Of a DNA stretch of 64,000 nucleotides, positions 1 to 64,000 are shown piece by piece. The translations under genes were made by a program, and so were the position numbers. The stretch is from a virus. Lineage: Duplodnaviria; Caudoviricetes. The DNA lies in the IMG/VR virus record IMGVR_UViG_3300031867_000013, positions 1 to 64,000 of that record. One strand, written 5' to 3'. The notes beneath the pieces are model-generated. The model ran no database searches. It had not been told where the DNA came from and saw only the letters and a list, made by a program, of their open reading frames with translations. Positions within the stretch are counted from its first letter, which is position 1. Every line of letters begins with the position of its first letter.

Positions 1-112
1 ATACACTGTCCGTTTTTGCCCTGTGCGTAAGTTGCAGTACTATTAGAAAAATCTAAACCACCTTTTATAGATGATGTTAATATATTGTCAAATGTATTAT
101 ACGATATTGGAA

Positions 113-922
113 TTAAGTCCCCCCCCCATCTGTTGTTTTCGTATATTTAATTGTTACTACTATTTGACCTATATAATCAGATTCAACCATACCACAGATT
201 GAATTGTATGTGCGAGAAATGAATATAGTAGCTACTGAAACATTACCGGATTTGTCAAAGAAGTTTATCGGTATAACCATATTATATGCCGATACAACAA
301 TAAATCCACTATCTATAAAACAAACGTCAGCATTACTAATAGTGTCTGCATCAATAAATATATTTGTATTATTACTAGAAGCACCACTTGGAATATTTCC
401 ATAATATGTTTTTTGATACAAAGGTTTACCATCTATCCAAGTACCAATCCTACGTTCTTCTGTACTATATTCTATTCCTTTTGCTTCTTCAAATACAGGA
501 TTATATGCACCTACTATTTCTTTTATATCATCTTCTGTAAGTTCTATAGGTACATATTCTTCTAAAGCATATAAACTAAATTCTTCTCCGCACACAAAAT
601 CATATAATGCCTTATATGTATTATTATCATATGATACTATGTCATCTATACTTATTTCAGTATCTTTTTCATATGGTATTATTGTTTCTCCACCTATAGG
701 AGTATATTCTTCTAATATTTGTGTTGTACTAAAAGTAGTATCACTTGTGAACCCTACTTTTGCGCGATATATTTGTCCTTCATAGATACATATATCTTTT
801 TCTATATATTCATGTGATGGTTGCCAATCTTCTAGTCCTGCGCCGCTACCACCGCCTGTACCTATTTTTCGTGCTATGCCATCTAATATTTCTTGCATAT
901 TTTGTTCATTAACATAATTCAT
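113..922 (-). CDS. Tail fibre/adhesin-like protein (CBM5/12-like repeats plus C-terminal YSTEE..IGTWIDGKPLYQKT..YTKTTD module)
   Basis: W/Y-rich carbohydrate-binding-like repeats; N- and C-terminal modules paralogous to 3004..4527; ends at a G9 tract. Confidence 0.6.
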   Translation of the reverse strand: MNYVNEQNMQEILDGIARKIGTGGGSGAGLEDWQPSHEYIEKDICIYEGQIYRAKVGFTSDTTFSTTQILEEYTPIGGETIIPYEKDTEISIDDIVSYDNNTYKALYDFVCGEEFSLYALEEYVPIELTEDDIKEIVGAYNPVFEEAKGIEYSTEERRIGTWIDGKPLYQKTYYGNIPSGASSNNTNIFIDADTISNADVCFIDSGFIVVSAYNMVIPINFFDKSGNVSVATIFISRTYNSICGMVESDYIGQIVVTIKYTKTTDGGGT

Positions 923-938
923 TTTGTGTCCCCCTTTC

Positions 939-1247
939 TTATTCTATTATTTCTTGTACTTCTTCTACTGTAAATCCTATTCTAAATATTTTTGCATTTT
1001 CATTTTCTTTTAGTTCATATTGTGCATATACAATTTCTTCATTTTCTCCCATACCTTCATTTACTACTACTTTATGTGTACTATCATTTATTCCTTCTTT
1101 GCCCGTTGGTAAATTTTCTACAAAGTACCAACCAAATCTATTATCTAATAGTTCTTGAAAGAAGGGTACATAATATTCTTTACTTGTATTTTCTTTTAGA
1201 TATAAATAATCTTGTTTACTATTTAATGTTTTTGGTAAACCCTTCAT
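939..1247 (-). CDS. Hypothetical protein (possible fibre chaperone)
   Basis: Start moved to MKGLPK after RBS AAGGAGG; lies between fibre genes. Confidence 0.55.
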   Translation of the reverse strand: MKGLPKTLNSKQDYLYLKENTSKEYYVPFFQELLDNRFGWYFVENLPTGKEGINDSTHKVVVNEGMGENEEIVYAQYELKENENAKIFRIGFTVEEVQEIIE

Positions 1248-1261
1248 TTTATATACCTCCT

Positions 1262-2989
1262 TTATACTATTGCCCTCGGCTCGGACGCACCCCGCGCACC
1301 GAAATCCGCATTGCCGCTGGACGCAGAGAAAATATTGCAAAGCGTGCAACGAGAGCCGCAAGTAGAAGAAGCGTCCCAACCGCCGCCCAATAACACCCGC
1401 CGCAACAAGCCCTTACACTTGCCGTATTTTTGAGAATCAGTCCCAGAATAGTATACAGACGATTCTTGCCACGAATACCCTGCGAGATCCTGATTTGTTG
1501 TGGAATTCCACGTGGCTCCTGGGTAAAATTCATGGCAATCAGCAGCCCACTGCCACAGCACGCCACAGCAATCTTCAAGGCCGTAATTACTGATCATTCG
1601 CAGATTGTTTGTGTCTTTGTGCCCGCCAGTAGTGTTTGGGTCTGCCGAACCATAAATGTTTGTCCGTTCGTTCGAGCCTTTCGCAAACACCATAAAATCA
1701 TCTCTTGAAGGTAATTGTTTCTTTACTAATCCAAAGTATTCTACAAATTTTTCTCCGTGGAAATTAGGTGTACTTGCCCCATCTGCAATTATTCCATTAT
1801 ATTCTGACACTAATTTTGCGCCATCATAACTTGCTAAGTATATATCTACCCATTTATTTACTTCGGGTATATATACCATTCCTTCATTTTCACTTGTTGC
1901 TCTATGTATTAAGTCCCACGGACTTTGAGGAAGTATATCTCCTGTTAGATAACCACTTAATGTATGTCCACTTATTGTGCCTACTGATAAACATAGACAA
2001 TGGAATCCTCCCATTTTGCGCGAATTATCTGCTGTATATCCTGTTGGAACAGTTGAATTTGCACTTAATATAAAATCGGGAGCATCATTTGATGTTGGTT
2101 CACAAGCATATATATAGAAATCTTTTCCTGCTCTTTGTGCCGCACTTGTATATGTACTATCGTCCCAATTATCTGCATTTTCTATATCTATTAGTTTTGT
2201 TCCTTCTAATACATATCCTCTGTTATTTATATTTATCCATGTTGGATATATTGTTATAGTAGTTTTATTTGTAGTATACAGTTGTTCACGCTCATAATGT
2301 GCAGGTGCTGTTGCTACAAATTTTCCTATTTCTACTGTTTCCCACATTGTTGTTGATTTTCTATATTTTATTTGTGGTATTAGTGTTATTGCTGGTGGTT
2401 GTACTGTATTTACTGAATCTGAATAGATTGAATTTGAATTAGAAGCCTTAAAATCTAATGGAGACACAAAGTACAAATGTCCTCCACTTTGTTGTTTCTG
2501 ATATGTAAAAGCATCATTATTTACTGAAAATTTACAATCTGAAAATACACCATTTGACATTGGGTCAGAAGCACCGCTTGGAGTAGTAGATGACCATTGT
2601 GCGCCACCAGCACCTTCTCCTTTTATATTAGGCAATCCTGCTTCTTTTTCTTCTACTGTATTTCCACCTTGTAATACTAAATCTATATAATTAGGTAATG
2701 TTAGTACATCTGTTGTACTATCATATTTGAATAAACTATTATCTGTTGTATCATTTGTTATTAAATTATTATCTTGCGCGAAAGATAAGAGGTCACTATA
2801 ATCATTAGAAGCATTTGCTAATGGAGTACCATCTAATTTTAAATAATCTCTCATTAGATACATTTGCCATGTTATATGACCTACTTGTGTGTCTCCATTC
2901 ATTATCCCTCTTGGTGTTTTCTTTGATATTTCTTTCATTATTGATATTAGATTATCTTTTTGTGAATAATGTTTTGACATTTTTATCAT
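1262..2989 (-). CDS. Tail fibre with collar-like N-terminus and Mtd-like (C-type lectin/FGE-fold) C-terminal domain
   Basis: Motifs GGFHCLC, WVDIYLAS, SNYGLEDCCGVLWQW and LLGGGW...CGSR...GARGASEP are typical of major tropism determinant-like proteins. Confidence 0.8.
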   Translation of the reverse strand: MIKMSKHYSQKDNLISIMKEISKKTPRGIMNGDTQVGHITWQMYLMRDYLKLDGTPLANASNDYSDLLSFAQDNNLITNDTTDNSLFKYDSTTDVLTLPNYIDLVLQGGNTVEEKEAGLPNIKGEGAGGAQWSSTTPSGASDPMSNGVFSDCKFSVNNDAFTYQKQQSGGHLYFVSPLDFKASNSNSIYSDSVNTVQPPAITLIPQIKYRKSTTMWETVEIGKFVATAPAHYEREQLYTTNKTTITIYPTWININNRGYVLEGTKLIDIENADNWDDSTYTSAAQRAGKDFYIYACEPTSNDAPDFILSANSTVPTGYTADNSRKMGGFHCLCLSVGTISGHTLSGYLTGDILPQSPWDLIHRATSENEGMVYIPEVNKWVDIYLASYDGAKLVSEYNGIIADGASTPNFHGEKFVEYFGLVKKQLPSRDDFMVFAKGSNERTNIYGSADPNTTGGHKDTNNLRMISNYGLEDCCGVLWQWAADCHEFYPGATWNSTTNQDLAGYSWQESSVYYSGTDSQKYGKCKGLLRRVLLGGGWDASSTCGSRCTLCNIFSASSGNADFGARGASEPRAIV

Positions 2990-3003
2990 ATCTCCTTTCT
3001 ATT

Positions 3004-4527
3004 TTAATCCGTTGTTTTAGTGTATTGTATAGTTATATAACATTGTTTATTAACATACCAACTTGCTGTTTTCATAGCTATAGCTTCTGAATCTCCAACA
3101 AAATATGTAGCAACATAATCAGTAGAGCTATAATAGAAATTAATATTAGCCCTAGCTTTATATTCATCAACCATTCCAAATAAATTAACTCTTGCATCTA
3201 TATTTAATGATGATATATCTAATATTGATGTAGCAGTATTTGCAGATGTTGGAGTCATTACATTGAATGTTTTTTGATACAAAGGCTTACCATCTATCCA
3301 TGTTCCTATTATTTGTTCTTCTGTACTATAATTATTTTCTGGTGTAGATAATACTGATGTATTATATTTTATACAATATAATACTGATGTATTTGTTGGT
3401 CTTGTAGTAACACCACAGGGTTCTGTATCATTTGAAGATAATGAACCAACAGAACCATATTTTATACTTTCACTTACTGAACGAGAATCTATATTATCAT
3501 ATGTATATTGCCAATCACTTAATGATGATTTTGTAAATAAATATGCCGTATTAGAATCTACTGAAATTCTTGGAACTATAGTACCGTCTTGATGCACACC
3601 AACACTATCACCACTACCTTGATTCGTGTGACTATTTGTACCTGTACCTCTTAAAAATTCGCCGCGCAAATCTGGGACAGCAAAAGTAGTAGTACCATCT
3701 CCACCAAAATAATTATAACTACCAAACTGTACTTTAATGTACTCTGCTAATTCTTTATAATCTACTATATTATAAATTGTTCCATCACAAGCTAGATAAT
3801 CTTTTGGGGCAGTTATACCCATATAAGCTATAATTGTTCCTATTGGACTATCATTATAGAATATTGGGTCTGTACCACTTCCACTTGGCGCAAAGTTTCT
3901 TATTAGATTCTTTACTTGTTGTTTTGTTAATGGATTAGGTACATATTCTTCTACTATTTGAAGTTCTTGCATTTCTGCTGTTACTTCAAATGTTGCGCCA
4001 CTTGTAAAATCATCTGTTACATTATAATATACTTTCTTTAGTGTAGTAACATCTGTATGTTCTATTATATCTCCTGCTGTATATGCTGTATTTGCTGTCC
4101 AAACAGAAGGAACTATATTATTTACTTTTGTTCTTGAATCTTCTGTTGCTCCCGAAGTAAAGGCAATTAATGTTTTATATATTTCTCCTTCATATACATA
4201 TATATCGTCTACTGCATAATTATGATTGGATTCCCAATCTTCTAATCCTGCTCCTGTGCCGCCACCACCTTCGGGAACACCTTTAATACTTAATACCTTC
4301 CATGTTACTGTACCGTCTGATAATGTATCTCCTACTGATACACCACTTAATGATAATGCTGTACTTGCTGTTGTTCCTGCTTGTGTACATTTTAAGTATA
4401 TTAAGCCTTTGTTTACTTTATCATCTACTGCGTATGCAGTTAAACGCTTTAATATATGTGCGTCACGAAGCATATTATCATTATAATCTCCTAACCTAGT
4501 TAGGTTTATCATTTCTTCTCCTGCCAT
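3004..4527 (-). CDS. Tail collar domain fibre protein
   Basis: PIGTIIAY..APKDYLACDG..FAVPDLRGEFLRG collar motif; start at MAGEEM after a purine-rich RBS. Confidence 0.8.
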   Translation of the reverse strand: MAGEEMINLTRLGDYNDNMLRDAHILKRLTAYAVDDKVNKGLIYLKCTQAGTTASTALSLSGVSVGDTLSDGTVTWKVLSIKGVPEGGGGTGAGLEDWESNHNYAVDDIYVYEGEIYKTLIAFTSGATEDSRTKVNNIVPSVWTANTAYTAGDIIEHTDVTTLKKVYYNVTDDFTSGATFEVTAEMQELQIVEEYVPNPLTKQQVKNLIRNFAPSGSGTDPIFYNDSPIGTIIAYMGITAPKDYLACDGTIYNIVDYKELAEYIKVQFGSYNYFGGDGTTTFAVPDLRGEFLRGTGTNSHTNQGSGDSVGVHQDGTIVPRISVDSNTAYLFTKSSLSDWQYTYDNIDSRSVSESIKYGSVGSLSSNDTEPCGVTTRPTNTSVLYCIKYNTSVLSTPENNYSTEEQIIGTWIDGKPLYQKTFNVMTPTSANTATSILDISSLNIDARVNLFGMVDEYKARANINFYYSSTDYVATYFVGDSEAIAMKTASWYVNKQCYITIQYTKTTD

Positions 4528-4544
4528 CTGTATTTCCCCTTTCC

Positions 4545-7500
4545 TTATATAAATAGAGCATCTATTTGTGCCTTTGTTGCTATCTTTCCACCTATTTGCT
4601 CCCACTTTGTAGGGTCAAATGTTGTATCAAAATTACATTCCTTACACCTATATACTGCTCCTTGATATTGTACTATTGCATTTTCTACATAAAATCCTTC
4701 TGACACCCATTGTGTACAGAATGTATTTAATTGTATTTCTTTTACATCTTTTTGACCTTTAACATAATAAAGTCTTTTATTAAGTTCACTATATACTAAT
4801 TCTTGTGGTAATAATACTTTTGTATCATCTACAGCAGATATTTGAATACCATTTTCAAATACCATTTTCTGTATGGTATCTGTATTATATACTGATATAC
4901 GTTTTATTGAACCCGCAGAATCTAATAACTTAAATGCCGAACAATTTGATTGTGTACCAAAACCTATTCTTGTATCGTGTTCTAACATAAATTTAATATT
5001 ATCATATTGTTCCTGTGTCATATCACTTGGCTTTGTTGCAGGAAGTGTATATGTTAATGTTACTGCATATGGGTCTGAATTTATCTCACTTGTCTTTGCT
5101 ACTATTCCTGTTGTAGATTTTTCTACTTGTAATTTAGCATAAGAATTTTCGTCCCAATCATGTGCAGTTAATGTTGTATTATTTGCTAATACTTTTGCTG
5201 TTGAGCCTACACCACTTAACCAAGATGTATATACATCATATGCTATTGCAAATCTCATACCATGTCCACCGTCTGTATCTCCTACTCTTATTACAGAAAG
5301 TGTATGATAATCTCCATTGGCATCTTGCATAAATCCTGCTATAAAAAACAAAGCATCATCATCACCGCATAAAGACGGGTCTATTGTTGCTAATATTCTA
5401 TTATCTATTGTATAATCTACTGTATAATCAGGTTCATACAATTCTTGTGATATAAATGCTGAAAAAGCATTATTATTTCTACTACATATAATTGCATCAT
5501 TAGTCACATCAAAACTATATGAATTTTTAGCCGCTACTTGTTCCGCATTAGTTTCATCGTTCCAATCTGTACCATTATCATTACAAGTATATGTTTTCCA
5601 ATCCCCAAATATTTCTTTATTCTTTAAGTCACGTACACCAAGTTTATTTATTTCTTCTATTTTTCCTGCCGCACGAAGCCATTTAGTAAGGTCATTTGCA
5701 ATAAGTTTCTTGTCTGTAGTTACTTTTACATTCATACCTTGTTCTATATCATAACCTTCAACTTCATGGTTTATATCCACACCAAAACCATCAAACTTAG
5801 TAAAATCAATTACCGCACTACTTACATGATTCGCATTACATTTATATAATATTCCATTATGTATAACAACTTGTCCTACTTTATACGTTATATTTGCCGC
5901 CCAAGTTGTTATACTATTATTATATAATATCCAATTTGCAGAATCAGAAGTAAAATCTGCACTTGCTGTATGTGCTGTTACACATCTATATACTAAATTA
6001 TTATATGATACAAGTGTATTTAATGGATAATAATTTCCTGTTGTCCAAATAGGTATATTACTATATACTATATCCCATTTAACTATATCACTTGCAAATG
6101 TAGCTCCTGCTGTATGTGTAGTATTTGTTCTGTATAATATTCCATTTACTAATACTACTGTATCTTTAGCATAAGATTTTCCTGTTACCCAATCTTTTAT
6201 TCCTGCTTCTCCACTTATTTCTAACCAATTTGAAATGTCGAAATTAAAGGTAGTAGAAGTATGTGTAATTAAACAAATATATAAATGGCCATCATTTAAT
6301 ACAACTGAATTTTGCTTATATACTACACCTGTTACCCACGGTTGTATATTTGCATATACTAAATCCCATTTTGTAGCATCAAATGTACTTATACTTGTAT
6401 GAAATGTATTACATCTATATAATGTACCACAATATTCTACTACTTGGTTTACATCATATTTAGTATTAGAAACCCAATTAGTTATATAAGGGTTACGTTG
6501 TCCTATACGTTCCCAACAATTATTACTATCATTTGTTATATTATCAAATATAGTTGAACTACTTGTACTTCCGCTTGTATGATTTTTTATACATCTAAAT
6601 GGTTCATTATTATATAATATTGTATCTCCAACTTTATATACAATATTTTTAGCCCATACTGTTAAACTTGCATATATTACATCAAAATTAGATATATCAT
6701 CTAAAAATGTTGCATTTCTTGTTATTCCACTTTCTGTTATTTCATTTGGAGATACGTGAGTTGTGTTACATTTATATAATCTATTTTCATATAATATTAT
6801 TTGTCCTTGATAATAGGATTTATTTCTATCCCATATTACTATATGATTATGATATAATATCCAATTAGATATATCTGTTTCAAAATTTGCACTTGAACTA
6901 TGACTTGTTAAACATTTATATATAATATTATTATATGCAACTAATGTTCCTGATACATAATATTGTGCTGTTTGCCAATCATGTATGTGTGCATCTACTA
7001 AATCCCAATTTGCTATATCTGTACTAAAACTATTGGAACTTCGATGTTTAGTATTACATCTATATAATATTCCATGTACTAATACTAATTGTCCATATTG
7101 ATATTTAGTATCTGCTTGCCAATCTTTTGCTCCCCCTGCACCACCTATGATTTCCCATTTATCTTCATCACCAACTACAGGAGGAATGGCACTTGAATCA
7201 CTTTCAAAATTAGCAACACTTTTATGTTCTTCAATACATTTATATATTATATCATCATATATAGCTGTATCATCTAAATAATAATATATATTTGGTTTCC
7301 AAAATCTAATAGAAGCATATATTTCTTGCCATTTATTTTCATCTAAATCAAATGTTGTGCTTGATTCATGGTCTATCTTTGCTCTATATAATGCATCACC
7401 ATACCTTACAGCATCTCCACGATGATAATATACACCGCCACCAAGCCAAATTCTTATAGTACCATTATCTGCGTCCACCTGTGTTAATGAACATACTTCC

Positions 7501-7820
7501 CACTTTGTTGTACCATCAGTAAATATACTACCTGTTACATTATTTTCTGGCATATTTGCTTCTACGTCACTTATACCATCTTGCAAACATCTTGCATATT
7601 GATGTGATTTTAGATTTGGGTATCTTACTACGTCATCCTTATAATATACTGTTGTCTCTTTCCATTCTGTCCAATGCATAGGACTTTGTAAATGTGCTAC
7701 CCCAACTAATTTATTATCTGCATCATCTATAAACCTATTAAATGCGGCATCTCCGAACTGCCACGTTTGTTGTATTCGTAATAAATCTAATTTAGGTGTA
7801 CTTACTCCACTTGGCATCAT
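4545..7820 (-). CDS. Large virion protein with many tandem CBM5/12 (ChtBD3-like) repeats
   Basis: More than 10 repeats of W..x..Y..G..V.Y....Y.C...H.S...F......W. Confidence 0.75.
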   Translation of the reverse strand: MMPSGVSTPKLDLLRIQQTWQFGDAAFNRFIDDADNKLVGVAHLQSPMHWTEWKETTVYYKDDVVRYPNLKSHQYARCLQDGISDVEANMPENNVTGSIFTDGTTKWEVCSLTQVDADNGTIRIWLGGGVYYHRGDAVRYGDALYRAKIDHESSTTFDLDENKWQEIYASIRFWKPNIYYYLDDTAIYDDIIYKCIEEHKSVANFESDSSAIPPVVGDEDKWEIIGGAGGAKDWQADTKYQYGQLVLVHGILYRCNTKHRSSNSFSTDIANWDLVDAHIHDWQTAQYYVSGTLVAYNNIIYKCLTSHSSSANFETDISNWILYHNHIVIWDRNKSYYQGQIILYENRLYKCNTTHVSPNEITESGITRNATFLDDISNFDVIYASLTVWAKNIVYKVGDTILYNNEPFRCIKNHTSGSTSSSTIFDNITNDSNNCWERIGQRNPYITNWVSNTKYDVNQVVEYCGTLYRCNTFHTSISTFDATKWDLVYANIQPWVTGVVYKQNSVVLNDGHLYICLITHTSTTFNFDISNWLEISGEAGIKDWVTGKSYAKDTVVLVNGILYRTNTTHTAGATFASDIVKWDIVYSNIPIWTTGNYYPLNTLVSYNNLVYRCVTAHTASADFTSDSANWILYNNSITTWAANITYKVGQVVIHNGILYKCNANHVSSAVIDFTKFDGFGVDINHEVEGYDIEQGMNVKVTTDKKLIANDLTKWLRAAGKIEEINKLGVRDLKNKEIFGDWKTYTCNDNGTDWNDETNAEQVAAKNSYSFDVTNDAIICSRNNNAFSAFISQELYEPDYTVDYTIDNRILATIDPSLCGDDDALFFIAGFMQDANGDYHTLSVIRVGDTDGGHGMRFAIAYDVYTSWLSGVGSTAKVLANNTTLTAHDWDENSYAKLQVEKSTTGIVAKTSEINSDPYAVTLTYTLPATKPSDMTQEQYDNIKFMLEHDTRIGFGTQSNCSAFKLLDSAGSIKRISVYNTDTIQKMVFENGIQISAVDDTKVLLPQELVYSELNKRLYYVKGQKDVKEIQLNTFCTQWVSEGFYVENAIVQYQGAVYRCKECNFDTTFDPTKWEQIGGKIATKAQIDALFI

Positions 7821-7912
7821 TATTCACTTCCTTTTTACCATTTCAATATTAGTATATTATACCACAAAATATAGAAAAAGTCAAGGCATATAAATACCTT
7901 GACTTCCTTTAA

Positions 7913-10900
7913 TTATACCATCATATATTTCTGCCAATTTGTTCCATTATACTGCCAATATTCACTATAATTATCCACTAATTGTGTAAAATCAGTTCTA
8001 AATATATAATATGGATTGATTGTAAACGGATAAAGTATAGCATTATTATCTTCATCTTTTCCAATGATTCTATAAGCCATATTTGACAACCTATATATAT
8101 TACCGTCTTGACATAAAATATCATTTACAGAAGAAGTACCTGTTACCTGTATTCCTTCTATTAATATTGGACACTCTGTATACAATAAAGCTATTTGTGG
8201 ACTTACAGTTGTTGCTGAAACTACTATTGTACTGCTTGTTGATAATACATAACTATCTGCTAATGTTTGCGCTTCTGCTTGGTCTGCTACTACACCTACA
8301 AATCTTGGAGTTCTCCAATCTATTGTTTTCATATAACTAGAATAAGAATATAATTCTTTCATACTATCATATGTCATTACTTCAATAGTTACTGTATTTT
8401 GATATTTTATTTTATCCCCCATTAATTCGCAAAAACTAGACCAAGTTAAGGAATCTTCTTCAACATTTTTTCGTACTTCAATATCATCAATAATTTCTGT
8501 ATAAGTAGCTAATGTTCTAAATTCTCCATCTATACCACTAGAAGAAGTTTTTATTACATTATATGTAGATTCGGCAACTTTAACATCAGTATCTCTATCA
8601 ACTTGACTTATTATTCCATAATTATTAAATTTATTTCTACCAATAAACTTAAATAACAAATCTCCACTAAAAATAGTAGATGTTGTATAATCATATTGAT
8701 AAATTGTATCTTCTCCAATATCTACTCCATATTGTAAATTTGCCATTACACTTAAACGCTCTGAACGTCTTGACGTAGTATATTCTTCTACTAAAGATAA
8801 ATCAAATGGCTGTGACAAAGTTCTTGTTTCTGTTCTTAATTCCAACTTCTCTGTTACAGGAGAATCATTTTCCATAGCTACAGCATTTCCTGTTCCCGCT
8901 ATATTTTGTCTATTTTCTACAAAAAATATTATTGATTCTGCTGTATGTTGCTCTGGTAATGTATCAAAAATTCCCCTTATTACACCTTTTACCCTATAAT
9001 GTCCATTTGGTAATTTTTCTATTGTCTCATAACTCATATATTCATTATCAATAAATAATAAATTCAATCCGCTTGTTGATGTATAAGTAGTTGGATAATT
9101 TATTATTTTTTCTATTTTTTGTTCAATTAAATCCTCACCATTATTACCTAATATACTAAATTCAAAACCTTCTGCATCCACATCAAAACCTTTAAGATAC
9201 CCATAAGTTAATCTTCCTACTGTACTCCACGCCATTGATTGAGATGTTTTCATATAATTACCATGTACCTGTCTCCAAACATCCCAATAAACATCATGCC
9301 CATTAGGTTGTGCCGCATATGCATAAATATAAGTATTCAAACTTCTAGAAATTTCATAAGGTTCTTCCTCATATATATATCTGCCTATATTAGTAGGTTG
9401 TTCCTCTGGGTCTGTCCATTGAGGGCTTTCTGGTGTATCAAAATCTAATTTATCAAATCCAAATACATCTTCTATACCAGTTATACTTATTTTACCATCT
9501 GTTAAATTAGCATAATCTATATCTGTTACTCTATATACCACTTGTTTTAAACCATATGGTTCCCAGCTTACTTTTATTGGGTCTCCTATTGTTACATCAT
9601 ACGCATATCTATTTGTAACTAAATTTATTGCACTTAATGGATAACCATTCGCTAACTGATTCATTTGTGCTAACCATTTAGCATTTGCTGTTGTTGTAAA
9701 ATAATCACCATCTACAGATTTAGAAGTATAAAATCCGGTTATCAATCTATTAGATATATCTGTAAAAGTAAACTGTCCTGTATCATATTTATTTGAAGCA
9801 TCTGTAAATGATACTTCTACCGCACTTGTTGTTTCACTCCAATCAAGTCTACTGAACTCACAACTTTCTGTATTAGATACATCAAATTTCTTAATATTAT
9901 TTACATCATAATCATTTCTAATAAGTTTAAATGTTAATTTACCTGTTTTCGGGTCATCATACTTAACACCATTAACATGATTTAATATTTTAGTTATATA
10001 ATCATTTGATTGCGCTGTTCTATTTATTAAACATGATACTCCTAACTTTTCTTGTTCACATACTACACCTAAATCAACTAAACTATTAACATCTATCTTG
10101 CTTTCTAGATAACCACAGCCCCAATAGGTATTTGTTAATATTTCATAGATTGCTTCTGATGGGTTTAAATCATCATCTAATCTACCTAAATGCCAAACCC
10201 CGTATTGACACATAGATTCTAATGTAGATAAAACCATACCAAAATTTTCTCTATTTGTTGGTGGATAATAATCATATGCGGCAACAGCTTTATTATATAA
10301 ATCATCTAATAAGGATTGTGGTGGAAAATCTCTTTCATATAATATCCAATTTTTATCGCTAAATGAATATGGACTTGTGTGGTCTTTTTTACACGTATAT
10401 ACTTGTCCAATATGTAATACAACATTACCACACACATAATTTGTATTTTCTTGCCACCCAACATAAGTTGCTTGTTCCAATTTATTCCAATTATCAATAT
10501 CATCTAAAAAAGAATCAGACGATGTATGACTAACAATACACGCAAATCTACTAGAATCATACATAACAATATCCCCAACAGAATAAACAACATTAGAAGC
10601 CCAATCATTAACCTCACTTATATATTCATCCCAAGAAGGAATTATTAAAAATTCATTAGCCTTATCTATATAATTATCATATGATACTTGTAAATCACTC
10701 ATTTTTTCATCCATATATGATTGAACAGATGGGTCTTGTGCACTAATAAAATTATTAATTTTAGTAAATTCTTCTCCTAGTTTTGTTATAAATTTTTCTA
10801 ATAATATTGTTATCCAATATTTTCCTATCCTTGCAGGATAATTTACTACTTCAAACCACATTTCGGGTATTGTAGCTTGTTTTCCTATATATGCCCCACC

Positions 10901-11830
10901 ATTTTTTGCACTATTTGATACCACACAAGTTAAATACATTGGATATTGTGGTGTTAATCCTTTTAACTCATCGGGTATTGTACTTACATTCATAGATTTA
11001 ATCATCCACGGGTCTTTAGGTTGCTGTCTATTACCGAAATAAAACCGTACTTGACCTGTAAATCCTCCGCCTTCATCATATCCTCCAAACATATCTTTAT
11101 CGTCTATATATGCTGTTATTCCATTTATATTATCTTTTTCCCATGCTATATGTCCATTATTATCCCACACACCTTGTTCTGTACTTGTTTCTATTTTACT
11201 ATCATATACATTCATCCACAATTTCTTTATTCCTATATTTCTTCCTGTCCAACATATAATATGTTGCCACCCTAAATAATATAAAAATCCTTTTTGTATC
11301 GTTGTTCTTCCTGCATGGTCATTAAATAAATTTAATAATAAAGCAATAAGTAAATTTAATACTGCCATTGTCAACAGTTCAAATTTAGTACCATTTTGTA
11401 CATCAAGAGCATATCCCGTTCCAGCACCAGAAGAAGTTACTACCTCTACTTTATGTGTGGATGGCATTAACAAAGCCGCTATTATTGCTAATAAAAATGG
11501 CCATAGAACACTAGCAGCATCAAATTCACTATGCATACCATATTCTTCTGTATATGGCTCACTATTAAAATCTCCATAATAAGATATAAGTGGATTCTTT
11601 ACCACACACCTTCCTAATACTACAGGAACGGGCTGACCTATACAATTTACATTATCTTCTGTAAATTTAGAAGGCTGTTGACTAGATGTACTTGAACCAT
11701 TATCTGATTTTCTATTCAAAAAAAATAATAATAATGTAGATATACCCCAACCTATCCACGGACTTAAACCTCCACCACTACTTGTCGTATATCCTTCACT
11801 TCCACTACCACTCCATGATGTTGCTCCCAT
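7913..11830 (-). CDS. Tail tip/central tail protein with inserted CBM-like repeats
   Basis: IGQPVPVVLG, DLNPSEAIYEILTN..WGCG and GKLTFKLIRNDY motifs; position after hub gene. Confidence 0.8.
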   Translation of the reverse strand: MGATSWSGSGSEGYTTSSGGGLSPWIGWGISTLLLFFLNRKSDNGSSTSSQQPSKFTEDNVNCIGQPVPVVLGRCVVKNPLISYYGDFNSEPYTEEYGMHSEFDAASVLWPFLLAIIAALLMPSTHKVEVVTSSGAGTGYALDVQNGTKFELLTMAVLNLLIALLLNLFNDHAGRTTIQKGFLYYLGWQHIICWTGRNIGIKKLWMNVYDSKIETSTEQGVWDNNGHIAWEKDNINGITAYIDDKDMFGGYDEGGGFTGQVRFYFGNRQQPKDPWMIKSMNVSTIPDELKGLTPQYPMYLTCVVSNSAKNGGAYIGKQATIPEMWFEVVNYPARIGKYWITILLEKFITKLGEEFTKINNFISAQDPSVQSYMDEKMSDLQVSYDNYIDKANEFLIIPSWDEYISEVNDWASNVVYSVGDIVMYDSSRFACIVSHTSSDSFLDDIDNWNKLEQATYVGWQENTNYVCGNVVLHIGQVYTCKKDHTSPYSFSDKNWILYERDFPPQSLLDDLYNKAVAAYDYYPPTNRENFGMVLSTLESMCQYGVWHLGRLDDDLNPSEAIYEILTNTYWGCGYLESKIDVNSLVDLGVVCEQEKLGVSCLINRTAQSNDYITKILNHVNGVKYDDPKTGKLTFKLIRNDYDVNNIKKFDVSNTESCEFSRLDWSETTSAVEVSFTDASNKYDTGQFTFTDISNRLITGFYTSKSVDGDYFTTTANAKWLAQMNQLANGYPLSAINLVTNRYAYDVTIGDPIKVSWEPYGLKQVVYRVTDIDYANLTDGKISITGIEDVFGFDKLDFDTPESPQWTDPEEQPTNIGRYIYEEEPYEISRSLNTYIYAYAAQPNGHDVYWDVWRQVHGNYMKTSQSMAWSTVGRLTYGYLKGFDVDAEGFEFSILGNNGEDLIEQKIEKIINYPTTYTSTSGLNLLFIDNEYMSYETIEKLPNGHYRVKGVIRGIFDTLPEQHTAESIIFFVENRQNIAGTGNAVAMENDSPVTEKLELRTETRTLSQPFDLSLVEEYTTSRRSERLSVMANLQYGVDIGEDTIYQYDYTTSTIFSGDLLFKFIGRNKFNNYGIISQVDRDTDVKVAESTYNVIKTSSSGIDGEFRTLATYTEIIDDIEVRKNVEEDSLTWSSFCELMGDKIKYQNTVTIEVMTYDSMKELYSYSSYMKTIDWRTPRFVGVVADQAEAQTLADSYVLSTSSTIVVSATTVSPQIALLYTECPILIEGIQVTGTSSVNDILCQDGNIYRLSNMAYRIIGKDEDNNAILYPFTINPYYIFRTDFTQLVDNYSEYWQYNGTNWQKYMMV

Positions 11831-11842
11831 TTAATCACCTTC

Positions 11843-12724
11843 TTATAATGACATACTATATACAGCACCTTTTGAATCTCTAACAACTATATTACCATCT
11901 ATCCAATAAGGAAGTCTACCACTATAACTATTATGTTTATAAACATTAAATGATGGAATATATGGTATTCCATTAAAATTATTTGTATTGTGAAATCTTG
12001 TTGCACAATTTATAAATACTTGTGAACAACCTGGATAAGCATAAAAACTTCCAACTTTATCAACTGCATTTATTGGATATTTTATTTGTATCATATTATC
12101 TTCATGTTTAACTATTGCCCTAACACTATTTCCCATTTTTATATACCCATCTGTAAAATACCCTGATGGTTTTTCTCTTAAATTACTTGAATATATTACT
12201 AATCCTTGCCAATCTGATACCCAACATTTCCATACGTAATTTGCCGCATTTAAATTACACTTTTCATCATAAATACAATTTTGACAATTATAAGATAATG
12301 TTCCTCTCGGAATATATCTATTAAGTACATTTTCTATTGTTATTGTCAATTCTGCTTCTGAATTTGTAAATCTTACCTGTGATACTACACCATCTATTAT
12401 TTTTATTCTATCAGTTATAGCTAACCCATGTAATCTAAATACTTCTACCCTTACGCTAGATAATTCTGGTGGCGCACCTTGATATAATAATGCCACACTA
12501 TTTGTTCTTGGAACAGTAATAATACAAGTCTCTACTGTACCTCCACTATCCCCCAATTTTAAACTATCACCACGTTTTATAAATTCTGGACTATAAGTTA
12601 TACCACTTATAAATTGTGAATACTGACTAGATGTATAAGAATAATGCTGACCATTATATGTAAATAAATAACACTCTATTGGTTGACCATCACTAATAGA
12701 AATTTCATCATTATTATAAGACAT
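11843..12724 (-). CDS. Baseplate hub protein (BR0599/DUF2163-like)
   Basis: C-x3-YDEKC and YPGC...C..RF.N..NF.G.PYIP cysteine motifs. Confidence 0.85.
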   Translation of the reverse strand: MSYNNDEISISDGQPIECYLFTYNGQHYSYTSSQYSQFISGITYSPEFIKRGDSLKLGDSGGTVETCIITVPRTNSVALLYQGAPPELSSVRVEVFRLHGLAITDRIKIIDGVVSQVRFTNSEAELTITIENVLNRYIPRGTLSYNCQNCIYDEKCNLNAANYVWKCWVSDWQGLVIYSSNLREKPSGYFTDGYIKMGNSVRAIVKHEDNMIQIKYPINAVDKVGSFYAYPGCSQVFINCATRFHNTNNFNGIPYIPSFNVYKHNSYSGRLPYWIDGNIVVRDSKGAVYSMSL

Positions 12725-12738
12725 ATTATCACCACGCT

Positions 12739-13980
12739 TTACTGCATATCATCAATTTCCCGCATAACTAATGTAGTATTTGCTGTTACATTTGTTTCAT
12801 AATTTAATTGTAATTCATCACTATCTAATCTAACTAAATTCATATAAGAAGCCATAAGTATATTTGATTTTGAAATACTTACTCCTGCATTTGTCATAAA
12901 AATTATCTTACCTACTGTACTTGTAGGAGTATCATATTCTTCTACATAAGTTAATATATCAAATATATATGTTTTCCAATCTTTAGTAAATATAACTAAT
13001 TTTTTCTTTCTTTTATTATTAAGATAATATTGAGAAATTTTATTCCATTTAGTATATATAAAATTTTCATCACTTCTAACATCATTTAAAATTTCTATAT
13101 CATTTACCCATGTTGGATAATAAAAACCCTTCCACATACCACAAACTCTATGAAAAAATCTTATCATATTATGTATCATTGCTTGATTCAATAATGTATA
13201 TTGATACGTATGTACATCATAAGAATTAACATTTTTTAAATCATACCAAAATATACCTGTCTCGTTATCTAATCTATTTGTTGCTTTATCTACAGATAAA
13301 GTAACAGCACTATCATCAGCCCAAGTTGGTTCTATTTGTAATATTTCATAACCATCTATAGAATCTATTAATTTCCACCTATTTTTCCCTTTATATGTCT
13401 CATAATCTGATAAATATTTATCGGGAATTACAGCACTAATAGGTTTTTGTAACAAATCTTCAAAATTATGTGTAACCTGTGTACCATTTGCAAATAGATA
13501 TTGTAAATTTCCCATCGGCTGTACGCTACATTTTTTTAATGGAAATATCCACGTATTTCTTTTACTTAATTTCCTCGGTATTGTCTTTTTAACACCTATT
13601 AAACCATCACCATAAACACTAACTTTTCTTACTAAATTTACCCCACCTTGAGAAAAATCATCATGTGAAAAAATCTCTATATATTCACAATCTCTTAAAT
13701 TATACATATCTTCTTCTTGTACATATAATGCCTTTCCTTCTAAAAAATCTTCACGTAAATAAACTACAGATTGCCACATAGGAACATAATATGTATCTGT
13801 CTGACGCATACGACCCAATCCTCTAAGCCATTGTGCATCAAAACAAGTCATAGCAGGATAATCATAAGATAAAAAATGTCTTGGTTCTTGTCTTGTCTTT
13901 ATTCTCTGTTCGTGTCCATCATATGAAGTAATAATATCAGTTTTATATTCATATTTTTCTGTTATTGCCGCACCTGACAT
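12739..13980 (-). CDS. Distal tail-like virion protein
   Basis: E.Y.TDII.SYDGHEQRI..R..PR and VRLDSDEL motifs typical of the gene preceding BR0599-type hubs. Confidence 0.7.
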   Translation of the reverse strand: MSGAAITEKYEYKTDIITSYDGHEQRIKTRQEPRHFLSYDYPAMTCFDAQWLRGLGRMRQTDTYYVPMWQSVVYLREDFLEGKALYVQEEDMYNLRDCEYIEIFSHDDFSQGGVNLVRKVSVYGDGLIGVKKTIPRKLSKRNTWIFPLKKCSVQPMGNLQYLFANGTQVTHNFEDLLQKPISAVIPDKYLSDYETYKGKNRWKLIDSIDGYEILQIEPTWADDSAVTLSVDKATNRLDNETGIFWYDLKNVNSYDVHTYQYTLLNQAMIHNMIRFFHRVCGMWKGFYYPTWVNDIEILNDVRSDENFIYTKWNKISQYYLNNKRKKKLVIFTKDWKTYIFDILTYVEEYDTPTSTVGKIIFMTNAGVSISKSNILMASYMNLVRLDSDELQLNYETNVTANTTLVMREIDDMQ

Positions 13981-14070
13981 ATCTATTTCACCACCTAATA
14001 AATAAAAGGACTACACTCTTTTGCAGTCCTTTTATTATACCATACTATTGTATTTTTGTCAATAGACCTA

Positions 14071-15444
14071 TTAACCCCACAATGGACTCAAATCAAATAA
14101 CGGTATATCTATATCGTCATCCCAATCTGTAGTTTTCTTATTCCATAAGAATTTATAGAAACCCCAAATGAGCCAAGGCTCGTACACAGGTCTATTATTT
14201 TGTGTTTCATCATATCTTTGTATTGGCATTAATGCAGGATATAAACCTATACCTAACTGCATATATAAGAAATTAATATATTCTTTGAAGAATGTAAATC
14301 TCTTAAATTTCTTTATTTCTTCTAACAGCGTACATATCTTTTGTGTATTTACTATATCTACTTCCCAATCAGTCAATACAAACTCTGTTTTAACCAAATA
14401 ATAAACATAATTTCCATCAGTACCCAATACACGAATAATATTATTTACAAAATATCTCTTTCCTATTTCTAAATCAAAGACATATCTCATATCTTTAACA
14501 ACATAAACAAATGAACTTGGGTCTACATTACAATCATAAATTGGATTACCATGTTCATCATATCCTATAATTGTTTTTAATTGACAAGAACTACTTAATA
14601 TCATATATAAAGTATATTCTGTTTCTTGTGTATTACCTCTTATAAAATCACCAACGTCATAACATTCTGTGGGGTCAAATATAGGAACATTTGCAATATT
14701 ATCTGGTAAATTAGTTCTAGCTATTTCATATAATTCTTTCATATAAAAATAATTAGTTGGACAATTTTTATTCCAATCTATTCCATTATACTTATCCAAT
14801 CCAGATATAGGAACATAAAATGCTGAATAATTAACAGATAAAATAGTATTTACCCATTTCTGTGATTCATCATAAGTTGCTAAATGTTGAATATACCACG
14901 ATGGATTATCTAAATCTGTCGGTAAATATGGTCGTACCCTGTCGGGTAAATAAATATTTTGTACTCCACACTCGACAATATTATTAATATCAGATGGATA
15001 TACCTTTTTCCTACAAATAGCAGGAAACATAAATACATATCCATCTAATGCTCCATCTGTAAGAATTTCAAATTGATGACTATTAGCTATAGTAAAATCT
15101 ATATTCATTTGTGCTATATTATGTATATTTGTTTTATGTATAATCCTTATGCCACCGTCATCATATACATCAAAAGTTCTTAATTTATGATTATATTTAT
15201 ATAGATAACCTTCTTGTAATGTTAATGGATTTTCTGGGTCATTAGATATACCAAAAGGTAATTTCAACAAACTCCAAAAATGTAAATCTATTTCATCTCC
15301 ATAATAGATAGATTCATGTAAGATTATATCATCCCAACCAATAACTCTAATACCATTATCAAATGGTACAGAAAATTCTAATGCTTGTACTCTAGGATAT
15401 AAAGATGTTAAACCTAATAAAGTTGCATAACCTGTAGTTGACAT
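14071..15444 (-). CDS. Hypothetical (probable virion) protein
   Basis: 457-aa ORF within tail module. Confidence 0.5.
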   Translation of the reverse strand: MSTTGYATLLGLTSLYPRVQALEFSVPFDNGIRVIGWDDIILHESIYYGDEIDLHFWSLLKLPFGISNDPENPLTLQEGYLYKYNHKLRTFDVYDDGGIRIIHKTNIHNIAQMNIDFTIANSHQFEILTDGALDGYVFMFPAICRKKVYPSDINNIVECGVQNIYLPDRVRPYLPTDLDNPSWYIQHLATYDESQKWVNTILSVNYSAFYVPISGLDKYNGIDWNKNCPTNYFYMKELYEIARTNLPDNIANVPIFDPTECYDVGDFIRGNTQETEYTLYMILSSSCQLKTIIGYDEHGNPIYDCNVDPSSFVYVVKDMRYVFDLEIGKRYFVNNIIRVLGTDGNYVYYLVKTEFVLTDWEVDIVNTQKICTLLEEIKKFKRFTFFKEYINFLYMQLGIGLYPALMPIQRYDETQNNRPVYEPWLIWGFYKFLWNKKTTDWDDDIDIPLFDLSPLWG

Positions 15445-15467
15445 TTTCTTTATACCCCCTTTTTATA

Positions 15468-16601
15468 TTATTCTTCATCATCAAGAAATTGTTGAATAGA
15501 AAGCCCATCAAATCCATTCGCACCGCGACGCTTTCCTCTTATAGAAAATACTTGACATAATTTATTACTCTCTGGATAACTTATTTCATAAACATGACCT
15601 GTCTGCATATTTAAATTAGATACAAAATAAGCACCTGTGATATGACCTACTGCCGCATAATTATCTAATATATCTGGGTCAACCATTACTGCTAAAAATA
15701 TTGGCATATTTATTGTAATTGCATTTAGTGTACATATATTTTTACCCCAATCAAGTCTACCTGTAGATTGTAAATAATAATAATGTGGTATCTTACCATT
15801 CATATTGTCCCCTGTTCTTACAGGTAAAGCTAATTTCTTTCCTGTTTCATTAGCCGTACCGCTAGAAGCCCAATGAATTTCACCACGCGAAACTAATGGT
15901 GCTTCATCAATATCTATACGCAAAAATGAATTAGATACTGTACCACTACTAAATACAGGTAAAATATATTGGTCTGCTGTTTGTGTATGGTCATAACATC
16001 TATAAGCATTTGCCATCATACTTATAGGACAAGACCCTGTAAAAAATGCCCCACCTTCCCATAAATCATATTTATGCACATCAGCATAACATAAATGAGA
16101 ATGTTGCATATATGTATCATTATCTTTTACCAATGAAAATGTAATTGTATCAGAAGGTTCTGAAATATTATTACAATATAATGTATATGTAAAATTTCTT
16201 GATTCATCTACTGGCATAAATACACCATATACTTTAATTCCACCTTTAGCCTTTGGTACTCTAAATTGATTATACCATCTTGCAGTTCTACTATAACCCT
16301 CCGATACTGTCATTGCTACACCTGTATAATGCACATTAGTTTCCGGTGTAGCTATATCCATAGCAGAATCATTTGTTGTACCGAATACCTGTGTTCCGTT
16401 CACAGACCTTAAAAGTATAAAATATCCACCATCTTTATTTTGAAATACAAATTTCTTGCCGTCACTAGAAGCCCTATCATATATATTAAGGTCATCCACT
16501 AATGGTTGTATAATAACATAACTTAAAGAAGTAATATAATCAACCATTGCTTCTAATACCTCATTCGCTGTTGTTAAATTCGTATAACTTACATAAGCCA
16601 T
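15468..16601 (-). CDS. Virion structural (tail) protein
   Basis: N-terminus MAYVSYT similar to neighbours; tail module context. Confidence 0.6.
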   Translation of the reverse strand: MAYVSYTNLTTANEVLEAMVDYITSLSYVIIQPLVDDLNIYDRASSDGKKFVFQNKDGGYFILLRSVNGTQVFGTTNDSAMDIATPETNVHYTGVAMTVSEGYSRTARWYNQFRVPKAKGGIKVYGVFMPVDESRNFTYTLYCNNISEPSDTITFSLVKDNDTYMQHSHLCYADVHKYDLWEGGAFFTGSCPISMMANAYRCYDHTQTADQYILPVFSSGTVSNSFLRIDIDEAPLVSRGEIHWASSGTANETGKKLALPVRTGDNMNGKIPHYYYLQSTGRLDWGKNICTLNAITINMPIFLAVMVDPDILDNYAAVGHITGAYFVSNLNMQTGHVYEISYPESNKLCQVFSIRGKRRGANGFDGLSIQQFLDDEE

Positions 16602-16620
16602 TTATATCACTCCTTTATAA

Positions 16621-18183
16621 TTATTCTTCTACATTAGTTTCGTTTTCGTTAGTTTCATTATCTTCATTATCCTGTTCTTCCATCTTAAAAGCTAATCCTG
16701 CATATCCTTTAAATCCTAAATCACTTCTCCTAATTCCTGACTGAAAACAATTATAATATCCTGTTTTTACTGGATATGTACCATTTATATATCTATTAGT
16801 AGACATATTTTTCATATTTACATAATTTATAACATCATTATAACCAACACAAGAATAATCATTTAATACTTGTGGGTCACGTTGTACCATAAAATATAAT
16901 CTACTTATAATAGAAATATTATTCAAATCATTTACAGTATGACCGCTATCTGTCCTATCAGTTGGAAATAAACTCCAATATGAAGGTAATCCCTTAGATG
17001 TATTATCAATAGACACTACCATAGGAATATAATAACCTATTGAAAGTGTAGTTGCCCAAATTTGTTTTCTCATAACTACTGGTAAAAATCTAGTATAAAC
17101 CCCTTGGTCAAATGTAGCCACATTAAAAAATTCTGTATCTGACAATTTTTCTGTAATTGGATTAAAATAACGACGATTTCCAAAAGAAGGCAACCTTCTA
17201 TCCGTTTTTTGGTCTATATTATATTCATCATCAAATTTTTCTACAGGAGGACGCAAAGGAAATTTATCCATATCTATTCTTAAAAAACACTCAAATCTAT
17301 TAAAATGATTTACTGTATCGGGCAATCTTGATACTTTAGAATTACTAACTAATGTAAATGGGTCATCATACCATGTTTTTCTACCATCATCATACTCCCA
17401 ATCCCAATAACTTTTAATATGAAAATCCAACCCATTTTTACAATTAGATTCATATTGCCAATACAACCTTGCCACCATAAATCTAGTCCCATTACGTTCA
17501 CCTGTCTCTGGGTTTCCATTCATATACCATGACCTAAAATATAATTCTAATGAACAAACTGCATCTCCACCATACCAAAAACCACCGGCAACTTCCCAAT
17601 AACCATATTTAGTAATATTACCAAAACATATATTATTAGTTAAATTTTGTGACGTACTAAATGTTCCAAAATTATATGTTATAGGCTCTAATCCACTAAA
17701 CATTACTGTTTCATTTTCTGTATTATAATTTGCAACTAATTTATTACAAGTACCTATTGTTGGCATTGGTATATAATAAGCAATATTGTTAATCCAAGCA
17801 ATAGAATATGGAGATGTATCAAAAGTTTTATCAGAATTATTGCTAGATACCCCATTATAAATTACATCTTTTTGATAAAAAATTTCTACTTCACTATCCC
17901 ATTCTGTAGAAACAAATAACCCTATTCTACCATCAAATGACATAAAAATTAAATATAAATCATTTAATGTACTATGTGCAACAAAATAACTATAGTTAGT
18001 CCTAAAATAGATTCTCGGAGTACCCTCAAATTGATTTGCAAAAGTTGTAGTACCGTATATATAATCTTTTATATCTGTAACTAAAGTGTAATCATTAGTT
18101 TTACTTAAAAAATCACGCATTGCATTGAAACATGAAGTCGTGAAATTTGAAGTATCTATATCGTATTCTATTCTCAACCTCAT
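16621..18183 (-). CDS. Virion structural (tail) protein
   Basis: C-terminal region resembles 15468..16601; tail module context. Confidence 0.55.
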   Translation of the reverse strand: MRLRIEYDIDTSNFTTSCFNAMRDFLSKTNDYTLVTDIKDYIYGTTTFANQFEGTPRIYFRTNYSYFVAHSTLNDLYLIFMSFDGRIGLFVSTEWDSEVEIFYQKDVIYNGVSSNNSDKTFDTSPYSIAWINNIAYYIPMPTIGTCNKLVANYNTENETVMFSGLEPITYNFGTFSTSQNLTNNICFGNITKYGYWEVAGGFWYGGDAVCSLELYFRSWYMNGNPETGERNGTRFMVARLYWQYESNCKNGLDFHIKSYWDWEYDDGRKTWYDDPFTLVSNSKVSRLPDTVNHFNRFECFLRIDMDKFPLRPPVEKFDDEYNIDQKTDRRLPSFGNRRYFNPITEKLSDTEFFNVATFDQGVYTRFLPVVMRKQIWATTLSIGYYIPMVVSIDNTSKGLPSYWSLFPTDRTDSGHTVNDLNNISIISRLYFMVQRDPQVLNDYSCVGYNDVINYVNMKNMSTNRYINGTYPVKTGYYNCFQSGIRRSDLGFKGYAGLAFKMEEQDNEDNETNENETNVEE

Positions 18184-19763
18184 GCACCTTCTTCCAATGG
18201 AATTAATAACCTATCACAAATTTGATAATTTTTCAAAACATTAGCTCTATCTTCATACCTAGCACGTATAACATCTGATTCCCATTCATCATTAACAATT
18301 TCACCTATATGATAAGGATAAAACCAAAATCTACTTTCCCAACCATTAGGAATACTTAAATATCGTTTTCCACTTAATGTTACTTCTCCACATGGCAAAC
18401 TCTTAAACCAACTACTATACACGTTTGGTATAATACCCATACAACCATTTTCTTTATAGTTTAAATTATCAGCTATAAAAACTATTATTTTTTGTAATGG
18501 AGAACTATATTCATGTGTATTATGCGGTCTATTAACAGTATAAGTATCTATAGTATACCTAGCATTTCTACCTAATCTTGGAAACATCATGTTATAATTT
18601 GAAAAACTTAAATCATCATTAGGTTCTTCAAGAGTTAGACCCCAACTTGGAACACAAGTACGTGGAGGACAAGCAAAATAACTCCTAACTGTTGCTGTCT
18701 GTGTATGCGCTGTAATATATTTCCACCGCCCTTGTGGACTTAATATCATAAAATTAGTAACTGTTGCACCATATTCTTGTGTTGGATGTAATAAATTACT
18801 ATTTGATAATGCTAAATTTCTCATATCTAAATCATAAGAATTTCCTGTTTTATATGCATCACAGGTTGCATGAATCGGATGATAAATAAAAAAATCTGGA
18901 GAAATACCTATATTTCCTCCTGCTACAAATAACGGAAACATATAAGACGTTTCTATCATATTTTCCATCATACCAAAAGCTATTGATTGATATAAGTCAA
19001 CATCTTCTCCATGATTTGATATTCTAAATGTTATAATAGCCATATAATCTGTTTTTAAAAACCAATAATCTATACCATATGTCGAAACTTTATATATAGA
19101 CTTATTTTCATTACTAATTGTAAGCCACGGAACTCTACTCATTGGATATTCTCTTGCAGACCAAGAAGCAGTATAACTACTACCAGTTCTAGGAGAAACA
19201 GTCATATGACCACCCATAAGATTTAATGTTCCATCTGCCCTACAAGCTGTTCCACCCTGTTCATCCATCCATAAATGTTCATCAAATAATGTATGAGGAC
19301 TTATTGCAATAAATTCTCCTGTATTTCTAAATATATTTTCTTGATTAGAACTTCCATATTTTGTATATATATATGTACTTTGAGATGGTATACTATCCCT
19401 AGAACTTGCAACATAATCCCCTGTATCATACATTCTATTTAATGAATTATTATACTTTTCCCAACTGCCACCATCACCATATAATAAAACACGTTTTGGT
19501 GGAGTTCCTAAATGATTTATATATGTACTATATGTATTTTGTGTAACATTTGTATGATTCATACTTATATAAAAATAAGGCACATTATCATTTTCATCTT
19601 TCCACTTTTTCATTGGAATCTTAAAAGTTGCCCCATAAAAAGTTTGTAATCTATCATCTTCTAATATCCATGCTTGTGTATTTGCATTGTATAATTGTGC
19701 AAACTCTATAAACTGCTCTGCAAGGTCTAATAAAGAAGTAGCTTTACCCGATTGAAACATCAT
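18180..19763 (-). CDS. Virion structural (tail) protein
   Basis: YQS..FG..YMFPLFVAG motif shared with 20443..21378. Confidence 0.55.
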   Translation of the reverse strand: MMFQSGKATSLLDLAEQFIEFAQLYNANTQAWILEDDRLQTFYGATFKIPMKKWKDENDNVPYFYISMNHTNVTQNTYSTYINHLGTPPKRVLLYGDGGSWEKYNNSLNRMYDTGDYVASSRDSIPSQSTYIYTKYGSSNQENIFRNTGEFIAISPHTLFDEHLWMDEQGGTACRADGTLNLMGGHMTVSPRTGSSYTASWSAREYPMSRVPWLTISNENKSIYKVSTYGIDYWFLKTDYMAIITFRISNHGEDVDLYQSIAFGMMENMIETSYMFPLFVAGGNIGISPDFFIYHPIHATCDAYKTGNSYDLDMRNLALSNSNLLHPTQEYGATVTNFMILSPQGRWKYITAHTQTATVRSYFACPPRTCVPSWGLTLEEPNDDLSFSNYNMMFPRLGRNARYTIDTYTVNRPHNTHEYSSPLQKIIVFIADNLNYKENGCMGIIPNVYSSWFKSLPCGEVTLSGKRYLSIPNGWESRFWFYPYHIGEIVNDEWESDVIRARYEDRANVLKNYQICDRLLIPLEEGA

Positions 19764-20437
19764 AGTAAATCACACTCCTTCTCTTTTTTAACAAATTCCC
19801 ACACTAATTTTTCACCATTTAATTTACCTGCAAAATTTCGTTCTCCACGACAGTTTGCAGAAATACCGCTAGGATGAACACCATAAACTTTTGAAGCCTC
19901 ATTTATACAATCAAAAATTTCTCCTGTATTTATTAGTTTAACAGGTTTAGAATTAACATTTAATTTTCCAGTTAAATGAACACCAAACATAGGATTTTTT
20001 TCTCCTATAAATTTTCCCTTTAATGCTAAACTTATTTTTTGTTTGGTATAATTAGAACGAGGAACTCCATAATTCCATACATCTTTACCTCTAGGATAAA
20101 TTCTGCTGTTTCCAATATGTTTCTTTGATTCTTCACTATGTTTATGTGCAAAATCAATATTTAATAAATTATATTTATCTTTATAATAATGTGTCCAATA
20201 TTCTTCTCTCTCTAACATTTTTTCCTTATTCTCACATTTTTCAATTAAAGAAATAGAAACATTATCTTTACCAACTTCATTAATATATAAAGTTACCTTC
20301 CTAGATGTTTTATCATTACAATGAAACTGAAATCTACGTTTTAATTCTAGTGTTGTACTCCCGATATAAATTATTTTATTAGTTAATTTATCCAATAAAT
20401 AATATACATTAAAACCGTCTTTTTTATTTGTTGCCAT
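19760..20437 (-). CDS. GIY-YIG homing endonuclease with NUMOD3-like repeats
   Basis: VY...IYIGST...RF..H, later catalytic E and N; HSEESKKHI and GEKNPMFG motifs. Confidence 0.85.
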   Translation of the reverse strand: MATNKKDGFNVYYLLDKLTNKIIYIGSTTLELKRRFQFHCNDKTSRKVTLYINEVGKDNVSISLIEKCENKEKMLEREEYWTHYYKDKYNLLNIDFAHKHSEESKKHIGNSRIYPRGKDVWNYGVPRSNYTKQKISLALKGKFIGEKNPMFGVHLTGKLNVNSKPVKLINTGEIFDCINEASKVYGVHPSGISANCRGERNFAGKLNGEKLVWEFVKKEKECDLL

Positions 20438-20442
20438 ATCTA

Positions 20443-21378
20443 TCACGCCATCTTTACTGCAAAATAACTATTTGCTAATCTATCCTGTTTCGTGTCGAAC
20501 ACTATATACTGTTCATTCTGATAAGTTAATATTTGTTCAGCCGCAACGTCACGTGTACCACTAATCCAATATACATCTCTTAATAAACCATTTACATCTG
20601 TAGGATTTGTAGTTTGTAACATAATAGGTATCAATAAAAAATTATCTTGGTCTACTACATCATCACTATGATAATTAGGTACTAAATATAAATTATGTGC
20701 ATTATATGGAAATAATGTACCTTCTGACGTAGGACTTGGATTTGGTCTACTTGCATTAAATATACGCCATGTACCATCTGCTCTCCTTAACATACCTTGA
20801 CCATTTTGAGGAAATACAAAACTACCATTATTATTACTGGGCCATGCGCCTTGTGTAGAAACACCATTTCCGCACACATACATAGGATATGGATATTGTC
20901 TTTCAGAAGCTATTGGATTTAAAAATCCCATATAAAAACTTTCATATACAATAGACATACGACATATACCAATAACTCTATAAGAATCTGCAAAAAACCA
21001 ATATGCAAATCTTTCATCTGCTGTTACTGTGAACATTGGTTGTGTTACTTCAACAGGAACATCAGAATCAGTATATCCATAAGATTTATTCCATTGCTGT
21101 ATAGACCCAGGCTGTTCAAAATATTCAAGATACGGGTCTAAACCTGTCATACTATCTAAAAACATCTTTTGTGCTTGATTTTCTGGTATACGTGCTTGAA
21201 GATATATTCTATCATTACCATCACCTATTCCACGCCATAAACAATACGAAGTTCTCGTTTGACCATTCCACATAGATGTTTTACGTTCTTCTCTTGTCCA
21301 ACCTACGCTTTGTAATAATGTATCTACTTCTTCTATTACATCATATATACTTGATGCCATTCCGCTTACATAAGACAT
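20443..21378 (-). CDS. Virion structural (tail) protein
   Basis: YESFYMGFL.P.A...QYPYPMYVCG motif seen in siphovirus post-tape-measure proteins. Confidence 0.65.
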   Translation of the reverse strand: MSYVSGMASSIYDVIEEVDTLLQSVGWTREERKTSMWNGQTRTSYCLWRGIGDGNDRIYLQARIPENQAQKMFLDSMTGLDPYLEYFEQPGSIQQWNKSYGYTDSDVPVEVTQPMFTVTADERFAYWFFADSYRVIGICRMSIVYESFYMGFLNPIASERQYPYPMYVCGNGVSTQGAWPSNNNGSFVFPQNGQGMLRRADGTWRIFNASRPNPSPTSEGTLFPYNAHNLYLVPNYHSDDVVDQDNFLLIPIMLQTTNPTDVNGLLRDVYWISGTRDVAAEQILTYQNEQYIVFDTKQDRLANSYFAVKMA

Positions 21379-21392
21379 TTACTTCCACCACC

Positions 21393-21596
21393 TTATATAG
21401 AAGCGTCTAAAAACTCTAATAATGCCTTTATTTGCGCTTCATATTTTAATTGTGTTACAATTATATCATCTTTTTCTGTTATAATATTATATTCTTTTAT
21501 TTCTATATCTTGTATATTTCCATATTTATCTACATCTACTGCTAACATAGATATTGTCATTATAAACATACATAATATTGTTATAATATTTTTCAT
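21393..21596 (-). CDS. Small hypothetical protein with signal-like N-terminus
   Basis: RBS AGGAG; hydrophobic N-terminus. Confidence 0.45.
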   Translation of the reverse strand: MKNIITILCMFIMTISMLAVDVDKYGNIQDIEIKEYNIITEKDDIIVTQLKYEAQIKALLEFLDASI

Positions 21597-22053
21597 ATTT
21601 CCACTCCTTACCTTTTGTATTCCTTACTTTTTATATTTTTCTATATGATTTTTAAATTTTTCAATACTTTCAATTAGTACATCACAATTCTTTATACACT
21701 CATCTATTAATTCTTCATCTGTTTTAATATCTTCCTTTATCGTTTCCTCTATGCCTAATTGTTTTATATTACACATATCTTTATATTCTATTGCTAATCC
21801 CATTATATTTCACTCCTTTAATCAGTATATTATACCACATTTTTATATTTTTGTCAAGACTAAAAATAAGCCCACATAGGGGCTTACTTTAATTCTTCCT
21901 GTTCTTTTATATTATTTGTAACATTATTTTCATTATCATTTGGTACTACATTATGACTAAAAAAGAATTTACATTTATTACACATCATAATGCTTTGTAA
22001 TTTTGCCTTAAACTTATTCCTACAACATGGACATATAAATGTTTTCTTCATGT

Positions 22054-22389
22054 TTACCACTCTCCTTGTAATCTTATACGAATATATTTATTTGCAATAA
22101 TATCTCCATTATAATTAAACTCATATTTTTCTTTTATATAACTATTATCTTCTAAAGATATATATTTTATATTTTGATTTTCTTTTGATTTATTATATAT
22201 TTTCCAAAACCAATGCGCTTTATCACTATCTAAAGTATCTGCACTACCTATATTTTCTCTATGTCCATCTTCATATTCTATAAATACCCACAAACTAGGC
22301 AAACCTAAAACATTTGACATAAGACACATCTCCTTCTTTTTTTTATAAATAGATATAAATTCATAAGAAATATCAATAGTTACTTTCAT
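22054..22389 (-). CDS. Hypothetical protein
   Basis: ORF in small-gene insert between tape measure and tail genes; true start may be downstream. Confidence 0.45.
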   Translation of the reverse strand: MKVTIDISYEFISIYKKKKEMCLMSNVLGLPSLWVFIEYEDGHRENIGSADTLDSDKAHWFWKIYNKSKENQNIKYISLEDNSYIKEKYEFNYNGDIIANKYIRIRLQGEW

Positions 22390-22391
22390 TT

Positions 22392-22625
22392 TTAATCTTC
22401 CTTACAAATCCAAGTTCTATTTTTACCTTGATTAATTAACCATCCACTTAAATTAGCACCGACACCAACAGGGATATTTTTCTTTGGAATTAAATCTTCT
22501 GCTACTAACAAAGCACCCTCTAAATTATTATTACGACTATTTAATCTTTGAACCTCTCTTTGTAAATATTTAACTTTTTCTTTTAACTCTATATATTCTT
22601 GATATTCAATTTTAACTTTACTCAC
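22392..22625 (-). CDS. Hypothetical coiled-coil protein
   Basis: GTG start with RBS AAGGTGA; SigA promoter upstream. Confidence 0.5.
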   Translation of the reverse strand: MSKVKIEYQEYIELKEKVKYLQREVQRLNSRNNNLEGALLVAEDLIPKKNIPVGVGANLSGWLINQGKNRTWICKED

Positions 22626-22755
22626 TTTTTACATCACCTTTAAGACTAAATTGTGCATTAAACTCTCTTTTATTTTCTGCCTAAATTTTATCATATTTTT
22701 TCTTAAATGTCAACAAAAAAAAGAGGAAGAAATTTTATTCTTCCCCTTAAAAATA

Positions 22756-25700
22756 TTACCGATTAAATCTACTGAACACTCTGCCATTTCCTTTAGCGAA
22801 GTCAACCAAGAATTTCTGACCCCCACTAGGACTTTTTGCCCATTCTCTAATGGCTTCTTGTTCGTCACGAACCAGTGCAATACTAATAGTATTATCTACT
22901 CCAACACTTGTTCCTATATTCTTTGCGAAGTCTGTCATTCCTCTTGCAGTATCTTGTAATGCATCTCCTACATATCCACCATCTGCAAATCTTGGAATTA
23001 CTGTTCTCATTCTTGTAAAGTGTCCATTATTTACTGCATCTAAGAAATTTAATCCATATCTTCTTACTGAATCTGCTTTTATTACATATTCTCCATTAGA
23101 TAACATAGCAGGAATACTATCTGATGTAGATGTTCCTTTACCACTTATATATCCACCTGTTGCAAATCCAAAATTATTCTTAAATGTACTCTTGAAAGAA
23201 CCAAATGATTTAGTGGCACTTGCCATTGTTATAATAGAAATTAATTGCATTATTAATCCTACTATATTTAATCTAAGCATTGTATTTAATGCAGATACAA
23301 TAGATTCTAATTTATCCAATACACGACGTTGATATATAGAATCTACCAACATCTTATTTTCTTCCAACAATGTATCTGAATCAGAAATATCTGTATCTGT
23401 AGTAGTTGTAATAGTAGAATCTCCTTCTGAACCTTCTGACGATTCTTTTGTCTTATCTTTAGTGTCTACTCCTAACTTACTAGCTATAGCAGAATTAACG
23501 CCATATATAGCAGATAATGTACTTAATATACTAGATAATAATGTTACTGCGTCTGTTTGTTCAACTGCATCATCATCACTATTACCGAAAATAGCCCTCG
23601 CTAACCCAACTGCACTTGTATTCCAATCTAATATAAGACCCGCAACATAAGCAAATAATTTTACAAATTCTTTACCTATTTCTACCACAGCATCTAGTAT
23701 AGCATGACCTATTTCTACCACAGCATCTAGTATAGCATGACCTATTTCTACCACAGCATCTAGTATATACTTAATTGCAACATAAGTTAAATATAATAAG
23801 CCCAAACTTCCAGCTATACTTCCTAAAGCATTTATAATACCAACTAAAGTACCTCCTAATGAACCAAATAAACTTGGTAACATACTAACCATCTGATTTT
23901 GGAATCCTGTAGTTGCCGCTACTGTTTGTGTAGTAGACGTAGCTACAGATGATTCTACTCCAGGAGCAGAAACAGTTAATGCCTTATAAGTATTATAATC
24001 TTGATACCCAAACATACCTAAACCACTATTTACAGGAGGTAATGCAGAAGTAGCATAATTATAATTTCCATATGAAGATGTACCTAACATTGGAGAACTA
24101 CCCACCATATTTTGTCCTGCTATTTGTGCTAAATATGTGTTAGCTGTTATCATTTGATTAAGCATCATAGAAGTATTGCTTGCAGTTTGTGTATCTGCAA
24201 TACTAGGTGCTTGATATTCAACATTTGGCGTTCCTGTTATTACGTGCATTAAATCTGTTATGGCTTTCTTTGCAAAGAACTTTTGAAGGTCTTTTAATAT
24301 ATCTATAGCCATATTTCTAAATGCTTCTCCTATGGATTCTGCTGTATTTATATAATCTGTCATAAAATTATATAATCCATTTTCTAATGCTTGATTTGCG
24401 GCATCCATAGTTTCTTGCCATAATGTTTTTTGTTCTCCTAATTTAGCATTTATTTCAGCTTGACGCAAAGCACGTTGTTTTTCTGTTTCTAACTGTGCAA
24501 TAGACATTTCTAATAATTTTGTGTCTGTTTGCATAGTTTTATCTAGTTCATCATTACGACCTTCAATAACTTTAGTTAATTGTTCTTGATATTTAGTCTG
24601 TAATTCATCTAATTTAACTGCTTCTTGTGCATAAGCTACTGCTTTTACTCTTGCTTCTCCCTTATCTAATTGTTTAATACGTTCTTCTTTTACAAACGAA
24701 GTTAATCCACTATCTGCATTTATTAATTCCCTACGATAATTAAAATAGTTATTCATTTCATCTATCCATGACTGAATCATTGATATAAATTTAGAACGTA
24801 CTTCAATTATCTTTTTTGTAATATCTCTAGCTTCTGATACTGCACCTAATTTAGCTAATTCATCTGCTTTTTGCGCCATTTTATCTAATAAATCAGTAAT
24901 AGCCCAATCATTTATCTTTTCACTAAAATAACTCAAATAAGTATCTATAGCTTGTGGGAACAACATTGTCTTTTCTCTTAACCTTTTATTCATAGCTAAA
25001 GAATCATCTTCTATCATCTTTAACCTATTATCAACAAATTGCTCTAATGCTTTGGATTCTACTTTTAATTGTTCAACAGGAAATGCTAATTCAAGATAAT
25101 TAGCAATAGCTGGCATCATTTCACCAAATCTTGCTCTAGCAGTATCAATTTGTTTTCTATATTTTACACTAACTTCTGCCGAAGATATAGTTTCATATAA
25201 ATATGGTTTATTCATATAACTTGCATATTGCTTTTGTGCGGCAATCATTTGATTTTGTCCCTCTTCTACTGCCTTTTCAAATGCTTCTGCTAATGTACTA
25301 ACTGCTTGTGGCATACGTCCATGAAGCATATTTTGTGCTTTTTCAGATTCTTGCTCTACAGTTTCCATAACTTCTTCTAATGGGTCTCCCCTATCTGAAA
25401 AATGGAAATTATCTCCATGTGCATAAATAGCACCAGGCTCTCCAGGATACTCGTCTAATGGTACTAATGCATATTTTTCAGCTATTTCTTCCAACCACAC
25501 ACGCCTTGATTTATCATATAAAGAATCCATAGCTATATCAAATGCTTGTCCACTATCATGCCAACTACTACCATCACCATAGCGTTTAGCACTTGTAACC
25601 ACTATACGCTCACCAAATTCTTTAAAATATTCATATGCTACAGCATTTAGTTTTTGTAATGTTAAATCAGTTAATCCTTCAATATCAGCGTCAGCAACAT

Positions 25701-28700
25701 CATAATATACATCATCAGGTATTTGACTTAATGAAGCTACACTCCTACCGCTACCAATTTGTGTTCCTGCTGTAATACCTTGTTTATATGTTTGGTTAGC
25801 TAAATGATTATAAATATGTTGTAATAATTCTGTTTGCTGTTCTTCTTTCTTTACGGATTCTCTTTGTTGAATTACCAACTCACCATTTAATCTAACTAAA
25901 TCACGTTCTTTTTGATATTGCGCTCCTGCATCTCCACCTGTATCTAATTTCTGTACTTCCTCTATTTCTCTTTGTAATGCCGCTACTTTTAATTGTGCTT
26001 CTTGATATTCTAATTGTGCTTTTTGACTAAAATAATCTTCTATACTTTTATATCCTTGTCTATATGCTAATTCATTTTGTTCTGCAATATCTTTTAACTT
26101 TGCTAATGCTTCTTTTAATTCTTGCTTTATTTTTTCTATGGCTTCTTGCATAGCTTTTCTTAAATCTGCAAGATTTTGTTTTCCCGCATTAACCATATCG
26201 CCAACAACATTATTTGGGTCATAAGGTTTTGGCTGTCCTTTATCATATTTTGCATGACCTTCACCATAAGACTGATAAAATTTACCATAATGACCTAAAC
26301 CAAGACCACCTTCTATATCTTTTGGATTTATCATGCCCTCTGACACTATTTCTTCCCAAGATTTATTTCTATATCCCTCATATTGTTTATTAAGAGCATC
26401 TAACCTATTTTTCATTCCTTCAAAATCTAATACTGTTAATGCCCTTAAAGCATCTATAAATCCATAAATATACCCAGTAGCTACTTTTACTGCATTTTTA
26501 AGAACAACAAAAGTATTATATGATAATATAGCCGCATCTTTAAATCCGTCAACAATTACTATTAAAGCACCAAGCCCAAGCGCAACTAAATCAATAGCGT
26601 CTTTAATTAAAACTTTTATTGCTCCAATATTATCTTCTTCACCTGTAACTTCTTTTATTAAATCTAATAAAGCATCTACATCCGCTAATAATTTAAATAT
26701 TATTTCATCCAATGCCTTACCGACTTCTTGTAATGTTTTTACAGATTGAAAATTATCATTAGCATCAATATCACCAATAAATGTTTTTATAAAATTATCA
26801 ATTACACCATTTAATCCAGGAGCTATTTGTTCAAATATCTGCATACCTGCAACAGCCCAAGATTCTGTAAGCCTATCCATAGCACCACTAAATGTATCTG
26901 CATATTTTTCCAAAGCAACATTATATGTTTGCATTTTACTCATTATATATTCATATAACTTACCTTGTTCTTCTGCTGCTTTGATACCTTCTTCTGTCAT
27001 ACCAACCTTTGCCGATACGCTTTGTGCTTCTTTTAATTGGTCAGGTGTCATACCTACTGCATAAGCTACTTGTGAACTACGTGCTGTTAATGTACCCTGT
27101 AAAATATCACGCACTTCTTGTAATAATTGGTTTTGTGGTAATTGAATAGCCTTACCAACAGCCGCCGTAGATTTTACAACATTATATGCCTGTTCTAATG
27201 AAAATCCTTTACTTAATGCTATACCTAACGTACCCTGCATAGCACGTATTAATTCTTCTGGATTAAATGCGCTTCTTACAGCGTCCATAAACATACGATT
27301 TATCATATCTTTTGACATTTCTAAACCGCGCTCATAAGAAATAGGCTCTCCACCTTCTTTTGCCATATTAGAAAGAGTAGCCGCCATACTAAGCTGTGCT
27401 GTTTCTCTTAATTTATATAACTCAATACCAGGTCTTAATGCATCATAAATAGCCCTTCCTACCTGTGATAACATATTTACTAAACTATTAAAAGCAGAAG
27501 AAGCCGCATTTATTATTCCTGTAAAAGTAAGTAATGCAACCCCAATACCACCTAAAAATTTAGCAAATGTTCCTACCACACCGCTTAACTGTGACATAGA
27601 AGATATAAAATTACCTAATGCCTGTACTGTATTTAACTCACCGCGGGCGGCATATGCCATACCCGATACAGCATGACCCCAATCCATATTATTTAAATAA
27701 GACATAAAATCTGTATCTTTAGACCTTCGTGGTAATTTTCTACCAACACCAATATCATAATCCCTTTGTGCCTGTACTGTTTTCTTTACCCACTCATAAA
27801 GAACTTTCCATGCTTCTGTTTGTTCTTTTATATTACCTATAGCAAGTTTTTCTACTAATTGTGCTTCTCCACCTTTAGTAAGTCCTCTTGTTGCTCTTTG
27901 ATAATTTACTAATGATTGTATTGCTTTCTTAAATTCTTCTGTTAATCTAGCAACTTCTTTAGGGTCTGTAGCTTGATTTAATGCGTTTCCTGCTTTTAAT
28001 GCTTCTCCACGTAAACGCATAAATTGTTGTGTAACTGTTAAAGTCTTTTGTTTTACTTCTTCAAGTTTTTCTCCACCTTTTACATCTACTTCTGCTGTAA
28101 TAGGCTTTTTATACCATTCTTGTTCTTGCTTTCTAGCAGATTCAAAAGCAGTTTTCATTCCTGCAAAATAAGGATGTTCATTTGTTATTCCTAACTGCTT
28201 TCCTGTCCTTAACAAAAAGGACGAACTATAATTTTGTGTTAAATCTCTATATGCTTGTAATTCCTCAAAGAATTTTCCTGCTTTATCTTTATCAAAAACT
28301 TTATCTTCTTTTGCACTTTTAGCTAAATCTGCTAATAGTTGTTTTTGTGCCAATATCTTGTCTTTTAATAATGCAGATTGTGACTTTAATTCCCCTGTTA
28401 CTTTAGCTTGTGCGTCTGCTTCTTTATTAGCTAATTCAACAGGTTGTTCATCCCATTTTTTATCCGTTGCTTTTTCCTTTTGATACATTTTCTGTAATTC
28501 TTTATAAAAAGGATGTGATTCATCAGTTATACCTAATTCTTTACCAATTTTTTTATAAAAGTTAGTATTAAAATTATCAATTAAACTTCTATATTCTTCT
28601 AATCTACTCTTAAAATTAGAAAACTGTTCTTCACTAAATATACCCGACGCTTTTGAACTATGAGACATAGCTAATAAATCTTCTCTTGCCATATCTTTTT

Positions 28701-29997
28701 TCCATTGCTGTTCCCATTTCTGTTCTCTATTTTGCGCCGCTAAATTCGCCATTTTATATCTAACATAACCCGTTGCCATATCTTTATTCATTAAACTTGG
28801 GTCATTAAATACTTGGTCGTATGTACTCTTAGAAAACATATTATTTTTAATAGCATTAGGATTATATTTAGAATTTACTTGGTCTGCATAAGACTTTTTA
28901 ACTTCTCCTGTAATCTGCTTAACAGTTGCCGAAAAGTCTTTTAATGAAGCACTAAGAGAATCAAAAATTGCTTTCGCTTCTTGTCGCATTTGACTTCTTG
29001 TAGCGGCACTATCTCCATGTTCCGCTTTTAATTGATTAACTCTTTCTTTAGCTTCTAATCTAGCATATTTATCGGGGTTTAAAGTTCTATCTAGTGCATC
29101 TCTATCTCTTAATATTTTATCTCGCTCTTTTAATAAAGCATTTTTTACAAAATTATTAGATAAATTTGCATCAATTAAACGCTCTAAATCAGAATTTATT
29201 TTATTTAAACTAAGTACACCTGTATCTCTACCAAATTTACGCATTTCTCTTGAAGCAGATAAAAACTCCTTAAATGCTCCACGTAATTCTTTACTATCTC
29301 TACCAAATTCTTGATAGGCTTTATCCATATTCTGTATAGCAGAAGCACGTTTACTAAATAGAGACTGATATGCGTCTGATTCTTCTTTAGATGTTTTTGT
29401 AGTAGTTACAGTACCTTTAGTATCTGACCTTCTACTTGAAGTATCTAATTTAGTCTTTAATTTTACTGTTGCATCTAATTCTTTAACAGCTTTATTTAAT
29501 TGTGTCTGTAAATACTTGCTATCTACACCTAATTTTAATTTCTTTAATGATTCATCATTATTTATAGAAGTAATAGCTTTATTTACTTCTGTTAGCAAAC
29601 TCTTAGTATTTACACCTAACTTTACTTTTTTAAGTGATTCATCATTATTCAATTCTTGTAATTTTTCATTAAGCTGTGATTTAAGTTTAGATGTATCTAA
29701 TTTTACAGTAAGTCCTTTTATTTTATCTTGCAATTCATTTATTGTTTTTTCTGCTTCTGTACCGTCAGCTTTAATATTTATTGTAGCCTTATCATATCTA
29801 TTTGCTAAATCAATACGTTTTGAGATACCCGCAATTTTACCTTCTGCTTCTGATGTATCTGCGTCAATTTTAACAAGCTGTGTTTTCTTAACAGCTTGCT
29901 CCATAACTTGTTTAACCTTACTTGCAATATCGTCTAAATTTGTTGTATCTGCTGTTACTTTAAATGTAAGATTTACATTCTTATCATCTTTTGCCAA
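22756..29997 (-). CDS. Tape measure protein with internal M15-family peptidase domain
   Basis: About 2400 aa, helical; C-terminal FATGGYISGKGTSTSDSIPAMLSNGEYV; internal SWHDSGQAFDI..HGDNFHF; probable TTG start. Confidence 0.9.
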   Translation of the reverse strand: MAKDDKNVNLTFKVTADTTNLDDIASKVKQVMEQAVKKTQLVKIDADTSEAEGKIAGISKRIDLANRYDKATINIKADGTEAEKTINELQDKIKGLTVKLDTSKLKSQLNEKLQELNNDESLKKVKLGVNTKSLLTEVNKAITSINNDESLKKLKLGVDSKYLQTQLNKAVKELDATVKLKTKLDTSSRRSDTKGTVTTTKTSKEESDAYQSLFSKRASAIQNMDKAYQEFGRDSKELRGAFKEFLSASREMRKFGRDTGVLSLNKINSDLERLIDANLSNNFVKNALLKERDKILRDRDALDRTLNPDKYARLEAKERVNQLKAEHGDSAATRSQMRQEAKAIFDSLSASLKDFSATVKQITGEVKKSYADQVNSKYNPNAIKNNMFSKSTYDQVFNDPSLMNKDMATGYVRYKMANLAAQNREQKWEQQWKKDMAREDLLAMSHSSKASGIFSEEQFSNFKSRLEEYRSLIDNFNTNFYKKIGKELGITDESHPFYKELQKMYQKEKATDKKWDEQPVELANKEADAQAKVTGELKSQSALLKDKILAQKQLLADLAKSAKEDKVFDKDKAGKFFEELQAYRDLTQNYSSSFLLRTGKQLGITNEHPYFAGMKTAFESARKQEQEWYKKPITAEVDVKGGEKLEEVKQKTLTVTQQFMRLRGEALKAGNALNQATDPKEVARLTEEFKKAIQSLVNYQRATRGLTKGGEAQLVEKLAIGNIKEQTEAWKVLYEWVKKTVQAQRDYDIGVGRKLPRRSKDTDFMSYLNNMDWGHAVSGMAYAARGELNTVQALGNFISSMSQLSGVVGTFAKFLGGIGVALLTFTGIINAASSAFNSLVNMLSQVGRAIYDALRPGIELYKLRETAQLSMAATLSNMAKEGGEPISYERGLEMSKDMINRMFMDAVRSAFNPEELIRAMQGTLGIALSKGFSLEQAYNVVKSTAAVGKAIQLPQNQLLQEVRDILQGTLTARSSQVAYAVGMTPDQLKEAQSVSAKVGMTEEGIKAAEEQGKLYEYIMSKMQTYNVALEKYADTFSGAMDRLTESWAVAGMQIFEQIAPGLNGVIDNFIKTFIGDIDANDNFQSVKTLQEVGKALDEIIFKLLADVDALLDLIKEVTGEEDNIGAIKVLIKDAIDLVALGLGALIVIVDGFKDAAILSYNTFVVLKNAVKVATGYIYGFIDALRALTVLDFEGMKNRLDALNKQYEGYRNKSWEEIVSEGMINPKDIEGGLGLGHYGKFYQSYGEGHAKYDKGQPKPYDPNNVVGDMVNAGKQNLADLRKAMQEAIEKIKQELKEALAKLKDIAEQNELAYRQGYKSIEDYFSQKAQLEYQEAQLKVAALQREIEEVQKLDTGGDAGAQYQKERDLVRLNGELVIQQRESVKKEEQQTELLQHIYNHLANQTYKQGITAGTQIGSGRSVASLSQIPDDVYYDVADADIEGLTDLTLQKLNAVAYEYFKEFGERIVVTSAKRYGDGSSWHDSGQAFDIAMDSLYDKSRRVWLEEIAEKYALVPLDEYPGEPGAIYAHGDNFHFSDRGDPLEEVMETVEQESEKAQNMLHGRMPQAVSTLAEAFEKAVEEGQNQMIAAQKQYASYMNKPYLYETISSAEVSVKYRKQIDTARARFGEMMPAIANYLELAFPVEQLKVESKALEQFVDNRLKMIEDDSLAMNKRLREKTMLFPQAIDTYLSYFSEKINDWAITDLLDKMAQKADELAKLGAVSEARDITKKIIEVRSKFISMIQSWIDEMNNYFNYRRELINADSGLTSFVKEERIKQLDKGEARVKAVAYAQEAVKLDELQTKYQEQLTKVIEGRNDELDKTMQTDTKLLEMSIAQLETEKQRALRQAEINAKLGEQKTLWQETMDAANQALENGLYNFMTDYINTAESIGEAFRNMAIDILKDLQKFFAKKAITDLMHVITGTPNVEYQAPSIADTQTASNTSMMLNQMITANTYLAQIAGQNMVGSSPMLGTSSYGNYNYATSALPPVNSGLGMFGYQDYNTYKALTVSAPGVESSVATSTTQTVAATTGFQNQMVSMLPSLFGSLGGTLVGIINALGSIAGSLGLLYLTYVAIKYILDAVVEIGHAILDAVVEIGHAILDAVVEIGKEFVKLFAYVAGLILDWNTSAVGLARAIFGNSDDDAVEQTDAVTLLSSILSTLSAIYGVNSAIASKLGVDTKDKTKESSEGSEGDSTITTTTDTDISDSDTLLEENKMLVDSIYQRRVLDKLESIVSALNTMLRLNIVGLIMQLISIITMASATKSFGSFKSTFKNNFGFATGGYISGKGTSTSDSIPAMLSNGEYVIKADSVRRYGLNFLDAVNNGHFTRMRTVIPRFADGGYVGDALQDTARGMTDFAKNIGTSVGVDNTISIALVRDEQEAIREWAKSPSGGQKFLVDFAKGNGRVFSRFNR
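23674..23767. repeat. 33-bp tandem repeat (about 2.8 copies) in tape measure gene
   Basis: acctatttctaccacagcatctagtatagcatg repeated; encodes HAILDAVVEIG. Confidence 0.9.
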
Positions 29998-30300
29998 CTT
30001 TCTCACTTCCTTTTGAAACACCGTATATATTGCAAAATAGCCCTGCGTGTTAATGCAAGGCTATATAATTCTTTATATTCTATTCTCTCATTTTTTCTAA
30101 TGTCTTGCTTATTTTCTTACCGCCGCCGAACAATGCTCCTGCACCTACCATTACAGCTTCAATAAAATCAGCTTGCTTTCTCATATCTTGTTTTACACAT
30201 TTTTCATAAAACAATAGTGCTTCTTCTTTACTATATTCTGTCAGCACTTTTTCTTTATCGTGTCCGTGTTCTATAAGTGTTTCTAATATATCATATACAC

Positions 30301-30810
30301 TTACTTCTCGCTCTCTTGCTTGGCTGATTCCTTCTTCTCTCTTTTTGCTTTTGGTATCTTCTTTTCTAGCTTGTTCAATAATTTCGTAAAAAAACCTTTA
30401 TTTACCTCATAAAGTGTAAATAGTATTTCTACACCATCTAATGCATCTAGTTCTTCTACTTCTGTACTATCAAGATTTGTTCCTTTCTTGATAATATCTG
30501 CCATAAGGTCAGCACCTTCATCACCTAATATTCCTATTAGTTCTAATAGACCCATAAACCTTATTGAATTTACTGTTTGCTCTGATACTCCTTCTTCGGA
30601 AGGACTATACATAAGTTTATTTAATGCTGTTGCTGTTGCATCTGTAGCATTAAGTACCATTCCCGCAATTCCACTTAAATGTGACGCAATACGAATAGTA
30701 TCAAGTAAAGAGAATCTTTTTACTACTACTGTTTTATCTCCTACTTTAACTTCTTTATTCGCCAATAAAATATCTAACTCTTTTTCTTTCTTATCTTCCT
30801 TAGTTGCCAT
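30301..30810 (-). CDS. Tail assembly chaperone (G); -1 frameshift product GT extends to 30080
   Basis: Directly upstream of tape measure; slippery T TTT TTT at 30388-30394; -1 frame open to TAG at 30080. Confidence 0.85.
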   Translation of the reverse strand: MATKEDKKEKELDILLANKEVKVGDKTVVVKRFSLLDTIRIASHLSGIAGMVLNATDATATALNKLMYSPSEEGVSEQTVNSIRFMGLLELIGILGDEGADLMADIIKKGTNLDSTEVEELDALDGVEILFTLYEVNKGFFTKLLNKLEKKIPKAKREKKESAKQESEK

Positions 30811-30924
30811 ATTTATATACCTCCAATATTTTTATATTTTGATAGTATATTATACCATAAATTTTTACTTTTGTCAAGACCTAATATAAATATAAGCCGC
30901 CTAAAAAGACGGCTTAATAAAATA

Positions 30925-31461
30925 TTACTTATCCCATTCCCATGTAGGAATATGTTGTTTCTGTTTTCTATTTTTAGGCACAAATTTAACATAATCATAA
31001 TCGCTATATTCTGGATGTATAGGCTTATAACAATAATCATTATAAGGAGCAATCATACTTTCTACATACTCACCACCATTACGAAACAAATTTTTAATAA
31101 ATAAATCTTCTTGTTCAGCCGTATATCCCAATAAAAGACCCATAACAATCTGATGTTCAATATATGGAAGTCCATATAATGCTTTAATCACCCTACCTAT
31201 ACTATCATGTATATATAGCCAAAGATTATCTTTATTATTAGGGTCATTATAATATTTAAGTGTCTTTTCATTCCACTCAACATCGGCAGGGTCTTTCGCT
31301 TTTCTTCTACGCTCTAAATATTTTGTATCAGATTCAATCATTTTATCTAATTCTTCCATGTTTTTCTTTGTAACAGGATAAATATAAGCGGCATTTCTTA
31401 CGCCTTTATTTAATAAATATTTTTCTGTAGAAATTGTATTTCTAAATTCATCTGCTTTCAT
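30925..31461 (-). CDS. Hypothetical protein
   Basis: Start MKADEF after RBS AGGAG; G.LLGY motif. Confidence 0.55.
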   Translation of the reverse strand: MKADEFRNTISTEKYLLNKGVRNAAYIYPVTKKNMEELDKMIESDTKYLERRRKAKDPADVEWNEKTLKYYNDPNNKDNLWLYIHDSIGRVIKALYGLPYIEHQIVMGLLLGYTAEQEDLFIKNLFRNGGEYVESMIAPYNDYCYKPIHPEYSDYDYVKFVPKNRKQKQHIPTWEWDK

Positions 31462-31474
31462 AATATACACTCCT

Positions 31475-33178
31475 TTAATTATAAAATTTTTCCCACTTAG
31501 TATTCCCACTTCGATATACCTTGCAAGCACCTAAAGACAACATTACATAATCTTCTTTATTAGACGCATTTTCTTTATAGGCTTCTTCTATAAGATTAGG
31601 ATATTTTTCTTTCAAATATTTAATTTGACACTGTTCACGTTTTATCTCCTTTCCACTTAAATTCCAATAATAACGGGGATTAGTTTGTCCTTTTTCATAA
31701 AATCCTAATAGCTTATAAATATTACCCGTGAAATAATCATTATCACTATAAGACAATACATATTTTGGTGTATATTCTTTCTCAAATGCACTTAATAACT
31801 TTTTAGCACCACCTACAATAGTATAACCATCTTTTACGCAATATCTATGAAGTTCGTATTGTCCTTCTTCTGTATTCTTTAATCTTAACTTACCAAAAGA
31901 CATTACAGCATATAACTCACCTTCATAATATAATCCATAATTTATTTTCATTGTAGCTTTATTTGCGCCTTGCAAATGATACTTTTCAACAAACTCACAA
32001 GCAATATCATTTGATACCTTTTTTACCTCACATTTACGTGCCATAATAGATTCCTGTGGCAAAAATAGGGAACGTAAATACATCTTTATTTTCTCTTGAT
32101 TATTATTCCAATCAACATCAAAAATATTAATAAGATGTATTCCCTTTTCTTTTGCACACAAGAATTTATCTCTATGATATGTGTATTCCTTTTCATCAAA
32201 ATATCCTAAATACATTTTTGGCAATAAAGAAGCATGGGAAAAAGAGCCATTGTATTCAATACCAATATTATGCTCTTTAGATAAAATATCAATCTCTTTT
32301 CCATTCAAAATTCTTTTACCCTTTTCAACACTAATTCCTAATGATTTAACATAATCTTTAATTTCATTTTCTGCTGTAGAACCTTTATGAGAAATATCTA
32401 AACAACCACAAGAAGTAGTAAACCCCGCAACTAAATTATAAGCAAATACTACAACTTCTGTCTTATCCTTACAATCACACCTACATAAATATTTATTATC
32501 TTCTCCTGCTTCTCTTGGTACTTCCTTAATAACAGTTAAATGTCCAAATTTTTGTCCTGTTAAATCTTTAAAAGCAGAATTATGATGAGGTTCTTTAACA
32601 ATACAACCACAAGATTTTATACCGCCTCTTTTTAATTTTTCAGAAGTAGTATATACAATATTTTTATCCGTTTCTTTACAGTCACACTCACACTTCCACT
32701 TTCCATTTCCTGCATATTCTAATACAGTTAAATGATTAAATTTTTGTCCAATAAGCCTATCCTCTACATTTTTCTTAATAATATCTTTATTACTATGAGT
32801 ACACCCACAAGATTGTGAAGCACCACTTTTAAGATTTTTAGCAGATACAGGTCTATCTACTTTATCACAAGCAGTACAATGACACATCCACATTCTTGTA
32901 TATCCTTTATCTTCATGTAATCCTAATACTTTCCAATATCCAAAAGTTTGTCCTGTTAAATCTTCATATTTATTCTTTCTAACACATTTTCCACAAGATT
33001 TAGTATTACCACTTGTAAGATTATTAGTTGGTACAATAGTTTCATTTCCGCACTCACACCTACACTTCCACATAGAACTTCCCCTATTTGTCCCAACATA
33101 CTCTAAAACCTCCAATTTCCCAAAATGCTGACCTACTAAATTTGATTTTTTCATGTTTATCAATCCTTTCATAATCAT
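31475..33178 (-). CDS. Hef-like (PD-(D/E)XK) homing endonuclease with four N-terminal Cys-rich repeats and a GNAT-like C-terminal domain
   Basis: 4x DL.GQ.FG.L.V..W.C.C.C..SCG repeats; EIDI...IGIEYNG nuclease motif; YHLQG, ELHRYC, SYSDN. Confidence 0.75.
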   Translation of the reverse strand: MIMKGLINMKKSNLVGQHFGKLEVLEYVGTNRGSSMWKCRCECGNETIVPTNNLTSGNTKSCGKCVRKNKYEDLTGQTFGYWKVLGLHEDKGYTRMWMCHCTACDKVDRPVSAKNLKSGASQSCGCTHSNKDIIKKNVEDRLIGQKFNHLTVLEYAGNGKWKCECDCKETDKNIVYTTSEKLKRGGIKSCGCIVKEPHHNSAFKDLTGQKFGHLTVIKEVPREAGEDNKYLCRCDCKDKTEVVVFAYNLVAGFTTSCGCLDISHKGSTAENEIKDYVKSLGISVEKGKRILNGKEIDILSKEHNIGIEYNGSFSHASLLPKMYLGYFDEKEYTYHRDKFLCAKEKGIHLINIFDVDWNNNQEKIKMYLRSLFLPQESIMARKCEVKKVSNDIACEFVEKYHLQGANKATMKINYGLYYEGELYAVMSFGKLRLKNTEEGQYELHRYCVKDGYTIVGGAKKLLSAFEKEYTPKYVLSYSDNDYFTGNIYKLLGFYEKGQTNPRYYWNLSGKEIKREQCQIKYLKEKYPNLIEEAYKENASNKEDYVMLSLGACKVYRSGNTKWEKFYN

Positions 33179-33260
33179 TTTATAAAAGGATTATAACATA
33201 CTTTTTATAATTTGTCAAGTGTTTTATTTCAATACAATTATGTATACAAAAATTTACAAT

Positions 33261-33290
33261 AAAAAAAAAGAGACTTCGTAAAGAAGTCTC
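33261..33290 (-). terminator. Intrinsic terminator after tail tube gene
   Basis: GAGACTTC/GAAGTCTC hairpin followed by U-tract on minus strand. Confidence 0.7.
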
Positions 33291-33305
33291 CCTTTATTTT
33301 TTCTA

Positions 33306-34910
33306 TTAATAATTTGGGTCATATACTCCGCTTGTCTTGGTACTACCATCTGCACGACCAACCATTGTTGCCTTGTAATAGGGGTATGCAGGATGGTTCT
33401 CATAATCTGCTAAGAACCTTATAGTAAGGTTAAATGTTCCGAAGTCACTGGAAATCAATCCCGCAAAGTCCCCGTCGGGTTGGACGCGAACCTTCCAAGC
33501 CTCGATAATGTATTGACCGCCGATATTTGGGTCACCTACGAACAGAAGTTTGCCTCCGATTTCACCCGCACTAGAACCACTAACAGTAACAAAAGCACCT
33601 TCGGGGATAGTAGCAGTTACCATAACCATATCTCCTGCTTTTATTGTACTATTCGCAGGAATTTGTACTATACCACCACGTAGCATTTGTTCATCTATAA
33701 TATAATCTTTTCCTGCTACAAATTCTGATTTTGCGGCTTTTAGTTCTGCTTCTATCATTCCACCGCTTGCGGCAATAGAAGTAGTTGCAGTTACAGTAAA
33801 TGTCATTGTTGCTCCACTTGCTAGTGTAAATACTTCTGACATTGAACCACCTGTAGCTGTAAATGCCTGTGGTGCGCCAAGACCACCTTCGATTACTGTA
33901 AATTGTAATCCTGCAAGGTCTCCTGCGGCTGTTGTACCACTTGTAATATTTACATATACATTTTCATCATCAGTGCCACTAAATGTACCTGTTTTTAATT
34001 GAATTGTACCGCCTGCACTACCTGTACCCGCAGGAACAGCATTTGCTTCAAAGCCTGTAGAAACTACTGTAAATGTATCAGTTGCACCTACTGTAAATGT
34101 CATCTTGCAACCGTTTGAAAGTGTTACATCATAAGAAGTAGCTGTACTTGATACTGTATATGTAGTAGCTGAACCACCATCTTCTGTTACAGAAATTTCC
34201 ATACCGTCAAGGTCTCCTGCCGCAGTTGGAGCAGTTGTAACTTCTACTTCTACATTCATTGGTGCTGTACCTGTCATACCACTTACATCGAGTAGTACCT
34301 TACCGCCACCAGCAACATCTGTAAGCATTGTATCTGTTACAGTGTAATCTGTTGAACTAATTGCACTTGCATCAAACTTAAATGATGCAGGAACAGCTAC
34401 AGCATGATTATCTGTAAGAGTATCATTTGTTGCTGTAGTTGTACTCTTTGCATAATCAGCACTTACATTAGTCCATGCAAATTCAGCAGGAACAGGTGTA
34501 GTAAGACTGATTGTAAGATTTTCTACATTGTAGTATCTTTCACCATTATCATCTGTAATTTCTAATACGCCTGGTACAGAATTAACTTTATAACCCTTTA
34601 CAAGATTACTTGATGCTTGATTATGTACATTTTCTGTACCAAATAGACCAAGTGCCATATTGTAAGGATTATATTCTGTAAGTGTAAGAGTTGCAGATGG
34701 ACTTACTGCTGTTACTACAGAAGCCATTAATTCTCTACGCTTATTCATACTAGAGTTCTTTTCTACAGTTGTTACATCTGTAGTAATATTAAATTCGTCG
34801 CAATTTCCTAAATGGTGGAGACTTTTGTTGTTATCATCATCTCTTAAAAAGTATAATGCACCAGCACCAACCATTAAATCATTAGCGATACTTTGAGCTT
34901 GGTTAGCCAT
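33306..34910 (-). CDS. Major tail tube protein with inserted Thr-rich (Ig-like) domains
   Basis: MVGAGALYF..HLGNC and WKVRVQPDGD..LIS.DF motifs; position in module. Confidence 0.8.
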   Translation of the reverse strand: MANQAQSIANDLMVGAGALYFLRDDDNNKSLHHLGNCDEFNITTDVTTVEKNSSMNKRRELMASVVTAVSPSATLTLTEYNPYNMALGLFGTENVHNQASSNLVKGYKVNSVPGVLEITDDNGERYYNVENLTISLTTPVPAEFAWTNVSADYAKSTTTATNDTLTDNHAVAVPASFKFDASAISSTDYTVTDTMLTDVAGGGKVLLDVSGMTGTAPMNVEVEVTTAPTAAGDLDGMEISVTEDGGSATTYTVSSTATSYDVTLSNGCKMTFTVGATDTFTVVSTGFEANAVPAGTGSAGGTIQLKTGTFSGTDDENVYVNITSGTTAAGDLAGLQFTVIEGGLGAPQAFTATGGSMSEVFTLASGATMTFTVTATTSIAASGGMIEAELKAAKSEFVAGKDYIIDEQMLRGGIVQIPANSTIKAGDMVMVTATIPEGAFVTVSGSSAGEIGGKLLFVGDPNIGGQYIIEAWKVRVQPDGDFAGLISSDFGTFNLTIRFLADYENHPAYPYYKATMVGRADGSTKTSGVYDPNY

Positions 34911-35032
34911 TGTACTATCACTCCTTTATATACTTGTAAAATATTTTATACACGAACAAAACATTTTACTGTTAAAATTTTCTTTTTATATTTCTATATA
35001 TTATAACATATTTTGGATATTTTGTCAAGTTC

Positions 35033-35533
35033 TTATCTATTTTCATACCACTCTATATTACAAATAATTCTATTCATAGTATTTACAGGGGCATTTTCAT
35101 CACCATCACTAAATATGGCTGGTGTTGTAATATGTACTCCTAATCCATAATCTTTCTGTAATACTTTTTGGAACTCATATAACATATTCATAACATCTTG
35201 TGTTAATTGATACATTTGTCTATAACATATATCATCAAAATCTATTTCGTCTGTTTGACCGCCCTTGACGTATAAATCTATCCAAAATTGTACCATTGCA
35301 CCTATTCGTTGCGATTGATGATTTGTATCTTCTTCGCTACCAAATAATATCCATATTGCAGGAAATTCACCTACATTACCGCTACCTACCTTTATTTTTA
35401 GGTCATCTCTATCTACTAAATAATTAAAAGGTCTTTCTCCGTATTTAGTGTGATAGTTTTTTATAAAATCCCTAAGTCTGATTGCTATATCATACCATCT
35501 TAATTTCTTTAGCATGGAATCATCCTCTAACAT
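35033..35533 (-). CDS. Putative tail terminator/completion protein
   Basis: FPAIWI motif; position before tail tube. Confidence 0.55.
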   Translation of the reverse strand: MLEDDSMLKKLRWYDIAIRLRDFIKNYHTKYGERPFNYLVDRDDLKIKVGSGNVGEFPAIWILFGSEEDTNHQSQRIGAMVQFWIDLYVKGGQTDEIDFDDICYRQMYQLTQDVMNMLYEFQKVLQKDYGLGVHITTPAIFSDGDENAPVNTMNRIICNIEWYENR

Positions 35534-35534
35534 T

Positions 35535-35966
35535 TTAATTTCTTGCTATAGGAACTACCATTGGGAAAGTTCTCTTTTTAGCTTGTATTCCATCTGTAAA
35601 TGTTTCTGCGGTAAGTCCTTGTTCAAATTGGTCTAAAAGTTGTTTATAGTATTTATATTTTAAAGCAAATGAATCTAAGTTTGCATCTTTACCAACACTC
35701 ATTTGCGCTTTATATAAAGCAGTAAGTATATAAGCATAAAATAAAGCTATTTTAGATATTTTATACGGAGTTGGTATTGCTATTTGACTTGCTTTTACTC
35801 CAAAACTTAATGCCAATGCTTCTACATATTCAGATGATTCTTTTATTATTGCAGGAGTTACATATGTTTTTAATAATGAATCTCCTGTTGGCGTTTTTAA
35901 TAATAATGGGTCAAAATATGCTCTATATTCTTCTCCATCTACTATTATTGTATATGTACTTGCCAT
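35535..35966 (-). CDS. Putative head-tail adaptor
   Basis: Size and synteny. Confidence 0.5.
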   Translation of the reverse strand: MASTYTIIVDGEEYRAYFDPLLLKTPTGDSLLKTYVTPAIIKESSEYVEALALSFGVKASQIAIPTPYKISKIALFYAYILTALYKAQMSVGKDANLDSFALKYKYYKQLLDQFEQGLTAETFTDGIQAKKRTFPMVVPIARN

Positions 35967-35978
35967 TCAATCATCTCC

Positions 35979-36548
35979 TTAATTTAACTGTTTCATTTTA
36001 GTTCTTATGAGAAGCTGTAACTTATCTTCAAATATATTATCTATTTTAACTTTATTTTTTATATAAGCATTTCTTATATAATCTTCACCTTGTATACCTC
36101 TTATATACCCTTGACCATTTTTAGAATTGCTACTTACAGTAATCCATTTATCTCTATAATCACCATGTATACCTCTATAACGAAAAAAAGACGCTGGTTT
36201 CGGAACTATCTCCTTACCATACGCGCCATATAGTCCCGTTCCATATAATTGCCATTTAGCATAATCGGGTCGTGCGTCATCATAAATATAACCAACACTA
36301 CCATACCATGTTTCCATATCTTTAGACCTTGTACCGCTATATACATTATACCTTATTCCACTTGTCAATTTGCCTGTTACATCTTTATAATTATGATGTG
36401 TTCTTGCATAATCTCTTAATAATTTACATGAAGAACGTAGGGCGGCTTTCAAATACCGCCCTATTTCTTCACTTGTTAGAGTTATATCAGACAACTTGGC
36501 TCTGTCTATATAAGGTTTTACAGATAACTTAATTGTTCCTGTTGCCAT
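35979..36548 (-). CDS. HK97 gp10-like neck protein
   Basis: TGKLTSGI, YAKWQLYGTG motifs; basic. Confidence 0.7.
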   Translation of the reverse strand: MATGTIKLSVKPYIDRAKLSDITLTSEEIGRYLKAALRSSCKLLRDYARTHHNYKDVTGKLTSGIRYNVYSGTRSKDMETWYGSVGYIYDDARPDYAKWQLYGTGLYGAYGKEIVPKPASFFRYRGIHGDYRDKWITVSSNSKNGQGYIRGIQGEDYIRNAYIKNKVKIDNIFEDKLQLLIRTKMKQLN

Positions 36549-37606
36549 TAGTCAACATTCGCAATGAGGATGTCACCTGCTCCATCTTCTATATCAGCAC
36601 CAAAGGAAGGTAAGCAAATCTGTGAAACAATAACTTCTACATTTACAGGGTGGTCGATTGTACGGGTATAAACCGCAACACCTAAATCAACAATAGAAGT
36701 ATTGCTTGCAAACTTAGGATTGGTCTGTAAGTCAACTTCTTCTGGTGTAGTACCAAAAGTCATCTTACCAACAACACCGCCACGTGGCAGGAATGTTACA
36801 ACACCATCTGGGAAGAACTTAACTCCCTTACCACCAACCTTAACTGCATAAGTATTATCATTAAGCAGAATACGAATACCAACATAACGCTCAATAGCAT
36901 CTTTAATCTGCTGTGGTGTAACAATCTGCATAGCAACTGATGTAGCTGTTGGATATAGAATCTTACGAATTTCATCTGTTGCCTTAATAAGATTAAATGT
37001 CTTTGTATTCATTACTGCATATTCCATAACTACACCATACTTAGTACGGAAGTTATCAATCCAATCAATCATATCTTGAATTGGAGTTGCATTTGCACTA
37101 TCTGTCCACTTTGTAGAAGGTTTAACCTTCTGGTCTTTATTAAGATGATAATCATATTCCATATTTACGCCATTACCCTTGACAGAAATCTTACCTGTAG
37201 AGATAAGTTCCATTGCCATACGTTCACGGGCGGCTCTTGCACCACGAATAAGATTATTCGTGTCATCAAAAATACGGGGAATATAAGCCTTTAGAATTGA
37301 ATCTTGGCTAATCATCATAATCTGCTGACGAGTAGTTTCGTCGATTTTCATTCTTTCACGGAACAGAGGCATATTAGTCTTTTCAACTGAAATGCTTAGT
37401 CTGTCGCGATAAGTTGCTTCTGTGTCAAACGCACTAGGAACTAACTGAACTGGTAATCCTGCGCGTCCACTAACTTTATTAAGTTCAAGACCCTGTACCT
37501 TTTCAGCAGGGAAAAGCATTTCGCCCATATATAAAGACTGATTAGCCTTACGAGCGTCCCAATATGCTGAAATATTAGCAGGGGTAACTAATTCCATAAT
37601 ATTCAT
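36548..37606 (-). CDS. Major capsid protein (lambda E-like)
   Basis: LFP..., SAFD, ERMAMELISTGKI, FGTTPEE, VSQICLPSF motifs; highly expressed codon bias. Confidence 0.9.
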   Translation of the reverse strand: MNIMELVTPANISAYWDARKANQSLYMGEMLFPAEKVQGLELNKVSGRAGLPVQLVPSAFDTEATYRDRLSISVEKTNMPLFRERMKIDETTRQQIMMISQDSILKAYIPRIFDDTNNLIRGARAARERMAMELISTGKISVKGNGVNMEYDYHLNKDQKVKPSTKWTDSANATPIQDMIDWIDNFRTKYGVVMEYAVMNTKTFNLIKATDEIRKILYPTATSVAMQIVTPQQIKDAIERYVGIRILLNDNTYAVKVGGKGVKFFPDGVVTFLPRGGVVGKMTFGTTPEEVDLQTNPKFASNTSIVDLGVAVYTRTIDHPVNVEVIVSQICLPSFGADIEDGAGDILIANVD

Positions 37607-37632
37607 TAGTATCGTCCCTTCCTTTCGTCTAA

Positions 37633-38397
37633 TTAGTCCCTACGACCAAATATAATATGTGGTAACTTAGCTTTAAGTGCCGCACCTGGTTCAGTTGCAA
37701 GATTATCAACATTGATAACACCCTTAATAATCATAGCACCTGTAGCTTCACCCATTGTAACATCAACAGAATGATAAAGAATACCATCAATATCACTTGA
37801 AACTGTTTCAGTACCGCCACCAGCGGTTTCTACTGCACTTGCGCCTGTTTCTTCAACAACAACTTCATCTTCATAACCATCAACAAGTTCTGCTTTTACA
37901 AGGCTATTAACAACCATATCATCATTAATAAGCTGTACAAGCTGACCATATGTAGTTAAAACATCGTCATCATCGTCGACTGCAAGTTTAATTGTAACTG
38001 TAGTAGTTGCACTTGCATATGCAATAGAAGCAACTGCTGTAGTACCCTTACTAATATCAAACTTATAAGCAAGGTCTCCAGACTTCTTTGCTGTTACAAC
38101 AACTGTACCTGTTGAAGAAGCACCTGTAACTCCTGTACCTAACTTTGCACTAGCAAGAACTTCTGTAGGAATTACTGCTACTGCTTTCTGATTTGGATTT
38201 AGGAGTAGGCTTTCCCCATTTTCACCATATAAATAAGTACCCGCAGGAATAATATAATGACCCTTATCGTCGGGGACAAGTCCTGCAATCGTTGACTGAT
38301 CTACAGTGACAGGACGGGCAACATAACCATCATAGATTAACAGCAGTTCCTTATCAAAACCATCAACGGCTTTCATTTGAAAATTTATCATTTTCAT
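37633..38397 (-). CDS. Head decoration protein
   Basis: IIPAGT and GILYHSVDVT.G...GAMIIKG.INVD.L motifs; upstream of MCP. Confidence 0.75.
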   Translation of the reverse strand: MKMINFQMKAVDGFDKELLLIYDGYVARPVTVDQSTIAGLVPDDKGHYIIPAGTYLYGENGESLLLNPNQKAVAVIPTEVLASAKLGTGVTGASSTGTVVVTAKKSGDLAYKFDISKGTTAVASIAYASATTTVTIKLAVDDDDDVLTTYGQLVQLINDDMVVNSLVKAELVDGYEDEVVVEETGASAVETAGGGTETVSSDIDGILYHSVDVTMGEATGAMIIKGVINVDNLATEPGAALKAKLPHIIFGRRD

Positions 38398-38451
38398 TCC
38401 ACCTTTCTAAAGATTTTTTATTTCATTTTCAGATATTTCATACTGAAAACA

Positions 38452-39213
38452 TTAACCAAACATTTCACTTAATGATGTAGAACCTTCACCTTTAGTTTGT
38501 GCTTGTGCTTCTAATACTGCTTGCATAATAGAAGATACTCCGCTATTATCTTTAGAACCACCTTTACCACCAACACCTGTACCCATACCACCTAGTACGT
38601 CTTTCTTTACAAATTCGGGATTTGCTTTCGCCCAATCTGCTACTGCATCTGCTACTGAAAGTTCATTTCCTGCATCGTCTTTTAGGGTTACAGTTACTTC
38701 ATCTTTATCAATAGTTGCCTTATTCATAAAATAATCCATAAACTGTTCGGGCTTAATTACATTATGTGCCTGTAATGCTTTATTTATTGCGTCACGCTTT
38801 ACACCATTTATACGATGTGTCTTTTCTGTAGTAAGCTGTTCTGTAAGTTCTGCAAGTTGCTTATCCTTTGTAGCTACGTCACGCTGAAACTTTGTAACTT
38901 CCCTACGAAGATTTTTAAGTTCTTCGGGAGTTGCACCGCCACCCGCTTCTTTAATCATAGCGTCTTTTACATCATCAAGCATAGCGTCAAAATCTTCTGC
39001 TTCTGCATTAAAATTAAATGCCTTTGAAACAATATCAAACTTTTCAAGAATAGGCTTATTTTCCTCTATCTGTGCTTCTAATGTTTCAATCTTCTTTGCA
39101 GAATCTTTCTGCGCCTTACTCATAGCATTATACTCTTTCTTCAAGATACCAAACTTTTCCTTATTTTCTTCGGTATCAAGACCTAATGCTTTAGATAGTT
39201 CTTCTAATGTCAT
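38452..39213 (-). CDS. Capsid scaffolding protein
   Basis: Acidic coiled coil with W...NPEF and Gly-rich tail; between portal and head genes. Confidence 0.7.
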   Translation of the reverse strand: MTLEELSKALGLDTEENKEKFGILKKEYNAMSKAQKDSAKKIETLEAQIEENKPILEKFDIVSKAFNFNAEAEDFDAMLDDVKDAMIKEAGGGATPEELKNLRREVTKFQRDVATKDKQLAELTEQLTTEKTHRINGVKRDAINKALQAHNVIKPEQFMDYFMNKATIDKDEVTVTLKDDAGNELSVADAVADWAKANPEFVKKDVLGGMGTGVGGKGGSKDNSGVSSIMQAVLEAQAQTKGEGSTSLSEMFG

Positions 39214-39322
39214 ATTAAATTACCTCCTATATATTTGTCTGATATATTTACCTTCTATATAACATTATGATGTATTATACCATAAATGTTTATATTTGTC
39301 AATATTTATATGTCAATACAAC

Positions 39323-40843
39323 TTAAACTTGTGTACCTGTAGAAGAAGGTTGAACCAATTTTGCTTCTGATTCTAAACCATCTTCTGCCGTTGGTGTATT
39401 TTGTAAATCCTGTATAATTTTATCTACAGCATCAGAATCTATATCTTTTAATGTAGCACGTATTACTTGTTCTTTTAGAGCAACATTATAACTACCACAA
39501 ATATTTAATGCAAGTGCTTGTGTAGCATTTGTAAGAACTGCTGTGGAATCTACAATACCATACTGATTGTTATATGTAATTGATATATTATCCATACTTT
39601 CACCCATATAACGAGAAAATACTCTAGCAATTTTATATTCAGCTTCTTGTAATCCCTGCGCCAATTCTGCTATAGTTTGAAATAAATTTTGTGAATCCCA
39701 CTCTTTAGCTAATCCACTAACATTATATTGATTTACACCTGTAACTAATTGTAAATTAGCCATACGATATATTTCTTTAATCATAAAATTAATCTCATTT
39801 AATAAAACATCACTTGCATCTGTAGGTGGAGTTATAAATTGTGGGTGTGCAGACCCATTTGCTTTATATAATATCATATCTGCTGTACCATATTGTAATG
39901 GTTCATCTCCACTATTATAATCATCATCTTCTGCAACAGGATATATAAGAAGGCTGAACGCTTGGTTACGCCCTAATTCTCTTAATTCTGAGCACACATT
40001 AAACATAGCATAATTTGTTCTTGCTATCGCATATACATCTGATTGCGGTATTAAAGTATCACTATCATTTATTGCTCCATATAAAGGTACAATAGGAATA
40101 ATACCTAATGGATTTACAATCTTTCTTTTTTCTTCACCTTGAATTTGTCTTATACAATAATTATTTGTCCATATATAAGTTTCTCCTAAAGATTTTATAT
40201 TTCCTTCATCATCTACAAAATTACTTGTAATAGTATATGAAAAATAAATAAGATTACCAAATTTATCTAACGCCCAATTATTTACCTGTGAAGGAGAAAC
40301 GAGATACAAATATGGATATAGTCTTTGTTCTATTATATCTTTTTCTGTTACTATTTGTCCTTCTTCTAACTGTTCCATGTCTACTACTATAAATTCTACA
40401 CCGTGAAGTTTTGCTCTTATTGCCGCTTTCTTCATAAATCGTGTAAGAGTAGTTCCATTACCATCTACATCTTTTATAAACTGTTCATATGTAGATGATA
40501 ATCCTTGACGGATAGGTTTATTCTTAAAAATAGGATTTACATGACTATCTACTACAGGTTTTACATAGTTAATATAATAAGACATATTTTTACGCCTTAC
40601 ATATTTTTCTGCTAATTCTCTTGGGTGTGGAATTAAATAACTTCCATCTTCAAATCCACCACTAGCCCTATAAGAATTATCTAATAGTTCATATTTATTT
40701 ACAAGAACACCATTATAGCTTGCGGCTTCATATATTTTCTTTAATTCATTACTCATAAATTGCTCTGTACCTATAAATGTTTGCTCTCTTATTGTATTTC
40801 CTAATTTTAATCTTCTTGCTATTTCTGCCATTTCCTTTATCAC
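39323..40843 (-). CDS. Portal protein
   Basis: YINYVKPVVD, NPLGIIPIVP, SGLAKEWD; follows TerL. Confidence 0.85.
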   Translation of the reverse strand: MIKEMAEIARRLKLGNTIREQTFIGTEQFMSNELKKIYEAASYNGVLVNKYELLDNSYRASGGFEDGSYLIPHPRELAEKYVRRKNMSYYINYVKPVVDSHVNPIFKNKPIRQGLSSTYEQFIKDVDGNGTTLTRFMKKAAIRAKLHGVEFIVVDMEQLEEGQIVTEKDIIEQRLYPYLYLVSPSQVNNWALDKFGNLIYFSYTITSNFVDDEGNIKSLGETYIWTNNYCIRQIQGEEKRKIVNPLGIIPIVPLYGAINDSDTLIPQSDVYAIARTNYAMFNVCSELRELGRNQAFSLLIYPVAEDDDYNSGDEPLQYGTADMILYKANGSAHPQFITPPTDASDVLLNEINFMIKEIYRMANLQLVTGVNQYNVSGLAKEWDSQNLFQTIAELAQGLQEAEYKIARVFSRYMGESMDNISITYNNQYGIVDSTAVLTNATQALALNICGSYNVALKEQVIRATLKDIDSDAVDKIIQDLQNTPTAEDGLESEAKLVQPSSTGTQV

Positions 40844-40851
40844 CTACCTTA

Positions 40852-42198
40852 TTATATACCTATATTCTTTGCGGCATCTTTTATCTTATTCTTATCTTTT
40901 AATTTCTCTACTGCATACCTCATGCTGTCCACACAATGGTCATTACGTTTGAGAGGACGGTCAATACCTCTTTCTTGTGCTTTATCGTCCCATACATATG
41001 TATTTATTTCTCTTAATAAATTTTTACATTCTGTAGATACTTTTAATTTTCCTTCTGCTATATATGTAGCTACATCTCTTATACCATCTATAACAGAGTT
41101 TCTTGCATCTTTTGTTCTCATACCACTTCTATGTAATTGAACTTTGAAACTTGCCGCCGCAGGGTCTACAACAATATCCATTTTATTAAATGGTATTTGC
41201 GTATATTCATATGTTTGACCTAAAAACTCTACCATATCATCTGCAAATTCTAAATCAGTTTTTTGTGTATCATAATTACCGTGTTCATTCGCTTCTGCAC
41301 GACCTTCAAAATAATATTCTCTAACACAATATAATATTCCATTAAATGTTTTCATCCACAACGTAAAAACTGTAGCATTTCCTGTACCATAGTCTACACC
41401 AACGCACCATTTTATTGCTTCATCATAAGGAACTTCATCGGGTCTTACTACATTCTTCTCATTTGTAAACATATCATATATTCTACCCTCTGCTGATACC
41501 CATTTCCCTAAAATATATCTTGAATAGAATACACCACCATACATTTTCTTATATCGCTCTTTTACTTTATCAGATAATGATAAATTATCATCCATAGTAA
41601 AATGAACATATAAACCATTTTTATTATCTAATTGTTGCAATACATTTTTATAAAACCAATGATAAGGCCCAGCAGGATTACAATTACAAAAACATTTTGC
41701 ACCCTCTACCGATAATCTTGCAGTTGCTTGATTAAAAAATGATTCTGGTAATAGAGCGATTTCGTCCATTAGAACCGAGCAGAGTGTCATGCCCTGTATA
41801 TAATCTTGTGAAGATTCATCTTTAGCACCTGCGATGTATATATAATTAGTTATATCACCTTTAGAAACTTCTATATAATTTTCGCTACGATGTTCTAAAC
41901 AATTATATCCTAATGTTAATAACATTTGCTTTAATGGATTTAATACATTTCTTCTAAATGTTCCTACTGATTTTCCTGCCATTAATGCGTCTTGTTGATT
42001 AAAATTATTCATTACAAACATTACAAAAGATAATGCCATGCAAATTGTCTTACCAGACCTTATTGCACCGTCAGCAATAACCATAAACTTATCTTTTACA
42101 GGACTATCTTTGTGCCACCAATTTAATATCTTTTTCTGTTTTTCCGAAAAAGGTTGAAATTGAAAACCTTTTACCTTCCTTTTTTTACTATTTGCCAC
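40852..42198 (-). CDS. terL: Terminase large subunit (PBSX-like)
   Basis: Walker A DGAIRSGKT, Walker B LMDE, CNP, VDYG, NDHCVDSMRY. Confidence 0.95.
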   Translation of the reverse strand: MANSKKRKVKGFQFQPFSEKQKKILNWWHKDSPVKDKFMVIADGAIRSGKTICMALSFVMFVMNNFNQQDALMAGKSVGTFRRNVLNPLKQMLLTLGYNCLEHRSENYIEVSKGDITNYIYIAGAKDESSQDYIQGMTLCSVLMDEIALLPESFFNQATARLSVEGAKCFCNCNPAGPYHWFYKNVLQQLDNKNGLYVHFTMDDNLSLSDKVKERYKKMYGGVFYSRYILGKWVSAEGRIYDMFTNEKNVVRPDEVPYDEAIKWCVGVDYGTGNATVFTLWMKTFNGILYCVREYYFEGRAEANEHGNYDTQKTDLEFADDMVEFLGQTYEYTQIPFNKMDIVVDPAAASFKVQLHRSGMRTKDARNSVIDGIRDVATYIAEGKLKVSTECKNLLREINTYVWDDKAQERGIDRPLKRNDHCVDSMRYAVEKLKDKNKIKDAAKNIGI

Positions 42199-42214
42199 GA
42201 TATATCACACCTAA

Positions 42215-43033
42215 TTAATCATCTTCTTTTAATGTTTCATTTAAGTCTGCATTTATATCTTCATTTCCCCACGAACTCTTAGAACTTTCACCTAATGCAG
42301 AAAGTATATTACTATCAATATTTTCTTCAACTTTCTTTTGTGCTTTCCACTCAAAGAAATTCCTTATATTTTCCCACGCTTTCATCTTATCGGGTAATTG
42401 AATAGTGATACCATCTTTTCCTTGTTTAATTGAAACAATTATACTTGTATCTACTGTATCGCTATCTACTAAATGCATACGATTTACTTTCTTAAATTTT
42501 TGTTCTCCTGTATCTGGGTCAAATCTTAATGTACCATCTACATTATATTCTGGTATTTCTTCTTCACTAAATTTGATATAATCACCTATATCTGCATTTG
42601 CTATTTTTAATTGTGTTTCTATATATTTTGATGGGTCTATTTCATATCCTATTGTTAATATTTTCTTTAATTTCTTTATAGCATTTTGTATATTTGATTT
42701 ATTTAATAATCTATAACCATATAATGATGCTAACTTCTTATCCCCACCAAAAGATTTTAAGTATGCTTGCGTAGCATTTGTAGATTCTAAATAGTATAGT
42801 ACAAAATCTTGTTGTTTTGGTGTAAGACCTAATCCAACTAATTCATCTACTATTTTATCATTTACTTGATCTTTTCTTATATTTTCTGACCTTCTAAAAT
42901 CATCGTATATATCTTCTACGTCCACATCTTCTTTTCGTGGTCTGCCACGTTTAGGCTTTATTTCTATATTCTTTTCTTCTAACTTTTCATCTATATTTTC
43001 TTTTAAATTATCTGTTAGATATGTTTCTGCCAT
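42215..43033 (-). CDS. terS: Terminase small subunit
   Basis: LTPKQQDFVLYY...NATQAY HTH; ADIGDY; DKMKA. Confidence 0.9.
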   Translation of the reverse strand: MAETYLTDNLKENIDEKLEEKNIEIKPKRGRPRKEDVDVEDIYDDFRRSENIRKDQVNDKIVDELVGLGLTPKQQDFVLYYLESTNATQAYLKSFGGDKKLASLYGYRLLNKSNIQNAIKKLKKILTIGYEIDPSKYIETQLKIANADIGDYIKFSEEEIPEYNVDGTLRFDPDTGEQKFKKVNRMHLVDSDTVDTSIIVSIKQGKDGITIQLPDKMKAWENIRNFFEWKAQKKVEENIDSNILSALGESSKSSWGNEDINADLNETLKEDD

Positions 43034-43140
43034 TTATTAGACACTCCTTTCTTATATAAAAATATTATAATTTACTTAAAAATTATCTTATATTATATCA
43101 TATTTTTACACATTTGTCAAGCCTTAAAAATAGACATACT

Positions 43141-43167
43141 AAAAGCCCCCAACGGACGGGGGCTTTT
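43141..43167. terminator. Bidirectional intrinsic terminator closing the RNA cluster
   Basis: AAAAGCCCCC...GGGGGCTTTT. Confidence 0.75.
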
Positions 43168-43236
43168 AGCTGTAAAGGAGATGTTAAAAATGAAGGATAG
43201 CTTTAAGGCAATTACCTTATCGCCACCATATTATAT

Positions 43237-43311
43237 TGGCGGGAAATAAGATAATCGAAATCTTGTCTTTAGATTGACAATCTAATATTCTAACCACTGA
43301 ACTAATTTCCC
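43237..43311 (-). tRNA. tRNA-Asp(GTC)
   Basis: Cloverleaf; anticodon arm TTAGA-TTGTCAA-TCTAA; CCA end. Confidence 0.85.
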
Positions 43312-43322
43312 GTTATATACAT

Positions 43323-43394
43323 TGGATGCGGCGGCTGGTAACGCTCCAGCTTAATCTAGCCCATGAAACTAGACGGGTTCTTAACCTCACCGCG
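43323..43394 (-). tRNA. Atypical tRNA(CAT), Met/fMet-like
   Basis: CTAGT-TTCATGG-GCTAG arm; C1:A72 mismatch; non-canonical T loop AGCGTTA; CCA end. Confidence 0.65.
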
Positions 43395-43399
43395 ATTAG

Positions 43400-43645
43400 T
43401 GGGCGTATTATAAATCATAATTGTAAACTTCTTACGCCTAAAGTTTTATTTTGAATAAGAGCGCGTCTTACCGATATTGCCTTGTTCCTATTATCGCGCT
43501 GATTAATAGTCATGGAGAGAACCACTTTCGCAATTCTCCCAAGTATATATCCGCAAATATATACCCCAATTAATATTTTAAGACGTATAACACACAAACT
43601 TCTGTCTTTCTGCCTTTCTGAATATATTTAGGCTTTATACACCCA
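43400..43645 (-). ncRNA. Unassigned ~245-nt structured RNA
   Basis: End-to-end stem TGGGTGTAT/ATACGCCCA plus several internal hairpins; lies between tRNAs; no convincing ORF. Confidence 0.55.
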
Positions 43646-43740
43646 TACTAAGCAAAGTTTTACTGATTATGCTAATATAATTGCCTAACTACTATATAGC
43701 ATTTCGTGTGAAATATTTATTTTAAGTTAAGATGTTTCTT

Positions 43741-43815
43741 TGGTAGGGACGATGAGAATCGAACTCATGTTGATGGTTTATAAGACCATTATACTCACCA
43801 TTGTATTACGTCCCA
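43741..43815 (-). tRNA. tRNA-Ile(TAT)
   Basis: ATGGT-CTTATAA-ACCAT arm; T loop TTCGATT; CCA end. Confidence 0.85.
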
Positions 43816-43849
43816 ATATTATATACATATTAAATGTTTTATACATTAC

Positions 43850-43912
43850 TACAAGATGCTTTTACATTCATCTTCACCCAAGAATTTGTAAAATAATTGC
43901 TGTTAGCATCTT
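43850..43912 (-). ncRNA. ACAGCAA-stem RNA element 1
   Basis: AAGATGC-TA-ACAGCAA...GCATCTT-GTA with inner TTTTACA/TGTAAAA stem. Confidence 0.7.
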
Positions 43913-44062
43913 TATAATTTAGGGGGTAGCTAAATAAAATTACTATAAATATTTTTAAATTGGGTTCTATAGTATAATAAATCTACAATTTTAAAACAAG
44001 GTATTCACGCCAATTTTTATAGTTATTATACTATAGAACTCTATTAGATGCCTAAACTTATC

Positions 44063-44167
44063 TACAAGACACATTATAAAAACTGTCTAAAAATACTTTT
44101 GGACTTCTTAGATTTAATTTTTCTGTTATCAAATAAATTATATCAATTCATTTGCTGTTCGTGTCTT
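44063..44167 (-). ncRNA. ACAGCAA-stem RNA element 2
   Basis: AAGACAC-GA-ACAGCAA...GTGTCTT-GTA; own SigA promoter directly upstream. Confidence 0.7.
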
Positions 44168-44224
44168 TCATTGTCTGTATTATATCATATAATTTTTAAT
44201 TTGTCAACCATTTTTTTATTTTTT

Positions 44225-44309
44225 TGGTGTCGAAGGAGGGAATCGAACCCTCATGGTAAAGACCGCAGAGGCTTAAACTCTGTGCGTATGCCAATTTCGC
44301 CACTCCGAC
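44225..44309 (-). tRNA. tRNA-Leu(TAA)
   Basis: CAGAG-TTTAAGC-CTCTG arm; long variable arm; CCA end. Confidence 0.9.
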
Positions 44310-44627
44310 ATATCTTATTTACATTTGTATTATACCACACGAATTTTAATTTGTCAATACTTTTTTCTTTTTCTATATGCGCCCCATCCACGCACATAAT
44401 ACACAGCCCCATTAAACTTTGCTATGCTCCCTTTGAGGTTATCCGTGTGGCTACGGTTTAGGATATTTATAATATAGCACACAATTCTAATTTTGTCAAC
44501 TACTTTTTAAATATTTTTCAAAAAGAAAAGCGGGAAGAACCACCAACCCGCTTTCTTTCTTGATTTAGACAAGTTATGTCTGCAATCAACACTCTATTTT
44601 GTATTATACCACAATTTTTATAATTTG

Positions 44628-46412
44628 TCAAATAAATAATGCGTCAATTTGTGCTTTTGTTGCAATAATTGAACCGCCTATTATATCCCATTTTTCTTTT
44701 TCTGTATCTGTAAAAGTTGATTCTGATGTATGTGCTAATTTACATTTATATATAAATTTATCATGCACAACTACTGTATCTAATTGATAATATGTACTTG
44801 CTTGCCAATTCTTTAAGTCACTAAATACTAAATCCCAATTTCCTATATCTGTTTCAAAACTAATATTAGAACTTGTGTGTGAATTATTGCACCTATATAA
44901 ACTATTTGCATAATTTACTACTTGATTGGTTTTATATTCTGTATTTATAGCCCAATCTTCTAATACTAATACAGATTCAGAACCTAATTCATTCCATTTA
45001 GATATATCAAAATTTACCCCGCTTGTATGTGCTGTTTTACACTCATATAAGCAATCATCATATATTACTATTTGATATACTTCATATTGAGTATTTGCCG
45101 CCCAATGTGCCATTTTATTTCCATCATATATTGTAGTTACGTGCTTTGTCCCATCGGGGTCTGTAAATGTTATTTTATGTTGACCTACTACTGTTTCATC
45201 TATAGTAGTTGTTGGGGATTTACCATCTACACCATCATTTATTGTTACAGTTTGTGTTCCATTCTTATCTGTAATACTTAATGTAGAATATTTTGCTCCT
45301 GCGGATTTTGTTAAATTTACAGTAGGACTATAACCATCTGCACCATTAGATATAACTGTTGTAGAAGTTCCTGCCGCCGAAACAATAGTAACTGTATGTG
45401 TACCATTTGGATTATCTACTACTGTTATTGAAGGGCTTACTCCATTTTCTCCTTTATCACCTTTATCACCTTTATCGCCCTTCATACCAATTATCTTACC
45501 GCAATTTTGCCATTCATATTGTTGTGTACTTGTATTTTCTAACCACATATATAAATATGGCACTTCTTCATCTAATGGGTCTCCAACTAAATAAGCATCA
45601 CCTACAGTACCAGTTGGGTGTGCGGCTTCTAAATCTTCTAATGTTTCATATTGCGCTCTTATTGTAAAGGATTTACCATCTTCACCCTTATCGCCTTTAT
45701 CACCTTTTGCGCCATCTCTTATTTTTGCACTTGTTGTGCCATTAACATCTTGAATTGTTATTGTAGCTGTATCTCCTGTTTTAGATACACTTGCAGAAGG
45801 GCTTACACCGCTTGCTCCATTTGTTCCGTTCATTACATTAAAATCTTTTGTTCCCGATTTATCTGTAATTGAAACTTTATGACCATTAGTTATATTAGTT
45901 ATTGCTACTGTAGGACTATAACCATCTGAGCCTTTTGCTCCATTTGTACCATTATATATATTTGCTGTAGTTGTTCCATTTATATCTACTAATGTTATAG
46001 TTGCTCCACTAGCTGTTTGTGTAATTTTTGCTGTAGGAACTGCTTGAACATCTACGTTTAATTTATCGCCTTGCATTTTAAGACCGCTACCTACTTTTGC
46101 GCCACCTTTTATGTTTGCTGACATTGTTGGAAGTGTATATGGCGTACCGCCGCCACCGCCGCCACCACCCCCTTTCCCGTTTACCTTAAAAGGGACTGTT
46201 GTGAATACTGCGTCTTTATTACCCGCACTTCTTACATATACTGTACCATCAAATGCTACTATCTGATTCTCAATTAATTTTATACCTGTATTATCTTCAT
46301 TAGTTGCAGATATTTCAATAGGTACTTTACTTGTGTTTTGAATAGACCCTGTAGTTTCTTCTGGTGAAACCCAAGTTCCTGCTTTTACATTATACTTTGC
46401 CATCAATATCAT
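44628..46412 (-). CDS. Collagen-like fibre protein with C-terminal CBM5/12-like repeats
   Basis: GDKGDKG repeats, GxSPT repeats, three W..Y..C..H.S repeats. Confidence 0.75.
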   Translation of the reverse strand: MILMAKYNVKAGTWVSPEETTGSIQNTSKVPIEISATNEDNTGIKLIENQIVAFDGTVYVRSAGNKDAVFTTVPFKVNGKGGGGGGGGGTPYTLPTMSANIKGGAKVGSGLKMQGDKLNVDVQAVPTAKITQTASGATITLVDINGTTTANIYNGTNGAKGSDGYSPTVAITNITNGHKVSITDKSGTKDFNVMNGTNGASGVSPSASVSKTGDTATITIQDVNGTTSAKIRDGAKGDKGDKGEDGKSFTIRAQYETLEDLEAAHPTGTVGDAYLVGDPLDEEVPYLYMWLENTSTQQYEWQNCGKIIGMKGDKGDKGDKGENGVSPSITVVDNPNGTHTVTIVSAAGTSTTVISNGADGYSPTVNLTKSAGAKYSTLSITDKNGTQTVTINDGVDGKSPTTTIDETVVGQHKITFTDPDGTKHVTTIYDGNKMAHWAANTQYEVYQIVIYDDCLYECKTAHTSGVNFDISKWNELGSESVLVLEDWAINTEYKTNQVVNYANSLYRCNNSHTSSNISFETDIGNWDLVFSDLKNWQASTYYQLDTVVVHDKFIYKCKLAHTSESTFTDTEKEKWDIIGGSIIATKAQIDALFI

Positions 46413-46532
46413 TCCTTTCTTTTATATATGCACAAATAGGACATACATATAGTATGCCCTAATATTATTCTTATTAAATTGCTATGTTATATTTCAATAC
46501 TCCATAATTGACTATTACAATTATAGTATCTC

Positions 46533-46632
46533 GGCACAAAATGTTTCTATCATATAACATAACATAAGTGGTGGTAATCAACCCAACTTTCAGTATCATC
46601 TTTAATAAAGATATGATTGCTGTAAGTGCCTT
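46533..46632 (-). ncRNA. ACAGCAA-stem RNA element 3 (downstream of Ro-like gene; shorter 3' arm)
   Basis: AAGGCAC-TT-ACAGCAA...GTGCC. Confidence 0.55.
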
Positions 46633-46687
46633 ATATATCAATGAAAAGATAGACATATATTTCTATATGCCTATCCTCATCTACATA

Positions 46688-48214
46688 TTATCCAAAAACT
46701 TTGTCTATTACTGCATATCGAGGTACATTAAGCTGTTCTACAAGAGCCTTATATGGGTCTAATTGTGAACTCATTACCATACTCATAAGGTTCTTACTAA
46801 ACCCGCTAAGAAGAACAACTCCCATTTCATTCTCTGTCAGCGGAATCGTACCTGTACGACTATTTACATTCCAAAATACTAACTTTGGAAGTTTATAACC
46901 TTTTGCCGCAAACCTATTACGTATTGTTTCAAACAATGCTTCATTTACTGTTGGTGTTCTTTCTCCCCAAAAAGAATTACCATTAGCCACTCCGTCAAAT
47001 TCACAATCCGTGATGATAAGCACTGTATTAGGCATTTCGTCCTGCGACATATGATTCTTTACTGCTGTATCAAGAATCAAATCAAATGTTGCTTCGATAT
47101 TTGTATTAGAGCAATCATTATATTTATGCATAATATTAAGATTACCAAATAAGGTATCACTATTTACAGTTACCATTTGTGGCTTACTGCTAAATGTAAT
47201 AAACTTATTCTTAAATTCTCCACTATTATTTTGAGCGCAATATAATGAAATTGCACTTGCTACATCTAATGCAGAAACATTACTATTACCAATAGTAACT
47301 GTCATAGAACCACTACCATCACGTACAACAAGTGTATTTTTGAAACCTTCTACCTTGTCTTGTGCGTTCCATAATGCTTCTAGTGTTTCATCGACACCAT
47401 TAAACCGACCATAGTTAAATGCACCATACTTATGCACAATATCATGTAAAAACATAGCTTGTGCATTAATCTTTGTTTCACCATTTTTAAGTGATTCAAG
47501 ATATTCTATACGACGCTTTTCATCGTGTTTCATAAAAGCAAAACCATAATTAAGATTTGCCTTTGATGGAACAGCACTATATTCAATATCGTTCCACTCA
47601 TTTGCAGACATTTTACGTTCTACAATATCAATATGCTTACGTAACTTGCTAAGAACTTTACGATATTCCTTTGAACTAAATTCAAACCATTTCTTAATGA
47701 TATGACCGCGCTTAACTGTTTCTGCACTTGACGCATTAACAGATGGCATCCACTTAGCCAAAAGTGAAATAGGTTTACCTTCTTTATAGTTCTTCATATC
47801 GTCAATAAATTGTCCGATTACACGACTACGAATTGCAAGTTGTACTTTCTTGCTCTTTGTATTAAAATAAATATCAAGAATATCATCCCAACGACCATAT
47901 TCTGCAATATCCACTTCATTAATTAGCTTTACTGCAATATCTTCGTGTGCCTTTGCAAGATAAACCATAAATTCTCTAAATGATTTACGTTCACCTACAC
48001 CACCACGAACATCACGCAAAAATAGAAGCCATTTTAAAGTAAGCACTTTATCTTCATTAAGTGCTTCTTCAAATAATGCAGTATCTACTTCTGTACGGAA
48101 AGAAGGAATTGCAAAATTAAGGTCTACAATCTTATGACCTTCTGTAGCAAAACCTACTGCACCATTTTCTGTTAGCTTCTTCTCATTCTTCTCCATTGCT
48201 TTGATAAAACTCAT
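46688..48214 (-). CDS. DUF2828-type Ro60/TROVE-like protein with C-terminal vWA domain
   Basis: TENGA, LRDVRGGVGER, EYGRWDD, LLAKWMPS, VPSKA; MIDAS DGSGSM; ITDCEFD; FWNV. Confidence 0.85.
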   Translation of the reverse strand: MSFIKAMEKNEKKLTENGAVGFATEGHKIVDLNFAIPSFRTEVDTALFEEALNEDKVLTLKWLLFLRDVRGGVGERKSFREFMVYLAKAHEDIAVKLINEVDIAEYGRWDDILDIYFNTKSKKVQLAIRSRVIGQFIDDMKNYKEGKPISLLAKWMPSVNASSAETVKRGHIIKKWFEFSSKEYRKVLSKLRKHIDIVERKMSANEWNDIEYSAVPSKANLNYGFAFMKHDEKRRIEYLESLKNGETKINAQAMFLHDIVHKYGAFNYGRFNGVDETLEALWNAQDKVEGFKNTLVVRDGSGSMTVTIGNSNVSALDVASAISLYCAQNNSGEFKNKFITFSSKPQMVTVNSDTLFGNLNIMHKYNDCSNTNIEATFDLILDTAVKNHMSQDEMPNTVLIITDCEFDGVANGNSFWGERTPTVNEALFETIRNRFAAKGYKLPKLVFWNVNSRTGTIPLTENEMGVVLLSGFSKNLMSMVMSSQLDPYKALVEQLNVPRYAVIDKVFG

Positions 48215-48227
48215 TTTTAATCATCCT

Positions 48228-48319
48228 TTCAAGTTGCCTTTTATTTTTTAACCCTATAAGGGTACGATTAACGCGATGTAATCCAAATTAAATAAAAACT
48301 ATTTTGCTGTATGCAACTT
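48228..48319 (-). ncRNA. ACAGCAA-stem RNA element 4 in 5' UTR of Ro-like gene
   Basis: AAGTTGC-AT-ACAGCAA...GCAACTT-GAA directly followed by SD AAGGATGA and ATG. Confidence 0.7.
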
Positions 48320-48329
48320 TATATTTTAT

Positions 48330-48358
48330 ATTATATCATATTTTTTATATTTTGTCAA
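48330..48358 (-). promoter_or_regulatory. SigA/sigma70 promoter of Ro-like gene
   Basis: TTGACA-N17-TATAAT with extended TG. Confidence 0.8.
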
Positions 48359-48377
48359 TATAAATTTTTAATATTTT

Positions 48378-48451
48378 TGGAGCGATTAAGGAGATTTGAA
48401 CTCCTACCGACTACTTGGAAGGAAGTCATGCTACCATTACACTATAACCAC
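48378..48451 (-). tRNA. tRNA-Gly(TCC)
   Basis: Loop CTTCCAA; T arm AGGAG-TTCAAAT-CTCCT; U73; CCA end. Confidence 0.85.
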
Positions 48452-48460
48452 ATATAAATT

Positions 48461-48562
48461 TACAAGCCGCCACAAGACGTCGGGTCAGATACAGGATTCT
48501 AACCTGTCTTAATACACATCTGTAAATCCGACAATTATCTTCTTTATTGCTGTTAGTGACTT
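48461..48562 (-). ncRNA. ACAGCAA-stem RNA element 5 with T-arm mimic
   Basis: AAGTCAC-TA-ACAGCAA...GCGGCTT-GTA (one mismatch); internal ACAGG-TTAGAAT-CCTGT. Confidence 0.65.
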
Positions 48563-48605
48563 TATACTGCGAAAGGAGGACTCTCACATTGAAAATACTA
48601 TTTTA

Positions 48606-48727
48606 TACAAGACACATCTCTTTTTAATGCGACCGCACACCGAACAGCATACAACTGTGTTGGGAGTTTAACCCAATCCTTATTTTTTGCAGAAATAATT
48701 AAGAAAAATAATTGCTGTTTGTGTCTT
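48606..48727 (-). ncRNA. ACAGCAA-stem RNA element 6 with Cys-like anticodon arm and T arm
   Basis: AAGACAC-AA-ACAGCAA...GTGTCTT-GTA; internal TTATTT-CTGCAAA-AAATAA and TTGGG-TTAAACT-CCCAA. Confidence 0.7.
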
Positions 48728-48748
48728 TTTTAAATTATTTACATATTT

Positions 48749-48824
48749 TGGTGACGAATCGGGGAATCGAACCCACGCTCTAGGGATTGAAAGCCCCTCG
48801 TCCTAACCGCTAGACTAATTCGTC
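48749..48824 (-). tRNA. tRNA-Glu(TTC)
   Basis: AGGGG-CTTTCAA-TCCCT arm; CCA end. Confidence 0.9.
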
Positions 48825-48830
48825 ATATTA

Positions 48831-48903
48831 TACAAGATGCTAAATGATAAGTAAAATAAAATATGCGCTTTATATACTTGAAAATAATTGCTGTTCGCAT
48901 CTT
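48831..48903 (-). ncRNA. ACAGCAA-stem RNA element 7
   Basis: AAGATGC-GA-ACAGCAA...GCATCTT-GTA; promoter 48911-48939 places the start site at its 5' end. Confidence 0.7.
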
Positions 48904-48948
48904 TTTCTGTATTATAACATATAAAATTTAATTTGTCAATACTTTTTT

Positions 48949-49164
48949 TTAATTTTTTCTTGGTAATCCTAATCTTTTTGCCAAACTATTTGCAAATACA
49001 AGAATATCTAAATTAAATTCATTTGCAATATTACCAATTAAAATAAATACTTGCAAAATAAGTTGAATTGGAACAAAAATTATAAACAATAAACAAAACT
49101 GTAAAAATTGTGTTATTGTCATTTCATAAATATCATATACTATTTTCATCTTTTTGTTCACCAT
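48949..49164 (-). CDS. Small membrane protein (paralogue of 49133..49357)
   Basis: YDI..MTI.QFL.F.L repeated in both; one hydrophobic helix. Confidence 0.55.
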   Translation of the reverse strand: MVNKKMKIVYDIYEMTITQFLQFCLLFIIFVPIQLILQVFILIGNIANEFNLDILVFANSLAKRLGLPRKN

Positions 49165-49357
49165 CTTCTTTTACAGGAAAATTCCATTTTTCTGCAAGTT
49201 CAAAGACATAATTCTTGACAATTTCATCTAATTCTCCCATCTTTGCCCCAACAAAAACAAAAACAGAAAGAAATAGATGAATAGGTACTCCTACAATACT
49301 AAGAAGTAGAAATTCTAAAAATTGTACTATTGTCATTTTCTTTATATCGTATTTCAT
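49133..49357 (-). CDS. Small membrane protein
   Basis: RBS GGTGGTG; hydrophobic segment. Confidence 0.6.
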   Translation of the reverse strand: MKYDIKKMTIVQFLEFLLLSIVGVPIHLFLSVFVFVGAKMGELDEIVKNYVFELAEKWNFPVKEDGEQKDENSI

Positions 49358-49393
49358 GTATTTTCACCACCTATAATGTTTTATATATATTAT

Positions 49394-49468
49394 TGGTGGG
49401 CTTATCAGAAGTTGAATCTGAACTAGAAATTTAGAAGATTTCTGTGCTGTCCGTTACACTATAAGCCA
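49394..49468 (-). tRNA. tRNA-Arg(TCT)
   Basis: GAAAT-CTTCTAA-ATTTC arm; CCA end; U1:C72 mismatch. Confidence 0.8.
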
Positions 49469-49478
49469 ATTATATTTC

Positions 49479-49794
49479 TGGTGGACTAGACGGAGGCGAA
49501 TCCGTGTCCGAAATTACTACATTTCAAAGAACTATCACAATAGCTATATTAACTGATAGCAACAGTAGTAGAAAAGGAGATTTTATTATGAAAAACTTTG
49601 TTGTATTTATTTAATATTTTTCTGCATTGACCTACAACATAGTATTACAGAAAAAGAAACTGATAGCAACTTATGCCGCTACAGCTTCATATTCAAAAGA
49701 AAAGTTGTCAGTTATTATACTGTTTAGACTTTAACGCTGTACATTCCGTGTGAACTTTGAAATTTCATAACTCCGTCGAAACATAAACTAGCCC
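49479..49794 (-). ncRNA. ssrA: tmRNA; tag (A)DNFSFEYEAVAA*
   Basis: 5' GGGCTAG..TTCGAC; acceptor GGGCTAG/CTAGTCC-ACCA with G3:U70; resume context ATAACT-GAC; tag ends in AA. Confidence 0.9.
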
Positions 49795-49807
49795 ATATTA
49801 AATTTTA

Positions 49808-49881
49808 TGGCAGGAGTTGAAGGAATCGAACCCCCATAGGTAGTTCTGGAGACTACCGTATTACCATTATACGAAACTCCC
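49808..49881 (-). tRNA. tRNA-Trp(CCA)
   Basis: GTAGT-CTCCAGA-ACTAC arm; G73; CCA end. Confidence 0.9.
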
Positions 49882-49887
49882 ATTTAT

Positions 49888-50129
49888 GCGCCTTTATAGA
49901 CCCCTCCTGTCTAATGCCGCCACATAGCTTGTGATAGACCGACCCATTAAAAGAAACATAAATGTTTCTCACCTACCCGACCAAGATATATATCTTGAAG
50001 CCCTATCACTCCAATATTGTGAAAATGTATTTAGGTGCTTACCCCACACCACAGGACAAAATCAAAACTGTTTGCGCGACAACCGACAAACCCAAACAAA
50101 TATCCACATGATAGTTGTTTTCGCGCACC
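49888..50129 (-). ncRNA. Unassigned ~240-nt structured RNA
   Basis: GC-rich island between two tRNAs with multiple stems (TGCGCGA/TCGCGCA, GTGATAG/CTATCAC, CAAGAT/ATCTTG, AGAAACAT/ATGTTTCT). Confidence 0.55.
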
Positions 50130-50158
50130 TTTATATAGAAGATTGGTCTTTTAATTTT

Positions 50159-50235
50159 TGGTGGGACTAATAGGATTCTAACTTATATCTTGCGAATTAA
50201 AAGTTCGCTGTACTTAACAATTATACTATAGTCCC
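50159..50235 (-). tRNA. tRNA-Lys(TTT)
   Basis: GCGAA-CTTTTAA-TTCGC arm; variant T loop TTAGAAT; CCA end. Confidence 0.8.
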
Positions 50236-50240
50236 ATCTG

Positions 50241-50313
50241 TGCGGAAATTATGGAATTTAACCATAACCTTATATCCCATGACATATATGCTAAACATTA
50301 CACCAATTCCCGC
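50241..50313 (-). pseudogene. Degenerate tRNA-like sequence (anticodon undetermined, Pro/His-like)
   Basis: GCGGGAAT/ATTTCCGC acceptor; D- and T-like arms; 6-nt CATGGG loop; no CCA. Confidence 0.5.
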
Positions 50314-50319
50314 ATATCA

Positions 50320-50386
50320 TACAAGGCACGTTTGCTTGGATAGATTAAAAGTCTATTACATTAAAAATAATTGCTGTATGTGCCTT
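50320..50386 (-). ncRNA. ACAGCAA-stem RNA element 8 with Lys anticodon arm
   Basis: AAGGCAC-AT-ACAGCAA...GTGCCTT-GTA; internal ATAGA-CTTTTAA-TCTAT. Confidence 0.7.
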
Positions 50387-50437
50387 TAGTCAAAAGAAAG
50401 GAGATGTTGAATGTCAATCTTTTTCATTGACAAGCAT

Positions 50438-50466
50438 ATTATATCACAAAATTTTACGTTTGTCAA
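50438..50466 (-). promoter_or_regulatory. SigA promoter heading the RNA cluster
   Basis: TTGACA-N17-TATAAT with TG. Confidence 0.8.
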
Positions 50467-50475
50467 TAGGAAAAA

Positions 50476-50658
50476 TTAATTCTGTTTAAACATTTTTTCA
50501 ATTTCCTCTGAACTTGCCAAATATGTTATACATTCTCCACATTTTTGATTATATTCTCTATAAAATTTTTTAATTTCTTTCTTTTTACGCTCTCTTGCAC
50601 GTTTACTATAAAACATAGAACTTGTATTTACTCCTGCACATTTACCTGTATATTTCAT
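50476..50658 (-). CDS. Small basic hypothetical protein
   Basis: RBS AGGAG; 60 aa. Confidence 0.5.
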   Translation of the reverse strand: MKYTGKCAGVNTSSMFYSKRARERKKKEIKKFYREYNQKCGECITYLASSEEIEKMFKQN

Positions 50659-50673
50659 TTTTATCTCTCCTAA

Positions 50674-51084
50674 TCAAAAAGCATTATCATAACATATTTC
50701 ATGTGTTTTCTCATAAGATAAATTTGGATTAAATATAAATTTAAAATTATATCCTTGTGTATTCAAATATAATATTTTTCTCAAAATTGTTTTTAAATAT
50801 CCAAATGCTGTTGATTGTCTTGTATTTAATAATTCTTGTAACATTGTTGCATTATGAATAATATTTATATCTCCTGTATATTTATTCAACTCACAAAGTT
50901 TAAAAAACCTATACAATTCATTTAAAACAAATATTGTTTTATTATATTTAAATTTTGCTTGTGAAGATATAATTCTTTTACAAACACTTTCATTATATTT
51001 CAATTCCAGAAAGTATGTAAAAATAAATCTAGAACCTCTTTTTATATCACTTTCAAAATGTAAATAAATATTTTTCATATTCAT
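50674..51084 (-). CDS. Hypothetical protein
   Basis: RBS AGGAG; 136 aa. Confidence 0.5.
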   Translation of the reverse strand: MNMKNIYLHFESDIKRGSRFIFTYFLELKYNESVCKRIISSQAKFKYNKTIFVLNELYRFFKLCELNKYTGDINIIHNATMLQELLNTRQSTAFGYLKTILRKILYLNTQGYNFKFIFNPNLSYEKTHEICYDNAF

Positions 51085-51182
51085 TACTCCTAAATAATTT
51101 TTGTATATATTATATTACATTTTTATCTTTTTTGAAATAGCAAAAAAGTCCTATTTATTTTCCAAACACCTTTTCGATTTCC

Positions 51183-51311
51183 TACATATTTATACATATT
51201 TATACATATTTATATTTTAAATACTTATTAAATACTTATTAAATACTTAGATAAATATAAGATAATAAAATATAAAAACAATATATAACACAAGCATATT
51301 TATATGCTTGT
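51183..51311. repeat. AT-rich iteron-like repeats and palindrome (candidate origin)
   Basis: 3x TACATATTTA, 3x TAAATACTTA(T/G), palindrome ACAAGCATAT-TT-ATATGCTTGT. Confidence 0.55.
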
Positions 51312-51512
51312 CAGTTATATTATAATAAAGAGTATTTAATATATCTTTCTTAATATTATAGAATATTATTATTATTATTTATTATTACTTATGTATAAAT
51401 ATGTTATATAGGGTAGCACACAAAATTTAATTTGTCAATAGGAAAAAAGTCCTATTTTTAATAAACCAAAAGTCTTATTTTTAATTATTTTCAAAAAGTA
51501 ATAAAAAATATG

Positions 51513-51541
51513 TTGACAAATATAAAATTTTGTGGTATAAT
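51513..51541 (+). promoter_or_regulatory. SigA promoter of the plus-strand operon
   Basis: TTGACA-N17-TATAAT with TG. Confidence 0.8.
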
Positions 51542-51633
51542 ACAAACAATTATAGATATTCTCTCCAAAAATTACAGTTTTAATGCATTATATGGAGAAA
51601 ATATATAGATTTTGAAGAAAGGAGGAATCCTTC

Positions 51634-52155
51634 TTGAAACCTGTTATATCAAGCAAAAATACAAAAGGAATGGTAAATTTTACAAAATCTATGGTTCATA
51701 GTATAGCAAATATAGCTTCTGTATCTCCAAGAAGTTTAGCTTTATTTTTAGCTTTATGTTCTTATGCTGATGACAATGGTTCATTAATTACAGACAATAA
51801 AACATTAGCACATTTAGTTAAAACAGAAACAAGAAAAATTGATTATTGTTTAAGAACACTACAGGAACATGGATTAATAGAAATACATAATGTAAATATT
51901 AAATATAATCACGATATATTTGGTAAAATACATGATAAACAAAATTATTATAAAACTAATAAACAAGAATGGAATATTACAGGAGATAGATATTTAACTA
52001 CAATAACTATTAGTGGTACATATAAAAGAATTTATCTTAATAAAGAATATGTTTCTTTTGCTAATGGTTATTATAATACATTATTATTATATGTTAAAAA
52101 TAATTTATACTATGATACAAGATTATCAGACAATCAAATTATTGAAGAAAGGTGA
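51634..52155 (+). CDS. Winged-helix DNA-binding protein (RepL-like)
   Basis: LFLAL..YADDNG.L....TLA.......I...L..L.E.GLIE pattern; RBS AGGAGG. Confidence 0.6.
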   Translation: MKPVISSKNTKGMVNFTKSMVHSIANIASVSPRSLALFLALCSYADDNGSLITDNKTLAHLVKTETRKIDYCLRTLQEHGLIEIHNVNIKYNHDIFGKIHDKQNYYKTNKQEWNITGDRYLTTITISGTYKRIYLNKEYVSFANGYYNTLLLYVKNNLYYDTRLSDNQIIEER

Positions 52156-52334
52156 GAATTATGGAAGTACAAAATGCAAACTTAAATATTCGTATTCCTC
52201 TTAAACTTAGGGAGAGATTTGTAGAAGTAGCAAACAATAATGGTTTAACACATTCTGTTGTTTTGCGTACAATGGTAGCAGAATATGTAAGAGCAAATGG
52301 AAAACTAGAAATATTTAAACATATTGGTAAATAA
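52152..52334 (+). CDS. Ribbon-helix-helix DNA-binding protein
   Basis: LNIRIP..LRERF..VA...G.T.S.VLR..V..YV. Confidence 0.75.
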   Translation: MRIMEVQNANLNIRIPLKLRERFVEVANNNGLTHSVVLRTMVAEYVRANGKLEIFKHIGK

Positions 52335-52359
52335 TTATAAGTAAATAAAGGGTGATTTC

Positions 52360-53157
52360 ATGTTAAATAAAGAGCAAATAGCTTCTGAAAAACTTAACAG
52401 TCACTTATTTACACATCGTATTAGTGCAGATAAAGCATTTATTGTTGTTCTATCTGATATACATGAAGGAATAAATCATAGAGCCTATTTTAAATCTATT
52501 ATTGATTTTATTTTAACAATTCCTAATTGTTATGTCATTATAGGTGGAGATTCTATAAATGCTTCTATTAGAGGTTCTAAAGGAAATACTACAGAAGAAT
52601 GGTCTAGTGGTGATAAACAAATATATGACCTTGTAGATGACTTAAAACCATTAGTAGATGATAATAGAATTATAGCAATAGGTGAAGATGGTAATCATAA
52701 TGATAGAATTTATAATGATGCTTATATTTCTGTAAATAAAATGATTGCAATACTATTAGGTATTCGTGAAAAATATACAGGTAATATGTGTATTGGTATG
52801 ATAAATGTAAATAAGTGTTGTTATACTTTAAGTATTATACATAAGAATAGAAAGACAAATAATTATTATGAATATCAAAGAGTAGATTTATTAATTAAAG
52901 AACATTGGCATGATTTAAAATATGAATGTAAAGCTGTATTTGATTTTAATAAAACAGCTAAAACAATTTCTCTTGTGCCAACATATGAAATTTATAATGG
53001 TTCTTTCTTAAATCTTCCCGATTATGGAATGAAAGCAGGATATAGACCTCAATTCATGGGTACATATTTTATTGAATTAAGTGGTAAAGACCGTAATATT
53101 TCTATTTGGGAAGATAATAAACTTTATATGGCGATAAAAGGTGGATATAAGGTATGA
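52360..53157 (+). CDS. Calcineurin-like metallophosphoesterase
   Basis: SDIH, GGD, GNHN, HWH motifs. Confidence 0.85.
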   Translation: MLNKEQIASEKLNSHLFTHRISADKAFIVVLSDIHEGINHRAYFKSIIDFILTIPNCYVIIGGDSINASIRGSKGNTTEEWSSGDKQIYDLVDDLKPLVDDNRIIAIGEDGNHNDRIYNDAYISVNKMIAILLGIREKYTGNMCIGMINVNKCCYTLSIIHKNRKTNNYYEYQRVDLLIKEHWHDLKYECKAVFDFNKTAKTISLVPTYEIYNGSFLNLPDYGMKAGYRPQFMGTYFIELSGKDRNISIWEDNKLYMAIKGGYKV

Positions 53158-53582
53158 AAAATAAACCTATTGAGTATTTTCAGAATGATAAAGAATTTCA
53201 AAAATGTGCAAAAGAATGGCAACATAAACTTTTCTTAGATGATTGGTTTATTAAATTTGAACTTATAGAACAAGAAATATATGCTGATGATAAAGAATCA
53301 AAACTATATGGATATTGTCAAAGAATATGGGAAAATCACGAAGCAGTTATACGTATTTCTCATGTTAAAGGAACAAATGGTATAGTAACTAAAGGTATTG
53401 AAGAATTAACTTTAATACATGAATTATTACATTGTAAACTATTTCCATTAGAAGTAGATGAAGAACATGCTTCTTATGAAGCATCATCTTTGGAATTACA
53501 AAATCATATTCATATTGAACAACTTTCTAAATCTTTACTCATGGCAAAATATAATCTTGACTATAATTATTTTATGAGTTAA
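53154..53582 (+). CDS. HEXXH zinc metallopeptidase-like protein
   Basis: TLIHELLH. Confidence 0.6.
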   Translation: MKNKPIEYFQNDKEFQKCAKEWQHKLFLDDWFIKFELIEQEIYADDKESKLYGYCQRIWENHEAVIRISHVKGTNGIVTKGIEELTLIHELLHCKLFPLEVDEEHASYEASSLELQNHIHIEQLSKSLLMAKYNLDYNYFMS

Positions 53583-53595
53583 AGGACTGATTTGT

Positions 53596-54276
53596 TTGGC
53601 AAAACGAACAAAAAAGGATGAATTTTCATTAGAAACAAATAAAGACAGAGAACGATTTTATAAGAAAATGGATAAAGACCAATTAGCTTTATTCAATTCT
53701 ATTCAAGACAATATATTTACTTTTTGTGAAGCTAAAGCCGGAACAGGTAAGACCTTAATATCTGTAAATTCTTTATTACATCTATTATTTTTAGGTGAAA
53801 TAAATCATATAATATATTTACAGAAATGTTCTCAAAGATATTTAAATACTGGGTTCCTCCCTGGGACTATTGAAGAAAAAACTGATGCACTATGGACACC
53901 ATTTTATGAAGCTATGGCTACATTAGGTTATCAACCACAAAAAGTAGATAAATTTATTGAACAAGAATCAATTATACTTACTACTGATTTTAATTTACGT
54001 GGTATTAATTTTGAAAAGTGTGGTATTATAATTGATGAAGCAGAAAATCTTGACACAGAAACATTAAAACTTATATTTACTAGATGCCATGATGATTGTC
54101 ATGTAGTTCTTTTAGGAGATAGACTACAAAAAGACAATAAAGGTAATCATAATCAAGACTTTGTAGAATATGGTGATTATCTTGCAAATAGTAGTGTAGG
54201 TAATAAATGTTATTTAACTAAAAATTATAGAGGTAAATTCAGTCAACTTGCAGAAGAATTTAAGGAGGAATTATAA
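53596..54276 (+). CDS. phoH: PhoH-like ATPase
   Basis: AGTGKT, GFLPGTIEEK, LRG, IIDEAEN, TR, GDRLQKD. Confidence 0.9.
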   Translation: MAKRTKKDEFSLETNKDRERFYKKMDKDQLALFNSIQDNIFTFCEAKAGTGKTLISVNSLLHLLFLGEINHIIYLQKCSQRYLNTGFLPGTIEEKTDALWTPFYEAMATLGYQPQKVDKFIEQESIILTTDFNLRGINFEKCGIIIDEAENLDTETLKLIFTRCHDDCHVVLLGDRLQKDNKGNHNQDFVEYGDYLANSSVGNKCYLTKNYRGKFSQLAEEFKEEL

Positions 54277-54278
54277 TA

Positions 54279-54644
54279 ATGTCAACTTATATTATTTTTT
54301 CAATGGGAGAACCAAAGTATAAAATTAAAGCAGATTTTTATGACGTACATCAACATTTTATGTCATTTTATGATGAAAACGATAATCTTATTTGTTCTAT
54401 CAATGTAGATGAAATTGATTGTGTAGTAGATAAAGAACATATGAATAAACTTGATTTTCTTGAACCTGTAGATGAAGAAGAATGTGATGATTGTAATGAA
54501 ATCGAGTGTGAATATCATCCATCTAATTTTGAAGAACCTAAAAAAGATGAACAAAATAAATTAAAACCAACAGAAAAACAAAAGTCCGAAGTAGATTTTG
54601 ATGAATTATTTAGGCGTGTATTAGGTTTACATGGCGAAAAGTAA
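54279..54644 (+). CDS. Hypothetical acidic protein
   Basis: RBS AGGAGG; C-x2-C-x4-C-x2-H cluster. Confidence 0.55.
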   Translation: MSTYIIFSMGEPKYKIKADFYDVHQHFMSFYDENDNLICSINVDEIDCVVDKEHMNKLDFLEPVDEEECDDCNEIECEYHPSNFEEPKKDEQNKLKPTEKQKSEVDFDELFRRVLGLHGEK

Positions 54645-55212
54645 AGAAACCATAGAATTAGAAAACCTGTTATTTGAGTATAATAAATTTAACGGGTTTT
54701 TCTGTATATTTGAGTGTACAATCGGATTTGGTGGTGGCGGTAGAGTAGATTGTATTTCTATTGACACAAGGAGTTGTATCAGAGCGTTTGAAATTAAGGT
54801 CACTAAATCCGATTTTCACTCTAAACACGGACATAATTTTGTTGGTAATCTTAATTATTATGTTATACCACATAAACTATATAAAGAAGTACAAAATGAA
54901 ATACCAAATGATATTGGTGTTATGTGTCCTAAAAATGGGCAGTTATATATAGTTAAAAGTGCTAAAAAAGTACAATTAAAAGAACCTTTATATAAAATGG
55001 AATTATATATGATTCGCTCTTTATTTCGCGAATATGAAAAATCTATTTATGCGGAAAATAAAGAATTATTAAATTCATATGAACGTGAAAAACGTAGACT
55101 TATGAAAGAACGAGATACTTATTATAGACTTTTACAAACCTTAAACGCAAATATTCGTGAGTATTTAGGATTAAATTATAAAAATTTTAGAAAATGGTTG
55201 CACTCTGATTAA
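54631..55212 (+). CDS. PD-(D/E)XK nuclease (MmcB-like)
   Basis: RVD...FEIKVTKSDF...NYYVIP. Confidence 0.7.
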   Translation: MAKSKETIELENLLFEYNKFNGFFCIFECTIGFGGGGRVDCISIDTRSCIRAFEIKVTKSDFHSKHGHNFVGNLNYYVIPHKLYKEVQNEIPNDIGVMCPKNGQLYIVKSAKKVQLKEPLYKMELYMIRSLFREYEKSIYAENKELLNSYEREKRRLMKERDTYYRLLQTLNANIREYLGLNYKNFRKWLHSD

Positions 55213-55242
55213 TTTTGTGGTAATATAAAAAGGAGAATTAAG

Positions 55243-55599
55243 ATGTTCAATTCACAAGCATTTATAAAACTTCATCCCGACGATTTTGATTTTTGTATTC
55301 AACTTTTAGACGCAAAAATGATGAATGTAAATACTAAATTTATCAAGTATAAAATTTTAGTAGATAATTATAAAGAAGCAGAAAAACATAAAAACTTCTT
55401 AAAACAACTTTGGGAAACATTTTCTTTTAAGAATTTTGATTCTTACCATGCTTATCTATGGAACGAACATGAAATGGGAACTTTATATAATAAAAAACAA
55501 CGAATTAAAGCTATGCTTGATTGGTTTGTTGGATTAAAAAGACCTATTTATATTTCGGTAGAAGATTATAAATTTATTCTTGATGAGGAAGATACTTAA
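55243..55599 (+). CDS. Hypothetical protein
   Basis: RBS AGGAG; operon context. Confidence 0.55.
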   Translation: MFNSQAFIKLHPDDFDFCIQLLDAKMMNVNTKFIKYKILVDNYKEAEKHKNFLKQLWETFSFKNFDSYHAYLWNEHEMGTLYNKKQRIKAMLDWFVGLKRPIYISVEDYKFILDEEDT

Positions 55600-55788
55600 A
55601 TGCTTAAACTTAAAACTAAAGAAGAATATATAGAAGCAATTAAAACAATCAATACAACTCTTTTAAAACTTAAATCCCCTATTGACGCAACAAGAAAAGC
55701 ACAAGGGGATAAATTTGCTAATAGTCTTATTGAACAATTAAAGAATAATAGAAAATATTATATAGAACAATTAGAAAAATTTACTTAA
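55600..55788 (+). CDS. Hypothetical protein
   Basis: Coupled to upstream stop codon. Confidence 0.5.
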   Translation: MLKLKTKEEYIEAIKTINTTLLKLKSPIDATRKAQGDKFANSLIEQLKNNRKYYIEQLEKFT

Positions 55789-55853
55789 TACACTTTTTCA
55801 TAGGAAAAATGCAAAATTTTTCACATTTTTCATAGGAATAAATGGTGATATAA

Positions 55854-56393
55854 ATGGAAGAATTTATAAATTGGTTAAAGTCTATTGGTTTTGAAGAATT
55901 TAATGATTATTGTAGATTACAAATAAACATTAAAGGTATAAATAAACCTACTTTTTGTTATATAGATAAAAATATTATATATACTAAAGAACAAGTAATA
56001 GATTATATAAATCAAGCTAAATTAAGAGCAATAAAATATAAAATGGGGGAATATACTTTGACAGAAAAAGAATTATTTATGCTTCGTACTTTTATTGAAG
56101 CACTTGGATATGAAAATAAAGATAATGGAATATGGAAACTTCATTTTACTTATAATATGCCAGAAAATACTTATGAAGATTCTGCTATTCTTGATGAAGA
56201 AGATTTGAAGTCTATGACACTTAATGACGCTATGCTACGTGCTATGGATTCTAAAAGGTCTAAAGAAACAGAATTAGAATTTAAGATGAAATATGATACA
56301 GAAATGCCCTTAACTAAAACTGTAGATTTAGATGATTCCGTAAAAGACTTTATTTCAGCAAACAGAAATGCAGATTGTCCTAATTGTCTATAA
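55854..56393 (+). CDS. Hypothetical protein
   Basis: Internal F...L..[IL]G[FY]E duplication. Confidence 0.55.
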   Translation: MEEFINWLKSIGFEEFNDYCRLQINIKGINKPTFCYIDKNIIYTKEQVIDYINQAKLRAIKYKMGEYTLTEKELFMLRTFIEALGYENKDNGIWKLHFTYNMPENTYEDSAILDEEDLKSMTLNDAMLRAMDSKRSKETELEFKMKYDTEMPLTKTVDLDDSVKDFISANRNADCPNCL

Positions 56394-56409
56394 TAGTTGG
56401 TGATATATT

Positions 56410-56634
56410 ATGTTTATACCACATGAAATTATTATTATAGGTACGATGATACATAATAGAAAACATGATGTAACATATAAAGAAGTACAAGAATATATAA
56501 AACGTAGAGGATTTAATGTAGAATTAGATGAAAATTTTACTACTTTTGAATTTATAAAAACTACAGATAAAGGCTATCATATTGATAATATACCGCCTAT
56601 GAATCCTACAATGGTACAATTTTTAGCACAATAG
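56410..56634 (+). CDS. Hypothetical protein
   Basis: RBS GGTG; operon context. Confidence 0.5.
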   Translation: MFIPHEIIIIGTMIHNRKHDVTYKEVQEYIKRRGFNVELDENFTTFEFIKTTDKGYHIDNIPPMNPTMVQFLAQ

Positions 56635-56806
56635 AAGGTAAATAACTTTATAAAGGAATGATATAGTTTGGCTCACGCAGAAAATCGTCGTGAACGTGTA
56701 GAATGGCAAAAATATAAAGAAACAGAGAATGAAGAAAGAGATAAATTCTCTAAAAAACGCCATGCACATAATAAAAATAAACGTAAAAACAAAGGAGATT
56801 ATAACA

Positions 56807-57091
56807 ATGAGTGAAAATAATATTAATGATAATCAAAAATTCTTTGAATTTGCAGAGAAACTTAATAATGAAACATTAGAACTTATGAAATTATATGATA
56901 GTGGTATGCCGTCAACTACTAAAAAAGAACTTTTAGAAAAAATTAAATTAAGAATTGATATTTTAAGCCCAATAAAAGAACTTCAATTAAAAGAACAGCA
57001 AATTGCGGCGGCTCAACAATTAACACAAGGGGATTTTATGAAAAATTTTAACCTTAAAGACTTAATAGGCGCATTAAAAGGAAATTCATAA
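56807..57091 (+). CDS. Hypothetical protein
   Basis: Start MSENN after RBS AAGGAG. Confidence 0.55.
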   Translation: MSENNINDNQKFFEFAEKLNNETLELMKLYDSGMPSTTKKELLEKIKLRIDILSPIKELQLKEQQIAAAQQLTQGDFMKNFNLKDLIGALKGNS

Positions 57092-57116
57092 TAGAAATAT
57101 ATAAGGACTGATAATT

Positions 57117-57347
57117 ATGATTTTAAGTGGGCGTATTTCTAAAGAAAATGCTAATAAATTAGGATATCAATCTTCATTTTCTTTTCGTCTTGTTGCGGGA
57201 CTAAATAAAAGAAAAGAAGTAGTTATGTGTATCACAAAACAAGACAATAATACACAAGAAACTTATAATTTTATTGTTCCCGATAATATGGTAGATGATT
57301 TATATTTTAATAAAGAACAAATGGAGGAATTACAAAATGATAACTAA
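57117..57347 (+). CDS. Hypothetical protein
   Basis: RBS AAGGA; operon context. Confidence 0.5.
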   Translation: MILSGRISKENANKLGYQSSFSFRLVAGLNKRKEVVMCITKQDNNTQETYNFIVPDNMVDDLYFNKEQMEELQNDN

Positions 57348-57912
57348 TATTCCATTAAATATTAAAAATCCTTATACACATGATTCATATTGTTTTGATT
57401 TACCATTGTTTCCTATTACGTTACTAACAGGGCAGTATAAAACATCTATTATAAATTCCTTACAAAAGCAACATGACCCATATGATAAGATGACTAATTT
57501 TATTGTGTTTGATAATTTTATGTTTAATTCTTCATTAAATAGTAATCGACCAAAAGAAATAAAAAAGCTAATAGAATGTTTACATTCAAATGATATATTT
57601 TTAGTAGATGATATTGATTTATTCTATGACATACATAATAATGCCATAGATATATTTGAAAACGTGCCGAATGATGTACAAATTATATGTTCAGCGCATA
57701 ATTATGATTTTATCTATTATTTCTTAGGCAAAATATTAGATTTACAGCATAATACAGAAGAAAAAACATATGGAGTAACACGTATAAGACAATATAAAAA
57801 TGAAATACGTACTGCTACAATAACAGATATAAATTATAATATAGAACGATATGCAGAAGGACTACAATGGGAATCATATTTAATAGGAGACTATAGCCAT
57901 GCTACAGAATAA
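57337..57912 (+). CDS. Degenerate ABC/AAA ATPase-like protein
   Basis: ITLLTGQYKTSI (broken Walker A), FLVDDID, QIICSAH. Confidence 0.5.
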   Translation: MITNIPLNIKNPYTHDSYCFDLPLFPITLLTGQYKTSIINSLQKQHDPYDKMTNFIVFDNFMFNSSLNSNRPKEIKKLIECLHSNDIFLVDDIDLFYDIHNNAIDIFENVPNDVQIICSAHNYDFIYYFLGKILDLQHNTEEKTYGVTRIRQYKNEIRTATITDINYNIERYAEGLQWESYLIGDYSHATE

Positions 57913-58099
57913 AGTATATTTATCTTTATTAGACGTAATAGAATCTATAAAAGATAGTGCGCTACAAGAAGAATTAATGTATCACTATGAAAAAGAAAAG
58001 CGCATACAAAAGAATGAAATAAATAGATTAGAAGATGAAATAGATAATCTAAATGAAGAAATAGATGATTTATATGGTAGACTTGGATATGATGATTGA
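57899..58099 (+). CDS. Small coiled-coil protein
   Basis: RBS AGGAG; heptad pattern. Confidence 0.5.
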   Translation: MLQNKVYLSLLDVIESIKDSALQEELMYHYEKEKRIQKNEINRLEDEIDNLNEEIDDLYGRLGYDD

Positions 58100-58616
58100 A
58101 TAATATATATAACAGTACATTAAACAGCACATTGGACGGATATATTTTTATCCGTCTATTTTTTTTTATATTTTTATAGTTTTATATTTTTATATGTATA
58201 TACAAAAGGTAATTCAAAATTCTCCAAAAATTTTTCGACACAAAGAGGATATACATATAAGAAGTGAAATATTATTTAGTGTTTTTGAGGCATTTCATTT
58301 AGTATTTTTGGGGTGTATTATTATATGTTTTTGGGATAAATAATGTTCAATATAATAGACATTATAATTTATAGCGCAATAAAATTTATATGGCGCAACA
58401 TAAAGATATAAATACATATATTTAAATAAATTTCGGCAAAAACATAAAGGTGCAGAATTTAATTAAAAATCTATTTGGGCGAAAAAATAAATAAAGAAAA
58501 GAAGATAAGTATATAGATAAAAAATAATATAATATGCTATAATTACATTTTGACATATAGCGTTACATAGGGGTAACTTGAAGTCTGAAAAAATTTGAAC
58601 GACTGGAATAACGTAT

Positions 58617-58772
58617 TGAGAACGATTCTCACTTGAACCCCGCGGAGGTAGTTGAGAATGATGATCAGTTGAGAACGATTCTTAATTGATAATGGATTCT
58701 CATTTGAGAATGGTTTTCATTTGGGAATGATTCGTAATTGATAATACGTTCTCAAATGAGAATGGATTCTCA
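58617..58772. promoter_or_regulatory. Tandem array of 8 Fur-box-like palindromes
   Basis: TGAGAA(C/T)-N1-2-(A/G)TTCTCA units at 58617, 58653, 58670, 58687, 58705, 58722, 58739, 58757. Confidence 0.65.
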
Positions 58773-58779
58773 ATTAGAA

Positions 58780-58818
58780 CGTGCATAAAAATTTATGGTG
58801 TATGAATAAAAATTCATC
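58780..58818. promoter_or_regulatory. Tandem ARG-box-like pair
   Basis: TGCATAAAAATTTA and TGAATAAAAATTCA offset by 21 bp. Confidence 0.5.
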
Positions 58819-59201
58819 ACATAAAAGTATGCTTTTTTTGCATAGATTCTTTCATTTTATGCTTTTTTCGTTTTCCTGCATTTTTTCGGCGTTTTCTTTT
58901 TTCGCACATAGCGGAAGGATATTTTCATATATAGCCATAAAACGCGCAGAAAAGCCCCTAGAAACGACTAAAACATCTTGCCCTATAGTTTATACTTAAA
59001 AAATGCTTTAATGGCTTAGAGGTGATCCCAGCGAGTTTAGAAGGAATTTAGATATTTATATAGGACTTTATACTCTACAAAAAAATTTCATAGGACTTTC
59101 GGGCAAAAATGAGAAAAAGATATTGCAAATATATTGTCCCTCTGATATACTTAACATGATCAGAAAATCACACAACAAAACAGCGAAGGGAGGCGAAAAT
59201 A

Positions 59202-59348
59202 ATGGCGTTCAGACATTCTTTCAGCGTTGGATTTATGGCAAGGCAAAACAAGCCTGACATGGTAACAAAGAAAACTCTTGTACACTTCGCAAGCGTACCA
59301 GCAAAAGCAGGACGGACGGCGAAAAAAGCAGACAAGGCGAAGAAGTAA
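59202..59348 (+). CDS. Small basic early protein (48 aa, not in ORF track)
   Basis: RBS GGAGG; MAFRHSFSVG...KADKAKK; TTGCAA-N17-TATACT promoter upstream. Confidence 0.55.
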   Translation: MAFRHSFSVGFMARQNKPDMVTKKTLVHFASVPAKAGRTAKKADKAKK

Positions 59349-59408
59349 AAAAGGGCAAAGGGAAGGGCTAATAAGCCCTTCCCGATAATAAAAGAGGAGA
59401 TATATATT

Positions 59409-59528
59409 ATGTGGTACGTATTTTTTAAGGAAGATTCTTGGGAATGTGGATGGAGTGTTAAGAGCAGGGAAGAAGCAGAACGTTATTGTAATGCTAATCC
59501 AGATTATTGCTTCGTATATGTAGGATAG
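59409..59528 (+). CDS. Small early protein (39 aa, not in ORF track)
   Basis: RBS GAGGAG; MWYVFFKEDSWECGW... Confidence 0.5.
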   Translation: MWYVFFKEDSWECGWSVKSREEAERYCNANPDYCFVYVG

Positions 59529-59542
59529 AGGAGGTTTACAAA

Positions 59543-59809
59543 ATGAAGGTTTATAACATGACAAGTAATAGCACAGGGCGCAAAGTGGCAAATCAGTTTA
59601 TTATCGAGCATGAAGGAAAGGTTTATTTCCAAAGCTACAACACCATTATTGCAATGAAACAAGCAGGGAAAATAATTATTGATACTAACGCCGAAAATTA
59701 TTCTAAAACGACCAGCAAATATCTATATCAATTCTTGAATACTGACAGAAAAAGCCTTTTGCAAGCAGTAAAAGATGGGCGAATTGCACGGGCAGACCTT
59801 AACGCATGA
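59543..59809 (+). CDS. Hypothetical early protein
   Basis: RBS GAGGAGG; VANQF...FQSY.T.IA...YS.TT.KY. Confidence 0.65.
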   Translation: MKVYNMTSNSTGRKVANQFIIEHEGKVYFQSYNTIIAMKQAGKIIIDTNAENYSKTTSKYLYQFLNTDRKSLLQAVKDGRIARADLNA

Positions 59810-59872
59810 GACAATAGCACAAGGGCGGGGCGAATGTTCCCTGCCCTATAAATTCAAAGGGAGGATTTAAAA

Positions 59873-60145
59873 ATGAAAATGTTTAATGTAACATTCAATA
59901 AAACGGGCGAATATGGCGATATGTATGAGGAAAGCAACGAGGCAGTTTTTCTTGCTGATAATATCGAGGATATTGTCGAATACTTGAAAAAAACTTATCT
60001 TCCCAACGGAGAGCAGAAAACGCTTGAAGAAATGATTATTTTGTCTCACGATGTAGAGGATTTTTCCCCATATGTTATCCATGAAATATTAGTCTATGAG
60101 ATTAATATTAAGCCGATAACAGATAAAATTAGTTATTTGGGATAG
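59873..60145 (+). CDS. Acidic hypothetical early protein
   Basis: RBS GGAGG; D/E-rich. Confidence 0.6.
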   Translation: MKMFNVTFNKTGEYGDMYEESNEAVFLADNIEDIVEYLKKTYLPNGEQKTLEEMIILSHDVEDFSPYVIHEILVYEINIKPITDKISYLG

Positions 60146-60389
60146 GAGGGCTTTTTATGTATAAAGTGGTAGGGCGAACCTATACAGGGCAACACGTTGA
60201 AATGATTATTTCTGTCAATGCTCTTTATGCGTGCGCTATTGTGGAATATATTGAAAACATACAAACAGGGGAGCGTGTCTATTATGAAAATAAATGATAT
60301 AATGAATTTATTATTGCTTGTTTTAATGGGTTTTATGTCGTTTCTGTCAATGTTTCGCGCATGTATGAATTTTTAGGAGGTATAATAAT

Positions 60390-60602
60390 ATGAAGCCGAT
60401 TGCTTATTATGCTTTATTCGTTGATTTCCTCATTATGATATATGATATTGAGTACGGGATTAATGATTATATAATATATACATATAAAACACCATCGAAG
60501 GAAAGCAGGAAATTTAAGGCGAAAATTAGATATGATAAGGCAGGAAACGCCTATTTTCGGCAAAAGAATCCTGTACCGCTTTCGGAGTGCATGAAATATT
60601 AA
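60390..60602 (+). CDS. Hypothetical early protein
   Basis: RBS AGGAGG; followed by terminator. Confidence 0.6.
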   Translation: MKPIAYYALFVDFLIMIYDIEYGINDYIIYTYKTPSKESRKFKAKIRYDKAGNAYFRQKNPVPLSECMKY

Positions 60603-60622
60603 GCCCCATTTGGGGCTTTTTT
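60601..60622 (+). terminator. Intrinsic terminator
   Basis: AAGCCCCA-TT-TGGGGCTT followed by T run. Confidence 0.75.
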
Positions 60623-60643
60623 ATTGCCTATAAAACAGTACAT

Positions 60644-61373
60644 AATATTCTGAATATTTTTACTATTTCTTGATACATAATTATCAGAATATTATAAACA
60701 TTATAATATATCACAATATTTTGCCAATGCCATAGAATTATCAGAAAATTAAGATGTGTCATAATATTATGTTAATCATCTGAAATTGTCAGAATATTGT
60801 ATGTATCATAATATTCTGAAAACTAGATGTGCATGAATTGTCAGAATATTAAAAACATTATATGTATTTGAATGAATTGTACATAGAACGAATACAATTT
60901 AATATGTCAATAGGAAAAAAGTCCAAAATGTATGTTCTATATAAAAAATAGGAGTAAAGTCTATTGACACATAAAAACAAGGGCAAATAGTCCTATTATT
61001 TTAGAACAAAAATCGAACACTTCTAAGCCTTGCAATTATTGAAAAATCGTCATAGACGGACGAAAATCTATGTGCCTATATAAATATATGCAGACAACAT
61101 AAAAAACGATTCTAGGGGCATTTACGGGCGAATAAAGGGTATTTCTATATATTCATATATACCCATATTTTCCCTAAAAATATTTTTGTCTTTGACTTTT
61201 TGACTTATATGCAAGTTGTCAGAATATTATAAATACACATAATATTTATAGTATTATTAATATTATACTAATTATTTGATGCTATACATTTGTAAATTAA
61301 CATAATTTTCTGTCAATTTATATATCTATAATATTTTGAAAATTCAATAGATACATAAAGTTGTCAGAATATT
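60644..61373. promoter_or_regulatory. Cluster of CodY-box-like sites (about 10)
   Basis: AATTATCAGAAAATT, AATTGTCAGAATATT, AATATTCTGAATATT and similar. Confidence 0.6.
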
Positions 61374-61670
61374 TTGCAATATATGTGTCAATGGGAAATA
61401 TGTCTTATTTTTATTTGTCAATAGACCATAAGACTTATTTTTATATTTATTATATTTTCGCGTCACATAGGGATATAGAAAAATGTATATGGCTTTTATT
61501 CGTGCATAAATAGGGCTACAATCAATTTTTATATGCTATTGGTATATCTATATAAGGATAAAATAAAAAGGGCTTAAATAGCCCTTTATGCTTGTTATAT
61601 TGAATTGTGTATATAAAAAGACAATTCCCCTGCCGTAATTAGCAGGGGAAATATAGGGAAGATTATTTTA

Positions 61671-62588
61671 TCAGCCTACCAATGTTGAAAGCAATTCTAA
61701 AGCATTGTCAAGCAAAGCATTTCCGCGAATAACGCTTTTCATTTGATTTTCCCTGTAGGTCTTGGTCATGCGGGCAGGTTCAGAATGATAGGCAAAATCC
61801 GATACAGCCTGCAAAAATCCATAAGCTGTGCCGCGCAAATTGCCTAAATCATCAGCGTTATAGGCTGAAATTAAGCCGCTACGTTGATTTTCCACGATGT
61901 CCCGTTTGCGCGGCGTAGCGTCAGCAGGGAGCGGGAGCAAATTCCCAACGAGCGCATTAAACATAGTGTTTGAAACGTGAATACTTGCAAGGCGTTCTGT
62001 TTCTTGCTGAAAAATGGTACGATAGGAATTTTCATGTTCCATGATATTCCCGACCATTTCCAACTTCCCTGCTACGTCTCCTTTGTGGAGAAGGGAAAAC
62101 GACCGAACGGCTTTCTTGAAGGCAAGGTTCAAAGTGTTAGAACAAGCAGGACGGACGGGAGTGATGGCGGCGCGAATTGCGCCTTTCCCATCATGCGTAC
62201 TTGAGAAAACAACATACATTTTCATTGATTCGCCAAGGGTCATAAATTCGGGGACTTCTACGCACATCCATATTGTTTTGCCACCACTGACAATTCCCGC
62301 CGAAACGAATTTGAAATCTGTCAAATACGTTAAGAAGGAAAAAGCATCTTTGTTTTGTACGGTCTGATAACGGTCTGATACCACACCAAGAAAAGCGTTA
62401 TTGTCAGAACGGACGTTTACCTTCATGGGTGTTTCGAGGATATTACCGTCTGCAAGGCGAATCAATGCGGGAGTTTGTACGACTTCCCAGTTCATATCAG
62501 CAAGGGAAATTGCGCTTTCCACATCCACCGCGCCCGAAATATCCTGTCCATACTTCCAAGGCTCTACACGATTCATCATTTTCAACAT
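61671..62588 (-). CDS. DUF932/DUF945-type phage/plasmid protein
   Basis: VRSD....LGVVSDRYQ.VQN..AF, HDG.GA...TPVR..CSNTL, GTAYG..QAV; start MLKMMN after AAGGAG. Confidence 0.85.
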   Translation of the reverse strand: MLKMMNRVEPWKYGQDISGAVDVESAISLADMNWEVVQTPALIRLADGNILETPMKVNVRSDNNAFLGVVSDRYQTVQNKDAFSFLTYLTDFKFVSAGIVSGGKTIWMCVEVPEFMTLGESMKMYVVFSSTHDGKGAIRAAITPVRPACSNTLNLAFKKAVRSFSLLHKGDVAGKLEMVGNIMEHENSYRTIFQQETERLASIHVSNTMFNALVGNLLPLPADATPRKRDIVENQRSGLISAYNADDLGNLRGTAYGFLQAVSDFAYHSEPARMTKTYRENQMKSVIRGNALLDNALELLSTLVG

Positions 62589-62778
62589 TTTCAACACTCC
62601 TTTTTTAAAATAGATGATTAACCTATACATATTAAACCACAAACAAATAATTATTGCAAGCATTTTTTTTATAAAAATCATAAAAAAATTTTCCTTCCTA
62701 TTATAAGGGAAAAATTTTTATAATTTACATATCTATTGAAATTGAGAATAATTTTTATTTGCCCATCGAGGATTTTAT

Positions 62779-63107
62779 AATTTTCTGACAATTCCATAGG
62801 AAGATATAATAATATTCTGAAAATTTCAGGCGAATAGAGGAACACAAAATTTTCTGAAAATTTATAAAAATTTGACTTCCATATAATTGTTTTAAGCGAT
62901 TTTTTCAGACTATTCCATATATTTATACTAATAAGAATTTTTCGTGTCTTAAAACTAATTTCTTAAAGTATTGAAAATACTGACTTTTCAGGCTATTATG
63001 ACAATTATAAACATAAATGTAAATATTCTGAATATTATACTAAATATTTAATGTATGGATTCTTATATATAGTATAATATTCTGACAGATATAATATTCT
63101 GATAATT
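62779..63107. promoter_or_regulatory. Cluster of CodY-box-like sites
   Basis: Exact AATTTTCTGAAAATT at 62848; near-matches at 62779, 62811, 63022, 63093. Confidence 0.6.
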
Positions 63108-63233
63108 TTATGGCGCAAATAAAGATTTCAAAAAATTATGTGTTCCTTTAATAGATTAAAGTATAAAAATGTCAAGATATATATATACAATAAAAAATTC
63201 CCCCGCAAAAAGCAGGGGAATATGTATATATAT

Positions 63234-63410
63234 TTATTCTTCCTCCTTTTGTACGTCTACGACTTCTTTTACACCCAAGAAACGGAAATTATGCAAGTCA
63301 GAAGGAGTAAACCACTTTTTGCTTGCAATTTTAGCCGCTTCTTTTTCGTTCTTTGCATCAACGTAAATCTCCCCCGTAAAAACAACGTCTACTTGCACTT
63401 GATACGTCAT
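63234..63410 (-). CDS. Small early protein (58 aa, not in ORF track)
   Basis: RBS AAAGGAG; MTYQVQVDVVFTGEIYVDAKNEKEAAKIA...; promoter upstream and terminator downstream. Confidence 0.65.
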   Translation of the reverse strand: MTYQVQVDVVFTGEIYVDAKNEKEAAKIASKKWFTPSDLHNFRFLGVKEVVDVQKEEE

Positions 63411-63526
63411 AAGAACATCTCCTTTTCATATAATAAATTCAACCTAACTATATTATACACATTACAGGATATAATGCAAGTGTTTTTTATAAAAAATCCT
63501 AAAATATTTTTCTTTCTATTATAAGG

Positions 63527-63979
63527 AATTGTCAGAATATTTAGTGTCTTTTGACAATGCACATTTGTTGGAACATTTTGTATTCTATATATGGTAAAAA
63601 TCATACTATTCTGAATATTTGCCTTGCTAGAGTAAGAGATTAAATTTTCAGAAAATTTCAAATTTGTCCACGGCATATCAAAATTTTCAGAAAAATCTAA
63701 ATAATATAATACGTCAAATATATCTGAAATGTGCATAAATACTGACAATTAGGAATATTTCGGCGCAAACAAAAAGGAAACATAATATTCAGAAAATTAG
63801 GCAATTTTTTCCTATATAGAGAAATACAAATTAGTCAGAAAATTATAAAATATAAGAATAATATAATATGTCAGAATATAGGCGCAACATAAAGGAATAT
63901 GAATTTTCAGATAATTCTTATATATCTTATTATTCTTATATTTCGCGCAAAACAAAAAGGGATAAATATTCAGACAATT
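63527..63979. promoter_or_regulatory. Cluster of CodY-box-like sites
   Basis: Exact AATTTTCAGAAAATT at 63643; near-matches at 63527, 63605, 63682, 63784, 63830, 63902, 63965. Confidence 0.6.
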
Positions 63980-64000
63980 ATATATAATCATATATTTCTA

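What the first reader, a model, noticed from the sequence alone, without database searches (positions are those of the whole stretch)
43850..50386. Ro60-like (DUF2828-type) gene surrounded by eight covarying ACAGCAA-stem small RNAs: candidate phage RNP system
Seen: eight minus-strand elements at 43850-43912, 44063-44167, 46533-46632, 48228-48319, 48461-48562, 48606-48727, 48831-48903 and 50320-50386. They share AAG-NNRC-NW-ACAGCAA at the 5' end and usually GYNN-CUUG(U/A)A at the 3' end. The ends pair, and the stem covaries (AUGC/GCAU, ACAC/GUGU, GCAC/GUGC, UUGC/GCAA). The unpaired ACAGCAA is invariant while the 35-100 nt interior differs completely. Copies flank the helical+vWA gene 46688..48214 on both sides and alternate with tRNAs; several begin right after their own SigA promoter. 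Known: Ro60 is a TROVE+vWA ring that binds Y RNAs through a stem made by their 5' and 3' ends, leaving a variable effector domain. Inference: these are a Y-RNA-analogous family (constant protein handle plus variable cargo) for the DUF2828-type protein. The motif differs from the canonical Y RNA motif, and I do not recognise it as a named family.
Basis: partly seen in the sequence, partly recalled or inferred. Interest (0 to 1): 0.92.

Follow-up and report, generated by a model that had tools for sequence, protein, structure and literature searches.

The report
Phage Ro60-like protein with handle RNAs
A 118-kb cattle-gut phage encodes a ring-shaped protein that folds like the RNA-binding autoantigen Ro60, set among eight small RNA genes that share one "handle" (a 7-bp closing stem plus ACAGCAA); the pairing recurs in hundreds of phages and gut bacteria, I found no paper describing it, and it probably forms a Y-RNA-like particle that displays tRNA look-alike parts.

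Summary
Eight minus-strand elements lie at the stated places (pattern expected 0.15 times). A covariance model built mostly from other phages recovers all eight.

The RNA and the protein travel together in both directions:
- In 84 phage loci chosen by the protein, 200 stem-closed elements lie on the gene strand, against 9 on the other strand.
- Records found by the RNA pattern alone carry the gene in 13 of 14 complete genomes. None of 5 complete control records does.

The variable interiors are enriched for tRNA parts. Copy 1 shows a Lys-UUU anticodon loop. Copy 4 has an acceptor/T-arm "top half" supported by compensatory changes.

It is not a canonical Y RNA: there is no CGAA motif and no Rfam match. 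The handle is the hallmark of Dictyostelium Class I RNAs, but RF01414 scores only 13.9 bits.

Binding, discrete transcripts and function remain unshown. I read it as a new variant of the Ro60/Y-RNA kind. This scan has flagged the same pairing before on other DNA (271 notes, at least 204 genomes).

The parts
46688..48214 (-). Gene for a 508-aa Ro60-like protein: N-terminal helical ring, C-terminal vWA domain with an intact MIDAS motif
50323..50386 (-). Handle RNA copy 1 (64 nt): stem AAGGCAC/GUGCCUU, ACAGCAA, and a hairpin AUAGA-CUUUUAA-UCUAU that mimics a Lys(UUU) anticodon arm
   Evidence: R1 61.7 bits, E 2.6e-11. Hairpin. Promoter 50466-50438 lies 51 nt upstream.
48834..48903 (-). Handle RNA copy 2 (70 nt): stem AAGAUGC/GCAUCUU. 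It starts at the predicted transcription start and is followed 9 nt later by tRNA-Glu
   Evidence: R1 46.9 bits. Promoter 48939-48911 ends 7 nt before it.
48609..48727 (-). Handle RNA copy 3 (119 nt): stem AAGACAC/GUGUCUU. The interior has a T-arm-like hairpin UUGGG-UUAAACU-CCCAA
   Evidence: R1 39.2 bits, E 3e-6; not in the training set.
48464..48562 (-). Handle RNA copy 4 (99 nt): closing stem 6 of 7 pairs. The interior is a tRNA-like top half (acceptor-like stem GUCGGAU/AUCUGAC plus T arm ACAGG-UUAGAAU-CCUGU). tRNA-Gly follows 12 nt later
   Evidence: R1 26.4 bits, E 0.0022. Compared with the L003 orthologue, three pairs of the acceptor-like stem and three of the T stem changed on both sides and still pair.
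48231..48319 (-). Handle RNA copy 5 (89 nt): stem AAGUUGC/GCAACUU, with its own promoter. Its 3' arm ends 16 nt before the start codon of the Ro60-like gene and abuts the AAAGGA ribosome-binding site (a leader copy)
   Evidence: R1 35.5 bits. Promoter 48358-48330. In 30 of 80 related loci an element ends within 100 nt of the start codon.
46533..46632 (-). Handle RNA copy 6 (about 100 nt), 56 nt after the gene's stop: weakest copy, with 5 pairs (GGCAC/GUGCC)
   Evidence: R1 20.2 bits, E 0.055. Equivalent downstream copies with (A/U)AGGCAC arms lie right after the gene in L001 and L002.
44066..44167 (-). Handle RNA copy 7 (102 nt): stem AAGACAC/GUGUCUU, with its own promoter
   Evidence: R1 30.2 bits, E 3e-4. 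Promoter 44207-44179. Fold z-score -3.2.
43853..43912 (-). Handle RNA copy 8 (60 nt): stem AAGAUGC/GCAUCUU, 37 nt upstream of tRNA-Ile
   Evidence: R1 44.4 bits. Fold z-score -2.6.
43237..50235 (-). RNA-gene island that holds the system: eight tRNA genes (Asp, Ile, Leu, Gly, Glu, Arg, Trp, Lys) and a tmRNA (49479-49794) interleaved with the handle RNAs
   Evidence: ARAGORN. Rfam tRNA 51-70 bits and tmRNA 51.3 bits.

Best explanation
The eight elements are genes for small RNAs that share a protein-binding handle: a 7-bp helix formed by the RNA's two ends, a 2-nt spacer, and single-stranded ACAGCAA. Their partner is the Ro60-shaped protein encoded among them. Together they form Y-RNA-like ribonucleoprotein particles.

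Shown here:
- The RNA family exists, and its stem is kept by compensatory change.
- The protein has the Ro60 fold with an intact MIDAS site.
- RNA and gene co-occur reciprocally across phages and gut bacteria, on the same strand and mostly within 500 nt.

Inferred:
- The RNAs are made from their own sigma-70 promoters (copies 1, 2, 5, 7) or cut out of tRNA co-transcripts (copies 3, 4, 6, 8).
- The protein grips the handle. The variable interior is displayed as cargo, often a tRNA anticodon arm, T arm or acceptor/T top half.
- The particles therefore engage enzymes that act on tRNA. My preferred role is decoy or sponge for host anticodon nucleases and other tRNA-directed defences during infection, protected from decay by the ring.
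- The leader copy that abuts the gene's ribosome-binding site could let the protein repress its own translation.
For: RNA family:
- 8 hits against 0.15 expected, with perfect stems of differing sequence.
- All 7 pairs show double-sided changes: 244 of 932 cells, against 60 in shuffles and at most 53 when the partner is slid.
- Of ACAGCAA sites on the gene strand, 47% have a perfect closing stem, against 9-13% for the other strand and reversed controls.

Protein:
-. A profile search of PDB sequences puts Ro60 first (E 0.026, MIDAS region).

Linkage:
- 200 strict elements on the gene strand, 9 on the opposite strand and 9 in reversed controls, in 906 kb of 84 loci.
- 146 of 146 model hits lie on the gene strand, in 63 of 80 loci.
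- 82 of 129 upstream copies and 43 of 63 downstream copies lie within 500 nt of the gene.
- Reverse test from an RNA-only pattern: 17 of 41 stem-closed hits have the gene in the fetched stretch, against 2 of 73 hits without a stem.
- Whole records: 15 of 21 carry the gene (13 of 14 complete records), against 2 of 21 controls (0 of 5 complete).
- Bacterial genomes: 83 elements on the gene strand, 4 opposite, 11 in controls.

Cargo:
- 99 of 258 elements have a 5-bp hairpin with a YU-NNN-R-N loop, against 9.3 +/- 2.9 in shuffles. 45 have a T-loop hairpin, against 2.2. CUUUUAA (Lys) is the commonest loop.
- Copy 1 and copy 4 details are.

Promoters.
Against: - No binding data exist. Co-occurrence could reflect joint inheritance within phage tRNA islands.
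- The protein has no significant sequence match to the TROVE profile, and the RNAs lack the Ro-binding motif of known Y RNAs, so the binding mode cannot be carried over from Ro60.
- Five of the eight copies here show no recognisable tRNA part.
- One complete 53-kb phage record has a stem-closed element but no DUF2828 gene.
- 17 of 80 protein-selected loci have no model hit at E <= 0.01, although some carry CAGCAA variants.
- In Dictyostelium the one proven direct binder of RNAs with this handle is an RRM protein, Rnp1A, not a Ro-like protein (PMC7919456).
- The decoy role is inference only. This phage has no RtcB.
Confidence: 0.65

Rival explanations
1. The handle RNAs are autonomous tRNA-mimic RNAs whose handle is read by some other factor, such as a host RNase, an RRM or La-like protein, or a processing enzyme. 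The DUF2828 protein is only a frequent neighbour in phage tRNA islands and does not bind them.
For: The RNAs sit in tRNA arrays and are partly co-transcribed with tRNAs. Dictyostelium RNAs with the same handle bind the RRM protein Rnp1A directly (PMC7919456). One complete phage has an element without the gene.
Against: Reciprocal linkage is far stronger than shared residence in tRNA islands would predict: 13 of 14 complete records against 0 of 5. In Veillonella atypica and Breznakiella chromosomes the gene, with an upstream element, sits among housekeeping genes. Copies hug the gene on both sides and always share its strand.
Confidence: 0.14
2. The protein does act on the handle, but no stable particle forms. 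Either the elements are substrates or cis-regulatory sites (autoregulatory leader and trailer of the DUF2828 mRNA, processing marks in tRNA precursors), or the protein is an RNA chaperone or quality-control gate that uses them only briefly.
For: Copy 5 ends 16 nt before the start codon and touches the ribosome-binding site. In 15 of 80 loci an element ends within 40 nt of the start codon, and in 30 of 80 within 100 nt. Copy 6 lies in the 3' untranslated region.
Against: Most copies are not next to any coding gene. Several have their own strong promoters and are followed by tRNAs or further copies. Arrays of 3-8 copies with different cargos fit trans-acting RNAs better than cis sites.
Confidence: 0.13
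3. The single-stranded ACAGCAA is a seed that base-pairs with a conserved cellular RNA containing UUGCUGU. The RNAs then act as antisense regulators, independent of the protein.
For: The heptamer is invariant and predicted unpaired. Its conservation from phages to amoebae would fit a universal RNA target.
Against: No target was identified or sought systematically. A seed model does not explain the adjacent covarying clamp helix, the conserved 3' G, or the tight linkage to one protein family.
Confidence: 0.04
4. The elements are selfish or structural DNA repeats (for example miniature mobile elements or recombination sites) with no RNA function.
For: Multiple copies are clustered in one region.
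Against: Interiors differ while the stem is kept by compensatory changes, which is an RNA-level constraint. Strand bias is absolute: 146 to 0. Dedicated promoters are present. The family persists down to 35% protein identity.
Confidence: 0.02

Closest known systems
Ro60 (Rsr/TROVE2) with Y RNAs: bacterial Rsr-YrlA/YrlB/Yrn1 (Chen et al. 2014, PMC4201824) and Thermus phage phiLo Ro60 with Yrl1/Yrl2 (PMC12135203; PDB 9KOP, 9L5Y)
   Same: - Partner-like RNAs encoded beside the gene.
- RNA ends pair into a stem next to a conserved motif, and the rest is variable.
- Some RNAs carry a tRNA-like domain (copy 4).
- Occurs in phages and bacteria.
   Different: - No significant hit to the Pfam TROVE profile; 12-17% identity to Ro60 structures.
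- The RNAs have ACAGCAA 3' of the 5' arm instead of GNCGAAN0-1G / GGUCCGA.
- No match to Rfam YrlA or Y_RNA.
- Arrays of up to eight copies rather than one or two.
- The cargo is often a bare anticodon arm, which is not a feature of YrlA.
- No RtcB in this genome.
Dictyostelium Class I RNAs (Rfam RF01414 Dicty_Class_I_RNA; Kjellin et al. 2021, PMC7919456)
   Same: - A terminal stem made by the 5' and 3' ends, then ACAGCAA at nucleotides 10-16 in the same register. It is present in 33 of 37 curated D. discoideum RNAs, typically GUUGAC-CUU-ACAGCAA...GUCAAC-UG.
- A variable interior of similar size (42-65 nt, against a median of 69 nt here).
- Similar continuation after the core (AUCUUA / UUUUA).
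- Many gene copies per genome.
   Different: - Eukaryotic genes with a DUSE promoter, reported as unique to Dictyostelia.
- RF01414 scores only 13.9 and 9.9 bits on two of the eight copies, against a 41.5-bit cut-off.
- The known direct binder is the RRM protein Rnp1A.
- No tRNA-like cargo is described.
- I could not test whether Dictyostelia encode a DUF2828 protein.
Phage tRNA islands and tRNA-directed conflict systems (phage tRNAs that replace host tRNAs cut by anticodon nucleases; the T4 Pnk/Rnl repair of PrrC-cleaved tRNA-Lys). Recalled from the literature, not tested here
   Same: The RNAs lie inside a tRNA/tmRNA island, and many display anticodon loops. Lys-UUU is the commonest, and it is the PrrC/RloC target.
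   Different: They are not tRNAs: there is no cloverleaf, and neither ARAGORN nor the Rfam tRNA model calls them. They carry a dedicated handle linked to a Ro60-like protein. No nuclease interaction has been shown.

Membership tests
Pfam DUF2828 + DUF7788 | Profile matches above the curated cut-offs | tested here: met
   DUF2828 109.4 bits (cut-off 29) and DUF7788 141.8 bits (cut-off 27.1).
Ro60 / TROVE family | Sequence match to the TROVE domain and Ro60 vWA profiles | tested here: not met
   No TROVE hit at E <= 1. vWA_Ro60 scores 15.1 bits, below its 27.7 cut-off. A single sequence finds no PDB chain. A profile of 83 homologues finds Ro60 first, but only at E 0.026.
Ro60 / TROVE family | Fold: helical-repeat ring closed by a C-terminal vWA domain | tested here: met
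   [not shown]
Ro60 / TROVE family | MIDAS metal site (DxSxS...T...D) in the vWA domain | tested here: met
   D299, S301, S303, T371 and D403 are invariant in 83 homologues. They align to the Ro60 DVSASM segment.
Ro60 / TROVE family | Binds Y RNAs or misfolded RNAs | not testable with these tools
   Needs EMSA, RIP-seq or a structure.
Y RNA (Rfam YrlA RF02553, Y_RNA RF00019) | Match to the covariance models | tested here: not met
   No hit at gathering score, nor at E <= 10, in focused searches.
Y RNA (Rfam YrlA RF02553, Y_RNA RF00019) | Conserved Ro-binding motif GNCGAAN0-1G / GGUCCGA in the 5' strand of the end-to-end stem | tested here: not met
   The consensus of 319 elements is (A/U)AG(A/G)C(A/G)C-NN-ACAGCAA, with no CGAA motif. 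Motif definition from PMC4201824.
Y RNA (Rfam YrlA RF02553, Y_RNA RF00019) | 5' and 3' ends pair, and the RNA is encoded next to the Ro60-type gene | tested here: met
   Stem. Adjacency and strand.
Y RNA (Rfam YrlA RF02553, Y_RNA RF00019) | tRNA-like domain in at least one RNA per genome | tested here: inconclusive
   Copy 4 has an acceptor-like stem plus T arm with compensatory changes against L003, but no full D/T-arm domain is recognised by tRNA models.
Dictyostelium Class I RNA (RF01414) | Score at or above the Rfam gathering threshold (41.5 bits) | tested here: not met
   The best scores on the eight copies are 13.9 bits (copy 6) and 9.9 bits (copy 8), within noise. 8 of 14 control genomes also give sub-threshold hits.
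Dictyostelium Class I RNA (RF01414) | Short stem joining the 5' and 3' ends, a conserved motif ending in ACAGCAA next to the 5' arm, and a variable remainder | tested here: met
   Direct comparison of the curated sequences with the eight copies and the family consensus. ACAGCAA occupies nucleotides 10-16 in both.
Dictyostelium Class I RNA (RF01414) | Length 42-65 nt, expressed from DUSE promoters in Dictyostelia | tested here: not met
   Only copies 1 (64 nt) and 8 (60 nt) fall in that range; the others are 70-119 nt. The promoters are bacterial sigma-70 type.

The most novel reading that the evidence does not exclude
The stem-plus-ACAGCAA handle marks one ancient RNA-protein partnership that spans phages, gut bacteria, giant viruses and social amoebae. 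DUF2828 proteins would then be a second, undescribed branch of the Ro60 family with their own class of Y-like RNAs, and the missing partner of the unexplained Dictyostelium Class I RNAs. In phages the particles would present anticodon-arm and tRNA top-half decoys that blunt host anticodon nucleases or other tRNA-targeting defences.
Probability: 0.25. Interest if true: 0.92.

Novelty: new variant of a known kind. Interest (0 to 1): 0.82.

Why it matters
Ro60 and Y RNAs are a classic but still poorly understood RNA-surveillance particle and a major human autoantigen. A second, very large branch would show that the design "ring protein plus handle RNA plus exchangeable cargo" is far more widespread and modular than known. 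DUF2828 has at least 6,371 clusters at 50% identity, and it has its own RNA handle and arrays of cargo-bearing RNAs.

The cargos (anticodon arms, T arms) tie the system to the phage-host conflict over tRNAs.

The identical handle in Dictyostelium Class I RNAs gives a 20-year-old orphan RNA class a testable partner hypothesis. It also questions the published view that these RNAs are unique to dictyostelids.

Cultured carriers make the system directly testable: Veillonella atypica ATCC 17744, V. caviae DSM 20738, V. rogosae JCM 15642 and Breznakiella homolactica RmG30.

Tried and rejected
- **Expression.** Three RNA-library runs from cattle gut hold only 5-7% of the sampled words. Their contigs touch parts of copies 1, 2, 4, 5 and 7, the gene and the tmRNA. 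They are contigs of relatives, may contain DNA, and cannot show ends or strands. I draw no conclusion on discrete RNAs from them.
- **Close phage relatives.** Megablast of the region against 50,697 GenBank phage records found nothing.
- **Literature.** A full-text search for 'DUF2828' gave five unrelated papers. A search for the bare heptamer was useless (13,217 primer hits). The Avesson 2011 paper on Class I binding proteins is not held.
- **DUF2828 in Dictyostelium.** This could not be tested. A motif search of the truncated proteome supplements found only an unrelated vWA protein, and the Atlas search listed only viral and bacterial clusters.
- **RNA-repair link.** There is no RtcB in this phage. 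The one RNA_ligase-family gene (outside the window) is intein-interrupted and sits next to a primase, so it may be a replication ligase. Two bacterial chromosomal loci have no RtcB within 6 kb.
- **Ninth motif copy** at 103992-104007: rejected as chance.
- **Full tRNA-like domains.** Rfam and ARAGORN call no tRNA-like domain in the elements.
- **Not attempted.** The complex-prediction tool takes proteins and small ligands only, so protein-RNA docking was not tried.


Full report
**What the window is.** The window is the first 64 kb of a 117,886-bp IMG/VR virus record rated complete. Terminase genes lie at 40852-43033, a collagen-like CFSR/CBM_5_12 fibre gene at 44628-46412, and a PhoH/HTH early module on the other strand beyond 51.6 kb. 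Its closest DNA holders are cattle and other animal gut metagenomes. Between 43.2 and 50.5 kb lies a dense island of minus-strand RNA genes. It holds eight tRNAs (Asp, Ile, Leu, Gly, Glu, Arg, Trp, Lys) and a tmRNA (49479-49794). It also has seven perfect TTGACA-17-TGnTATAAT promoters.

**The observation.**
Shuffles predict 0.15.
- Six copies close with a perfect 7-bp helix formed by their ends, using four different arm sequences.
- Copy 4 (48464-48562) has one A.C mismatch. Copy 6 (46533-46632) keeps 5 pairs.
- Free-energy folding finds the closing helix in 7 of 8 copies and leaves ACAGCAA mostly unpaired.
- Promoters end 7, 10 and 11 nt before copies 2, 5 and 7, so these RNAs would start at or just before the handle. 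Copy 1 has a promoter 51 nt upstream. Copies 3, 4, 6 and 8 have none and must be cut from co-transcripts with tRNAs or with the gene.
- One correction: copies 1, 2, 3 and 8 share UUAUUUU after the core, so the interiors are not entirely unrelated.

**Is it a real RNA family?**
- I collected 84 phage loci by homology to the protein alone, at 35-94% identity.
- In their 906 kb, ACAGCAA occurs 426 times on the gene strand, 68 times on the other strand, and 66 and 36 times for the reversed word.
- Of the gene-strand sites, 200 (47%) have a perfect 7-bp closing helix within 260 nt. The figures are 9 on the other strand and 9 in reversed controls.
- The arms differ widely (AAGACAC, GGGGCAC, ACUACAC, AACACUC and others), so pairing is kept by compensatory change.
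- On a model-based alignment of 146 hits, all seven pairs show double-sided changes. These affect 244 of 932 cells, against 60 in column shuffles and at most 53 when the partner is slid. That alignment is fitted to the structure, so the percentage paired is not independent evidence.
- A G directly after the 3' arm is conserved in 81% of elements, although no scan required it.
- Covariance model R1 was built from 54 foreign and 3 local elements. It recovers all eight copies here, including the five it was not trained on, and nothing else convincing in the 118-kb genome.

**The protein.**
- Gene 46688..48214 encodes 508 residues that match Pfam DUF2828 and DUF7788. There is only a sub-threshold hint of the Ro60 vWA profile and no TROVE hit.
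- The family is large: 6,371 clusters at 50% identity with E <= 0.001.
- With an 83-sequence alignment, AlphaFold2 gives pLDDT 93.5 and pTM 0.93.
- Foldseek's twelve best PDB matches are all Ro60/TROVE structures over the full length.
- The MIDAS residues are invariant and align with those of Ro60.
- So this is a Ro60-shaped protein that sequence profiles do not file under TROVE.

**Linkage in both directions.**
- Forward: 69 of 84 protein-selected loci have a strict element on the gene strand.
- By the model, 63 of 80 loci have a hit at E <= 0.01, and all 146 hits lie on the gene strand.
- Several loci without a hit carry variants with N-CAGCAA just upstream of the gene.
- Copies crowd the gene: 82 of 129 upstream and 43 of 63 downstream copies lie within 500 nt. 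In 30 of 80 loci one ends within 100 nt of the start codon.
- Reverse: I scanned IMG/VR with the RNA-only pattern AAGACAC-NN-ACAGCAA.
- Matches that also have the closing arm carry a DUF2828 gene in the fetched stretch in 17 of 41 cases. Chance-like matches without the arm do so in 2 of 73.
- For stem-closed hits without the gene nearby, the whole record has it in 15 of 21 cases, and in 13 of 14 records at least 90% complete. Controls give 2 of 21, and 0 of 5 complete records.
- The pairing also occurs in bacterial assemblies, mostly gut Bacillota: 83 elements on the gene strand, 4 opposite and 11 in controls, in 44 of 80 loci. These include chromosomal sites among housekeeping genes in Veillonella atypica and Breznakiella homolactica.

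**The cargo.**
- Among 258 distinct elements, 99 contain a 5-bp hairpin with a 7-nt loop of anticodon-loop form (Y-U-NNN-R-N). Shuffled interiors give 9.3 +/- 2.9.
- 45 contain a T-loop-like hairpin, against 2.2. The commonest loop is CUUUUAA (Lys UUU), followed by Asn GUU and others.
- In this window, copy 1 carries AUAGA-CUUUUAA-UCUAU and copy 3 a T-arm-like hairpin.
- Copy 4 carries a tRNA top half: a 7-bp acceptor-like stem plus T arm. Three acceptor pairs and three T-stem pairs differ on both sides from the orthologue in a phage whose protein is 91% identical, and they still pair.
- Copies 2, 5, 6, 7 and 8 show no recognisable tRNA part.

**Comparison with known families.**
- Canonical bacterial and phage Y RNAs carry GNCGAAN0-1G in the stem and match Rfam YrlA (PMC4201824, PMC12135203). 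These RNAs have neither.
In the curated sequences, 33 of 37 read stem-CUU-ACAGCAA with the heptamer at nucleotides 10-16, the same register as here. They are closed by the complementary 3' arm.
- The Rfam model RF01414 nevertheless scores only 13.9 and 9.9 bits on two copies, against a 41.5-bit threshold. They are therefore not members by Rfam's criterion.
- The published view is that Class I RNAs are unique to dictyostelids, and their proven binder is an RRM protein (PMC7919456).
- I found no paper that links DUF2828 to Ro60 or to these RNAs.

**Mechanism.**
- Most likely (0.65), the protein binds the handle and forms Y-RNA-like particles whose variable modules are presented to tRNA-recognising enzymes.
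- A decoy role against anticodon nucleases is suggested by the Lys-UUU and other anticodon loops and by the tRNA-island setting. This is inference.
- The leader copy that touches the gene's ribosome-binding site suggests autoregulation.

**What was not shown.** Binding, discrete transcripts (the RNA-library contigs are uninformative), and any phenotype.

**Verdict.** This is a new variant of the Ro60/Y-RNA kind, and I found no published description of it. This scan has already flagged the same pairing on other DNA (271 notes in at least 204 genomes). I treated those notes as leads only.

Noticed in passing
window 50236-50322 (-): An unannotated tRNA-like element lies between copy 1 and tRNA-Lys. 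It has a 7-bp acceptor-like stem (GCGGGAA/UUUCCGC) and a T arm (UAUGG-UUAAAUU-CCAUA), but an aberrant anticodon arm with a 4-6 nt loop. Neither ARAGORN nor the Rfam tRNA model calls it. One relative replaces this stretch with 26 other letters.
   Followed up: partly
window 49882-50158 (-): About 275 nt between tRNA-Lys and tRNA-Trp have no gene call. The 3' half folds better than shuffles (z -2.1). An RNA-library contig covers 49900-50077 without mismatch at depth 7.4. This is possibly another structured RNA. The only Rfam hint is RAGATH-7-assoc at E 5.4.
   Followed up: partly
window 44520-44631 (-): A small stand-alone transcription unit: a perfect promoter (44631-44603), then two hairpins, the second a G+C-rich terminator with a U-tract (fold z -3.9). 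It looks like an unassigned small RNA of about 75 nt. A second promoter (44499-44471) precedes another unassigned stretch of about 100 nt.
   Followed up: partly
window 49479-49794 (-): A phage-encoded tmRNA (Rfam 51.3 bits). ARAGORN missed it here but called the orthologue in L003/L004, with tag peptide DNSNYDYELMAA.
   Followed up: no
window 43950-44045 (-): A long, nearly perfect hairpin of about 23 bp lies between copies 7 and 8 (fold z -2.8). Its function is unknown.
   Followed up: no
window 48951-49357 (-): Two adjacent small ORFs with similar hydrophobic N-terminal halves, apparently paralogues, sit inside the RNA island between tRNA-Arg and copy 2.
   Followed up: no
G000:C1:98114-100162 (L276:1615-3663, -): Outside the window: an RNA_ligase-family (PF09414) gene interrupted by an intein with a LAGLIDADG homing endonuclease, next to a Toprim primase gene.
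   Followed up: partly
L087:157-714 (-): A giant-virus MAG contig (GVMAG) carries three tandem short copies of the handle RNA (interiors of 27-28 nt, the size of Class I RNAs). The rest of the record could not be searched for the protein.
   Followed up: no
L002:7945-8000 (+): In a phage whose protein is 59% identical, a miniature variant (UAGGCAU-UU-ACAGCAG, 12-nt interior, GUGUCUA) ends directly at the GGAGG ribosome-binding site of the Ro60-like gene. This echoes the leader position of copy 5.
   Followed up: no

What the first reader, a model, noticed from the sequence alone, without database searches (positions are those of the whole stretch)
48461..50386. Cargo of the ACAGCAA RNAs includes tRNA parts: possible anticodon-nuclease decoys
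Seen: element 8 carries a 5-bp stem with the exact tRNA-Lys(UUU) loop (ATAGA-CTTTTAA-TCTAT, 50340-50356). Element 6 carries a Cys-type arm (TTATTT-CTGCAAA-AAATAA, 48680-48698) followed at tRNA-like spacing by a T-arm mimic (TTGGG-TTAAACT-CCCAA). Element 5 carries a T arm (ACAGG-TTAGAAT-CCTGT, 48491-48507) with the same loop as the phage tRNA-Lys. None has an acceptor CCA. Known: bacterial YrlA Y RNAs are tRNA mimics, and PrrC-type defence nucleases cut the tRNA-Lys(UUU) anticodon loop. Inference: protein-stabilised tRNA mimics could soak up host tRNases or tRNA-modifying enzymes. Elements 1, 2 and 7 show only weak anticodon-like loops.
Basis: partly seen in the sequence, partly recalled or inferred. 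Interest (0 to 1): 0.78.

Follow-up and report, generated by a model that had tools for sequence, protein, structure and literature searches.

The report
tRNA look-alike parts on phage handle RNAs
Small RNAs beside a rumen phage's Ro60-shaped protein gene carry selected copies of tRNA parts, including an exact lysine-tRNA anticodon arm, so they are real tRNA mimics on a shared "handle"; whether they bait tRNA-cutting defence enzymes is untested.

Summary
Observation confirmed. These RNAs share one handle: a covarying 7-bp stem, a 2-nt linker, ACAGCAA, and a G after the 3' strand.

In 83 non-redundant elements from related phages, tRNA-type hairpins far exceed chance and are strand-specific. 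CU-NNN-AA loops occur in 12 elements against 0.24 expected. T loops occur in 14 against 0.48.

The Lys(UUU) arm of element 8 recurs in distant relatives with covarying stems and an unchanged loop, and it is identical to real tRNA-Lys arms. The "Cys" identity of element 6 is not conserved. Element 5 carries an acceptor/T-arm minihelix.

Relatives also carry permuted YrlA-like domains, and 88 tRNA-shaped genes have the handle in place of the anticodon loop. The neighbouring DUF2828 protein folds like Ro60.

Interpretation partly supported: tRNA mimicry on a Y-RNA-like particle is well supported, while decoy action against anticodon nucleases is plausible but untested.

This scan has found the same system many times on other DNA. 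I found no description of the handle in Rfam or in the papers searched. Its stem-plus-ACAGCAA design matches the Class I RNAs of Dictyostelium.

The parts
50438..50466 (-). Perfect sigma-70-type promoter (TTGACA, 17 nt, TG-TATAAT) upstream of element 8
   Evidence: 12 of 12 matches
50322..50386 (-). Element 8. Handle 5' strand AAGGCAC at 50386-50380, ACAGCAA at 50377-50371, cargo, handle 3' strand GTGCCTT at 50329-50323, then G at 50322
   Evidence: handle covariation
50340..50356 (-). Anticodon-arm mimic ATAGA-CTTTTAA-TCTAT, Lys(UUU)
   Evidence: Present in the minimum-energy and centroid folds. Conserved with covarying stems in relatives. All 17 nt identical to real tRNA-Lys arms.
50241..50313 (-). 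Non-decoding cloverleaf between element 8 and tRNA-Lys: 7-bp acceptor stem, D arm, 5-bp stem with a 6-nt loop, and T arm TATGG-TTAAATT-CCATA
   Evidence: ARAGORN finds it only at an 80% threshold. No Rfam tRNA hit. A compensatory T-A to C-G change in L002.
50159..50235 (-). Genuine phage tRNA-Lys(UUU), anticodon arm GCGAA-CTTTTAA-TTCGC
48608..48727 (-). Element 6: handle AAGACAC/GTGTCTT plus G, and ACAGCAA at 48718-48712
48680..48698 (-). Anticodon-arm-like hairpin TTATTT-CTGCAAA-AAATAA; ambiguous
   Evidence: Kept in L002, but the loop there is ATGCCAA. The minimum-energy fold uses a different pairing.
48660..48676 (-). T-arm mimic TTGGG-TTAAACT-CCCAA
   Evidence: Present in the minimum-energy and centroid folds. 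The loop is TTCAACT in L002.
48463..48562 (-). Element 5: handle AAGTCAC/GCGGCTT (one A-C mismatch; fully paired in L002) plus G; followed by tRNA-Gly
48484..48532 (-). Acceptor/T-arm minihelix inside element 5: GTCGGAT, an 18-nt connector, ACAGG-TTAGAAT-CCTGT, then ATCTGAC
   Evidence: L002 has GCTGAAT/ATTTAGC and GTAAG-TTTGAAT-CTTAC. Three acceptor pairs and the T stem changed on both sides while keeping pairing. The minimum-energy fold differs.
48833..48903 (-). Element 7: handle plus a plain hairpin cargo with no tRNA part. It starts at the transcription start of a perfect promoter (48939-48911) and is followed by tRNA-Glu
   Evidence: The orthologous element in L002 carries a YrlA-like permuted tRNA domain.
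48231..48319 (-). Element 4 in the 5' leader of the DUF2828 gene
46688..48214 (-). DUF2828/DUF7788 protein with a Ro60 (TROVE plus vWA) fold; the presumed partner of the handle
   Evidence: Pfam and PHROG 850. Foldseek against Ro60 structures: E 1e-8 to 8e-6, TM about 0.55.
46531..46632 (-). Element 3, with a weaker 5-bp handle
44066..44167 (-). Element 2
43853..43912 (-). Element 1

Best explanation
These are partner RNAs of a phage Ro60-like particle, and their variable part acts as a tRNA-shaped bait.

Shown:
- A constant handle (a 7-bp stem with distal AAG/CUU, a G after the 3' strand, a 2-nt linker, then single-stranded ACAGCAA) lies next to the gene for a Ro60-fold DUF2828 protein.
- The handle is joined to interchangeable cargo. 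The cargo can be a lone anticodon arm, an anticodon arm plus T arm, an acceptor/T-arm minihelix, a permuted YrlA-like tRNA domain, or a whole tRNA body with the handle in place of the anticodon loop.
- The tRNA parts are under selection.

Inferred:
- The ring protein docks on the handle.
- The cargo engages proteins that recognise tRNA. This holds them on the particle or competes with real tRNA, in the way a Y RNA tethers Ro60 to PNPase.
- For element 8 the engaged protein would read the Lys(UUU) anticodon loop. The leading candidates are a host anticodon-loop nuclease or an anticodon-loop modification enzyme.
- The elements are made from strong early promoters and are released from tRNA operons by tRNA processing.
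For: - All eight handles in the 118-kb genome lie within 6.5 kb around the DUF2828 gene.
- The motif is on the gene's strand in 85 of 92 related loci and almost never on the other strand.
- It is also present beside DUF2828 in cultured Enterococcus and Bacillus phages whose protein is about 36% identical.
- The protein has the Ro60 fold.
- Both the handle stem and the anticodon-arm stem covary.
- tRNA-type loops are enriched and strand-specific.
- The YrlA model hits L002:7288-7396 (E 2e-4) and L007:7172-7283 (E 0.047). The tRNA model hits the inside of elements in L042, L063 and L068.
- 88 unique tRNA-shaped genes in 56 loci carry the handle in place of the anticodon loop; 77 of them as a capped hairpin, mostly with a 4-nt loop, in the order stem, G, loop, stem, 2 nt, ACAGCAA. 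This is a circular permutation of the same module.
- The Lys arm is identical to real tRNA-Lys arms and is not a copy of the phage's own tRNA-Lys.
- Cargo differs at orthologous positions between phages whose protein is 91% identical.
- Perfect promoters lie upstream.
- Precedents: YrlA mimics tRNA (PMC4201824); the authors of PMC7790460 suggest that YrlA may competitively inhibit an anticodon nuclease; a phage Ro60 binds Y-like RNAs and host PNPase (PMC12135203); a Ro60-like phage protein next to tRNA genes counters a defence system (bioRxiv 10.1101/2024.10.10.617714).
Against: - There is no direct evidence that DUF2828 binds the handle, or that any tRNA-reading protein binds the cargo.
- More than half of the cargos show no recognisable tRNA part.
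- Metatranscriptome contigs gave only short partial matches to the elements.
- The clusters used for the statistics are related by descent, so the counts measure conservation and not independent origins.
Confidence: 0.45

Rival explanations
1. The anticodon-arm RNAs are sponges or competitive inhibitors specifically for host anticodon nucleases (PrrC, RloC or PARIS type for Lys), and so protect tRNA during infection.
For: - The Lys(UUU) loop is the most frequent displayed loop, with at least three well-formed stem variants plus two partial ones.
- By contrast, tRNA-Lys makes up only about 3% of the tRNA genes in these loci.
- The anticodon is swapped on the same stem among relatives: UUU, GCU and GUU on ATAGA/TCTAT.
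- Cargo turns over quickly.
- PrrC and PARIS target tRNA-Lys (PMC2610378, PMC11455837).
- The same idea was voiced for YrlA (PMC7790460).
Against: - It is untested.
- It does not explain T-arm-only cargo, minihelix cargo, or the 88 tRNA bodies that lack an anticodon loop.
- Other displayed anticodons, such as Ser UGA, have no matching nuclease that I know of.
- The host and its defence systems are unknown.
Confidence: 0.22
2. A housekeeping adaptor like bacterial Rsr with YrlA. The particle serves quality control or decay of the phage's own abundant tRNAs and structured RNAs, tethering a host exonuclease, and has no role in defence.
For: - The protein has the Ro60 fold.
- YrlA-like permuted domains occur in relatives.
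- The system is always embedded in large phage tRNA clusters.
- A RYPER-like (Ro60, Y RNA, PNPase) complex has been shown for a phage Ro60 (PMC12135203).
Against: - Bare anticodon arms with swapped anticodons and fast cargo turnover are not expected for a housekeeping adaptor.
- The YrlA motif GNCGAAN0-1G is absent.
Confidence: 0.18
3. The tRNA-like parts are only processing and stability signals (RNase P, RNase Z, CCA addition, modification) that cut the handle RNAs out of polycistronic tRNA transcripts.
For: - Elements 5, 7 and 8 run into tRNAs.
- Handle-bearing tRNA-shaped genes have full acceptor stems, and 12 have CCA at the 3' end.
- M. smegmatis YrlA is cut by RNase P and receives CCA (PMC4201824).
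Against: - Lone anticodon arms are not recognised by RNase P or RNase Z, yet they are the best-conserved cargo.
- Only 13 of 126 elements are followed by a tRNA within 40 nt.
Confidence: 0.08
4. The hairpins are chance matches, or decaying fragments of tRNA genes left by recombination in a tRNA cluster.
For: The region is AT-rich, and a degenerate cloverleaf lies next door.
Against: Enrichment, strand specificity, covarying stems with unchanged loops, and arms that differ from the neighbouring phage tRNA genes.
Confidence: 0.04

Closest known systems
Bacterial and phage Y RNAs of the YrlA type with Ro60/Rsr (Chen et al. 2014, PMC4201824; Rfam RF02553)
   Same: - Small RNAs encoded beside a Ro60-fold protein.
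- A stem module for the protein plus a tRNA-like effector domain.
- Some relatives' elements have the same permuted order (T arm, acceptor hairpin, D arm) and hit the YrlA model below threshold.
   Different: - The protein is DUF2828, not Pfam TROVE.
- The handle is a 7-bp stem plus ACAGCAA, not GNCGAAN0-1G.
- Many copies occur per genome.
- The cargo includes bare anticodon arms, which YrlA lacks.
- The window's own elements give no YrlA hit.
Class I non-coding RNAs of dictyostelid amoebae (PMC7919456; search pattern GTTGRCCTTACAGCAA ... GTCAACTG in PMC5054030)
   Same: - A short stem joins the 5' and 3' ends.
- A conserved unpaired motif ending in ACAGCAA lies directly after the 5' strand.
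- The remainder is variable.
- Length is about 60 nt, as for element 8.
   Different: - They are eukaryotic, with their own promoter element.
- The first four letters of the 11-nt motif are not conserved here.
- No tRNA mimicry and no Ro60-like partner are mentioned in the passages I read.
- The known binder is an RRM protein.
Thermus phage phiLo Ro60 with Yrl1 and Yrl2 (PMC12135203; PDB 9KOP, 9L5Y)
   Same: A phage-encoded Ro60-fold protein with adjacent Y-like RNAs. It is the top structural match of the DUF2828 model.
   Different: Those RNAs carry a CGAA motif, and the passages I read mention no tRNA mimicry. The proposed role there is hijacking host PNPase.
Bas63 gp130 (PhageMaP preprint, bioRxiv 10.1101/2024.10.10.617714)
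   Same: A Ro60-like phage protein directly upstream of tRNA genes. It counters a defence system, and the authors suspect that some annotated tRNAs are Y RNAs.
   Different: No RNA partner or motif was defined. I did not test whether gp130 is homologous to this protein.
Phage tRNAs that evade anticodon nucleases (T5 tRNA-Lys against PARIS, summarised in PMC11455837; van den Berg et al. 2023, cited there)
   Same: A phage RNA answer to attack on tRNA-Lys. This phage also carries its own tRNA-Lys, 87 nt downstream of element 8.
   Different: Those are working replacement tRNAs. The RNAs here cannot decode.

Membership tests
YrlA Y RNA (RF02553) | Scores at or above the Rfam gathering score (69 bits) | tested here: not met
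   No hit at E up to 5 in window 43000-50600. The best relatives score 36.7 and 28.7 bits.
YrlA Y RNA (RF02553) | Conserved GNCGAAN0-1G (CGAA) motif in the Ro-binding module | tested here: not met
   No CGAA in elements 5, 6 or 8, read from the sequences. The conserved motif is ACAGCAA.
YrlA Y RNA (RF02553) | Encoded next to a Ro60 orthologue | tested here: inconclusive
   The neighbour has the Ro60 fold, but it is Pfam DUF2828/DUF7788, not TROVE. A profile search of PDB sequences found no Ro60.
YrlA Y RNA (RF02553) | tRNA-like domain with a T arm, an acceptor-like hairpin and a D arm in permuted order | tested here: inconclusive
   Met in relatives L002:7267-7391 and L007:7148-7265. Not met in the window's own elements, which carry single arms or a minihelix.
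tRNA (RF00005) | Cloverleaf that scores as tRNA and has a 7-nt anticodon loop | tested here: not met
   Elements 5, 6 and 8 give no hit. The cloverleaf at 50241-50313 is found only at a relaxed threshold and has a 6-nt loop.
Dictyostelid Class I RNA | A terminal stem plus an 11-nt motif CCUUACAGCAA after the 5' strand | tested here: inconclusive
   The stem and the last 7 letters are met. The first 4 letters are not conserved (linker counts). The lineage-specific promoter element does not apply.
Anticodon-nuclease decoy (no described RNA family) | Binds or inhibits an anticodon nuclease | not testable with these tools
   Only sequence mimicry of the Lys(UUU) arm is shown.

The most novel reading that the evidence does not exclude
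Handle RNAs that display bare anticodon arms would be the first RNA-based inhibitors of tRNA-cutting defence enzymes. A Ro60-like ring would present an uncleavable or sacrificial copy of the Lys(UUU) arm (or Asn, Ser, Tyr and others) and trap the nuclease. Phages would retarget the system simply by swapping three letters.
Probability: 0.22. Interest if true: 0.85.

Novelty: new variant of a known kind. Interest (0 to 1): 0.6.

Why it matters
Ro60 and Y RNAs have been known for decades, but the purpose of the tRNA-like domain of bacterial Y RNAs is still open. This phage family makes the question testable.
- The same protein handle is joined to every kind of tRNA part, including exact anticodon arms whose three anticodon letters change between relatives.
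- The system is present in cultured Enterococcus and Bacillus phages.
- If the arms bait tRNA-reading enzymes, this would add an RNA-based layer to the contest over tRNAs between phages and bacteria.
- It may also shed light on the orphan Class I RNAs of social amoebae, which share the stem-plus-ACAGCAA design.

Tried and rejected
- My first genome pattern used the wrong spacing (7 N instead of 6) and found nothing. A script corrected this.
- blastn against INPHARED found no close phage, only tRNA matches.
- A single-protein scan of IMG/VR gave one locus. The profile scan was needed.
- A profile search of PDB sequences did not find Ro60. The fold search did.
- Rfam gave no family for the window's elements or for the 277-nt RNA.
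- The loose loop pattern YU-NNN-RN fails as a strand control, because the reverse complement of CU-NNN-AA also fits it. I therefore used the strict pattern.
- Four rumen metatranscriptome runs, laid as contigs, covered the elements only with short partial pieces from relatives. This gives no verdict on their expression or their ends.
- The minimum-energy folds of elements 5 and 6 differ from the comparative model. For element 5 I preferred the model kept by compensatory changes in L002.
- I considered and rejected two readings of the handle. It is not a promoter element, because its distance to the -10 box varies and the stem covaries. It is not a known self-cleaving ribozyme, because there are no Rfam hits.
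- No RtcB gene is present in the genome.
- Most matches of the 17-nt Lys arm in bacterial genomes (69 of 81) lie in neither a tRNA nor an ACAGCAA element, and are probably chance.
Full report
WHAT IS THERE

The window is the first 64 kb of a complete 118-kb, 31% G+C phage genome from IMG/VR. Related DNA occurs in bovine gut samples.

Between 43.8 and 50.5 kb the minus strand carries:
- eight tRNA genes and a tmRNA;
- seven perfect sigma-70-type promoters;
- a 508-aa DUF2828/DUF7788 gene, assigned to PHROG 850 "RNA-binding protein";
- eight intergenic elements that contain ACAGCAA.

No such element occurs anywhere else in the genome.

Each element has the same frame: a 7-bp stem (5' AAG-NNNN, 3' NNNN-CTT), a G after the 3' strand, a 2-nt linker after the 5' strand, then ACAGCAA. 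A variable cargo of 37 to about 100 nt sits between ACAGCAA and the 3' strand.

CHECK OF THE OBSERVATION

The element 8 hairpin and the T-type hairpins of elements 5 and 6 appear in the minimum-energy folds. The anticodon-like arm of element 6 competes with another pairing. None is followed by CCA.

IS IT MORE THAN CHANCE?

The window alone cannot tell, so I collected relatives through the DUF2828 protein:
- 11 loci by exact protein look-up;
- 80 IMG/VR loci by profile;
- 1 locus by a single-protein scan of IMG/VR.

Co-occurrence with the gene:
- The motif [AT]AG-N6-ACAGCA lies on the gene's strand in 85 of the 92 loci and almost never on the other strand.
- A script extracted 175 unique elements; 132 have a perfect 7-bp stem, the G and the exact ACAGCAA core, and these fall into 83 non-redundant cargo clusters.

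Enrichment in the 83 clusters:
- Hairpins of at least 5 bp with a CU-NNN-AA loop occur in 12 cargos, against 0.24 in dinucleotide shuffles.
- T-loop hairpins occur in 14, against 0.48.

Both signals are strand-specific: 9 against 0, and 10 against 1, on the reverse complement.

In an alignment of 21 elements that carry a lone anticodon-type arm:
- the handle is 100% paired, and 4 of its 7 pairs covary;
- the arm is 90.5% paired, and all 5 of its pairs covary;
- C32, U33, A37 and A38 of the loop stay fixed;
- no shuffle out of 500 reaches the observed covariation.

The clusters are related by descent. These numbers therefore show selection on the structures, not independent inventions.

THE THREE ELEMENTS OF THE FINDING

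Element 8 carries ATAGA-CTTTTAA-TCTAT.
- The same loop recurs on covarying stems (ATAGA, ATCAA, TAAGA) in phages whose DUF2828 protein is only 45-60% identical.
- The same stem carries CTGCTAA or CTGTTAA in others.
- The 17-mer is identical to the anticodon arm of genuine tRNA-Lys(UUU) genes in Streptococcus, Clostridia, Bacteroidaceae and other genomes.
- It differs from the phage's own tRNA-Lys arm, GCGAA-CTTTTAA-TTCGC.

Element 5 is more than a T arm.
- GTCGGAT (48532-48526) pairs with ATCTGAC (48490-48484), which lies directly after the T arm. This gives an acceptor/T-arm minihelix.
- In the 91%-identical relative L002, three acceptor pairs and the T stem have changed on both sides and still pair.

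Element 6 keeps its T-type hairpin; in L002 the loop moves toward the T-loop consensus, TTAAACT to TTCAACT. Its anticodon-like loop changes from CTGCAAA to ATGCCAA, so a Cys identity is not conserved.

WHAT THE RELATIVES ADD

The cargo is modular.
- The orthologue of element 7 in L002 carries a T arm, an acceptor hairpin and a D arm in the permuted order of YrlA. It hits Rfam YrlA at 36.7 bits, E 2e-4. The window's element 7 has only a plain hairpin.
- Other elements enclose an anticodon arm plus a T arm, or a whole tRNA-like body that the Rfam tRNA model recognises.
- 88 unique tRNA-shaped genes in 56 loci carry ACAGCAA in place of the anticodon loop.
- In 77 of these it is preceded by a hairpin of at least 6 of 7 bp, mostly with a 4-nt loop. 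The examples read NNNNCTT-G-NNN-AAGNNNN-NN-ACAGCAA.

That last arrangement is the same handle, circularly permuted, with the G retained. The handle is therefore a self-contained module, and tRNA parts are a recurrent cargo.

THE PARTNER PROTEIN

An AlphaFold model of the DUF2828 protein (pLDDT 80) matches Ro60 structures over its full length:
- Thermus phage phiLo Ro60;
- Xenopus and human Ro60;
- Deinococcus Rsr.

Foldseek gives E 1e-8 to 8e-6 and TM about 0.55. Sequence profiles do not reach Ro60.

Homologues are present in 710 INPHARED phages. In Enterococcus phage VRE9_3 and Bacillus phage Thrax2 the gene again sits in a tRNA cluster, with the same stem-plus-ACAGCAA elements around it and in its 5' leader.

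HOW IT MOST LIKELY WORKS

Shown: a conserved, covarying handle linked to a Ro60-fold protein gene, and selected tRNA mimicry in the cargo.

Inferred: the ring protein binds the handle, and the cargo engages proteins that recognise tRNA. These are either held on the particle or out-competed from real tRNA.

The literature offers close parallels:
- YrlA RNAs mimic tRNA and are substrates for tRNA enzymes (PMC4201824).
- The authors of PMC7790460 suggest that YrlA may competitively inhibit an anticodon nuclease.
- A phage Ro60 binds Y-like RNAs together with host PNPase (PMC12135203).
- A Ro60-like phage protein next to tRNA genes counters a defence system (bioRxiv 10.1101/2024.10.10.617714).
- PrrC and PARIS AriB cut tRNA-Lys (PMC2610378, PMC11455837).

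Points in favour of a bait for anticodon-reading proteins:
- the bias of displayed arms toward Lys(UUU), although tRNA-Lys is only about 3% of the tRNA genes in these loci;
- the swapping of anticodons on one stem;
- the fast turnover of cargo.

Points against a pure nuclease sponge as the explanation for the whole family:
- the many cargos without an anticodon loop;
- the absence of any functional test.

The rival readings are a housekeeping RNA quality-control adaptor, processing signals, and debris. They are weighed in the Rival explanations section.

COMPARISON WITH WHAT IS KNOWN

The system works like Ro60 with YrlA but fails the membership tests for YrlA:
- no gathering-score hit;
- no CGAA motif;
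- the protein is not Pfam TROVE.

The handle has the same design, and the same heptamer, as the Class I RNAs of Dictyostelium: a terminal stem followed by CCUUACAGCAA.

I found no description of the phage handle in Rfam or in the papers searched. The scan itself has reported the same system many times on other genomes, with similar verdicts. This report is an independent confirmation on this genome, not a first sighting.

OTHER THINGS SEEN

- Between element 8 and tRNA-Lys lies a 73-nt cloverleaf with a 6-nt loop that cannot decode.
- Between tRNA-Lys and tRNA-Trp lies a conserved 277-nt structured RNA with no Rfam match. Part of it (about 49900-50111) is covered by contigs with 0 or 1 mismatch in three of the four rumen metatranscriptome studies laid.
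- The phage also encodes an intein-interrupted RNA-ligase-family protein.

Noticed in passing
window 49882-50158 (-): An unannotated 277-nt structured RNA between tRNA-Lys and tRNA-Trp. It is 98% identical in L002 and 69% in L005, where one hairpin is extended. It has long invariant blocks and no Rfam match. RNA-library contigs with 0 or 1 mismatch from three of the four rumen studies laid cover about 49900-50111.
   Followed up: partly
window 50241-50313 (-): A cloverleaf RNA with a 7-bp acceptor stem, a D arm and a T arm but a 6-nt anticodon loop. ARAGORN and Rfam miss it at normal thresholds. It is conserved in L002 with a compensatory change, and it lies between element 8 and tRNA-Lys.
   Followed up: partly
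window 49479-49794 (-): A phage-encoded tmRNA that scores just above the Rfam threshold (51 bits). Its counterpart in L002 scores 107 bits.
   Followed up: no
window 43092-50466 (-): Seven perfect 12-of-12 TTGACA-17-TG-TATAAT promoters within 7.4 kb, four of them directly upstream of handle elements.
   Followed up: partly
window 49807-49886: One contig from an RNA library joins the tmRNA to the 277-nt RNA and skips exactly the tRNA-Trp gene. This most likely reflects a related phage that lacks that tRNA.
   Followed up: no
L215:1192-3240 (-), genome 98114-100162, outside the window: A 682-aa ORF with an RNA_ligase (PF09414) domain, interrupted by an intein that carries a LAGLIDADG endonuclease. 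No RtcB gene in the genome.
   Followed up: partly
window 48949-49164 and 49133-49357 (-): Two small overlapping ORFs (71 and 74 aa) with similar hydrophobic N-termini and no family match, lying between tRNA-Arg and the promoter of element 7.
   Followed up: no
L077:7603-8451, L002:12659-12984, L017:8199-8506, L018:8436-8747: tRNA genes in relatives that are interrupted by insertions of 230-760 nt, one of which appears from its sequence to encode an HNH-type endonuclease. These look like group I introns, not handles.
   Followed up: no
L124:6657 and L140:4531 (rumen Lachnospiraceae genome bins): Handle RNAs with the same Lys arm lie on contigs binned with rumen Lachnospiraceae. This is a possible hint at the host, or a binning artefact.
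   Followed up: no

Follow-up and report, generated by a model that had tools for sequence, protein, structure and literature searches.

Phage takeover is usually credited to phage proteins and small RNAs, whereas at the present locus gene-free DNA bears what look like host operators in bulk, which raises the question of what such DNA could do for the phage that carries it. The source record, that of a gut phage, is a single contig of 117,886 bp, the first 64 kb of which form the window, i.e. the whole stretch of DNA that was analysed; the ends of the record share a 149-bp overlap, pointing to a circular assembly with the array located mid-contig. The original prediction had described eight Fur-box-like palindromes, seven of them at a period of 17–18 bp and three with a 2-nt centre, and all of these were found again. 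Specifically, positions 58617–58772 hold eight TGAGAAT-N(1-2)-ATTCTCA units with 0–3 mismatches each, starting at 58617, 58653, 58670, 58687, 58705, 58722, 58739 and 58757. The first of these Fur-type boxes (7-1-7 type; 58617–58631, no strand assigned) lies 36 bp from unit 2, with the gap being occupied by a GC-rich 19-mer (58633–58651) that box 1 flanks on the left. Boxes 2–8 (58653–58772, likewise unstranded) follow each other at a 17–18 bp period, with successive spacings of 17, 17, 18, 17, 17 and 18 bp, and the three 2-nt centres belong to the units at 58687, 58739 and 58757. A ninth, terminal half-unit (TTAGAACG; 58774–58781, no strand assigned) overlaps the first of two downstream ARG boxes by 2 bp.

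Tandem Repeats Finder recovered the array with a period of 17 bp (7.4 copies) and with a second period of 52 bp (2.2 copies, 80% matches), the latter suggesting that a three-box block was duplicated within the array. The clustering of the eight boxes was confirmed as real and far from chance: when up to two mismatches were allowed, the 117,886-bp genome contained nine matches, seven of which fell inside the about 160 bp of the array, against a Poisson expectation of 0.003 such boxes in 180 bp.

By sequence, the boxes are Fur-family operators. Table 1 of a study on the Fur regulon of Enterococcus faecalis (PMC6056675) lists the binding sites TGAGAACGATTCTCA for both fhuD and feoAB, TGAGAATGATTCTCA for yclQPN and TGATAACGATTCTCA for fhuCBG, and the fhuD, feoAB, yclQPN and fhuCBG operons were all upregulated 5–18-fold in the corresponding fur deletion mutant (PMC6056675). 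Unit 1 of the array is letter-identical to the fhuD/feoAB box, the array consensus equals the yclQPN box, and the alternation between G and T at position 4 within the array reproduces the variation among the host boxes. The 7-1-7 pattern TGA(T/G)AAT-N-ATT(A/C)TCA is matched by five of the eight units (0–3 mismatches), while the other three depart from it by their 2-nt centre and should therefore be bound poorly by a 7-1-7 Fur dimer.

A scan for the 17-mer palindrome in one genome per prokaryote species revealed at least 120 loci from many phyla, including some that are typically high in G+C, in which such an AT-rich word would not be expected by chance. Among ten loci from Bacillota and Clostridia, the palindrome could be positioned in six; it was intergenic each time and in five cases lay ahead of metal genes. 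These genes comprised feoA-feoB of Bacillus alkalicola, Fur-family regulator genes of gut Clostridia in two cases, a ZnuA gene preceded by two boxes, and a CntL-like metallophore gene of weak assignment. The user of the box in gut Clostridia may be any Fur-family paralogue, be it Fur, Zur or PerR. The Fur identity proposed originally is thus well supported by agreement with both the E. faecalis boxes and the Bacillota metal-gene operators, and a Fur-family protein of the host probably binds the boxes.

While the 15-bp palindrome is common to the array and to Bacillota Fur operators (E. faecalis fhuD, feoAB and yclQPN; B. subtilis 7-1-7), the arrangement differs. The host operators consist of one to few sites, often overlapping at 3–6 bp offsets and located on promoters, whereas the phage array presents eight abutting sites at 17–18 bp in gene-free DNA, and it lacks the overlap with a repressed promoter that marks a Fur operator. 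In E. coli, 83% of Fur clusters overlap strong promoters. A simple consensus scan found no consensus promoter overlapping the boxes in the window, in its relatives or in the coliphage EC.P2 (see below), and on the array itself the promoter scan returned only pseudo-promoters of 9/12 matches made by the boxes themselves.

Immediately downstream of the boxes, the two A-rich palindromes that had been noted 21 bp apart were confirmed, with core starts at 58782 and 58803. Together they form a 39-bp operator of the ArgR/AhrC type (58780–58818, no strand assigned), composed of two 18-bp ARG boxes (58780–58797 and 58801–58818) with a 3-bp spacer. Both the established 18 + 3 + 18 = 39 bp layout of ArgR sites (PMC4381063) and the ARG box consensus of E. 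coli and B. subtilis (PMC5291005) match the phage pair, in which box 2 fits the E. coli consensus at all specified positions but one and fits the B. subtilis consensus as well. Apart from the core of box 2, the genome contains no exact TGAAT-W4-ATTCA, and a pair at 21 bp spacing appeared in none of 200 block-shuffled genomes. The pair, being unique in the genome and combining the 18-bp consensus with a separation within the 2–3 bp range, is an ArgR-type operator as far as motif and layout can tell, which bears out the tandem ArgR-like operator of the original prediction. Unlike known ArgR/AhrC operators, however, it is not located at an arginine gene.

The array is embedded in a 1.1-kb stretch without genes. 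The left border of this stretch is a terminator-like hairpin (58133–58158, + strand), kept in relatives, that closes an upstream + strand block encoding an initiator-like winged-helix protein, an exonuclease and a PhoH-like ATPase. To the right of the array, T-tract repeats with a 16-bp period (58846–58888, + strand), which are possibly bent DNA and the stretch of which is conserved in relative L051, are followed by another terminator-like hairpin (58897–58919). The nearest promoter had been placed near 59123, and a sigma-70-type promoter-like site was indeed seen at 59123–59151 (+ strand; TTGCAA-17-TATACT with an upstream TG), about 300 bp beyond the end of the ARG pair. It heads a small early operon of + strand genes running from 59202 to 60602, the first of which (59202–59348, + strand) encodes a basic protein of 48 aa, referred to as 'MAF...'. 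About 7 kb around the array is gene-poor, and CodY-like boxes occur in excess genome-wide (57 versus 33 expected), clustering at 60.6–64.7 kb.

The phage encodes its own PolA, DnaB-like helicase, clamp loader and RecA, as well as a ribonucleotide reductase with barrel and TSCPD domains that is probably of class II, but no Fur-family gene was found when its genome was searched for one. Its TerL is of the PBSX type known from Bacillota phages, the hosts of the TerL relatives resolve only to 'Bacillota', and a search for an endolysin among ten late proteins, as a clue to the host, found none. Further gene content at window positions 1262–2989 and 19760–20446 and genome positions 76261–78468 and 107994–110261 comprises a tail protein carrying an Mtd second domain, which a diversity-generating retroelement may target, a GIY-YIG/NUMOD3 homing endonuclease, a kinase-phosphatase-RNA ligase fusion and the TSCPD-domain reductase.

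Relatives of the locus were obtained as short metagenome contigs, via homologues of a neighbouring 205-aa protein (55–95% identical) in gut and rumen metagenomes, and two further relatives came from a pattern scan of JGI metagenomes. Searching IMG/VR with the flanking proteins yielded no relatives or a distant one, scanning it with the upstream motif plus the core pattern yielded unrelated matches only, and blastn of positions 57800–60200 against cultured phages yielded nothing. What these relatives have in common is the GC-rich core itself (58633–58651, no strand assigned), a 19-mer unique in the genome that starts with TTGAACCC and ends in GGTAG. Its layout, consisting of TTGAACCC, a C tract, 2–5 variable bases, a G tract and TA, was found in 9/9 relatives examined (e.g. 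at 4772 in L050, 4340 in L054, 1712 in L055, 8416 in L049, 2020 in L051, 618 in L100 and 5604 in L047).

The sequences flanking this core differ between relatives, being either Fur-type, AAGTCAA-type or CodY-like inverted repeats. Boxes 1 and 2 flank it at fixed distances in the window (eight boxes), L055 (seven), L054 and L050 (six each) and L049, where only this flanking pair is present. L051, L098 and L100 have no Fur-type boxes and another inverted repeat around the core, and L047 likewise has none and a CodY-like inverted repeat instead. In L051 the boxes are missing despite 90% identity of its 205-aa protein to the counterpart in the window. Because the relatives carry 8, 7, 6, 6, 2 or 0 of them, the Fur-type boxes are accessory and their copy number is fluid (0–8).

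The terminal half-unit is kept in L050 and L054 and has a variant form in L055, and the ARG pair is kept in these same three relatives, with a single ARG box in L051. ARG box 2 of L054 ends some 34 bp before a –10-like hexamer, and the pair of L050 lies about 50 bp before a promoter-like site. The 'MAF...' gene was found 219–600 bp downstream of the core in 8/9 relatives, the exception being L047, in which it was sought and not found. In L049, an extra ORF of 236 aa (7612–8322) is inserted upstream of the core, at a distance of about 90 bp, in a place that is AT-rich and non-coding in the other relatives.

Several identities for the core were tried and rejected. Read as a CsoR operator (TAC-X9-GTA), the core has the X9 spacing and the C/G tracts in five of its six distinct sequences, L050 having X8 instead, but the left arm reads AAC in all nine copies, which represent these six sequences, and in the CsoR operator of S. 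lividans a T-to-A change in both arms abolishes binding. Moreover, the L047 core is not palindromic, and an extended CsoR-like motif was about as frequent in 401 Clostridia genomes as expected by chance. The core was dismissed as a tRNA T-arm or attP remnant on account of a reverse-strand T-loop-like word without a matching stem, as an intrinsic terminator for want of a T-run on either strand, and as a sigma-70 promoter because of inconsistent spacing (14–17 nt) and a negative promoter scan. A search of Rfam for a structured RNA gave no credible match.

That flanks are swapped around the core in L051, L098 and L100, as in specificity modules, is also what could be expected if a phage-encoded protein were to bind the repeats, with their likeness to Fur boxes arising from convergence or from mimicry that competes at host Fur sites. 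The relatives further show isolated left half-sites repeated directly at offsets of 12 bp, and conservation of the units with a 2-nt centre, both of which would suit such a protein. Against this, the boxes are letter-identical to host operators, and arrays in unrelated phages follow Fur-box variants, the best box of coliphage EC.P2 agreeing with the E. coli 19-bp consensus at 16/19 positions. In addition, neither neighbouring gene tracks the box type: the DUF8033 allele of the box-less L047 is 62% identical, and L055 (with boxes) and L100 (without) share the same small-protein variant. DUF8033 and the small 'MAF...' protein were for this reason rejected as cognate binder, and a binder encoded by the phage appears improbable altogether.

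The repeats might alternatively be the iterons of a replication origin recognised by a phage initiator, in view of their gene-free setting, the unique core and the proximity of T-tracts and of AT-rich DNA. At 58392, 58434 and 58477, 140–225 bp upstream of the array, an imperfect direct repeat made up of GGCGC or CGGC, a run of A and AAAG occurs three times with a period of 42–43 bp, and the Fur array of coliphages described below adjoins iteron-like repeats as well. However, an iteron origin would have its repeats in all relatives and beside both an AT-rich region and an initiator gene, and this is not what the array presents, with close relatives (L051, with its nearly unchanged 205-aa protein, L098, L100 and L047) doing without boxes. 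The most AT-rich DNA of the phage (up to 88% in 200 bp) is found at 51000–51630, a divergent junction, and the minimum of the cumulative GC skew also falls at about 51 kb, next to an initiator-like gene (51634–52155; phrog_270, HTH_36). The 51000–51630 region is the better origin candidate, and an origin role for the array seems highly improbable.

The original prediction had also entertained a protein-coating site near the genome end, and a pac site would be the related possibility. Short repeat arrays are known from within the ends of T7-type genomes, and the contigs of three relatives (L048, L052 and L053) stop 250–400 bp past the last gene of the upstream + strand block, in an AT-rich repeat region. 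These contig ends could reflect assembly breaks at repeats or strain variation, with no evidence of a physical end. Packaging genes, i.e. TerS (Terminase_2) and the PBSX-type TerL, are located at 40.8–43.0 kb (39.3–43.0 kb with the portal), 16 kb from the array, and are of the PBSX/SPP1 headful type. As the pac site of such phages usually lies in or near terS, as the assembly is circular with the array in the middle of the contig, and as close relatives dispense with the array, a pac site or coated genome end has only the slightest chance of being correct. The earlier interpretation is well supported for the Fur and ArgR identity of the sites and is not supported for their location near a genome end.

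We tentatively favour the reading that the array is a cis-acting control element through which the phage reads the iron and arginine state of its host, an account that we deem plausible while placing it somewhat short of probable. The phage, which appears to be lytic, would for this purpose carry host-type operators in the form of eight putative Fur-family boxes and one putative ArgR (AhrC) double box. Under iron-replete conditions, holo-Fur dimers of the host would occupy the boxes, probably in a cooperative manner, and the arginine-bound ArgR hexamer would occupy the 39-bp site. Boxes 1 and 2 would clamp the GC-rich core, with the remaining boxes extending Fur occupancy downstream, so that the activity of the core would be coupled to the iron and arginine status of the host. 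Our guess is that the core serves transcription into the downstream small early operon, as is the case with Spo0A boxes on phi29, and Fur and ArgR may also gate read-through into this operon. We infer here that Fur and ArgR bind, what the core does and in which direction the effect would go.

A cis role is suggested by the fixed position of boxes 1 and 2 around a conserved core, by the retention of just these two boxes in L049, by the persistence of the core when its flanks become other operator-like inverted repeats, and by the 'MAF...' gene downstream of it in 8/9 relatives. Further support comes from the identity of unit 1 with the fhuD/feoAB Fur box and the occurrence of the palindrome ahead of metal genes, from the absence of a Fur-family gene in the phage itself, from the statistical uniqueness and conservation of the ARG pair, and from coliphages placing a Fur-box array in a conserved non-coding control region. 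To our knowledge, moreover, wherever sites for host factors on phage DNA have been validated, they act in cis, which we count in favour of this reading. The closest parallel is that of the lytic phages phi29 and Nf, whose Spo0A boxes act in cis (PMC2731898). As in the array, multiple sites for a global host regulator are found on the DNA of a Bacillota phage, and Spo0A lets the phage follow host physiology via early transcription and replication (PMC2731898). For phi29 and Nf both binding and effect were shown, with the sites located on early promoters and origins (PMC2731898), whereas the array comprises putative tandem sites for metal- and nutrient-sensing regulators.

Several observations speak against a control element in cis. 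No promoter overlaps the boxes, in contrast to the high proportion of such overlaps among E. coli Fur clusters, and the 2-nt centre found in three of the eight boxes should be ill suited to a 7-1-7 Fur dimer. Repression by repressors that are active under nutrient-replete conditions would be odd for a lytic phage, although repression under plenty would be sensible if the downstream genes were needed only in starved cells. Finally, eight boxes and a copy number ranging from 0 to 8 would suit a dosage function equally well.

Such a dosage function would be that of a decoy in trans, in which the thousands of tandem boxes on multiplying phage genomes sequester holo-Fur and derepress host iron uptake, and in which the ARG pair and the neighbouring CodY boxes titrate ArgR and CodY likewise. 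The principle is known from the Fur titration assay, in which one Fur site on a high-copy plasmid derepresses fhuF by withdrawing Fur from chromosomal promoters (PMC3788343). If Fur binds, eight boxes on replicating phage DNA would have the same effect as in this assay, which is itself a laboratory cloning artefact, unlike the phage array. The boxes are packed as tightly as possible (15–16 bp plus 2) without promoter overlap, the 52-bp block looks duplicated, relatives differ so widely in copy number, and the gene-poor surroundings of about 7 kb show the excess of CodY-like boxes mentioned above, all of which would befit a sink. Fur, ArgR and CodY, moreover, all repress nutrient acquisition in plenty, and their joint removal would yield one coherent benefit.

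A pure sink, however, would need neither fixed boxes 1 and 2 around the core nor a relative with only two boxes, and a number of the units are either degenerate or built around a 2-nt centre. The ribonucleotide reductase of the phage looks like class II, leaving no obvious iron demand. A literature search for a validated precedent found none, and we know of no validated natural decoy borne by a phage. Titration in trans is possible but on the whole unlikely as the explanation of the array. The cis and decoy readings are not mutually exclusive, and under the preferred reading of a control element in cis, any binding would entail that growing numbers of phage genomes also titrate Fur, which may reinforce the cis effect. 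If Fur and ArgR indeed bind, the phage would either time its early programme by the iron and arginine state of the cell, or reset nutrient regulons via DNA alone.

Arrays of the same kind in other phages bear on both readings. An exact 16-mer scan of IMG/VR returned 45 single chance matches and no arrays, and a scan for two abutting boxes revealed 18 loci from at least seven unrelated groups. The box counts in some of these unrelated phages, ranging from 9 to 21 where 1–2 are expected, weigh in favour of a decoy: L236 has 21 boxes in 13 kb versus 1.2 expected, L227 has 16 versus 1.6, and L238 has nine versus 1.1. L236, L237 and L227 were recognised as phage contigs by PHROG matches (primase, TerL, HNH endonuclease), and two proteins of L242 compared with PHROG gave no match. 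That lytic phages of unrelated lineages carry arrays of host operators as protein-free sinks, stripping the host of repressors and so switching on nutrient acquisition, is nevertheless something we regard as doubtful. In L236 (2800–3050 and 6500–8800), at least eight contiguous boxes follow each other at an exact 17-bp period inside a 1.5-kb gene-free gap between divergent gene blocks, and weak DNA matches of this contig lead to Acinetobacter-type phages.

The L236 array also matches gene-free DNA in cultured coliphages. Escherichia phage EC.P2 (Justusliebigvirus; PQ631072.1, L249) has five tandem Fur-type boxes at 744–851, and the 401-bp stretch around them was found in 123 phage records, in 56 of these over at least 80% of its length and always unannotated. 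As judged by these matches, no fewer than 56 records of cultured phi92-like coliphages carry a similar array. The coliphage boxes resemble those of the window in lying in unannotated gene-free DNA ahead of early genes and in adjoining direct repeats and a GC-rich element, and differ in belonging to an unrelated phage with a host of another phylum and in their irregular spacing of 17–29 bp. The stretch of EC.P2 that was read showed no evident ARG pair, and a literature search found no paper linking phi92-like phages with Fur. The presence of this kind of array in so many cultured coliphages makes the question of its function testable, since both fur mutants and reporter strains for Fur titration are available in E. 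coli. It further offers a practical reading for long 'non-coding' regions in large phages, and box variants may help in host prediction.

Some smaller observations concern these phages. A second phi92-like coliphage record (LC739536.1, L250) likewise has five tandem Fur-type boxes in unannotated DNA. In EC.P2, three direct repeats (L249 480–720) are located just upstream of the Fur boxes, and a strong minus-strand promoter-like site (1113–1085; 11/12) faces the array, beyond which the fetched stretch contains no annotated minus-strand gene. In another set of IMG/VR loci (L225–L234 and L241; 16–17.6 kb), two abutting Fur-type boxes adjoin a LexA-type Cheo box (GAAC-N4-GTTC), and in several of them the boxes lie about 80–260 bp from the end of the fetched stretch; these loci may represent small phages able to read regulators of iron and of DNA damage alike.

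Follow-up and report, generated by a model that had tools for sequence, protein, structure and literature searches.

CodY-type boxes arrayed in gene-poor DNA of a cattle-gut phage, a possible sink for a host nutrient regulator

Phages that exploit the master regulators of their hosts have been described for Spo0A and for CtrA. The virulent Bacillota phages phi29 and Nf carry several sites for a host global starvation-transition regulator, the Spo0A boxes (as well as parS sites), and in phi29 a handful of these sites is located on early and late promoters and on the origins, where repression has been proven (PMC2731898). The CtrA-site phages, whose behavior has been termed 'lytic deferment', are pili- or flagellotropic phages of Alphaproteobacteria, in which the sites follow a skewed distribution with one densely occupied large intergenic region; this signature arose independently in unrelated lineages, the sites lie mostly in promoters, binding and regulation have been demonstrated, and some of the phages even encode CtrA homologues (PMC9437464). 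A formally similar element is the SPBRE of SPbeta, a 15-bp repeated intergenic sequence of a large Bacillus phage, which is bound at about ten promoters by the phage's own recombinase-fold repressor MrpR (PMC10516654). CodY, in turn, recognizes a 15-bp box, AATTTTCWGAAAATT, and its 24-nt sites consist of two boxes with 6 nt in common (PMC10415144, PMC5966866). The corresponding 9-bp lattice defines cooperative overlapping operators, binding to a single consensus site is much weaker than to overlapping sites, and chromosomal sites typically contain 'four or more mismatches' (PMC10415144). Among the boxes listed for Streptococcus salivarius are AATATTCTGACAATT (thrC), AATATTCTGAAAATT (ilvD), AATTGTCAGAATTTT (ilvE, lysC) and AATTGTCTGATAATT (livK), all of them predictions backed by the transcriptome of a codY mutant and not footprints (PMC5966866, Table 1 therein). 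Searches of the literature outside subscription journals have turned up no publication that deals with CodY sites of phages.

The window analyzed here comprises 64,000 nt of a cattle-gut phage genome of 117,886 bp, towards the end of which an earlier note had reported about twenty CodY-like boxes filling a non-coding region. All 23 coordinates given there carry the motif, the near-matches with one to three mismatches, and the two exact copies of AATTTTCWGAAAATT (62848 and 63643) have been found nowhere else in the window, with 0 expected in shuffles. The count itself was too low, as the array outruns the window by seven further boxes, ends at genome position 64,667, and amounts to about 30 boxes within a stretch of about 4 kb (60.6 to 64.7 kb) from which genes are almost absent (Table 1). 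Two boxes of the zone show no mismatch to the consensus, nine show one and thirteen show two; the mean box quality in the array is about 1.5 mismatches. The confinement of the motif to one zone extends to the whole genome: 29 of the 30 sites matching the relaxed palindrome AATWNTCWGANWATT with at most one mismatch fall into this stretch, and about 22 scattered matches to the consensus itself, nearly all with three mismatches, are found outside of it. The zone is repeat-dense and gene-poor, has a GC content of 23%, and is flanked by convergent gene blocks, the first box of cluster I starting 26 nt past the terminator that closes the plus-strand block. Several modules within the zone are duplicated, and the spacers between the boxes are mostly unrelated to one another. 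When the 4.1 kb of the non-coding zone itself were shuffled 300 times with dinucleotides preserved, 0.25 sites with at most two mismatches have been expected versus 24 observed, and 0.02 versus 18 for the relaxed pattern at zero mismatches; the pattern read backwards, which served as a control, has given 0–2 matches in every genome tested. AT content, which the earlier note had named as a possible ground for refutation, does not account for the enrichment.

Table 1. Coordinates of boxes, genes and signals in and beside the array (positions as in the genome).
Feature	Position	Strand	Remarks
Fur-box-like palindromes, then ARG-box-like site	58617..58815	.	packed; sequence reading; same gene-poor stretch
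Bidirectional terminator hairpin	60601..60618	.	closes plus-strand gene block; array starts right behind
Box cluster I	60644..60850	.	six boxes: 60644, 60679, 60736, 60784, 60810, 60836
Box cluster II	61214..61373	.	four boxes: 61214, 61304, 61330, 61359
DUF932 gene terminator	61625..61650	-	
DUF932 (PF06067) gene	61671..62591	-	inside array; listed ORF start 62681
DUF932 promoter, sigma-A-type	62631..62659	-	TTGCAA, 17 nt, TG-extended TTTAAT; box-free; conserved in L154
Box cluster III	62779..63107	.	62779, 62811, 62848 (exact consensus), 63022, 63093
Cluster III, weaker boxes	62900, 62983, 63078		
Promoter-like element	63148..63175	-	TTGACA, 16 nt, TATTAA; unchanged in L154
58-aa gene terminator	63197..63221	-	
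58-aa gene, function unknown	63234..63410	-	strong RBS
58-aa gene promoter, sigma-A-type	63452..63479	-	TTGCAT, 16 nt, TG-extended TATAAT
Box cluster IV	63527..63979	.	63527, 63605, 63643 (exact consensus), 63682, 63784, 63830, 63902, 63965
Cluster IV, continuation outside window	64074, 64116, 64155, 64185, 64200, 64507, 64653		

The region is nearly, and not entirely, non-coding as had been supposed, since it encloses the DUF932 gene and the gene of a 58-aa protein, each equipped with its own promoter and terminator. Since the DUF932 promoter falls within the extension of the listed ORF, the real start of this gene would be the RBS-preceded ATG at about 62591. Relative to the three best-supported promoters, box centers are found at about −89 (box 63527, the closest to the 58-aa promoter), at −162 to −231 (boxes 62779, 62811 and 62848, upstream of the predicted DUF932 transcription start) and at +41 to +112, and the core promoters are free of boxes. 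The last of these distances belongs to the promoter-like element at 63148..63175, which, if real, would direct transcription into boxes 63093, 63078 and 63022 in a roadblock geometry. Several boxes also overlap weaker promoter-like hexamers, with TTGTCA lying within the box and yATAAT being formed together with the flank, and pairs of promoter-like hexamers in general are in modest excess (39 versus 25 ± 5 in shuffles). Elements made of a T-tract and GCGCC have been considered as terminators and rejected, as five of them folded on the minus strand gave no stable hairpin. The Rfam search has left the zone empty, and the tRNAs and one tmRNA of the genome are located elsewhere.

In metagenome_contigs, the DUF932 protein (whose N-terminal 30 residues proved non-coding in the query) has a sole match, on a short relative that is 86% identical (L154); in viral_contigs, no relative of the protein and no match to a conserved non-box 21-mer have been found. 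Identity to L154 is 94% in the boxes, compared with 75% in non-box non-coding DNA and 59% in the small coding sequence (Fisher p = 8e-9), and the coding sequence of the 58-aa gene evolves faster than the boxes. Every good box of cluster III is retained, and substitutions within boxes are restricted to the degenerate positions 4, 5 and 12. Judged by this difference in identity and by the restriction of changes to degenerate positions, the boxes are under purifying selection. Between box 63527 and the promoter of the 58-aa gene, L154 contains 38 extra nt.

The identification of the 15-mer as the CodY consensus has been borne out to the extent that the boxes are by sequence indistinguishable from CodY boxes, and those at 62811 and 64200 are identical to the S. 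salivarius ilvD and thrC boxes (PMC5966866). The half-sites AATATTC, AATTTTC, AATTGTC and AATTATC predominate, and the tolerated variation of the pseudo-palindrome equals that of chromosomal boxes, with A/T at positions 4 and 12, G/A at 5 and C/T at 11; the G5, C11 and A4 variants are common to the phage boxes and the published S. salivarius boxes (PMC5966866). The phage boxes differ from CodY operators in their viral location, in their number of about 30 in 4 kb, in their far better average match and in lying mostly off promoters. A further difference concerns the architecture: for none of the boxes in the window has a partner shifted by 9 bp been found at up to three mismatches (best 4, mean 6.2 versus 6.8 in the null), so that the boxes of the window are isolated 15-mers and not the overlapping pairs of CodY operators, whereas the paired lattice is present in the arrays of other phages (L014, L033, L117, L176), with 34 spacings of 9 bp, 18 of 18 bp, and peaks at 9, 18, 27 and 36.

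Similar arrays, for which the earlier note had suggested a search, are present in phages with almost no common proteins. The same boxes are arrayed in the Bacillus phages Belinda and P59, in a Mammaliicoccus Sextaecvirus and in several metagenomic contigs; the carriers belong to the Herelleviridae, to Sextaecvirus and to no fewer than three unrelated types of metagenomic phage, and the proteins that they have in common with the present phage in BLASTP and phmmer searches are only ribonucleotide reductase, dUTPase and one coiled-coil-like unknown. Zone-confined arrays of 61, 40 and 38 sites have been counted in the phages G001 and G003 and in Belinda, respectively, and one of 48 strict sites in P59, all four with a strongly skewed site distribution, and the four predominant half-sites recur in these genomes and in the Mammaliicoccus Sextaecvirus. 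In the Herelleviridae (Belinda, P59), the arrays are located in the terminal repeats; P59 contains two box sets in opposite orientation, about 2 kb apart, and one promoter preceded by 12 tandem boxes. In G001, each early transcription unit has one to three boxes, and the boxes of G001 and G003 are directly preceded by a GC-rich flank, CGGCR, which is foreign to the CodY consensus. The genes embedded in the arrays of other phages show nothing recurrent in Pfam. Since five other large Bacillota phages carry no box at all, the device is not a general one.

The hosts of the cultured array-bearing phages are Bacillus, Cytobacillus and Mammaliicoccus, and the rumen and gut Bacillota metagenome-assembled genomes (MAGs) that carry arrays encode CodY; in one CodY-encoding MAG, 19 of 21 strict boxes are concentrated on one 140-kb contig, with two in the remaining 2.76 Mb. 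In a Peptococcaceae MAG, the one strict chromosomal box examined is located upstream of a GGDEF/EAL sensor gene, and in a Selenomonadaceae MAG a box cluster lies within a prophage ahead of HNH-TerS-TerL. Three array contigs have been binned as Bacteroides or Bacteroidales, which at first seemed to be at odds with CodY; this binning looks doubtful because their genes use strong Shine-Dalgarno sites.

Regarding the protein that occupies the boxes, host CodY is the most likely candidate and probably the actual binder, because unrelated phages share the boxes, no phage-encoded binder has been found, and the variants equal published ones. One conserved host factor is, moreover, a simpler account of the recurrence across unrelated phages than a phage protein. 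The host of the present phage looks like a Bacillota, based on TerL and the major capsid protein, which have about 50% and about 40% identity, respectively, to their homologues in phages of Clostridium, Streptococcus and Bacillus, and on strong Shine-Dalgarno sites and promoters with TG-extended −10 elements; TerL has had no match among bacterial genome contigs. We infer that this host contains CodY.

The array may act as a copy-number-amplified sink for host CodY, a reading to which we assign a probability of roughly one in three. The occupied DNA itself would then be the working product of the zone. Each genome would deliver about 30 consensus-grade sites, far above the number of that quality on a whole Bacillota-type chromosome, and replication of the phage to hundreds of copies would pull CodY from weaker chromosomal operators by mass action, whereby the host genes for amino-acid and peptide supply would be released during virion building. 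The adjoining Fur- and ArgR-like arrays would have the same effect for iron and arginine, and effects on the few promoters of the zone would be secondary. Multicopy operator DNA derepresses a chromosomal regulon by mass action, e.g., in the Fur titration assay. There, titration is a laboratory artefact or tool, whereas the array is natural phage DNA, and the searchable literature contains no natural case of phage DNA that acts as a sponge for a regulator of the host. We lean towards titration, and not gating, as the selected effect, and the sink has been ranked first because the boxes avoid the three best-supported promoters, lie in gene-poor DNA and have the Fur- and ArgR-like arrays alongside. 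The geometry, with sites off the core promoters and exceeding the promoters in number, lends the decoy reading some support. It is further favored by the indel in L154, which shifts the distance between box and promoter, by the presence of only two protein genes in 5 kb, by the concentration of strict boxes on a single contig of the CodY-encoding MAG, and by a mean match well above typical chromosomal site quality (PMC10415144). It is disfavored by the weak binding of CodY to isolated single boxes (PMC10415144), unlike what an affinity-optimized sink would offer, and by the known precedents, Spo0A on phi29 and CtrA on Alphaproteobacteria phages, which are sensors. Also, the spread of boxes over the early transcription units of G001 looks regulatory, and the boxes that overlap promoter-like hexamers may directly control unrecognized promoters.

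These last points lead to nutrient-gated control, which we regard as possible but doubtful, and in which host CodY on the boxes would switch the transcription units of the zone (the DUF932 gene, the 58-aa gene and small non-coding units), enabling the phage to read the BCAA/GTP status of its host in a manner comparable to phi29/Spo0A and the CtrA phages. Consistent with such a switch, boxes border the upstream regions of the two zone genes, three of them lie in the path of a conserved promoter-like element, several overlap promoter-like hexamers, and in G001, G003, P59 and vB-SscS-F1 boxes are located next to small early-type genes, in intergenic regions that contain promoters. On the other hand, the cores of the three best-supported promoters contain no box, L154 does not keep the box-to-promoter distance, about 30 sites are far more than the switching of two small genes would require, and the 12 tandem boxes ahead of a single promoter in P59 are likewise difficult to reconcile with gating.

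A further reading, which we consider rather unlikely, is that the boxes serve a different protein, either a phage regulator or a host factor with a preference for a similar AT-rich palindrome, and that the CodY likeness is coincidence or mimicry. Repeated 15-bp operators are a frequent feature of phage repressors, as exemplified by SPBRE and MrpR (PMC10516654), most proteins of the present phage belong to no known family, the CGGCR flank of G001 and G003 lies outside the CodY consensus, and the 24-nt overlapping architecture is missing in the window. However, no candidate DNA-binding protein common to the array phages has emerged from BLASTP and phmmer searches, and the half-site spectrum as well as the 9-bp lattice elsewhere match CodY specifically. 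The earlier note had named a phage-encoded binder as grounds for refutation; no candidate has been found in this phage, in which searches for HTH_CodY, HTH_3, sigma-70 region 2 and tyrosine-recombinase (Phage_integrase) domains gave no match, although a small binder of a novel type may exist. Array-bearing phages encode no CodY domain either. In contrast to SPbeta, no tyrosine-recombinase-type protein is detectable here, and the same boxes turn up in phages with almost no proteins in common.

Very unlikely, in our estimation, is a structural role as replication-origin iterons, partition centromere or packaging or injection signals. The AT-rich, repeat-dense and gene-poor zone between convergent gene blocks would suit such an element, as would the position of the Herelleviridae arrays within terminal repeats and the two opposed box sets of P59. 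Yet the zone and its immediate neighborhood encode DUF932, the 58-aa ORF and small unknowns, with no initiator gene adjacent; 9 kb separate the array from the sole initiator-like gene (HTH_36/DnaD-like, 51634-52155), the terminase is of the PBSX-type headful kind with its small-subunit gene at 42–43 kb, BLASTP and phmmer have revealed no initiator, ParB or TerS family common to the array phages, and a single signal serving such differing replication and packaging machineries is unlikely. That the array has no function and arose by chance in AT-rich, repeat-rich DNA, or through recent tandem duplication, as its low GC content and duplicated modules might suggest, is practically refuted by the shuffle enrichment and the box conservation, in line with spacers that are mostly unrelated and diverge while boxes stay conserved, and with zero sites in five AT-rich large phages.

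Compared with phi29, the phage described here shares the possession of several sites, in its case putative, for a host global regulator and differs by another regulator, by about 30 sites off the core promoters in gene-poor DNA, and by binding that is predicted. With the CtrA phages it has in common the skewed site distribution and the dense intergenic region, and CodY-type arrays likewise occur in unrelated phages; regulator, phylum and signal are different, and CtrA homologues encoded by some of those phages have no CodY counterpart among the array carriers. Returning to the sink, a wider and quite tentative version of it would extend to the whole of 58.1–65 kb as a protein-free multi-regulator DNA sponge for CodY (BCAA/GTP), Fur (iron) and ArgR (arginine), which, amplified by replication, would deprive the chromosome of these repressors and turn on amino-acid, peptide and iron supply for virion production, and whose CodY-type versions would have arisen more than once among unrelated phages of Bacillota.

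If CodY binds, large virulent Bacillota phages would be wired into the nutrient sensor of their hosts, to read or to disarm it, and would provide a third and widespread case, beside Spo0A and CtrA, of phages exploiting host master regulators. If the sink is true, this would be the first natural case of a virus that reprograms host metabolism by non-coding DNA alone. The cultured carriers, Belinda and its relatives (B. thuringiensis), P59 (Cytobacillus) and vB-SscS-F1 (Mammaliicoccus sciuri), make the idea testable. Annotation is also concerned, as stretches of terminal repeats that look like gene-free 'junk' may have a function. Array phages probably read or soak up a nutrient signal of the host, which would be relevant to the nutrient-state dependence of phage infection in gut and rumen.

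The CodY-box-like sites form a real array that is larger than the about twenty sites described in the earlier note, since ~30 boxes, falling into four clusters, run beyond the window edge to 64,667. As claimed there, the exact 15-bp consensus occurs in the window at 62848 and 63643 only, and a site is present at every position reported as a near-match. The motif is likewise confined as had been described: 29 of 30 genome sites of the relaxed palindrome AATWNTCWGANWATT lie inside a gene-poor zone (~60.6-65.9 kb) between the ends of a plus-strand gene block and a long minus-strand block, and the remaining genome holds background 3-mismatch matches only. AT content, named as a possible cause, does not explain the enrichment, because 24 sites at ≤2 mismatches have been observed vs 0.25 in dinucleotide-preserving shuffles of the 23%-GC non-coding zone itself. 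A three-box module is duplicated, and TTTGTCCACG, a DnaA-box-like 9-mer with 2 mismatches, is conserved between its second and third box. In the single relative compared, the metagenomic contig L154 (1,036 bp, 86% identical), identity reaches 94% in boxes vs 75% in other non-coding columns and 59% in the 58-aa coding sequence (Fisher p = 8e-9). Substitutions in good boxes affect box positions 4, 5 and 12 without breaking the motif, and a 38-nt indel lies between one box and its promoter.

The phage genome (117,886 bp, rated complete by CheckV, the window being its first 64 kb) derives from a bovine gut metagenome, and short contigs 80-95% alike from four further animal-gut or rumen runs of separate studies cover most of the zone. 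A large phage of siphovirus type, it encodes a 2,421-aa tape measure, portal, major capsid protein and a large terminase of PBSX type, along with DNA polymerase, ribonucleotide reductase, a RecA-like protein, clamp loader, RNA ligase/kinase, a GH25 lysin, 8 tRNAs and a tmRNA adjoining the tRNA island; searches of it for an integrase, a sigma factor and an Xre-type repressor have found none. Judged from its sequence, a low-GC Bacillota host is most likely, because the nearest capsid (~40% identity) and terminase (~50%) belong to Streptococcus, Clostridium, Bacillus and Brevibacillus phages, and the genes show strong Shine-Dalgarno sites and promoters with a TG-extended -10. One tail protein carries an Mtd second domain, of the kind that diversity-generating retroelements target.

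The description of the region as non-coding stands except for two minus-strand genes, encoding a DUF932 (PF06067) and a 58-aa protein, each with its own sigma-A-type promoter and terminator. The raw DUF932 ORF includes 30 spurious codons, within which the gene's own promoter lies. Relative to the DUF932 start site, box centres fall between -162 and -231, and relative to that of the 58-aa gene at -89. L154 fully conserves a third promoter-like element, from which transcription would run into three boxes (+41 to +112). The core promoters of these three elements are free of boxes, and several boxes overlap weaker promoter-like hexamers. A gene-free stretch packed with Fur-box-like palindromes (TGAGAATGATTCTCA type), followed by an ARG-box-like site, lies 2 kb before the array in the same gene-poor DNA. 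Two paralogous ~270-nt non-coding modules, each followed by a box, share a promoter-like TTGACA...AATAGT start, a minus-strand TCGTC-loop-GACGA hairpin with a subsequent T-run, plus the ATATAAATATATGC and TCTTTGACTTTTTG blocks; both modules are candidate genes for small RNAs and match nothing in Rfam. A further repeat reads GGCGCAAA-n-AAAAAGG on one strand and, on its complement, T-tract plus GCGCC; it often lies 1-4 nt from a box, and in this phage the five copies folded on the minus strand are preceded by no stable hairpin. The unrelated phage G001 carries this composite too, in the order T-tract, GCGGCG, box. Among GenBank phages, only Rossellomorea phage phiT1 matches the zone, over 54 bp at 87%; the matching segment is unannotated in phiT1 and lies here within the AT-rich leader common to both genes.

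Coordinates of features in the phage genome
Feature	Window	Genome beyond window	Strand
Tail protein	1262-2989		-
tmRNA	49479-49794		-
Fur-/ARG-box-like sites	58617-58815		
DUF932 gene	true start ~62591; raw ORF start 62681; extension 62591-62681		-
58-aa gene	within zone		-
~270-nt modules	60960-61230	64230-64500 (L009:230-500)	
Three-box modules	63605-63696	64116-64199	
TTTGTCCACG	63664	64176	
GGCGCAAA element	58370-58450, 63112-63119, 63762-63769, 63881-63888, 63945-63953	64525-64540	
GGCGCAAA element, inverted		64930-65110; orientation flips near 64.7-64.9 kb	
phiT1-like stretch	63470-63523		

Scanning IMG/VR for exact 15-mers, with further searches building on the result, has revealed similar zone-confined arrays of the same boxes in several genomes. 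G001 (38-kb fragment) carries 61 sites in 13 kb, with 1-3 per small early-type transcription unit, and G003, a complete 123-kb phage, has 39 of its 40 around the contig ends. Among cultured phages, boxes occupy a gene-free 1.6-kb stretch of the terminal repeat of Bacillus phage Belinda, a divergent intergenic region of Mammaliicoccus phage vB-SscS-F1, and each 13.3-kb terminal repeat of Bacillus/Cytobacillus phage P59 (24 strict boxes, 12 in tandem before one promoter). Several MAG contigs also hold such arrays; in a CodY-encoding Peptococcaceae MAG, 19 of the 21 strict boxes lie on one 140-kb contig, 17 of them within 6.6 kb (L178/L190 = G004:C1:64090-70726) among small genes of unknown function. 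Five large phages (Enterococcus H1, Geobacillus E3, Alicyclobacillus KKP_3916, Brevibacillus Sundance and crAssphage) have no box. The GenBank record 'Arcanobacterium phage TPWB06' (PQ358086.1) shows the same matches as the Mammaliicoccus sciuri Sextaecvirus phages MZ417338, MZ417341 and MZ417342, and its host label looks doubtful.

Regarding the binder, several observations favour a conserved host factor, and we put the probability that CodY would bind the boxes at about 0.65. The array consensus equals that of CodY, half-site usage is near-identical across all array-bearing phages and contigs, and identical 15-mers, as well as the same G5/C11/A4 variants, stand among the CodY boxes predicted before ilvD, thrC, ilvE, lysC and livK of S. 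salivarius (PMC5966866). In other phages, the boxes follow a 9-bp lattice (spacings 9, 18, 27, 36), which CodY-DNA structures explain by overlapping sites that bind cooperatively and can give rise to higher oligomers (PMC10415144); in contrast to such operators, the boxes in the window are isolated 15-mers at 15-57 bp spacing, and none has a 9-bp-shifted partner. BLASTP and phmmer have detected no protein common to this phage and G001, and only nucleotide-metabolism enzymes plus one protein of unknown function common to it and G003/Belinda; a CodY DNA-binding domain is absent from all five array-bearing genomes searched. CodY is encoded by two array-carrying MAGs. Three array contigs binned to Bacteroides/Bacteroidales come from MAGs without CodY; because their genes use strong Shine-Dalgarno sites, these bins are suspect, and the four contigs L176, L181, L183 and L161, assigned to Bacteroides, Bacteroidales and Nanoarchaeota MAGs and having such sites, probably represent phage or mobile DNA of Bacillota placed in the wrong bins. 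A different binder is unlikely, the main rival being an unrecognised phage protein as in SPBRE/MrpR (PMC10516654); an extra GC-rich flank beside the boxes of G001 and G003 leaves room for it.

As to function, two readings survive, a sink and gating. A sink that soaks up host CodY is a possible, still doubtful reading, favoured for the window by box geometry, since the best promoters are avoided and box-promoter distance is not conserved. Thirty near-consensus sites share 5 kb with at most a few small genes, yet the phage retains this DNA; the neighbouring Fur- and ARG-box-like arrays and the concentration of boxes on one contig of the Peptococcaceae MAG are in line with a sink. Two points speak against it: CodY has lower affinity for a single box than for overlapping boxes (PMC10415144), and phages are not known to carry natural sponges. 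Gating, with CodY as a nutrient sensor switching phage promoters, appears somewhat less likely than the sink for this array. Its direct precedents are Spo0A, which acts on phages phi29 and Nf (PMC2731898), and the independently evolved CtrA site clusters of Alphaproteobacteria phages, including a site-dense large intergenic region (PMC9437464). A structural role is very improbable.

Our full-text literature search has turned up no publication on phage-borne CodY sites. Clusters of sites for a host master regulator on phage DNA are already known in kind from the Spo0A and CtrA phages; new here are the regulator and the scale, a layout that avoids promoters, and the presence of sites for other repressors in the same DNA. 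If CodY binds, the thousands of sites on hundreds of replicating genomes would surpass most chromosomal operators in quality and may titrate CodY by mass action.
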